This document shows, piece by piece, positions 1 through 26,097 of a stretch of 26,097 bases of DNA. The first letter of the stretch is position 1, and every line of letters begins with the position of its first letter. The stretch spans positions 1 to 26,097 of the forward strand of contig CAZWBV010000002.1 in NCBI GenBank assembly GCA_964632225.1, written 5' to 3'. The notes under the pieces are model-generated. The model had not been told where the DNA came from. It ran no database searches and was given only the letters and a program-made list of their open reading frames with translations. The position numbers and the translations under genes are program-made. The stretch is from an uncultured Gammaproteobacteria bacterium (GTDB taxonomy: Bacteria; Pseudomonadota; Gammaproteobacteria; SG8-11).

Positions 1-1
1 A

Positions 2-247
2 ATCGCGGGTAACAGCCCGACGTATGAAAATATTAAATCAGGAAAGTATATGCTTTATCGGCCACTTTACCTTGTAACAAAAATGCGGGACAGAAACGCC
101 TTAGTGAACGATTTTATAAGCTATGTAACGAGTAAAGAAGGTAAAGAAGTCATCAGGAAAGCGGGTACCGTACCTTATACAGATGCCTTACATCTATTAT
201 CGAGACATTATCGCCAGTACAAAGAGGCGATCGATGACGGAATTTAA
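2..247 (+). CDS. C-terminal part of a phosphate ABC transporter substrate-binding protein (PstS-like), 5'-truncated by the window edge
   Basis: The frame is open from base 2 and reads IAGNSPTYENIKSGKYMLYRPLYLVTK...VNDFISYVTSKEGKEVIRKAGTVP, matching the 'I.sG.YpL.RPLY...v.dFi.f..S.eGq.ii' C-terminus of PstS-family proteins. A terminator follows. Confidence 0.7.
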   Translation: MAGNSPTYENIKSGKYMLYRPLYLVTKMRDRNALVNDFISYVTSKEGKEVIRKAGTVPYTDALHLLSRHYRQYKEAIDDGI

Positions 248-275
248 TTAAAATACAATCGTTAATCGTCATTTT

Positions 276-303
276 GGGCTAACTCGGTTTGGCCCTTTTT
301 TTT
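276..303 (+). terminator. Rho-independent terminator
   Basis: GGGCTAA-ctcggt-TTGGCCC hairpin (one G-U pair) followed by 8 T, 28 nt after the stop at 247. Confidence 0.8.
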
Positions 304-608
304 GGTCGGTTTAAGGGTAGTGCAGTGACCCATTCTCTGTAAAACACGGATAAATTAAAGGCTTATCCGCAAGTGGTTTGTAATTACCCAGCGAGACTCG
401 CGAAAATAATTTGCGCATGCTGTCTGTAAATCGTTTATCCTAAATAAATCAGTTGAATCGTAACGAGGGCGACTAAGGTGCTGAAGATAAAGTCTTTTTC
501 CCTGATTTTAGGCTCACCAAATTAACGGCAATCCCCGCAAGTATTAAAATAGATTTAAACACGAAAATATATAAATAAATAACGAATAATAGAAGGGCAA
601 AACGAAAT

Positions 609-1199
609 ATGAAAATAACTGTGTTAGTGTTGGTGTTTGTTATAGCAGGGTGTGCGATAGATCAACGAAAATACATGTTTCCAAGAGAACGAGGAACGTT
701 GCCAGACAAGGTATACAAAGTTGATGAACCATTCGAAAAAGCATGGACAACGCTTGTTAACTATGCTCCAGGAAAATATTTTACAATTAGAAATGCGAAT
801 AAAGAATCTGGATTGATCACACTCCATTTTGGCAGAACACGGCCTGGAAACTATATAGATTGTGGAAACGTACCGGTCAAAAGTCTGAATAGGTCAGTGT
901 CATATATTGGCGTTGTAGAAAATTCAGGTGCAGTAGAATTATTGGGGACAGCGAATCTGATTATAAAATCAATTGATGAAAACAATACAAGTATTTCATT
1001 CACTACGCATTATGACCTTAAAATAAAAGATGGAGACTTGCCCAAACAAACTTGGAATTTTGCCACAAATGAAAGGCAATCGAGGAATGTAGGTGAACTT
1101 ACGATTATGTGTATGTCAACTTTTGCTGCGGAAGTTGACATTGTTGCCGGCATCAACTTTATTACTGGTGGTCACACTAGGGAGGTTGTCCAAGAATAG
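609..1199 (+). CDS. Hypothetical lipoprotein; last 6-7 codons supplied by a MITE
   Basis: MK + hydrophobic stretch + lipobox VIAG-C15; 196-aa ORF. The codons from 1181 to the stop lie inside the MITE left end. Confidence 0.75.
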   Translation: MKITVLVLVFVIAGCAIDQRKYMFPRERGTLPDKVYKVDEPFEKAWTTLVNYAPGKYFTIRNANKESGLITLHFGRTRPGNYIDCGNVPVKSLNRSVSYIGVVENSGAVELLGTANLIIKSIDENNTSISFTTHYDLKIKDGDLPKQTWNFATNERQSRNVGELTIMCMSTFAAEVDIVAGINFITGGHTREVVQE

Positions 1200-1422
1200 A
1201 GAACCTACTGCGGACCTCGGTACCCCCTTGAGGGGTGAAAGCCGTTTGAGTCAAATTTTTCGATAAAACACGCTCTTTTTATAAGAGAATATACCCAATA
1301 TTTGCCTACAGGGATGTAGGCAAGGAGCGCAAGCAGGACGCGGTAGCTGCGCCTTATTTTATCGAAAAATTCTAACCAAAATGACTTTCCCTCGCAACGG
1401 TTTCTGTTCTCGGGCAGCCTCC
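1181..1422. mobile_element. 242-bp MITE with 20-bp imperfect terminal inverted repeats and a 3-bp TAG target duplication
   Basis: Left end GGAGGTTGTCCAAGAATAGA (1181-1200) versus reverse complement of the right end GGAGGCTGCCCGAGAACAGA (1403-1422): 16/20, all four mismatches transitions. TAG directly flanks both ends (1178-1180, 1423-1425). Internal perfect 15-bp IR (1254-1268/1357-1371) and hairpin TTGCCTACA-ggga-TGTAGGCAA (1302-1323). No coding capacity. Confidence 0.8.
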
Positions 1423-1446
1423 TAGTAATACTATATTGTATTCACA

Positions 1447-1734
1447 ATGAAGAAAATTAATTTTCCCTATATCGCATTGGGCTTAGGCCTTATCCTTATG
1501 TTGGTGGTCGTTAAAGGCAGTGAAGAACGTGGTGAGGCGGTTACAGCTATACCGCTGCTTAGCCTGCTTGTAATAAATGAGTTTGCATTTTTTGTAACCG
1601 CTATTGGTGCATATATAGGAATTAGGCAAATTGTGTCTGTCGGCGTCAAGCCTGTTTATGCGATAACCACTGTATTTTGTGTTTTATTATCTATCCGGTT
1701 TTTGATATTGGGGATAAATCTTTGGCCTCTCTAA
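1447..1734 (+). CDS. Small hypothetical inner-membrane protein (about 3 TM segments)
   Basis: 95-aa ORF with three hydrophobic stretches (YIALGLGLILMLVVV; IPLLSLLVINEFAFFVTAIGAYIGI; YAITTVFCVLLSIRFLILGI). Confidence 0.75.
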   Translation: MKKINFPYIALGLGLILMLVVVKGSEERGEAVTAIPLLSLLVINEFAFFVTAIGAYIGIRQIVSVGVKPVYAITTVFCVLLSIRFLILGINLWPL

Positions 1735-1992
1735 TTAGGGCTGTTCTTGTTAAACAGTTCATAGTCAATAGTAACGGAATGTTTTATGGGAAACAGTAAA
1801 AGGGATACGGCTGATCCACAATATTTATTATTCAAACAAGGCATGTTGGTATGTGGAAACGGACGAAATATTGAAATATGAGGAACTACCTGTAAAATAG
1901 TGGCGAAATATACTCATCGCGTTTGCGTTCGATGAATTAATAAATTTTAAATAACAATGATAAAATAAAAAATAGCGAGATATAAAATTACG

Positions 1993-2898
1993 ATGCTTGT
2001 TGAAAAAATTAAAAATAGGGAAAGTGGGATTATTCTTTACGGAATTACCCCGCCGAAAAAAGGAACAGATGCGGCAAAAATTGAAGAAATATCTTTGCGG
2101 CAAATACAAAGGCTTCAATCTCTCAAGGTTGATGGTTTAATTCTTTATGATATCCAAGATGAAAAATCCCGCACAGCGGTGGAGAGACCGTTTCCGTTCA
2201 TAGAGACTTTAGATTCATTTTCTTACAGCAATGAATACCTTAGTGCTTTGTCTATTCCCAAAATCATTTATAGATCCGTGGGAAAATACAGCAAAGAAGA
2301 GTTATCCCGGTTTCTGACCAACGCTTCTCCCAGAGAGAATCTAACCGTGTTTGTCGGCGCATCGTCGAAGTCTCAAGCAGTCACTTTATCAATGAATGAT
2401 GCTTACAAACTAAAAACTGAAACAAATACTGACCTTCTTTTGGGTGGTGTAACTATTCCCGAGCGGCATCAGAGTAAAGGTGATGAACATATTAGAGTTT
2501 TTAATAAAATTTCCCAAGGCTGCTCATTCTTTGTGTCACAGGGTGTTTATGATGTAAATGCATCAAAGAATTTTCTATCTGAGTATTACTATTATGGACG
2601 GGAAAATAATATTCCGCTTGTGCCAATATTATTTACCCTAACACCTTGCGGTTCTGTTAAAACGCTTGAATTTATGAAATGGTTAGGCATCAGTATTCCT
2701 AAGTGGTTGGAAAATGAACTAATTCATTCTAATGATATTCTTCAAAAATCAGTCAATTTTTCTGAACAAAGTTGGTGGGAGCTAAAGCGTTTTGCTGATG
2801 AAAAAGGAATTCCTGTCGGTTGCAATATAGAAAGTGTTGCGATCAGGAAAGTGGAAGTTGATGCATCAATCGATTTGCTGCGCAGAATTAGCAAGTAG
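1993..2898 (+). CDS. Methylenetetrahydrofolate-reductase-like (FAD-linked TIM-barrel) protein, atypical subfamily
   Basis: LYGITPPK near the N-terminus (cf. MetF FEFFPP), YDIQDE..R...RPFPF, GGVTIPERH, FFVSQGVYD (cf. ITQFFFD), LEFMKWLGISIP. Confidence 0.75.
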   Translation: MLVEKIKNRESGIILYGITPPKKGTDAAKIEEISLRQIQRLQSLKVDGLILYDIQDEKSRTAVERPFPFIETLDSFSYSNEYLSALSIPKIIYRSVGKYSKEELSRFLTNASPRENLTVFVGASSKSQAVTLSMNDAYKLKTETNTDLLLGGVTIPERHQSKGDEHIRVFNKISQGCSFFVSQGVYDVNASKNFLSEYYYYGRENNIPLVPILFTLTPCGSVKTLEFMKWLGISIPKWLENELIHSNDILQKSVNFSEQSWWELKRFADEKGIPVGCNIESVAIRKVEVDASIDLLRRISK

Positions 2899-3008
2899 CG
2901 CGGTTTTCTTTTCGAGGCGGATCGAATTATGATCTATATTTCCATGTTACGTGGCATAAATGTCAGTGGCCAAAAGAAAATTAAAATGGATGATCTGAAA
3001 TCTCTTTA

Positions 3009-3040
3009 CATCAAAAGGGGTCAACATCAAAAGGGGTCAA
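3009..3040. repeat. Perfect 16-bp tandem duplication (CATCAAAAGGGGTCAA x2)
   Basis: Read directly: 3009-3024 and 3025-3040 are identical. Confidence 0.9.
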
Positions 3041-3567
3041 AAACGTTTTATTGATTCATAGTGAATCCTGGGCCTGACCAACCGAACCCCTTAAAACTAC
3101 TAAGCAATATCCGAAATAAACGTGAATATTTACTTCTAATTAGCCCTCTATACCCCGAAAATGGTGCTTTTAAGGATGAATGAATCACTTGACCCCGCGT
3201 AAAATATTTTTATGCTCCTGTAGATGGTTTGGTCAGACCTAAGATTAGCCGAACTCTGGATGGGTTTAAAACGTAACAAGGATAAATGATGCTAATAGCA
3301 GAATTCCGGGGTCGATAGGATTAACGCCCCCCATCCATCGGCGACAGTTAATTATGCTAATCATTGTCCCAGTGTAGGTTTAGTCGTTGTGAAAGAGAAA
3401 AAACCTAACTCAAAAAAAGCGTTCATCGGGTAGTTGAGTATTGTGTCCCTAGAATTTTTTTAATACGATTTGAAAAGAATTTCATTGGAAGATTGAATTT
3501 ATAATAATATTTATTACAATAGCGGTTTGTTTTTTTGAAAAAAATCATTGGGGTCTATCGTCGTATT

Positions 3568-4377
3568 ATGAATAACATATTAAGTACGTTGGCTATTCTG
3601 TTTATCATATTCGTTGCGTTTAGTGGGTTGATGTATCTGCGTCAGCCGAGCATGACTTTTTTTCCAATCAGTGAAATAAGTGAAACACCTAAAGATTGGG
3701 GGTTTAAGTATGAAGATGTTTCGCTGCTGACTGAAGATAATATACAACTGCATGGTTGGTTTATACCGCATGAGGGGGCGACACGTACGTTGCTTTTCTT
3801 TCATGGAAATGCGGGCAATATTTCACATCGAGGTGATTCTGTAAAGATTTTTAATCGGCTTGGTCTTAATGTATTTATTATTGATTACCGCGGTTATGGA
3901 AAAAGCCAGGGCAAACCGGACGAGCAGGGCATGTATTTGGATGCCGACTCTGCCTGGCGATATTTGACGAATTCAAAAAATATTGAGCCCGAAAATATTA
4001 TTCTATTTGGCCGTTCACTTGGGGGGGCTATTGCGACAAAGCTGGCATCTGACGTTCCTGCGGGCTTGCTGATTTTGGAGTCCACCTTTAGTTCGGCTAC
4101 TGATATTGCTAAGTCTATCTTTCCACTTTTGTCATACTTTGTATATGTTCGTTTTAATTTCAATACAGAGGAACGCATTTAAAAAGTTTTTTATCCAGTG
4201 TTGTATGTTCACAGTCCTGATGATGAAATTGTTCCGTTCCGCCTGGGTGAGAAGGTATTTCGAGCAGCGAATGAACCGAAGACGTTGTATAAATTAACAG
4301 GCAATCATAATGCAGGCTTTTACCTTAGTCAGCCGCATTATGAGCAAGCGCTAAGTAAATTTTTAACTCAAAACTAG
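3568..4377 (+). pseudogene. Alpha/beta hydrolase (ABHD17/BEM46-like) interrupted by an in-frame TAA at 4180-4182
   Basis: LFFHGNAGN, DYRGYGKS and nucleophile elbow GRSLGG precede the TAA. The same frame continues KVFYPVLYVHSPDDEIVPF...LTGNHN...TQN to TAG at 4375-4377, carrying the catalytic Asp and His motifs. ATG 3568 preferred over TTG 3535. Confidence 0.85.
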
Positions 4378-4454
4378 TACACCATCAATACTAAGTTGTT
4401 GGAGTACTAGGAAAAATTTTGTGTAGGATTACTTGTTTTCTGAAAAAAGATATT

Positions 4455-5378
4455 ATGAAAATAGACAATGTAGAACAGTTAAACAATGACTTTTCATTTG
4501 ACAATGGGAGCCATACTCTGTGTTTTATTATGGGTAAAGGTGATATCCCTGTAATTGAAATACACAATGATCACGCGAGTGCGACGATCAGCCTGCAAGG
4601 TGCGCATCTTCTTAGTTGGGTCCCCGCAGGGGAAAATGAGGTTATCTGGCTATCGGAAGATGCAATATTTTTACTTGGTAAGTCAGTGCGGGGCGGGGTG
4701 CCTGTTTGTTGGCCCTGGTTTGGGGCGCATGAGAGTGATGCGTCCTATCCGGCGCATGGCTTTTCCCGTACGACCCTATGGCGGGTAACGAATACACAGC
4801 AACTATCAGCAGGTGAAACACAAGTGACCCTGCAACTGGACACCAGTGAGCTTGATGATCATATACAGCGCATGTGGCCAATGGCAACCGTTGTTGAATA
4901 TACGTTAACGATTGCCAATACCTTAACAATCGAACTCACAACATTTAACAATAGCGATCAATCGATTACTGTGGGACAGGCGCTGCATACCTACTTCAGT
5001 ATTGATGACGTGACTAACACCACCGTGTATGGATTAGAAGGTAAGGACTATCTCGATAAAACAGATGGGTTTAAACGTAAATTACAAACAGGCCCGGTTG
5101 TTATCGACGAAGAAGTCGACCGTGTGTATTTGCAAACGCCGGATGATGTTATTATAGATGATAGAAAAAGAAAAATAATCGTTAAAAAACAAGGAAGTCT
5201 GTCAACAATTGTTTGGAATCCGTGGAAAAACGTCGCGCAGAAGATGGGCGATTTGGGTAAAGACGGATACTTAAAAATGCTGTGCGTTGAATCTGCAAAT
5301 GCAGCTGAAGATAATGTTGATATTCGCGCAGGTGAGCGTTTTAAATTGATTGTCATTTATGAAGTGGGTGATGCTTGA
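4455..5378 (+). CDS. yeaD: D-hexose-6-phosphate mutarotase (YeaD-like, aldose 1-epimerase family)
   Basis: QGAHLLSW, RGGVPVCWPWFG, HGFSR, ALHTYF, VWNPW, LCVES motifs. ATG 4455 preferred over GTG 4419. Confidence 0.85.
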   Translation: MKIDNVEQLNNDFSFDNGSHTLCFIMGKGDIPVIEIHNDHASATISLQGAHLLSWVPAGENEVIWLSEDAIFLLGKSVRGGVPVCWPWFGAHESDASYPAHGFSRTTLWRVTNTQQLSAGETQVTLQLDTSELDDHIQRMWPMATVVEYTLTIANTLTIELTTFNNSDQSITVGQALHTYFSIDDVTNTTVYGLEGKDYLDKTDGFKRKLQTGPVVIDEEVDRVYLQTPDDVIIDDRKRKIIVKKQGSLSTIVWNPWKNVAQKMGDLGKDGYLKMLCVESANAAEDNVDIRAGERFKLIVIYEVGDA

Positions 5379-5545
5379 TGGGTTTTGTACAAAGAGGGAA
5401 AACCCACCTGTTGCGGGTATATATCAATATTGCGTTGATCATTTAGCAGACCATCATTAATACCCTTTTTTTATGCTTTTTTGGTGTATATGTTTCACTT
5501 AAAACCGGATATTTGCTAGAATGCCTGGTTTTTCAGAGGGTATCC

Positions 5546-7075
5546 ATGTTTCAGTTAGGTTGTTCCAGTCGGGTTTGTTTCCAAAATGAATTACTCTCGG
5601 GGTTGACCGTTGCGCTGGCGCTTGTGCCAGAAGCGGTGGCGTTTGCATTTGTCGCCGGTGTAGACCCTTTGGTCGGTCTTTATGCTGCTTTTATGGTGGG
5701 ATTATTGGCGGCAACATTTGGTGGTCGCCCTGGTATGATTTCTGGCGCGACGGGGGCAATGGCGGTTGTGATGGTCTCCTTGGTTGCTCAGCATGGCGTG
5801 GAATACCTTTTTGCTGCGGTCGTTTTAACGGGCCTAATACAAATAAGCGCGGGTTTGTTACGGCTGGGAAAGTATATACGCATAGTACCTTATCCAGTGA
5901 TGCTCGGTTTTGTAAATGGTCTTGCCATTGTTATTTTTCTTGCGCAGTTACCCCATTTTCAAGTGAGCAACCCGGACGGTAGTTGGGAGTGGATCAGTGG
6001 AACACCTTTGTGGATTTTTATTGGTTTGGTGGCACTGACTGTTTCTATTATTCATCTTTTGCCCAAATTAACCAATAAAGTCCCTTCTTCTTTAGTGGCG
6101 ATTATTGTCGTTTCGCTGTTGGTTATATTTTTTAATATTGATACCAATACAGTGGGTGATTTGGCATCAATCGAAGGTGGTTTTCCCAGTTTTCATCTTC
6201 CTGACATTCCTTTTAGCTGGGAAACGTTGGCAATTATATTACCTTATTCCATTATTTTGGCCGCAGTAGGATTGATTGAGTCATTGCTTACTTTAAGTTT
6301 AATCGACGATATAACGAATACACGTGGGCGTGGTAACCGCGAATGTATGGGGCAGGGGCTCGCTAATAGTGTCACCGGGCTATTTGGTGGTATGGGCGGT
6401 TGTGCCATGATTGGCCAAAGTATGATTAATATTAACTCCGGCGGTCGTCAACGGTTGTCTGGCATTTCTGCGGCGATTTTTTTGTTGTGTTTTATTCTGT
6501 TTGCGTCAGCCCTGATAGAAGTGATTCCGATGGCGGCATTAGTTGGCGTTATGTTTATTGTTGTTTTTGGTACTTTTGAATGGTCTAGTTTGCGAATTAT
6601 GGGAAAAGTTCCTCGCGCTGATGCGTTCGTCCTGGTATTGGTTTCCGGCGTGACGGTGATGACTGATCTTGCCGTTGCGGTCGTGGTCGGTGTCATTGTA
6701 TCTGCTTTAGCGTTTGCCTGGGAGCATGCAAAACATATTAATGTAAAAAGTTATGATGATGAAAAGGGATCGCGAGTCTATGAGCTTAATGGGCCATTAT
6801 TTTTTGGGTCAGTAAAGAATTTTCTAGAATTGTTTGATCCAGAGAACGACCCTGAAGATGTTATTATTGAATTTCAAAATTCGCGTGTTGCAGATCACTC
6901 TGCAATTGAAGCCATTGACAACCTTGCAGAGAAATACATTAAAGCCGGAAAACAATTGCATTTGCGACATTTGAGCGAAGAGTGCCGAAAACTATTAAAA
7001 AATGCAGGTGATCTGGTTGAAGTTAACGTATTAGAGGACCCACGTTACCGAGTTGCAGATGATGAACTGGCCTAA
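5546..7075 (+). CDS. SulP-family inorganic anion transporter with C-terminal STAS domain
   Basis: [52 protein letters not shown] region GPLFFGSV...[11 protein letters not shown] 5546 preferred. Confidence 0.92.
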
Positions 7076-7154
7076 TCGTAACCACATTTATATCTGCTGG
7101 GCGTATCTCAGAACGTGGTCAGTGCTTAATATTGAGTAAGTAATTTTTAATATT

Positions 7155-7180
7155 AAAATATAAATTATAATTTATATTTT
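7155..7180. repeat. Perfect 26-bp all-A/T palindrome between convergent genes
   Basis: AAAATATAAATTATAATTTATATTTT equals its own reverse complement. Confidence 0.7.
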
Positions 7181-7223
7181 CCTTTGAATATTGTAATTTA
7201 AAAGCGTACTTTGAAGTTGTAGT

Positions 7224-7586
7224 TTAAAGAAGATCCGAAATCCCGCCTGCGGCTCTTTTTACATCCAGAAAAATTAAACCCAATTTTGCCTTTGGCTTGG
7301 CTAACACGGTCACTACCGCTTCATCGCCCGCTTGTGCCATTAAAACGTATCCGTTTTCGCCTTTAATTAAAATCTGATCGAGTCGCCCGCGGGTTAATTC
7401 GGACGCAGTACGCTCACAGAGTGACAACATGGCCGCGCTCATTGCACCCATGCGGTCTTCGTCAAGCGCGCTTGGTAATACGGAATCGATCATTAGTCCA
7501 TCAGTGGAAATAACCGCAGACGCTTCAATGTCAGGTGAGGTGCCGTTTAGTTCGTTTAAAATAGAATTAATCATTTCATTTCTCAT
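7224..7586 (-). CDS. Roadblock/LC7 (MglB-like) domain protein
   Basis: DIEASAVISTDGLMI..., DRMGAMSAAMLSL, LDQILIKGENGYVLM, KLGLIFLDVKRAA are typical Roadblock motifs. AAGGAG RBS 8 nt upstream of the ATG, inside the last codons of the globin gene. Confidence 0.93.
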   Translation of the reverse strand: MRNEMINSILNELNGTSPDIEASAVISTDGLMIDSVLPSALDEDRMGAMSAAMLSLCERTASELTRGRLDQILIKGENGYVLMAQAGDEAVVTVLAKPKAKLGLIFLDVKRAAGGISDLL

Positions 7587-7588
7587 TG

Positions 7589-8194
7589 CTATAACTCCTT
7601 ATTATATGTTTTTTGTGCATTCGCTGACTCTTTAGCGTCATATGCGGTTGCCAGGTTGTTAAATAATACTGTGCTCATGCCGGTGATTGATAAAAATCGA
7701 TTTAAGACTTCCGAGACCGATGCCTGATATGAGGCTTGCATAACCAGCAAAGAAAACCCAAATATTGCATTAATTGCACTTAAGACTTCAATACATTTCT
7801 CAGGTTCATCTGCATATAATTTTGAAACAATAAGGATGAGTTCATTTGTGATCAATGTTATGCCACCCGACATGAATTCAACGGGTAAATCGATTTGTAC
7901 GTGTACGTAACCAACTCGATGCATTGTTTCTACATAGGACTGGTCATATTTACCAGAAAAGACAGTTTTCAACCAAATAAGGTGAGTTTGTTTCAAATAG
8001 TCGATTCTTCCTTCAATAAAGGGTACCGCTTTTGGCACCTTTTGCAAATTGGCATAAAACCGGTCAGTTACCCCAGATAAGTGGGGTATTATTTTATATC
8101 CTGCTTCGGTTAATATCGCTTCTTTTTCAGGTGTCAATCTTGAAAACACCTTAGCGTATTGACCTATTTGTGCAAAGTCAACTGCATCCGACAT
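7589..8194 (-). CDS. Stand-alone protoglobin / globin-coupled-sensor-type globin
   Basis: DRFY (B10 Tyr), LKQTHLIWLKTVFSGKYD..Y, RVGYVHV (proximal His F8). No fused output domain, only a short C-terminal extension. GAGGAG RBS 6 nt upstream. Confidence 0.88.
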   Translation of the reverse strand: MSDAVDFAQIGQYAKVFSRLTPEKEAILTEAGYKIIPHLSGVTDRFYANLQKVPKAVPFIEGRIDYLKQTHLIWLKTVFSGKYDQSYVETMHRVGYVHVQIDLPVEFMSGGITLITNELILIVSKLYADEPEKCIEVLSAINAIFGFSLLVMQASYQASVSEVLNRFLSITGMSTVLFNNLATAYDAKESANAQKTYNKEL

Positions 8195-8274
8195 ATGATT
8201 CTCCTCTTTCTCATATTAACGATTATTGACGTACAGACACATTTTTTTCGGCCAATAATAGAGCAAAATTTCAA

Positions 8275-8934
8275 TTATGATTCGCCGTATCGGATGCTCA
8301 GTGCCCAAATCAGGTGAGTGAGCACGGGTTGGTTCAAACTGGGTGCGCCACCTATTGCCAATACAAATCGGTGTTGGCCTATATAGAGTGGCCAGAAACC
8401 TATTTGACTGTTACCCGCAGCATCAACTAACGCCCAGGCGCTGGTTTGTAGGTCTAAATTGTTGCTTAATAAGTCCAAATGACGTTCTTGTAATGAAGCC
8501 AGGTCGGCACTCAGCGCTGAAAGTTCATCAACAAATTGTTGTTGAAAACCACAACTTGCGAGATAAAGGCCCTGATGATCAGCAAGTAACGCATTACCTT
8601 CGACTGATAACGGTGCAAGTAGGCCAGGTAGTATATTTTCGAGTACATCAGCAGGCACATTTTGAGAGGATTCAGTTCCCTGGAGCCAGCCTTTTGCTTG
8701 TACACGATTGAGCAAATTCATGGCGTCGGTGTCATTATCTGCTTGAGTCCAGGTTTTCAGATCATCTAGCGTTAACAATGGGCTTCGTCTGTGTCGCAAC
8801 AGAGTGGTTAATAGTGTTCTACACGGGTCCTTTTGCGGGCGGGATACAGCGAAATAAGCCCCCGCCGGCGTCGGCATAACATAGAGCTTGTCAGCAGACA
8901 TTTCTGGGCTTTCAGCTTTTTCTTGGTATATCAT
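8275..8934 (-). CDS. Roadblock-like (degenerate, MglC-like) protein with an N-terminal helical/winged-helix-like region
   Basis: C-terminal half ALLADHQGLYLASCGF...ELSALSADL...FWPLYIG..RFVLAIGG shows the Roadblock/profilin-like strand-helix pattern. The start could instead be 8901 (MSADKLY). Confidence 0.65.
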   Translation of the reverse strand: MIYQEKAESPEMSADKLYVMPTPAGAYFAVSRPQKDPCRTLLTTLLRHRRSPLLTLDDLKTWTQADNDTDAMNLLNRVQAKGWLQGTESSQNVPADVLENILPGLLAPLSVEGNALLADHQGLYLASCGFQQQFVDELSALSADLASLQERHLDLLSNNLDLQTSAWALVDAAGNSQIGFWPLYIGQHRFVLAIGGAPSLNQPVLTHLIWALSIRYGES

Positions 8935-9040
8935 TATTGAGAACGGTTATCAGGAGACAGTACCAGCAATAAACAAAAGAAAATGTGTAATTTGTTTTAT
9001 CTTATTTTGTTTTATATTAAATCGCATATTTACACTGCTT

Positions 9041-10837
9041 TTATATCCGGGTGGATCGCACCTTCCTTATCATTTTTTTAAACAGGCTATCTTTTTTTAA
9101 CGCTTGTTTTTTTATATATTTATCCATACCGCCTATCCTGAATTCCGGTTCGATATACAAACTACTGAATTTTAGCAAATCGAGTGCCCAAGCGGCACTT
9201 AGAAAAGTAAATACGTCACGTTGTGGAATGTCCAGCGTTTGGGATGTCATCAACAGCGTGCAAGGTTCTTCGGCCCACAGTGATGCTATTTTTAATGCAG
9301 TGGCGGATAATTTAGGCTTGGGAATATTCGGCATTTTCCCCAAATACATATGCCTGCTTAAATCCGTGCCTTCAGGAATGCGGCCGCGTGACGCCCGGGT
9401 AGCAAGTTTCCACATAAAAGGGTCATAATCAAACAGCAGGCCTTCTTCTTTACATATATCATCATGAGAATCAGATAATACTGATATTGTTATATTTTCT
9501 CGTATTATAGGTACGCTACTCAGTGCAAATAATGAACGTTCACTTACTGTTAGCGAGGATTCTGGGTTAGGCTTTAAAAATACTTGTTTTGTTTGGTACA
9601 AAATAATAATTGATTGTAATGGACCTTGTAGCAGCACATTTTTTCTATTTAGTTGTGCCAGTTTAAATGCTTCTTTCAAATATCCCTGAAGATAGTTGCC
9701 AGGGTTATAATATATTCCTTCTTTATCTGCAATTTCTGAATTGTCGTTAGTGCTTTTGTTTGTATCGGGAGAAGTATCTAATTCTTCTAATTTTTTTACT
9801 GCGTCTTCAATGCTTAGTTTAATGGGCGATGGAGATGGAGTCGAATCATCTTCAGATGAATTTGAGTTTTGATCTTTAAAATTGAAGCCCCCATCCATTA
9901 AGGGTACTGAAGAAGTCGTGTCAGAAGTCGCGTCGAGTACGTTTTCCGCATCACTACCCGCCGTATCAGTATTCATCTTTGAGTCCCCAATATTTTCTTC
10001 TTCCGCTATATATTTATTTGCAGTTTTATCGAATACAATTTGTGGATTTACTTTTCCGACCTGAATTGTTGAATTAGATGGTGAAATTGAAATAATTCGT
10101 TTGGTTTTTTTTGCTTCCTTATTTGTCGGATTAGTTGTTAGATTAGCCGCCAGATCAGTTGCCGGATTAGGTTTTACTAAGCTGAGAATTTTAGCGTCCG
10201 ATTGAGTCTTATTAGTAGCAGGGGCATCACTTTTTATTTTTTTTTCCACTAATTCTTCAATATTTAGCCGCGCTATATTTTTAACGGCTAGGTTTCCATT
10301 ATCGATTTGCCTGATTTTTTCTATTAATGAAAGAGGTCGCTGTTTAGCCGTTTTTAGCGCTTTGGTATTTTTTACATTTTTCTGGCTTTTATATATAGTA
10401 GAAGATTTTTTTGCCTTTTTATCTGTTTTTTTAATTTTTGCCTTTTGTGATTCAATGCCAGATACCGATTGCAATTGTATTCGAACTTCGTTTAGGGCAT
10501 TTTTGAGTAATTTGCTGTCGATAGGTTTTCGCAAAAACACGCCATCTTCAATATTGGGTTCTTTAATGGATTCAAGTATGACAGGCCGGTTTGGATATTT
10601 GTCGCGGTGGTTTTTCCATGCCTGTTTTGAATCATAAACATCCATATCTATTATGCTGACATCGGCGTGTTTATCGTCAGATAAAACATAACTATTCATA
10701 CAGGGACCACGAAAAAACATGCGTAATGCGTTGATCGATTGTTGGCTCAATCCAATAGTCGATACGCGTAAAGAATTATCTTGTTCAAAAACCATTTTTC
10801 CCCCTAGTGGCATTCCTGTATATTCGATTTCAGTCAT
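9041..10837 (-). CDS. Atypical receiver-domain protein with a long disordered linker and a globular C-terminal domain
   Basis: N-terminal region has IIDMD (beta3 Asp), ILES and LRKP, but no acidic pair at beta1. A Lys-rich then Asp/Ser/Asn-rich linker of about 250 aa follows, then YYNPGNYLQGYL...ASRGRIPEG...VFTFLSAAWALDLL. The start could be 10795 (GGGGG 4-5 nt upstream). Confidence 0.7.
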   Translation of the reverse strand: MTEIEYTGMPLGGKMVFEQDNSLRVSTIGLSQQSINALRMFFRGPCMNSYVLSDDKHADVSIIDMDVYDSKQAWKNHRDKYPNRPVILESIKEPNIEDGVFLRKPIDSKLLKNALNEVRIQLQSVSGIESQKAKIKKTDKKAKKSSTIYKSQKNVKNTKALKTAKQRPLSLIEKIRQIDNGNLAVKNIARLNIEELVEKKIKSDAPATNKTQSDAKILSLVKPNPATDLAANLTTNPTNKEAKKTKRIISISPSNSTIQVGKVNPQIVFDKTANKYIAEEENIGDSKMNTDTAGSDAENVLDATSDTTSSVPLMDGGFNFKDQNSNSSEDDSTPSPSPIKLSIEDAVKKLEELDTSPDTNKSTNDNSEIADKEGIYYNPGNYLQGYLKEAFKLAQLNRKNVLLQGPLQSIIILYQTKQVFLKPNPESSLTVSERSLFALSSVPIIRENITISVLSDSHDDICKEEGLLFDYDPFMWKLATRASRGRIPEGTDLSRHMYLGKMPNIPKPKLSATALKIASLWAEEPCTLLMTSQTLDIPQRDVFTFLSAAWALDLLKFSSLYIEPEFRIGGMDKYIKKQALKKDSLFKKMIRKVRSTRI

Positions 10838-10893
10838 TTTTCATAAAGTAATAAATCTTTGCGAAATAAACTTAATAAATCCAATGATCTGGA

Positions 10894-11403
10894 TTAAAAA
10901 TTGTTTCGCAGGTGCTCGGTTAAACGCGTTGTACCCGTCAAACCCATTGCTAACACAGCATGGCCTGCCAACGGCATGACAGTCGTTGAATTTATCCCCT
11001 GTATTAATTTTTTCTTCATAGCGTCGTATCTAGGCCGGGTGAGTAATGCTTTGGATCTACCGAGCATTCTTGTTTTTAGTGTTTTACCATTTTTTCCAAT
11101 AGCGATAAATAAATCCAATAAAGCACTGTATGTTCCTTCCCTGTCTTGCAATTTTATGTGGAGGTTAATTCTTTGCACATGGTTTCGTAGGTCACCCGGT
11201 ATTCTTGCAACCCGTCTTGCCAGGTAGTCTGTCGTTTTCTCTCCCCAGTTACCCGGATCTAAGTTCACTGAATTAGTTGCAGGAATTAAGAAGCTCAGCT
11301 CAATATCTGAAGCACACTCAAACGCGATATACGCGGCCGACGGATCGAAACGCGTAGGCACAGAGTATAGAGATGAATTGTCGTAATTTAGACTTAACGC
11401 CAT
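10894..11403 (-). CDS. Conserved hypothetical helical protein, first gene of the roadblock/globin cluster
   Basis: LARRVARIPGDLRNHVQRI...ALLDLFIAIGKNG..LKTRML looks like a real helical protein. Same strand as, and 56 nt from, the next gene. ATG 11403 preferred over ATT 11427. Confidence 0.7.
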   Translation of the reverse strand: MALSLNYDNSSLYSVPTRFDPSAAYIAFECASDIELSFLIPATNSVNLDPGNWGEKTTDYLARRVARIPGDLRNHVQRINLHIKLQDREGTYSALLDLFIAIGKNGKTLKTRMLGRSKALLTRPRYDAMKKKLIQGINSTTVMPLAGHAVLAMGLTGTTRLTEHLRNNF

Positions 11404-12005
11404 AGGCACACCGTGATTCTTAATCAAATTCGAATAAATGCTACATTGTGTATTGTTAATTTATAAATTGTGTAATTGTCAAGTACTAAACAAAGGCAGC
11501 AATTTCTTGTTTTTCTATTATTATCCGGGAAGTCTTAACAAGATATTAATTATTGAATTTTGTAAAAAAATGTCTATGTTATCTATGTTATTAAAGATTG
11601 GATATGTTGTATCATTGGCACCAATTTAGCTGTTGCATCTCAAGCAATCATGTATCCAAAGTGATAATTATAATCGCTGCTCAAAGTTATTAGCCTATGA
11701 TTAGTTATAATACAGAGCGATAAATTAATAGATCGCTATAGTGTTGTCGATGCTTTTTTAGTTGATTAACCTTAACCCACGTTCGATGTGCAGGTACGCA
11801 TTGACATACTTCCCAAAATAGGAAGCCCCGCTAAATCTCTTCATGTGAGTGAGTTCTTTGGGGAAAAATCAGAGAGTTAATTGCAGAAGCCAGGCTGACT
11901 AAATTCTCTGCTGCTTTGTAATTCATCGGTTGTTTTCAGATGATATGCGCGTGGTGCCTTACTGAGTTTGGATTGAGTGTGGATTTTTCGCCAGTGCAGA
12001 TTAAT

Positions 12006-13388
12006 TTAACGTAGTTTTCGCGTTTTAAATTTGCGACCTTTTATATTATCTTCTGAAAGAATTTTCAACGCTTGTTTTGCAATTGGGCGCTCTACAGCCA
12101 CATACGCAAGATTATCGGTAATATCGATTTTACCAATTTGTTTACCGGGAAGTGTGCTGCTTGCGGTTAAGGCGCCTAATATATCGCCTGCGCGAACCTT
12201 GTTTTTACGACCGCCACTGATGCGCAGTGTTACCATGGATGGTTTAAGCGTGAAATTTTCTACCGTTCTTAATGAGGAAGTTTTTTTAATTTTGGCTGCA
12301 CTTTTTTGGTATTCCTCAATAGTCTCGACTTTGCGAAACTCCGATGCCATATAAATGCTTATTGCTAACCCTGCATCACCCGCACGGCCGGTGCGCCCAA
12401 TGCGGTGAACATATATTTCTGGGTCGTGCGGTAATTCGAAGTTAATCACGGCTTGCAGGTTTTTGATATCGAGTCCGCGCGCAGCCACGTCTGTTGCAAC
12501 AAGTATCGAACTGCTTTTATTTGAAAATTGTATCAAGACCTGGTCGCGTTCTTTCTGTTCAAGATCGCCGTGTAAAGCCAGGGTATGGAAGCCCCGTTGC
12601 CACAATGCGTCAGTCAATTCCTGGCATTGTTGTTTTCGATTACAAAATACCACGGTGGACTCCGGGCGATAATGTTGTAACAATGCAACCAGTGTTTTTG
12701 TTCGCTCTCCTTTTTGAATTTCATAGAAAATCTGTTCTATATTTTTATTCTCGTACGATGTTTGCACTCGAATATCAACAGGATTGTTCTGGATGGCATG
12801 ACTGATCTGCTTTATTTCATCGGGGTAGGTTGCAGAAAATAGTAAAGTTTGTCTTTTATCTGGTGTTGCTGTAATAATGCGCATGATGTCTTCATAAAAT
12901 CCCATATCCAGCATGCGATCGGCCTCATCCAGTACCAGTGTTTTTAAACTGTCCAGTTTTAAAGACCCTTTTTCTAAATGCTTTAATACACGCCCCGGTG
13001 TGCCGACGACAATGTGTGGGCTATGTTCCAGCGAAATTAATTGTGGGGCAATAGGTTTTCCTCCACACAACGTGAGAATCTTGATGTTGCCTGTGGCGCG
13101 CGCCAGGCGTCGGATTTCATTACTGACCTGGTCAGCCAATTCACGTGTTGGGCAAAGTACCAGTGCCTGGGTTGCGTATTTTTGTGCTTCGAGATTGTGC
13201 AATAAAGCGATACCAAATGCGGCTGTTTTACCGCTGCCTGTTTTTGCCTGAGCGAGTATGTCTTTACCTTTTAGAGTAGCGGGTAAACTTTGTACCTGGA
13301 TAGGCGTCATGACCAGGTAGTTCAGCGACCGTATGTTGGCTAAAAGCTCTGGCGATAAAGGCAGTGATGTGAAGTCAGTCGTTGTCAC
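12006..13388 (-). CDS. dbpA: ATP-dependent RNA helicase DbpA
   Basis: Q motif [31 protein letters not shown], and the DbpA RNA-binding C-terminus GGRKNKVRAGDILGAL. GTG start. Confidence 0.95.
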   Translation of the reverse strand: MTTTDFTSLPLSPELLANIRSLNYLVMTPIQVQSLPATLKGKDILAQAKTGSGKTAAFGIALLHNLEAQKYATQALVLCPTRELADQVSNEIRRLARATGNIKILTLCGGKPIAPQLISLEHSPHIVVGTPGRVLKHLEKGSLKLDSLKTLVLDEADRMLDMGFYEDIMRIITATPDKRQTLLFSATYPDEIKQISHAIQNNPVDIRVQTSYENKNIEQIFYEIQKGERTKTLVALLQHYRPESTVVFCNRKQQCQELTDALWQRGFHTLALHGDLEQKERDQVLIQFSNKSSSILVATDVAARGLDIKNLQAVINFELPHDPEIYVHRIGRTGRAGDAGLAISIYMASEFRKVETIEEYQKSAAKIKKTSSLRTVENFTLKPSMVTLRISGGRKNKVRAGDILGALTASSTLPGKQIGKIDITDNLAYVAVERPIAKQALKILSEDNIKGRKFKTRKLR

Positions 13389-13551
13389 TTGGATATCAAT
13401 TATTGCTACTTTTATTTTTTGGGAGGTCTATGATAGCATCTTTTATTGGTGCAGGCCGACTATTTTTTTAGATTTTTAATTTGCAAAGGTAGAGAAGACA
13501 GGTGCTTTTATGAGTCAGCCTTACTTGAATCCGCTAAGTGAAAGTTGAAAG

Positions 13552-14748
13552 ATGCAACTAACAGACGTCGTTATCATTGGTGCCAGCGCTGCAGGATTAA
13601 TGTGTGCTATAGAAGCGGGTAAACGTGGCCGTAAAGTTGTCGTATTGGATCATTCGAATAAGGCCGGTAAAAAAATCCTGATGTCTGGTGGTGGTCGATG
13701 TAATTTTACTAACTATTCAGTGAGTGCTGAAAACTACATTTCGCACAATCCACATTTTGCCAAGTCTGCATTGAGTCGTTATACACAATGGAATTTTATT
13801 GAGTTGATTAATAAATACGATATAGAATTTCACGAGAGATTGCACGGACAGTTGTTTTGTAACAACAGCGCAAAAGATATTGTTGCTATGTTAATAGCTG
13901 AATGTAAACAGGCTGGTGTGCTAATACAGCTGAATACCCGAATTGATACTGTTAATAAAATATCAAGTCATCAATTTGAAATAACCAGTAGTCAAGATGA
14001 TTTTCAGTGTCAGTCGTTGGTTGTCGCAACGGGTGGTTTATCTATACCCACTCTGGGTGCCAGTTCCTTTGGTTATAAAATTGCCGAACAGTTTCGTATT
14101 AAAGTCTGGCCCACTGCAGCTGGTTTGGTTCCCTTTACTTTGCAACCTGAGGATAAGAAAAAGTTCTCAGTATTGTCCGGCATTGCTGTCGAGAGTCAGG
14201 TTTGTATTCAAGGGCAATGTTTCCAAGAACAATGTTTCCAAGAGAACATACTGTTTACCCATCGTGGTCTAAGTGGCCCCGCTATTTTACAAATATCGTC
14301 TTATTGGCAACCCGGCGATGATGTTAAAATAGATTTGCTACCGGATATCGCGTTATTTAAATACCTGAAAGCTGCCAAACAGCGCCAGCCAAAACTTAGC
14401 TTAAAAACAGCGTTAGCGAAATGTCTTCCGAAGCGCCTGGTAACAACACTGATTGACAGCGATTTTTCTGATAAAGCACTGCATACGATAACTGATCATC
14501 GGCTGCAAGAAATTGAATCACGACTAAAGAAATGGACGATAAAACCAAATGGGACTGAAGGTTATCGAACAGCTGAAGTTACCTTAGGTGGTGTAGATAG
14601 TAACGCTCTGTCATCCAAAACAATGGAATGTAACGCTGTATCTGGTTTGTATTTTATAGGAGAAGTTGTTGATGTGACAGGTTGGCTTGGTGGGTATAAT
14701 TTCCAATGGGCATGGTCATCAGCGTGGTGTGCTGGGCAGTATGTTTAA
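13552..14748 (+). CDS. yhiN: YhiN/HI0933-family flavoprotein (RdsA-like putative 23S rRNA dihydrouridine synthase)
   Basis: IIGASAAGL, GKKILMSGGGRCNFTN, LFTHRGLSGPAILQISSYW, AEVTLGGVD, GWLGGYNFQWAWSS. Confidence 0.9.
   Translation: MQLTDVVIIGASAAGLMCAIEAGKRGRKVVVLDHSNKAGKKILMSGGGRCNFTNYSVSAENYISHNPHFAKSALSRYTQWNFIELINKYDIEFHERLHGQLFCNNSAKDIVAMLIAECKQAGVLIQLNTRIDTVNKISSHQFEITSSQDDFQCQSLVVATGGLSIPTLGASSFGYKIAEQFRIKVWPTAAGLVPFTLQPEDKKKFSVLSGIAVESQVCIQGQCFQEQCFQENILFTHRGLSGPAILQISSYWQPGDDVKIDLLPDIALFKYLKAAKQRQPKLSLKTALAKCLPKRLVTTLIDSDFSDKALHTITDHRLQEIESRLKKWTIKPNGTEGYRTAEVTLGGVDSNALSSKTMECNAVSGLYFIGEVVDVTGWLGGYNFQWAWSSAWCAGQYV
14215..14244 (+). repeat. In-frame 15-bp tandem duplication (QCFQE x2) inside yhiN
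   Basis: CAATGTTTCCAAGAA followed by CAATGTTTCCAAGAG (14/15 identical). Confidence 0.85.
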
Positions 14749-14848
14749 CTGTATATTTTCTTTTCAAAGGAGTACGATTACTTGTTTTTTTATTTGGACG
14801 ATATTCTAAATTGATAATTGATAGTGCAAAGTAAAGTAGGGTGAATTT

Positions 14849-15214
14849 ATGAATAACGACAAATCGTCAACCGCTAAGCTTGATCAGGTCATAGCTGAAA
14901 ACCGACGCTATCAGGATGAGCGGGCTAATTCATACCGTGAACGGGCTTTAAAAATGTACCCTTGGATTTGTGGTCGTTGTAGCCGTGAATTCACGCGGCA
15001 AAATATTTCAGAGCTTACGGTGCATCATCGTGATCATGACCATGATAATAATCCTGCTGATGGTAGTAACTGGGAGTTGTTATGCCTGTTTTGCCATGAC
15101 AATGAACATCAGCGACAGCTCGAGGTCTATGGTGCGGGCGAAGAGGAAAAGCAGAGTAAAGCAGCCACTTCTAATCCGTTTGCCGACCTAAGAAAGATGC
15201 TGGACAAAAAATGA
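14849..15214 (+). CDS. yajD: YajD-family HNH nuclease
   Basis: YRERALKMYPWICGRCSREF, LTVHHRDHDHDNNP.DGSNWELLCLFCHDNEH, ATSNPFADL. Confidence 0.92.
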   Translation: MNNDKSSTAKLDQVIAENRRYQDERANSYRERALKMYPWICGRCSREFTRQNISELTVHHRDHDHDNNPADGSNWELLCLFCHDNEHQRQLEVYGAGEEEKQSKAATSNPFADLRKMLDKK

Positions 15215-15301
15215 AAGAGGGGGTGGGGGCTACTAAGCTTGTTGGGGCGCACTTAAACCAGGCTTATATACCAACTGTCGGCTCATTTGGACTATTGAAA
15301 G

Positions 15302-15553
15302 TCAGGTTCGCTTACGTGGGGCATAGGTTGAACCACCTTTACCCGTCCTGGAATTGAGGTCTTCGGCGACTGTTTCCGCATGCAAGGTAACGGCTTTTAA
15401 AGTGCCAGGTTTTTTACCCTCAATACTTGAACTGCCTTGTCCAATCACGTATCGATGCCAATTATCTCCAGGCATGCCGTCCGGCGCAGCCATTTTCTCG
15501 ACCGTGACGACTCGGTATTTAGTGCTTAGTTTGTTTGTTTCATTTTCTTGCAT
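15302..15553 (-). CDS. Small conserved-looking hypothetical protein, probably co-transcribed with rhlE
   Basis: 83-aa ORF starting 3 nt after the rhlE stop, with AGAGGG upstream. Confidence 0.7.
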   Translation of the reverse strand: MQENETNKLSTKYRVVTVEKMAAPDGMPGDNWHRYVIGQGSSSIEGKKPGTLKAVTLHAETVAEDLNSRTGKGGSTYAPRKRT

Positions 15554-15556
15554 GAT

Positions 15557-16918
15557 TTAACACCCTCTTTGTTGACTTTGTCCTGCACTTTGTTTCGATC
15601 TATTACTTTTGGAAGCATACGGCGATGGTTGTGTACCGCGGCGTCGTGGTGTGGTTTGCTTGCGAGTGTTTTTATTTGTATTTTTGTTTGTATAAGAAGT
15701 GTTTGCGCTGTTGCCTGGTTTGCTGATACGTCGTCCTCTGTTGATAGGTTGTGCTACAATGGTTGGGTCAGGGGTGTAACCCGGAATAATTACTTTGCAG
15801 ATTTCACGTTTGATAAGTCGCTCGATATCACGCAGTAGTTTTAGTTCATCAACACATACCAGCGACATGGCTTCACCTTCATTGCCTGCGCGCCCTGTGC
15901 GGCCAATGCGATGAACGTAATCTTCCGGTATGTTGGGTAATTCGTAATTCACTACGTGAGGTAATTGATCTATATCCAGACCACGTGCGGCAATATCCGT
16001 TGCGACCAGTACACGTACTTTGCTAGATTTAAAATCGGCTAATGCTTTGGTGCGAGCGCCCTGGCTCTTGTTGCCATGAATTGCCACGGCAGTGATGCCA
16101 TCGGTTTTCAGTTGTGCCGATAGACGATTGGCGCCATGTTTTGTACGTGAAAATACCAAAACCTGTTTCCAGTTCTTGGAACCAATTAAAAAAGAAAGAA
16201 GTTCTCGCTTACGACTTTTATCGACTCGATGAACAACCTGTGTCACATTTTCAGATGTGGCATTGCGTTTTGCTACTTCGACCAAGGATGGGGATTTAAG
16301 TAAATCATTTGCCAGTTTTTTGATTTCACTTGAGAAGGTGGCAGAAAACAATAATGTTTGTTTTTTCTCAGGCAGCAGTGCGATGATCTTACGGATGTCT
16401 CGAATAAAACCCATGTCAAGCATGCGATCGGCTTCGTCAAGTACCAGAATATCTACATGTGAAAGGTCTATTGTTCGTTGGCCAACGTGATCCAGTAATC
16501 TACCCGGCGTGGCGACCAGGATATCTATACCGTTACGCAGTTTCTGAATTTGTGGATTAATATTTACACCACCAAATATTACGGTGGAACGTAGCGGTAA
16601 GTGTTTGCCATAAGTAATCACGCTTTCTGCAACTTGCGCTGCCAGTTCCCGAGTCGGAGTCAGAACCAGGGCACGGATAGAGCGACGTCCTGTTTTCACT
16701 TTATTTTGTGATAAGAGTTCTTGTGACATCAGTTTTTGCAAAAGCGGCAGTGTGAAACCTGCTGTTTTGCCGGTACCCGTTTGGGCACCACCCATGATGT
16801 CGCGTCCTTCAAGGATAAGCGGGATTGCTTTGAGTTGTATCGGGGTAGGCTCGGTATAGCCTTTTTCAGTTACTGCGCGAAGCAATTCGGCGCTGAGGCC
16901 GAGGGAATCAAATGACAT
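15557..16918 (-). CDS. rhlE: DEAD-box RNA helicase, RhlE-like
   Basis: MSFDSLGL start, [36 protein letters not shown], basic disordered C-terminal tail. GGAG RBS about 12 nt upstream of ATG 16918. Confidence 0.88.
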
Positions 16919-17074
16919 GCGTACGAATTTCTCCAGGGATCGGCCTACCCAAAACCACATGGATTGGGACGGTCTAGGCAGAAACTTTCAATTGTGTTTC
17001 GAGGTGAACCGGAAAGGATTACCACAATACCAGGTGCAGACCGATGTGCACCAAAATTTGAAGAAGCCATTATA
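16919..17074 (-). promoter_or_regulatory. Putative rhlE promoter (-10 TATAAT) and a structured 5' leader of about 140 nt
   Basis: TATAAT on the minus strand at 17074-17069; no good -35. The leader contains GGTGCA-N8-TGCACC and GCCTA..CCCAA/TTGGG-TAGGC hairpins. Confidence 0.45.
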
Positions 17075-17139
17075 CCTGAATTTTTACTAAAAAGGGGGCT
17101 ATTGGCGTAATATTTTTCAATATAGAGCCTCATAGATAG

Positions 17140-17193
17140 TTAAGGAACCTCTGATTAATCCATTCGTCCCAGAATTAATCAGAGGTTCCTTAA
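17140..17193. repeat. Perfect 20-bp inverted repeat with 14-nt spacer (minimal MITE-like element and/or terminator)
   Basis: TTAAGGAACCTCTGATTAAT (17140-17159) and ATTAATCAGAGGTTCCTTAA (17174-17193). Confidence 0.85.
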
Positions 17194-17258
17194 ATATTAA
17201 CTTTATATTGGCACATTGTAGTCGTAAGACCCAACGATTTGGGTAATCATATGAAGAT

Positions 17259-17987
17259 TTATTTCGATTTTTCCAGCCATGCGTGAAGTTTTTCTTCTTC
17301 TTCTTTTATCACATAGGCATTAATTAACCCTCGTCTTAATGCGATAGATATTGCGCGTGTTCTTGGGTTTGCCATTTCATTGCCAGTTTCTGATTCGGGA
17401 AAGTCGAGTTCAATGCCTAGCTTTGCGTAGAGGGATTTGAGCCTGTTTTGTACTCCGCGTCGTGACAGGTAACGCCGTTCTGCAATTGCGTTGTCTTTTA
17501 AGCCCAATGCAATATCGATAAGTGCTTCGCACTCTCGGTCTGAAAGTGCACTATCAGATCGAGCAAGCCTAGCCTGCACTGGGCGAACCTTTGGGTCGAT
17601 CCAGCATTGCGACTCTTCAAATACTGCATTGATTGCCTTTGACAGCATTTTGGATCGATTATTCTTCAAAATATACCCGTAAACTGTTTCTGGCGGTATT
17701 ATTTTTGCCAAAGAACGCACGTACATTTCATCATCATATTGTGACCATATAATAATTCTTGCTTCTGGGTTGCTTTGCCATATGTTTTTTGCCAGCGCAA
17801 TACCATCAATCCCTGGCATTTGTATATCGCTAATGATCAGTGGTGATTGCATTCTGCCGATTTCAAACAGTGCATCAGTGCCATTTGCGACACATACGAC
17901 ATTGTAATTTGATAATAAATGACATAAAAAATCTATATCCCTGGGATTGTCATCGACGATCAGTATTTGTGAGCTGTGCTTTTTCAT
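17259..17987 (-). CDS. NarL/LuxR-family response regulator
   Basis: ILIVDD, IISDIQMPGIDG (phospho-Asp), GYILK, and C-terminal LSDRECEALIDIALGLKDNAIA...VQNRLKSLYAKLG HTH. Confidence 0.92.
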   Translation of the reverse strand: MKKHSSQILIVDDNPRDIDFLCHLLSNYNVVCVANGTDALFEIGRMQSPLIISDIQMPGIDGIALAKNIWQSNPEARIIIWSQYDDEMYVRSLAKIIPPETVYGYILKNNRSKMLSKAINAVFEESQCWIDPKVRPVQARLARSDSALSDRECEALIDIALGLKDNAIAERRYLSRRGVQNRLKSLYAKLGIELDFPESETGNEMANPRTRAISIALRRGLINAYVIKEEEEKLHAWLEKSK

Positions 17988-17993
17988 TGTTTA

Positions 17994-18967
17994 TCAATTT
18001 CCTGTAATCGGAAGTCGCAGGTCAAGTTTCACACCACTGCTAAAACGTGACCGTGACCAGCTAATGCTTGCACTTATTGACCGCGCTCGTTCTTGTATAT
18101 TCGTCAGACCCCTTCCTTTTTTAAGTAAGGCTGAATTTACTGACATACCGACGCCGTTGTCTTCAATCAGCAACATGATTTTGTCGTTTGTATGCCATAA
18201 TGAAATTTCCAGTTTATTGCAATGCGCATGACGAATGACGTTGTGAACCGCTTCTTGAATTATTCTATAAAGACTGAGGCTTTGATAATCGGAAAGATAC
18301 TGATCTACTCCAGGGTCTATATTCAAACAATACCCTGGCAAATTCTATTTGCGCTTGATGACAGCGCTGCAAGTCTTTTTCTGGTCATCGTTATTGTCCA
18401 AAATGAAAGCGCCAGGCCAGCGGTAACACACATTATCAGTATTGCTATTGATACATTGAACAAAATTGGCCCTGTGATCTGTAAATTTTCATAGTATTTT
18501 ATATAGGCCTCGCGTTTTTTGGCCCAAATCAGTTGGTAGGATGTTTCTAGACGCGGTAAAAATGTTTCTAACAGCTTACTGGCCGATTCAACTTCAAGCG
18601 GTTCTTTGAACATTAATTCTTTGACTGACTGTTCAATGTATTTTTGAGATTCTTTTGGCATTTTGTCGAAACACTCAGGACAGTTAACGCTGTCTGAGAA
18701 AATTTGGTGTTGTTCAATATAATTGAACAACAAATCTTCATCTTGTACCGAAGGAGAGGGTGACATTTTTTTTAGAATAGATTGCATACGCTGACCTGCA
18801 CCGATCGCGACGTGCAGGCGGTCTGAAATTCGTCCCCATTGCCGTACAGTTTCATTTTCTGACTGTAGTTTTTCATAGTAGGTGAGGGTAAACCAGACTA
18901 ACCCGGCGAGCATGAAAATCATGATAGCTGGTGTGATAAGTATTTGATACTTAAGGTGAATTTTCTT
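17994..18967 (-). pseudogene. Sensor histidine kinase (HisKA_3/NarX-type) with an internal deletion, a frameshift and an apparently mutated start codon
   Basis: The upstream frame encodes TM1, a periplasmic sensor, TM2 and the start of a HAMP (RKRLAALSSSANRICQG), then stops at 18323. An overlapping frame resumes just before the N-box (LYRIIQEAVHNVIRHA) with DNGVG, GRGLTNIQERA and GVKL. No H-box is present in either frame. Confidence 0.8.
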
Positions 18968-19154
18968 TGAAGATCCTGGTGTATGCTAATTATAGCAAGC
19001 CCAGACAGGGGCCGTTAATGTGCTTTTCCACAGTCGGTGTTAGTGGCGTTAATCATTCACAGGCTGTTTACTTGAACCTGTTTTCCAGCAACAAAATTTG
19101 CCAGTATTCGTGTAAATACCAATGAAATAATTTGGCCACTTTTAGGAGGCGGTT

Positions 19155-20153
19155 GTGTTTATTATCGGATATGTACAAAAAAAACTAAATTCATCTCTAT
19201 TCCAGCTCAATATATTTCTATTCAGTATTTTCTTGATGAGTAGTGCCGGTTTCAGCTACGCCGCTAGCCATGAAATTCCCAGTCTTGCAAACCCGAACCT
19301 GACTAAAGTGACTGATAGGGTATACGCATTAATCGGTGAAATGGCGATCCCGAATGAAAAAAATGATGGTTTTATCTGTAATAGCGTTTTTGTGATTACC
19401 AATGAGGGTGTTGTGGTTATCGATCCGGGGGGGACGCTGCAAATTGGCCGCATGGTTATTGACGAAATACGTAAAATAACAAAAAAACCCATTACGCATG
19501 TTATTAATACGCATCATCATGCCGACCATTGGATGGGTAACCACGCATTTGACGATCTAAATCCAAAACCAGAAATACTCGGGCACCTTGTCATGAAAGA
19601 GACTGCGGAGGAGATAGGTGAACGTTGGCTTGAAATTATTTCTAACCTGACCAAAGGTAAAAATAAAGGTACAAAAATAATATTACCCACTCGCACAGTA
19701 GAGGGTAACGAAACACTTAAAATAGGTGGGTTAACATTTCAACTGTTTCACCCGGAACATGCTCACACCAAGGGGGATATCGCTATTTATATTCCAGAGG
19801 AAAAAGTGTTGCTCCCTGGCGATATTTTTTTCTATATACGTACCCCGGGTTTTCAAGATGCCAGTCCATTGGGGAATGCAGAAGCGCTTGAGGCGCTTAA
19901 AAAACTGGACTTCGATAAGGTGGTACCCGGTCATGGTCCTGTTACAGATAAGTCTGGCATTGATTACATGCTCAACTTTATTCATCTGGTTCATCGCGAG
20001 GTTAAAAAATATCTGGACCAAGGGCTGGCCGATTTTGAAATGAAAGAAAAAATTAATGTAGGAAAATATAAAAACATGTCTGGTTTTAAAGATCGATTTG
20101 GAATAATTATTAATCGTATGTATCTTGAAATTGAAGAGCGGGAATTTCAATAA
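19155..20153 (+). CDS. Exported metallo-beta-lactamase-fold hydrolase (SoxH-like / quinoprotein-relay-type)
   Basis: AGGAGG RBS 5 nt before GTG; N-terminal hydrophobic signal region; VVIDPG, INTHHHADHWMGN, AHTKGD, LPGDI, VVPGHG. Confidence 0.85.
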   Translation: MFIIGYVQKKLNSSLFQLNIFLFSIFLMSSAGFSYAASHEIPSLANPNLTKVTDRVYALIGEMAIPNEKNDGFICNSVFVITNEGVVVIDPGGTLQIGRMVIDEIRKITKKPITHVINTHHHADHWMGNHAFDDLNPKPEILGHLVMKETAEEIGERWLEIISNLTKGKNKGTKIILPTRTVEGNETLKIGGLTFQLFHPEHAHTKGDIAIYIPEEKVLLPGDIFFYIRTPGFQDASPLGNAEALEALKKLDFDKVVPGHGPVTDKSGIDYMLNFIHLVHREVKKYLDQGLADFEMKEKINVGKYKNMSGFKDRFGIIINRMYLEIEEREFQ

Positions 20154-20163
20154 AATATACGCG

Positions 20164-20199
20164 TAGCGATTGAGATTTACAGCTAAATCTCAATCGCTA
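20164..20199. terminator. Perfect 16-bp stem-loop between convergent genes
   Basis: TAGCGATTGAGATTTA-cagc-TAAATCTCAATCGCTA, about 10 nt from both stop codons; no clear U-tract. Confidence 0.6.
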
Positions 20200-20208
20200 T
20201 CGGATATA

Positions 20209-21189
20209 TTATGGATTTCCGTTCACTGCAATCCAAAAGGGAAAACTGCCTGTTTTGTATTTTTTTACCACTTTTAACGTTTGCGTGTCGATAACAACAA
20301 CTTTATCTTCAGACGTGACAGTCGCATACACCCAGCGATTGTCAGCGCTGGCGCGAACGCCGTGGGGTCCATAGCCGACATTAATTTTCTTAACGATAGA
20401 TAACGTTTTGGTATCAATCACGGTTACAATATTATCTGCGATTGCGCCAGTAAATACGTACTGACCGTTAGGGATAACATCGATACCAGCATGGCCTTTA
20501 CCTACCTGAATAATTTTCTTAACTTTCCCCGTAAGCAGATCCAGAGCCGCGATGTTGCCGATAAGATCACGAACGTACGCCGTCTTTTCATCCTTTGATA
20601 AATCAAGGTTGTGTGGGCCGGTTAACCCGGGAATGGGAATAATGGAAGTAACACGTCGGCTGGTTGTATTTATAACCCCCAGTCCCGCTCCACCTTGTAA
20701 AGTGACATAGGCGATATCACCATTGTTATTAAAGCGTACGTTGTGCGGCATTTTTTCAGTCTTGATTGTGGCAACAACGTTTAAAGACGTTAAATCTATA
20801 ACACTAATTGTATTGTCAGCCTCATTACTCACATAGGCTTCTTTCCCATTGGGAGAAATTTTTAGGCCTTTTGACGCTTTACCCACTTTTATTATGGCCA
20901 GTTGTTTTCCTGTATTGGTGTCAAATGCATACACACTTGAGGTGTTCGGACTGGTTGCCAGTAACATTTTTCCATCGGGTGTGATCGAGTTGTAAAGCAT
21001 GTTTGGGCCACCCTTCCAAACTTTTTCAGCAGGGTATTGTACAACCTGGTTTGCAAGCTTGATTGTGACATAAGTCGGTTCAGGAAAATTGCCGGTTGCT
21101 ATTACAGTGCAGGAAAATAGGGTAGTTACAACAAACAATATTATAGAAATTAAATTATTCGATTCGTTAAAAATTTTAGGCAATAACAT
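20209..21189 (-). CDS. Exported YVTN/YncE-family beta-propeller protein
   Basis: Hydrophobic N-terminal signal region; repeated units such as SPNGKEAYVSNEADNTISVID, PHNVRF..., PHGVRASADNRWVY. Confidence 0.88.
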   Translation of the reverse strand: MLLPKIFNESNNLISIILFVVTTLFSCTVIATGNFPEPTYVTIKLANQVVQYPAEKVWKGGPNMLYNSITPDGKMLLATSPNTSSVYAFDTNTGKQLAIIKVGKASKGLKISPNGKEAYVSNEADNTISVIDLTSLNVVATIKTEKMPHNVRFNNNGDIAYVTLQGGAGLGVINTTSRRVTSIIPIPGLTGPHNLDLSKDEKTAYVRDLIGNIAALDLLTGKVKKIIQVGKGHAGIDVIPNGQYVFTGAIADNIVTVIDTKTLSIVKKINVGYGPHGVRASADNRWVYATVTSEDKVVVIDTQTLKVVKKYKTGSFPFWIAVNGNP

Positions 21190-21245
21190 TCTCTATAACC
21201 TCACTCTGGTTTATTAATTGATAGGGGTTTACTGCTACTTACTTA

Positions 21246-21281
21246 TATAGGCGACTAAATAGTTATAGGCGACTAAATAGT
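21246..21281. repeat. Perfect 18-bp tandem duplication (TATAGGCGACTAAATAGT x2) spanning the anti-sigma stop codon
   Basis: 21246-21263 and 21264-21281 are identical. Confidence 0.9.
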
Positions 21282-21935
21282 CATTTGATTCTGATTGAGG
21301 GACATTGACCTGATAATGCCATCAACTTCTCCCTTGAGTGAATCATCTTCATATAACACGAATACGTCCATTGTTTTGTTAAGCTTGAACAAAAACCATT
21401 TTTGCCCATTGAATTCGCCCGAGGTTTTATTTGTTCTGACTAATTTTTCATGTGAATTATGAATAAACAGATTAATTACAGCGTAGCCAGTTAAACCGAT
21501 ATTTTTTTCTGTTCTATTGAGTTCAAAGCGTAAATGTTTGGTTTTAATATTATCTAATAGACAATTCTTGCTTAACACAATCGATTCGGCATTGATAGGT
21601 ATCGCGATACCCCTTTCTGTCATCCATTGTTTATAATTGCCATCGACAATTCCTGTCATAAATCTCTCATCCTGAGTGTGTTCGTAGGCGAGAGCTATGG
21701 GGGATGTGGCCATGTCGACTCTGTATATTATGAACAAGCCGATAAGCAACGTCGCAGCAATAGACGATGAAAAGAAAAGCCGGTAACGTATTTTTCTATG
21801 TGCTGATTTTTTTTCGTCAATGATTTGTTTGTCAAGATTGTTGAGCAAGCTTTGTTTTAGACATGTTGGCACGTCAGGTGTATGCAGTGCCTGGTTCAAT
21901 TTCTTATGTTGGTCATTATCGTTATTTGTCACCAT
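21273..21935 (-). CDS. Putative membrane-anchored anti-sigma factor (DUF3379-like)
   Basis: Overlaps the ECF sigma 3' end by 14 nt; short cytoplasmic N-terminus (LNQALHTPDVPTCLKQSLL), one TM helix (LFFSSSIAATLLIGLFII), periplasmic domain. Confidence 0.75.
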   Translation of the reverse strand: MVTNNDNDQHKKLNQALHTPDVPTCLKQSLLNNLDKQIIDEKKSAHRKIRYRLFFSSSIAATLLIGLFIIYRVDMATSPIALAYEHTQDERFMTGIVDGNYKQWMTERGIAIPINAESIVLSKNCLLDNIKTKHLRFELNRTEKNIGLTGYAVINLFIHNSHEKLVRTNKTSGEFNGQKWFLFKLNKTMDVFVLYEDDSLKGEVDGIIRSMSLNQNQMTI

Positions 21936-22482
21936 TATTTCTTAACCTGTTATGATTTTGAATTTGAATGACATTGGGTTCATTTTTTACTCTTCTTTTT
22001 TTCGGAATATCATTCATTGCTTTTCTGGCACGTGATAAACGGCTCATCACAGTACCCGTGGGTATTTCAAGTTGCTCGCTGATTTCGTCATAGGTAAATC
22101 CGTGTAATGCATATAACAATAGAATTTCACGTTGCGACATACTTAGCGAATTGAGCTCACGTTCAAGATCAATCATTTCATCGATATTCTCATTCGGTGT
22201 AGTCGCGACTAAATCCAACTCCACCAGCGTATCTAACGATGTGAGTTTTCTGTTTGGGTGTTGATATTCCTTGTAAACGATACGACGCAGTATTGTTAAT
22301 AGCCAGGGCAAGACTTTTTTTTCATCATGTAACGAAGTCCGGTGTTTCCAGGCCTGGTAATAGGTATCCTGAACCAGGTCCTTTGCCAGATCGATATTAC
22401 TTGTCATCCAAAAAGCGTGTCGGTATACAGATTCATGATGTTGTACTATCCATTGTTTAAAAAGAGCTTCACTAATTTCCAT
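21922..22482 (-). CDS. ECF-family RNA polymerase sigma factor
   Basis: Region 2 AKDLVQDTYYQAWK...WLLTILRR; region 4 REILLLYALHGFTYDEISEQLEIPTGTVMSRLSRAR. Confidence 0.93.
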   Translation of the reverse strand: MEISEALFKQWIVQHHESVYRHAFWMTSNIDLAKDLVQDTYYQAWKHRTSLHDEKKVLPWLLTILRRIVYKEYQHPNRKLTSLDTLVELDLVATTPNENIDEMIDLERELNSLSMSQREILLLYALHGFTYDEISEQLEIPTGTVMSRLSRARKAMNDIPKKRRVKNEPNVIQIQNHNRLRNNGDK

Positions 22483-22543
22483 CTATATGATTTTCCGACA
22501 TAATTTCACTTGCTCAGTTGTCTGTATTTTTACATATCGCTAT

Positions 22544-22573
22544 TAAGAGGGTGATTACCAACAATTTATTCCC
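22544..22573 (-). promoter_or_regulatory. Candidate ECF autoregulatory promoter
   Basis: Minus strand GGGAATAAA...TCTTA (GAATAA-N17-TCTTA) about 60 nt upstream of the sigma ATG; resembles generic ECF -35/-10 elements. Not validated. Confidence 0.35.
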
Positions 22574-22731
22574 GGCAAAATAAAAATAATTTTGTGTCTA
22601 GAATATTCATTAGACTGAACACCCAAGAATAAGACAGCGAAAATCGAATAATTTATCGGAATGTACAACTAAGATATTGTGTTTATAGCCCTATTACTAT
22701 TTATGCCATTTCAGATTATTTTTCAACACCA

Positions 22732-22740
22732 TGCTACAAT
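22732..22740 (+). promoter_or_regulatory. Extended -10 promoter for glutaredoxin
   Basis: TG-c-TACAAT about 30 nt upstream of ATG 22772. Confidence 0.5.
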
Positions 22741-22771
22741 TTAACCTAAATAAACCAGTTGGATGTTTAAA

Positions 22772-23023
22772 ATGGCACAAGTGAAAATATATAGTACGGG
22801 CACTTGCCCTATTTGTGATAAAACTAAATCGGCATTGATTAAGTGGAATATCGATTATGAAGAGGTTAAGATTGATCAGTCGGCAGAGGGTTTAAAAGAA
22901 ATGCTAGAGATAACGGACCATGCGCGAACGGTACCGCAGATAATTGTTAAGGGGAAATGGATAGGCGGGTTTTCTGAATTAACTGAATTACACATGGATG
23001 GTGAACTTGATGATTTGATGTGA
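22772..23023 (+). CDS. grxC: Dithiol glutaredoxin (Grx3-like)
   Basis: CPIC active site, ARTVPQIIV and WIGGFSEL glutathione-binding motifs, GELD C-terminus. Confidence 0.88.
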   Translation: MAQVKIYSTGTCPICDKTKSALIKWNIDYEEVKIDQSAEGLKEMLEITDHARTVPQIIVKGKWIGGFSELTELHMDGELDDLM

Positions 23024-23163
23024 TTTAGTTTTAATATCACTGGAATGCTTAGTTTTGAATTTCTCTACACTATTCTAATTGTCATACCTCGTGATTGATA
23101 TTCAATGTTGTGTTAAGTAGATGTCGCCACCCCTTACTGTTAAGTTGTTAGTGTAGTGAATAA

Positions 23164-23338
23164 AAACAGGGCTTGGTTAACTAGTGTTCATCCACAAACG
23201 GTCTATTTCTCCAATATCCGCGTTGCACAGATTTTTTAAATGCTCACATATTAGTATATGCTGCGCTTTAAAAAATCGGTGCGCCTTGATCTTGAAGAAA
23301 TATCCTCGTTTGTGGACGGACACTAACTGGCCCTGTTT
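23164..23338. terminator. Bidirectional terminator hairpin split by a MITE
   Basis: AAACAGGGC (23164-23172) and GCCCTGTTT (23330-23338) flank the MITE, between convergent grxC and the 88-aa ORF. Confidence 0.6.
23184..23323. mobile_element. 140-bp MITE with 17-bp imperfect TIRs and a TA target duplication
   Basis: GTGTTCATCCACAAACG (23184-23200) versus reverse complement of the right end GTGTCCGTCCACAAACG (15/17); TA at 23182-23183 and 23324-23325; internal 15/16 IR GCACAGATTTTTTAAA / TTTAAAAAATCGGTGC. Confidence 0.82.
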
Positions 23339-23373
23339 CTGAATTGAATATTAATCCAATCGCCGGATTATCG

Positions 23374-23640
23374 TTAGCTTTCAATTAAACCTGATACGGC
23401 CTTTTTATCAATTTTCTCAATCGTTTTGTTGTCGTGGCTGGCGGTCTTATCTTGGCTGTGCTGTTCGAAAAATTTTGACCAAAACTGCTTTTTATCATTA
23501 TTTTTTAATGCGTCTGCCGATAATTCCTGATGGCCTTTTTTGCTACTGCAGCCTTCGCCTTCACTTCCCGCGAAAGCCAGCGAAGAGAGTGTCATAACAA
23601 AAAGGAAAAAAATGGGTAGTTGAATAAGTTTGATATCCAT
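23374..23640 (-). CDS. Small secreted hypothetical protein
   Basis: Sec-type signal ending SLAFA; GGAG RBS upstream; hydrophilic Lys/Ser-rich mature part. Confidence 0.7.
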   Translation of the reverse strand: MDIKLIQLPIFFLFVMTLSSLAFAGSEGEGCSSKKGHQELSADALKNNDKKQFWSKFFEQHSQDKTASHDNKTIEKIDKKAVSGLIES

Positions 23641-23836
23641 AACATTAATGTCTCCGATTTATGGTGAGTTGCCAACGTGTATGATTCATGATTTTTTTGA
23701 ACATGTAAACAGTTATTTTGGTAGGGTTATAGCGTGTTTCTCGGACAGGCTCCCTAGGCAATAATAGTTGCCTGTGTGGGGTTTACTGTTCAGAATATTA
23801 GCTATGTCTTAAGGAAATTGGATTAGTTAACATAGT

Positions 23837-25897
23837 ATGTGTGGCATTTCATTAGTTTATCATTGTGAAGGACAACGCGTTGACGAGGCTATGTTGCGTC
23901 GTATGATATTGGCGATAAAACACCGTGGTCCAGATGCCGATGGCATTTTTGTTAATAAACATGCTGGTTTGGGTCATACCAGGTTAAGTATTGTCGATGT
24001 TAACGGCGGCACACAACCCATGCTGAGTCAGAACAAACGTTATGTAATTACATATAATGGGGAAATCTATAATTTCAAAGACTTACGTGAATCGCTAGAA
24101 AAACAGGGAATCGAATTTGAGAGTCGCTGTGATACAGAAGTCATTTTGGCATTGTATCAGGAATTAGGTGCTGATTGTGTTAAACAGTTGCGTGGTATGT
24201 TCAGTTTTGCAATTCTCGACATTCAAAGCGGTAAATTATTTATTGCGCGTGACCGTTTGGGTATCAAACCCCTGTTTTATCACTGGACTGGTAAAACATT
24301 GTTGGCGGCCTCCGAAATAAAGTCGTTGTTTGCGAGTAAATTGCTGACGCCGGTCATTAATAAACAATCGATTAGAAATCATTTTACTTACCAATTTTCA
24401 GTTTCGCCTTTTACCATGTTTGAAAATGTACTGGAACTGCCACCCGGCCATACGTTAACTATTGTACAAGGAGGCGAACCTGAAATAAAGGAATATTGGG
24501 ACTTGGAATTTCCTGAAGAATGTTTGGAGGAGCAATTACCATCGTTATTATCAGAACAATTACAGGAGCAGGGCGAATACTTAATAGATGAAAATTTTCA
24601 AGAACAAAGTGAGGGCAAGGAAGAGCAAGAGTGGATTCAAAAATTTGAGGAGAAGTTTAATGATGCGGCGAAAACTCACACTATAGGTGATGTTCCTATA
24701 GGTACGTATTTGTCAGGCGGTATTGATTCGTCCGCTACGACACTACTATTAAAGAAACATTACCCATCCTTACCGAAATCTTTTTCAATTCATTTTATCA
24801 ATCCGAATTCTGACGAATCTTACGCTTATCGGCCCGTGGCGAATCATTTGGGTGTTCCAAATTCTGAACTGATAATTGATGATAAGCGTGAAGAGGGTTA
24901 CCTGGGTGTGTTTGCAGCGTGTTTGTATCATTTAGAGCAGCCCCAAAGAATGGCGGTTGATATCCCACATTTTTTATTATCTGATTTTGTACGGCAGGAA
25001 AATTGTAAAGTAGTTTATACAGGCGATGGGGCAGATGAAATTTTTGGGGGCTATGATTGCTTCCGTCAGGATAGTATGCGTTGTTGGGGCAACGATCTGC
25101 AAAATGAAGAGGCGCGTGCGAATCAATATTTAGGAGAATACAGTAAATATTTCGCCAAGCAATATATGCAATTATTGCTTGGGTTGCATGAACCTGAAAA
25201 ACAAGAGAATGTCTATGCGGAATTCGGCACCTATCCCGCATGGTATGATTTTTGGCAAATTTTGAAAGAATGCAGTGAGGAAATATTTACAGATTCATTT
25301 TTAAATGAAACAAACAATGATTCACAAATGCCAGAACTCGTTGCTAAAATGAAGCCTAAAATTAACAATCGTCATCCTCTTAATCAATCACTATATATGG
25401 AAACAAAAACCAGATTGCCAGGTTGGATTCTATGGAAGAGTGATCGCCTTAGTATGGCACATAGCGTCGAAGCGAGAGTACCTTTTATGGATCATCCGTT
25501 GGTAGAATTTTCAGCAAACATGCCATGCTATTTAAAATTAAATGGCATGGACGAAAAATATGTATTAAAAATGATGGTGAAGGCGGCGCTGCCAGAAATT
25601 CCTGGTGAATATAAAAAGCGCGCTTTCTATACTCCAATCAGGGAATGGTTTTTTTCTAATGATGATCAAACGGAATTACAGCAGTACTTGTCTGTTGATG
25701 CTCTTCAAGAAGTGGGTTTTTTTAAACCGAACGCAGTACAAAAAATAATAAAAAGGCTTGCTGAATCGCCCGCAGAACTGGATTTAAATAGTAACTACGA
25801 CGTGACGAAAGATGAATGGCTTTTTATGTTGGTACTTAGCACACAAATGTTGCATAGCCAGTTTGTGAAACAATCCGCTCCGTGCTTCCAGACTTAG
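23837..25897 (+). CDS. asnB: Asparagine synthase (glutamine-hydrolysing) family amidotransferase
   Basis: MCGI N-terminal nucleophile, HRGPD, RLSIVD, NGEIYN, RDRLGIKPL, LSGGIDSS, TGDGADEIFGGY, DRLSMAHSVEARVPFMD. Confidence 0.9.
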   Translation: MCGISLVYHCEGQRVDEAMLRRMILAIKHRGPDADGIFVNKHAGLGHTRLSIVDVNGGTQPMLSQNKRYVITYNGEIYNFKDLRESLEKQGIEFESRCDTEVILALYQELGADCVKQLRGMFSFAILDIQSGKLFIARDRLGIKPLFYHWTGKTLLAASEIKSLFASKLLTPVINKQSIRNHFTYQFSVSPFTMFENVLELPPGHTLTIVQGGEPEIKEYWDLEFPEECLEEQLPSLLSEQLQEQGEYLIDENFQEQSEGKEEQEWIQKFEEKFNDAAKTHTIGDVPIGTYLSGGIDSSATTLLLKKHYPSLPKSFSIHFINPNSDESYAYRPVANHLGVPNSELIIDDKREEGYLGVFAACLYHLEQPQRMAVDIPHFLLSDFVRQENCKVVYTGDGADEIFGGYDCFRQDSMRCWGNDLQNEEARANQYLGEYSKYFAKQYMQLLLGLHEPEKQENVYAEFGTYPAWYDFWQILKECSEEIFTDSFLNETNNDSQMPELVAKMKPKINNRHPLNQSLYMETKTRLPGWILWKSDRLSMAHSVEARVPFMDHPLVEFSANMPCYLKLNGMDEKYVLKMMVKAALPEIPGEYKKRAFYTPIREWFFSNDDQTELQQYLSVDALQEVGFFKPNAVQKIIKRLAESPAELDLNSNYDVTKDEWLFMLVLSTQMLHSQFVKQSAPCFQT

Positions 25898-26097
25898 GGG
25901 CCGCAAAACAATAAGTTACCGAATTTAGTTATTTGATCGGCCAGATTTGGTAATTCCATTCGCCGTGAAATGTGTTGCGTTTGATTTGCACTTCTGCGAG
26001 TTGATCATCATTAACCTTCTTCGATTTTTCATACTGGCCTTTGTCCAACCAAGCGTGAACTTCCAGGCCTTCTTCAGTTTTCGTTGAGCCAATAAGA
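25898..26097 (-). mobile_element. End of an ISAzo13-family insertion sequence (continues beyond the window)
   Basis: Transposase C-terminus on the minus strand ends 31 nt from a GC-rich terminus GGGCCGCAAAACAATAAGTTACC that abuts the asnB TAG. The exact boundary (25897/25898) needs the other end. Confidence 0.75.
25929..26097 (-). CDS. ISAzo13-family DDE transposase, C-terminal fragment (not in the supplied ORF track)
   Basis: LIGSTKTEEGLEVHAWLDKGQYEKSKKVNDDQLAEVQIKRNTFHGEWNYQIWPIK* matches the 'T.T..GL.V...LD...Y.kg.Kvsd......i.r..fHgeWNY.I.P' C-terminus of ISAzo13/Rhodopirellula-type transposases. Confidence 0.85.
   Translation of the reverse strand, partial: LIGSTKTEEGLEVHAWLDKGQYEKSKKVNDDQLAEVQIKRNTFHGEWNYQIWPIK

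Follow-up and report, generated by a model that had tools for sequence, protein, structure and literature searches.

A putative GTPase-less variant of the Group 3 MglA/MglB module with a sensor-type globin between its Roadblock genes

We identified five minus-strand open reading frames at positions 7224-11403 of a 26,097-nucleotide stretch of DNA from an uncultured gammaproteobacterium (contig CAZWBV010000002.1; hereafter, the window). Read 5' to 3' on the minus strand, the genes, which we call H, R, W, P, and B, encode a protein of 169 aa from its ATG or 177 aa from an upstream TTG (H, 11403..10894), a 598-aa protein with a receiver-like domain, a linker, and a winged helix (R, 10837..9041), a second, divergent MglB-like protein of 219 aa (W, 8934..8275), a stand-alone sensor-type globin of 201 aa (P, 8194..7589), and a canonical Roadblock/LC7 (MglB-like) protein of 120 aa (B, 7586..7224). 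A check of the sequence and its reading frames reproduced the coordinates of a first-pass annotation of this DNA, along with its description of five co-oriented genes separated by 56, 106, 80, and 2 nt. Neither Pfam nor NCBIfam gave a meaningful match for H, R, or W. P and B match Protoglobin (PF11563, 1.5e-24) and Robl_LC7 (PF03259, 4.7e-15), bearing out the stand-alone globin and canonical Roadblock that the annotation had proposed.

The five genes form a real, conserved unit, predicted to be an operon. A sigma-70-like promoter, a consensus match only (TAGACA-16-AATAAT, 10/12), lies upstream of H at 11549..11576 on the minus strand, and the same scan returned no terminator-like sites on that strand in the four intergenic gaps. 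The stop codon of P (7591-7589) is followed after 2 nt by the B start codon, an ATG at 7586, and an AAGGAG ribosome-binding site for B can be read within the last globin codons (7600-7595, minus strand); B is predicted to be translationally coupled to the globin gene. In comparison with a congener, dN/dS across the five genes ranges from 0.05 to 0.21 at dS 0.5-0.9, values that point to purifying selection on all five and from which we take them to be functional.

H is a helical, shortened member of a family of about 248 aa that heads the module in relatives. It shares 41% identity over 103 aa with the 249-aa protein encoded first in the Thiodiazotropha operon, has a dN/dS of 0.15, and is without the C-terminal TPR-like tail, seen in full-length homologues as sub-threshold TPR_14/TPR_19 matches at aa 170-215. 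R opens with a receiver-like (pseudo-receiver) domain (aa ~15-125; 10463..10795, minus strand), which the first-pass annotation had called an atypical receiver, a description upheld when its profile was compared with that of 12 receivers encoded in this genome (hhalign probability 92.9%, E 3.7e-7). The domain also has weak profile matches to response regulators in the PDB. In an alignment numbered with aa 15 as position 1, D52 and K90-P91 are invariant and D50 and S76 nearly so; the acceptor-position Asp, the Ser/Thr, and the Lys-Pro are kept, and the N-terminal acidic pair is missing. The K/S/T/N-rich, low-complexity linker that follows (aa ~126-364; 9746..10462, minus strand) is not conserved and is the reason that homologous R proteins range from 385 to 985 aa.

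The conserved C-terminal domain of R (aa 365-598; 9041..9745, minus strand) is 32% identical to its Thiodiazotropha homologue, and its AlphaFold model (pLDDT 88) consists of an alpha/beta subdomain followed by a winged helix. This winged helix (model residues 127-198) has VIA Z scores of 9.0 and 8.7 to 8adl_S and 8fw5_B, and Z scores of 6-7 to many wHTH regulators. The first two entries are of the SEA and GATOR1 complexes, and the match in each is to the winged helix of a subunit. Matches of the C-terminus to AFDB clusters, at E values of 7e-5 to 1.5e-4, include PatA-like/DUF4388 (PATAN) and DUF742 proteins, and the modeled domain may be described as weakly PATAN/DUF742-like. An earlier comparison of R to RomR stands only in outline; the C-terminus of R is an alpha/beta plus winged-helix domain.

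W, the signature gene of the module, combines a small N-terminal alpha/beta domain (aa ~18-87) with a C-terminal Roadblock/LC7-fold domain. In its model (pLDDT 89.4) the C-terminal half resembles the structures of MglB and other Roadblock proteins (Foldseek E ~1e-4, TM by target 0.55-0.6), with 6hjm (MglB), 1j3w, and 3t12 among the top matches, so that the degenerate roadblock originally suggested here is confirmed by comparison of the structure model with Roadblock folds. A search of 1.84 billion representatives places 253 clusters in the family at E<=1e-10, and of 400 genomes sampled from the class, 33 have a member. B has a dN/dS of 0.046 against the congener and is 65-79% identical across the module-linked homologues aligned (mean column identity 68%). 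A B paralogue on contig C6 of the same genome is 45% identical.

P belongs to the sensor (S) globin lineage. Its best PDB sequence matches are sensor globin domains, namely the Geobacter globin 2w31 and the globin-coupled histidine kinase 5ohe, followed by HemAT and the anti-anti-sigma factor 7o0i. Among 21 homologues, Tyr47 (B10) and His98 (F8) are invariant, and from these two residues P is predicted to bind heme. The protein has no second Pfam domain and is therefore a sensor single-domain globin, its 201 aa comprising the globin and a tail of about 40 aa. Part of this tail (aa 160-187), outside the globin fold, is highly conserved in the same homologues.

The gene arrangement is found again in 33 of the 400 class genomes and in 80 named loci, a recurrence far beyond chance. 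About 100 related loci read H-R-GTPase-W-B, and the order H-R-G-W-(P)-B, where G is the GTPase gene, holds in 30 genome loci and 80 named loci, counts that overstate the number of independent events because the genomes and loci are kin. Relatives with names come from the Gammaproteobacteria (Thiodiazotropha, Thiothrix, Methylococcales, Chromatiales), with a few from the Betaproteobacteria; in Thiodiazotropha the operon contains the same set of genes and, in addition, one for a PF03029 GTPase. In the Thiotrichaceae, genes for bactofilins and long coiled-coil proteins border the locus. In 14 of the 80 named loci a globin separates W from B, and in two further genomes it follows B (W-B-P). All eight globin-carrying genomes among the 400 sampled from the class also have W, and in seven of them the globin adjoins the module; in the other (G332) it lies elsewhere. 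The synteny of globin and Roadblock genes, on which the first-pass annotation had staked its reading, is thus found in other genomes. A 46%-identical globin (P0032) has no Roadblock neighbor. Elsewhere, the stand-alone proteins encoded next to B are PAS (29 loci), CZB (11), and PhnD-like (31) proteins. The globin therefore appears to occupy a slot filled in relatives by other stand-alone sensor domains such as PAS and CZB, which fits the idea that it is an input to a Roadblock-based switch.

There is no GTPase reading frame within the operon, among either the five genes or the four gaps. G is missing from the operon across the whole clade, comprising the window, the congener, and loci L048-L050 and L053, and five or more other genomes retain the GTPase-less arrangement, with W identity of 57-88%. 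Two paralogous PF03029/CvnD-like GTPases are encoded elsewhere in the genome (69% complete), on contigs C6 and C106, and are 59-61% identical to the Thiodiazotropha operon GTPase. In the GTPase tree they fall in one starred clade, nested among in-operon GTPases. The C106-type GTPase is an orphan, located in the congener between a GNAT gene and a subtilase gene; its G4/G5 motifs are TRVD/DGR in the C106 copy, and relatives have TQMD/DAR. The clade of the window has lost the GTPase gene from the operon. Since relatives carry the gene in place and two copies lie elsewhere in this genome, we treat the locus as a GTPase-less derivative and not as a complete member of the family.

Group 3 MglA systems are widespread in beta- and gammaproteobacteria, including Neisseria, Xanthomonas, Stenotrophomonas, and sulfur- and methane-oxidizing symbionts. 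They were catalogued as a beta/gamma-proteobacterial group by Wuichet and Sogaard-Andersen (2015, Genome Biol Evol 7:57; PMC4316618), and their components are a protein with a receiver-like domain, a variable linker, and a winged helix, one or two MglB (Roadblock) homologues, and, at the same locus, an MglA-like GTPase with a G4 motif deviating from [NT]KxD and a DAR-type G5. The operon in the window shares the proteobacterial host, the R architecture (by the hhalign, Z, and pLDDT values above), and two MglB homologues in B and W, and its relatives carry the GTPase in place. It differs in having no GTPase gene, a protoglobin between the two Roadblock genes, and an H without the TPR-like tail. 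In the text searched in that paper the word globin does not occur, and PAS, CZB, PhnD-like sensors, and H are not among the typical components. The operon is best described as a lineage-specific, GTPase-less variant of the Group 3 MglA/MglB module.

The first-pass annotation had looked instead to Myxococcus polarity proteins and actinobacterial conservons for kin, and neither appears to fit, as it is the Group 3 systems, catalogued on their own, that R, W, and B match (PMC4316618). With the MglA/MglB/MglC/RomR-RomX module of Myxococcus xanthus the locus shares paired Roadblock folds and a receiver-plus-linker protein around a small GTPase, but that module has a Group 1 MglA, dispersed partner genes, and a RomR whose C-terminus is unlike that of R. 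A RomR-type protein consists of a receiver, a Pro-rich linker, and a Glu-rich C-terminal tail, and it is from this description that the locus seems set apart, by the C-terminal fold of R and the CvnD-like GTPases. To our knowledge, no sensor protein is encoded with mglB in Myxococcus. The conservons (CvnA-D; Mfp) are similar in their CvnD-type PF03029 GTPase, Roadblock GAP candidate, clade-variable accessory proteins, and small winged-helix-like partner (DUF742), of which MfpC is reportedly a GEF. In contrast to conservons, R is built as a fusion with a pseudo-receiver, the Roadblock fold is found in two proteins and not one, and the host is a proteobacterium. HisKA and HATPase_c domains, expected of a CvnA-type kinase, are absent from the five proteins and from the module and recurrent flanking gene families of related loci. 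DUF742 gave no Pfam match in 41 R C-termini at E<=1, and one DUF742 protein is among the structural neighbors of the R C-terminus (Foldseek E 1.4e-4, TM 0.29).

The annotation's statement that no characterized system has this composition needs qualifying. In Methylacidiphilum infernorum, HGbRL is a globin fused to a Roadblock/LC7 domain, with a solved structure for the globin domain, and its authors propose ligand-induced conformational signaling from globin to Roadblock (Teh et al. 2015; PMC4476040). The same genome encodes an MglA-like GTPase and Roadblock gene pair apart from HGbRL (PMC4476040). The HGbRL globin is of the flavohemoglobin-like (M) lineage, forms a site-swapped dimer, and is reported to be confined to Methylacidiphilum (PMC4476040). 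Both systems couple a heme globin with Roadblock/LC7, but HGbRL is a single polypeptide of the M lineage, whereas the operon described here has two coupled reading frames, a stop codon and 2 nt apart, and a globin of the S/protoglobin lineage. With globin-coupled sensors and sensor single-domain globins (HemAT, AfGcHK, DosC, GsGCS, Vibrio RsbR), P has in common its lineage, Tyr-B10, and His-F8. Unlike them, it has no fused transmitter (MCP, GGDEF, kinase, or STAS), and the presumed transmitter is a separate Roadblock protein. No Roadblock partner for sensor-lineage globins was described in the literature searched.

We favor, with modest confidence, the explanation that this operon is a Group 3 variant whose globin modulates a Roadblock pair regulating a GTPase in trans. 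The canonical module runs from H (helical/TPR-like) through R and G (a CvnD/MglA-like GTPase) to W and B. W and B would form a Roadblock heterodimer, a GAP or regulator of an MglA-like GTPase that here may be the C106 orphan or the C6 copy. The heme of P would respond in ligand or redox state to O2, NO, CO, or sulfide at the oxic-anoxic interface of a vent, and the globin, through its heme and conserved C-terminal helix, would modulate the Roadblock pair and so set the GTP/GDP state of the switch. A swappable gas or redox input to the Roadblock pair is the likeliest reading of the globin, and the published HGbRL fusion provides a gene-fusion argument for such coupling (PMC4476040). R may serve as scaffold, exchange factor, or both, if DUF742/MfpC and PATAN proteins are a guide, or it may be a DNA-binding output; for the whole, the candidate outputs are type IV pilus motility or polarity on the one hand and R-mediated transcription on the other. 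We know of no biochemical study of a Group 3 system, and for that reason we propose the GAP and GEF roles by analogy with the systems of Group 1 (Myxococcus, Thermus) and Group 2 (conservon, Mfp). Because the operon has no GTPase, action through one is inferred only. More tentatively, Group 3 modules in general might form a pathway from sensor to Roadblock dimer to small GTPase, with interchangeable sensors (heme globin, PAS, CZB, PhnD-fold) docking on W-B and tuning its GAP activity and with R as exchange factor or scaffold.

The missing GTPase could also mean that the unit no longer needs one. R, W, B, and the globin might form a heme-responsive complex whose output is R itself, for instance through DNA binding by its winged helix. 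We consider this unlikely, even though G is absent clade-wide while the remaining genes stay under purifying selection, H is shortened and has lost its TPR-like tail in the same clade, and a transcriptional output for Group 3 systems was proposed by Wuichet and Sogaard-Andersen (PMC4316618). The genome still encodes a pair of GTPases of precisely this type, one of which is an orphan without partners of its own, and the identity of B to Roadblocks of GTPase-containing modules suggests that its interface is unchanged. Roadblock proteins are, moreover, known chiefly as NTPase regulators. The loss of G and truncation of H relative to the canonical module might alternatively be taken as decay, with the operon drifting toward pseudogenes, but five intact frames, the low dN/dS values, and retention of the GTPase-less arrangement in further genomes make this scarcely credible.

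Two other explanations concern the output and the globin. A true counterpart of the Myxococcus MglB/MglC/RomR module, in which the globin supplies the gas input and the output is cell polarity or surface motility, would suit the MglB fold of W and B and the three PilT-family ATPases above the family cut-off in the genome. In Snodgrassella, which has a Group 3 mgl system, certain alleles of its orphan mglB promoted gut colonization, potentially via altered type IV pilus motility. The bactofilin and coiled-coil neighbors of the Thiotrichaceae loci also point this way, but occur in a single family, where they may reflect gene order passed down by descent. The GTPases, being CvnD-like with atypical G4 (e.g., TRVD/TQMD) and G5 (DAR/DGR) motifs, are of Group 2/3 and not Group 1, the folded C-terminus of R is not a RomR-type tail, W has an extra N-terminal domain, and no motility genes lie within the window. 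Such a counterpart is accordingly improbable, and polarity or motility as the output is proposed by analogy only. It is still harder to regard P as a metabolic heme protein, handling or detoxifying O2, NO, or sulfide and sharing a transcript without signaling to the Roadblocks. P has no output domain, the globin is kept away from the module in one genome, and its 46%-identical relative has no Roadblock neighbor. Against this, its lineage is S, and what it matches best are the sensor domains found in HemAT and in globin-coupled kinases and cyclases; genuine sensor folds take the same position in other loci, and P is placed beside B in two different orders and has a conserved tail outside the globin fold.

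The core of the module was catalogued in 2014 and a globin-Roadblock fusion published in 2015, and the mechanism proposed here is inferred throughout. What the locus adds is a concrete, testable hypothesis for the input of Group 3 switches, drawn from stand-alone sensors encoded next to Roadblock genes, and a Roadblock protein as candidate partner for "orphan" sensor single-domain globins. If the sensor-Roadblock-GTPase reading is true, its logic would be convergent with eukaryotic Ragulator/GATOR nutrient sensing, this clade would be an example of a sensor-Roadblock-R unit encoded separately from its GTPase, and the unit may serve two paralogous GTPases, one of them wired to a c-di-GMP enzyme on contig C6. 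The GTPase-less clade offers a natural experiment on whether a Roadblock-sensor unit needs a dedicated GTPase, and a globin in place of the other small sensors of its relatives hints at the signals that Group 3 switches read.

By sequence comparison, the five-gene operon at 7224-11403 appears to be a variant of a known, uncharacterised kind of module, the Group 3 MglA system, in which a stand-alone S-type globin would act as a plug-in sensor and the GTPase would be supplied in trans. The co-oriented genes described in the first-pass annotation were borne out as open reading frames (ORFs) on the minus strand, separated by gaps of 56, 106, 80 and 2 nt and encoding proteins that we call H (169 aa), R (598 aa), W (219 aa), P (201 aa) and B (120 aa), with the protoglobin gene P located between W and B. 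Profile searches agreed with the earlier reading of a canonical Roadblock and a globin, as the only meaningful Pfam matches among the five proteins were those of B to Robl_LC7 (4.7e-15) and P to Protoglobin (1.5e-24). NCBIfam added nothing to Pfam for the five proteins, and neither library returned anything usable for H, R or W. A promoter-like site lies upstream of H (a consensus match only), a consensus scan found no terminator-like site on the coding strand of the intergenic gaps, and the AAGGAG ribosome-binding site of B falls inside the final codons of the globin gene. The operon's neighbours, a convergent SulP transporter and a DbpA helicase, are unrelated to the module, and the remaining genes of the window are housekeeping genes. 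Elsewhere in the window, a 332-aa metallo-beta-lactamase-fold protein (19155-20153, plus strand) also scores above the Pfam ODP cut-off (32.5 vs 27.2 bits). At 17259-18922 on the minus strand, two overlapping ORFs, for a 115-aa HATPase_c-only protein and a 199-aa protein without a family, precede the gene of a 242-aa LuxR-type response regulator; the two may represent a split or frameshifted histidine kinase.

The model of W, built from a 28-sequence alignment (pLDDT 89.4), has a small N-terminal alpha/beta domain and a C-terminal half that resembles Roadblock structures, with Myxococcus and Thermus MglB as the best matches (Foldseek E ~1e-4; TM by target 0.55-0.6); the earlier label of a degenerate roadblock is therefore correct for this protein. 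R had been described as an atypical receiver with a long linker, and its N-terminus does align with receivers from this genome (hhalign probability 92.9%, E 3.7e-7). The acceptor-position Asp, Ser/Thr and Lys-Pro are all retained, the N-terminal acidic pair is missing, and the sequence marks the domain as a pseudo-receiver or atypical receiver. The linker is of low complexity and explains the range of R lengths among homologues, from 385 to 985 aa. The conserved C-terminal 234 residues are modelled (pLDDT 88) as an alpha/beta subdomain and a winged helix. This C-terminal model had no Foldseek matches in the PDB at E<=1e-3, and the winged helix alone could be placed, via VIA-align, with the winged helices of SEA and GATOR1 complex subunits (VIA Z 9.0, 8.7) and many wHTH regulators. 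Among AlphaFold DB clusters, the domain matched uncharacterised relatives as well as PatA-like/DUF4388 (PATAN) and DUF742 proteins at E 7e-5 to 1.5e-4. PATAN and DUF742 families are known companions of MglA-type GTPases, and we treat the modelled likeness to them, which is weak (TM 0.25-0.29), as a lead only. Searching 41 R C-termini against Pfam at E<=1 gave scattered single matches only, and profiles of the R N- and C-terminus returned nothing, or weak response-regulator matches only, among PDB sequences; designed TIM barrels, which were top profile matches of the R termini in that search, are a repeat artefact. In H, about 100 residues are homologous to a family of roughly 248 aa whose C-terminus carries sub-threshold TPR matches, a tail that is missing from the window's H. 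A PF02273 (LuxD/Acyl_transf_2) match at 11173-11337 on the minus strand (23 bits vs a Pfam cut-off of 20.3) covers 55 aa of the non-conserved N-terminal part of H (residues 23-77); relatives of H do not share it in their homologous region, and it is probably spurious.

Group 3 MglA systems of beta- and gamma-proteobacteria were defined by Wuichet and Sogaard-Andersen, who described GTPases with an atypical G4 and a DAR-type G5, and a conserved protein with a predicted receiver-like N-terminus, a variable linker and a winged helix in its C-terminus (PMC4316618). R, W and B, together with the GTPase (G) found in the operons of relatives, correspond to the components of this system. The G4 and G5 motifs are TQMD and DAR in the GTPase of Thiodiazotropha and TRVD and DGR in an orphan GTPase encoded on contig C106 of the present genome. 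The first-pass annotation had proposed a haem/gas-sensing polarity module modelled on Myxococcus and on actinobacterial conservons; given the match to the Group 3 description (PMC4316618), the module is neither the Myxococcus polarity set nor a conservon, and it differs from the latter in having neither a CvnA kinase nor a DUF742 sequence match. In our literature search, phenotypic studies of Group 3 mgl systems were found for Snodgrassella alone; there, alleles of an orphan Group 3 mglB favoured colonisation of the gut, an effect potentially due to altered type IV pilus motility (PMC11112851).

The W family is small and well defined, with 253 clusters at E<=1e-10 among 1.84 billion representatives, and was present in 33 of the 400 sampled class genomes (28 of 320 genera). 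A scan of named genomes for related loci, run with a 9-sequence W alignment, found 80 loci in Thiodiazotropha, Sedimenticolaceae, tubeworm endosymbionts, Thiocystis, Methylophaga, Methylococcales, Thiothrix, Leucothrix, Cocleimonas, Thiolinea and a few Betaproteobacteria. Nearly all loci in both sets share the order H-R-G-W-B. In the closest relative that is informative, a Candidatus Thiodiazotropha MAG, the window's gene set and order recur, with a 178-aa PF03029 GTPase added between R and W. Two Methylophaga-type loci (L059 and L063) are rearranged, with W-B-PAS-PhnD first and R-G about 1.3 kb downstream, and R is duplicated in L063. In two proteins of 474 and 470 aa (P0040 and P0076), double the usual W length, the W region lies at residues ~268-470, which suggests a fusion of W with an upstream module gene. 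A bactofilin gene is found upstream of the module in Thiotrichaceae loci (L097-L120; Thiothrix, Leucothrix and Thiolinea), and several of these also have a coiled-coil protein of ~520-580 aa downstream (for example, L113, 3594-3986 and 8026-9762). These flanks may reflect a cytoskeletal or polarity link, or merely a gene order inherited within one family.

Among solved structures, the best matches of P are sensor globin domains, including the Geobacter globin 2w31, the globin-coupled histidine kinase 5ohe, HemAT and DosC, with a further match to the anti-anti-sigma factor 7o0i. Tyr47 (B10) and His98 (F8) are invariant across 21 homologues, and haem binding is predicted for this reason; a C-terminal tail outside the globin fold (residues 160-187) is highly conserved in the same set. 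Of the 80 named loci, 14 have P between W and B. At a threshold of E<=1e-10, eight of the 400 class genomes encode this globin and all eight also have W (background 33 of 400), with the globin adjoining the module in seven of them, two of which have W-B-P instead of W-P-B; these counts are descriptive only, related genomes not being independent samples. A check set by the first-pass annotation, whether the globin is syntenic with Roadblocks in other genomes, is thus borne out. In one sampled genome, G332, the globin is away from the module, and a globin 46% identical to P (P0032) has no Roadblock neighbour. The window's own genome has a second protoglobin-domain gene at 2943-3401 of contig C66 (L158, genome coordinates), inside a 357-aa open frame, and this gene probably encodes an ordinary globin-coupled sensor equipped with an output domain.

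Flanking ORFs of the 80 loci were clustered and the recurrent ones annotated, and the position beside B often holds other small stand-alone sensor-type proteins. These are a 157-aa PAS protein (29 loci), as a rule with a cytoplasmic PhnD-fold protein (31 loci) after it, and a 123-aa CZB (chemoreceptor zinc-binding) protein (11 loci). Some loci combine sensors, for instance a globin alongside both PAS and PhnD, or alongside CZB, and at least one such protein is present in about 48 of the 78 scorable loci. The culturable carriers Thiothrix, Leucothrix, Cocleimonas flava, Thiocystis violacea and Thiolinea disciformis have PAS/PhnD, CZB or no recognised sensor. In L034, a GTPase-less locus of genome G199, a 244-aa PhnD-like ORF (740-1474, minus strand), which also served as a query for the PhnD type, sits between W and B, the slot of the globin in the window. 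Wider globin-free gaps between W and B (L052, L058, L060, L062, L123 and L053) contained no convincing ORF. Because other stand-alone sensors occupy the position beside B, the globin is probably no bystander but a device that feeds the module its input, and this alternation of sensors is the strongest argument for that role. An independent argument comes from HGbRL, a published Methylacidiphilum protein that joins a Roadblock/LC7 domain and a globin from another lineage in one polypeptide (PMC4476040). HGbRL was the sole literature find for MglB together with a globin, and the search returned no paper on a protoglobin together with a roadblock.

Neither the window's operon nor that of its congener (a close relative whose W is 88% identical) contains the GTPase gene, and the next relatives (L048-L050 and L053) lack it there as well. 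Such an operon might be a decaying remnant drifting to loss, but this is unlikely, as all five genes have a dN/dS of 0.05-0.21 against the congener (dS 0.5-0.9) and B is still 65-79% identical to Roadblocks of GTPase-containing modules. The genome, a MAG that is 69% complete, encodes two GTPases of the module type, on contigs C6 and C106. The C106 copy, an orphan MglA/CvnD-like GTPase (L011/L142, ~8331-8867, minus strand), shares 75% identity with its C6 counterpart and is a candidate to serve the window's operon in trans; its orthologue in the congener (L141, 978-1529) has a GNAT acetyltransferase on one side and, on the other, a 1051-aa subtilase that contains CARDB repeats. Maximum-likelihood analysis places the two GTPase types in one well-supported clade (100/99) nested among in-operon GTPases, which is consistent with relocation and duplication in this lineage; because the tree is unrooted, we claim no order of events.

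The C6 copy, a 178-aa CvnD/MglA-like GTPase, heads a small-GTPase cluster (L003, 6191-11214, minus strand). The cluster also encodes a 451-aa fusion of an ABC-ATPase with a DSP/PTP phosphatase domain, a 134-aa protein that matched no family and showed no similarity to the Roadblock profile (hhalign probability 1.6%), a 150-aa Roadblock sharing 45-47% identity with B, and a 702-aa receiver-PAS-GGDEF-EAL protein. Together these genes may form a GTPase/Roadblock switch that is connected to c-di-GMP. Just downstream (L003, 4100-5695, minus strand) is a 531-aa protein that combines 2Fe-2S ferredoxin, FAD/NAD reductase and truncated (bacterial-like) globin parts in one fusion, adjoined by a CxxCxxCC protein.

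Precedents exist for the module core and for the globin-Roadblock idea; beyond the observed gene content, folds, Group 3 homology, globin synteny, alternative sensors and purifying selection, the steps of a mechanism are ones that we infer. Roadblock proteins generally heterodimerise, so W and B would be expected to do the same, and the pair could act as a GAP for, or otherwise regulate, an MglA-like GTPase supplied in trans. Haem-state changes in the globin, passed on through its conserved tail, would alter the activity of the Roadblock pair. In a complex prediction of W, B, globin and haem, the globin as partner scored 0.06 against a mark of 0.32, a score that we take as evidence neither for nor against a contact. 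R may be a scaffold and/or an exchange factor, by analogy with PATAN proteins and with DUF742/MfpC, the latter reported to be a GEF (PMC11343762). Alternatively, R may provide a DNA-binding output.

A search of sequencing runs listed none of RNA, and its one strong match was a DNA run from a hydrothermal-vent metagenome, probably the source sample. Most carriers of the module are sulfur and methane oxidisers that live in gradients, and this setting makes O2, sulfide and NO plausible ligands of the globin. PilT-family ATPases in the genome and the bactofilin and coiled-coil flanks in Thiotrichaceae would suit a motility or polarity output, though neither is evidence for this operon, and the modelled winged helix of R equally allows a transcriptional one. 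With the globin as a putative input device, both the input of a Group 3 MglA system and the signalling partner of an orphan sensor globin become experimentally addressable.
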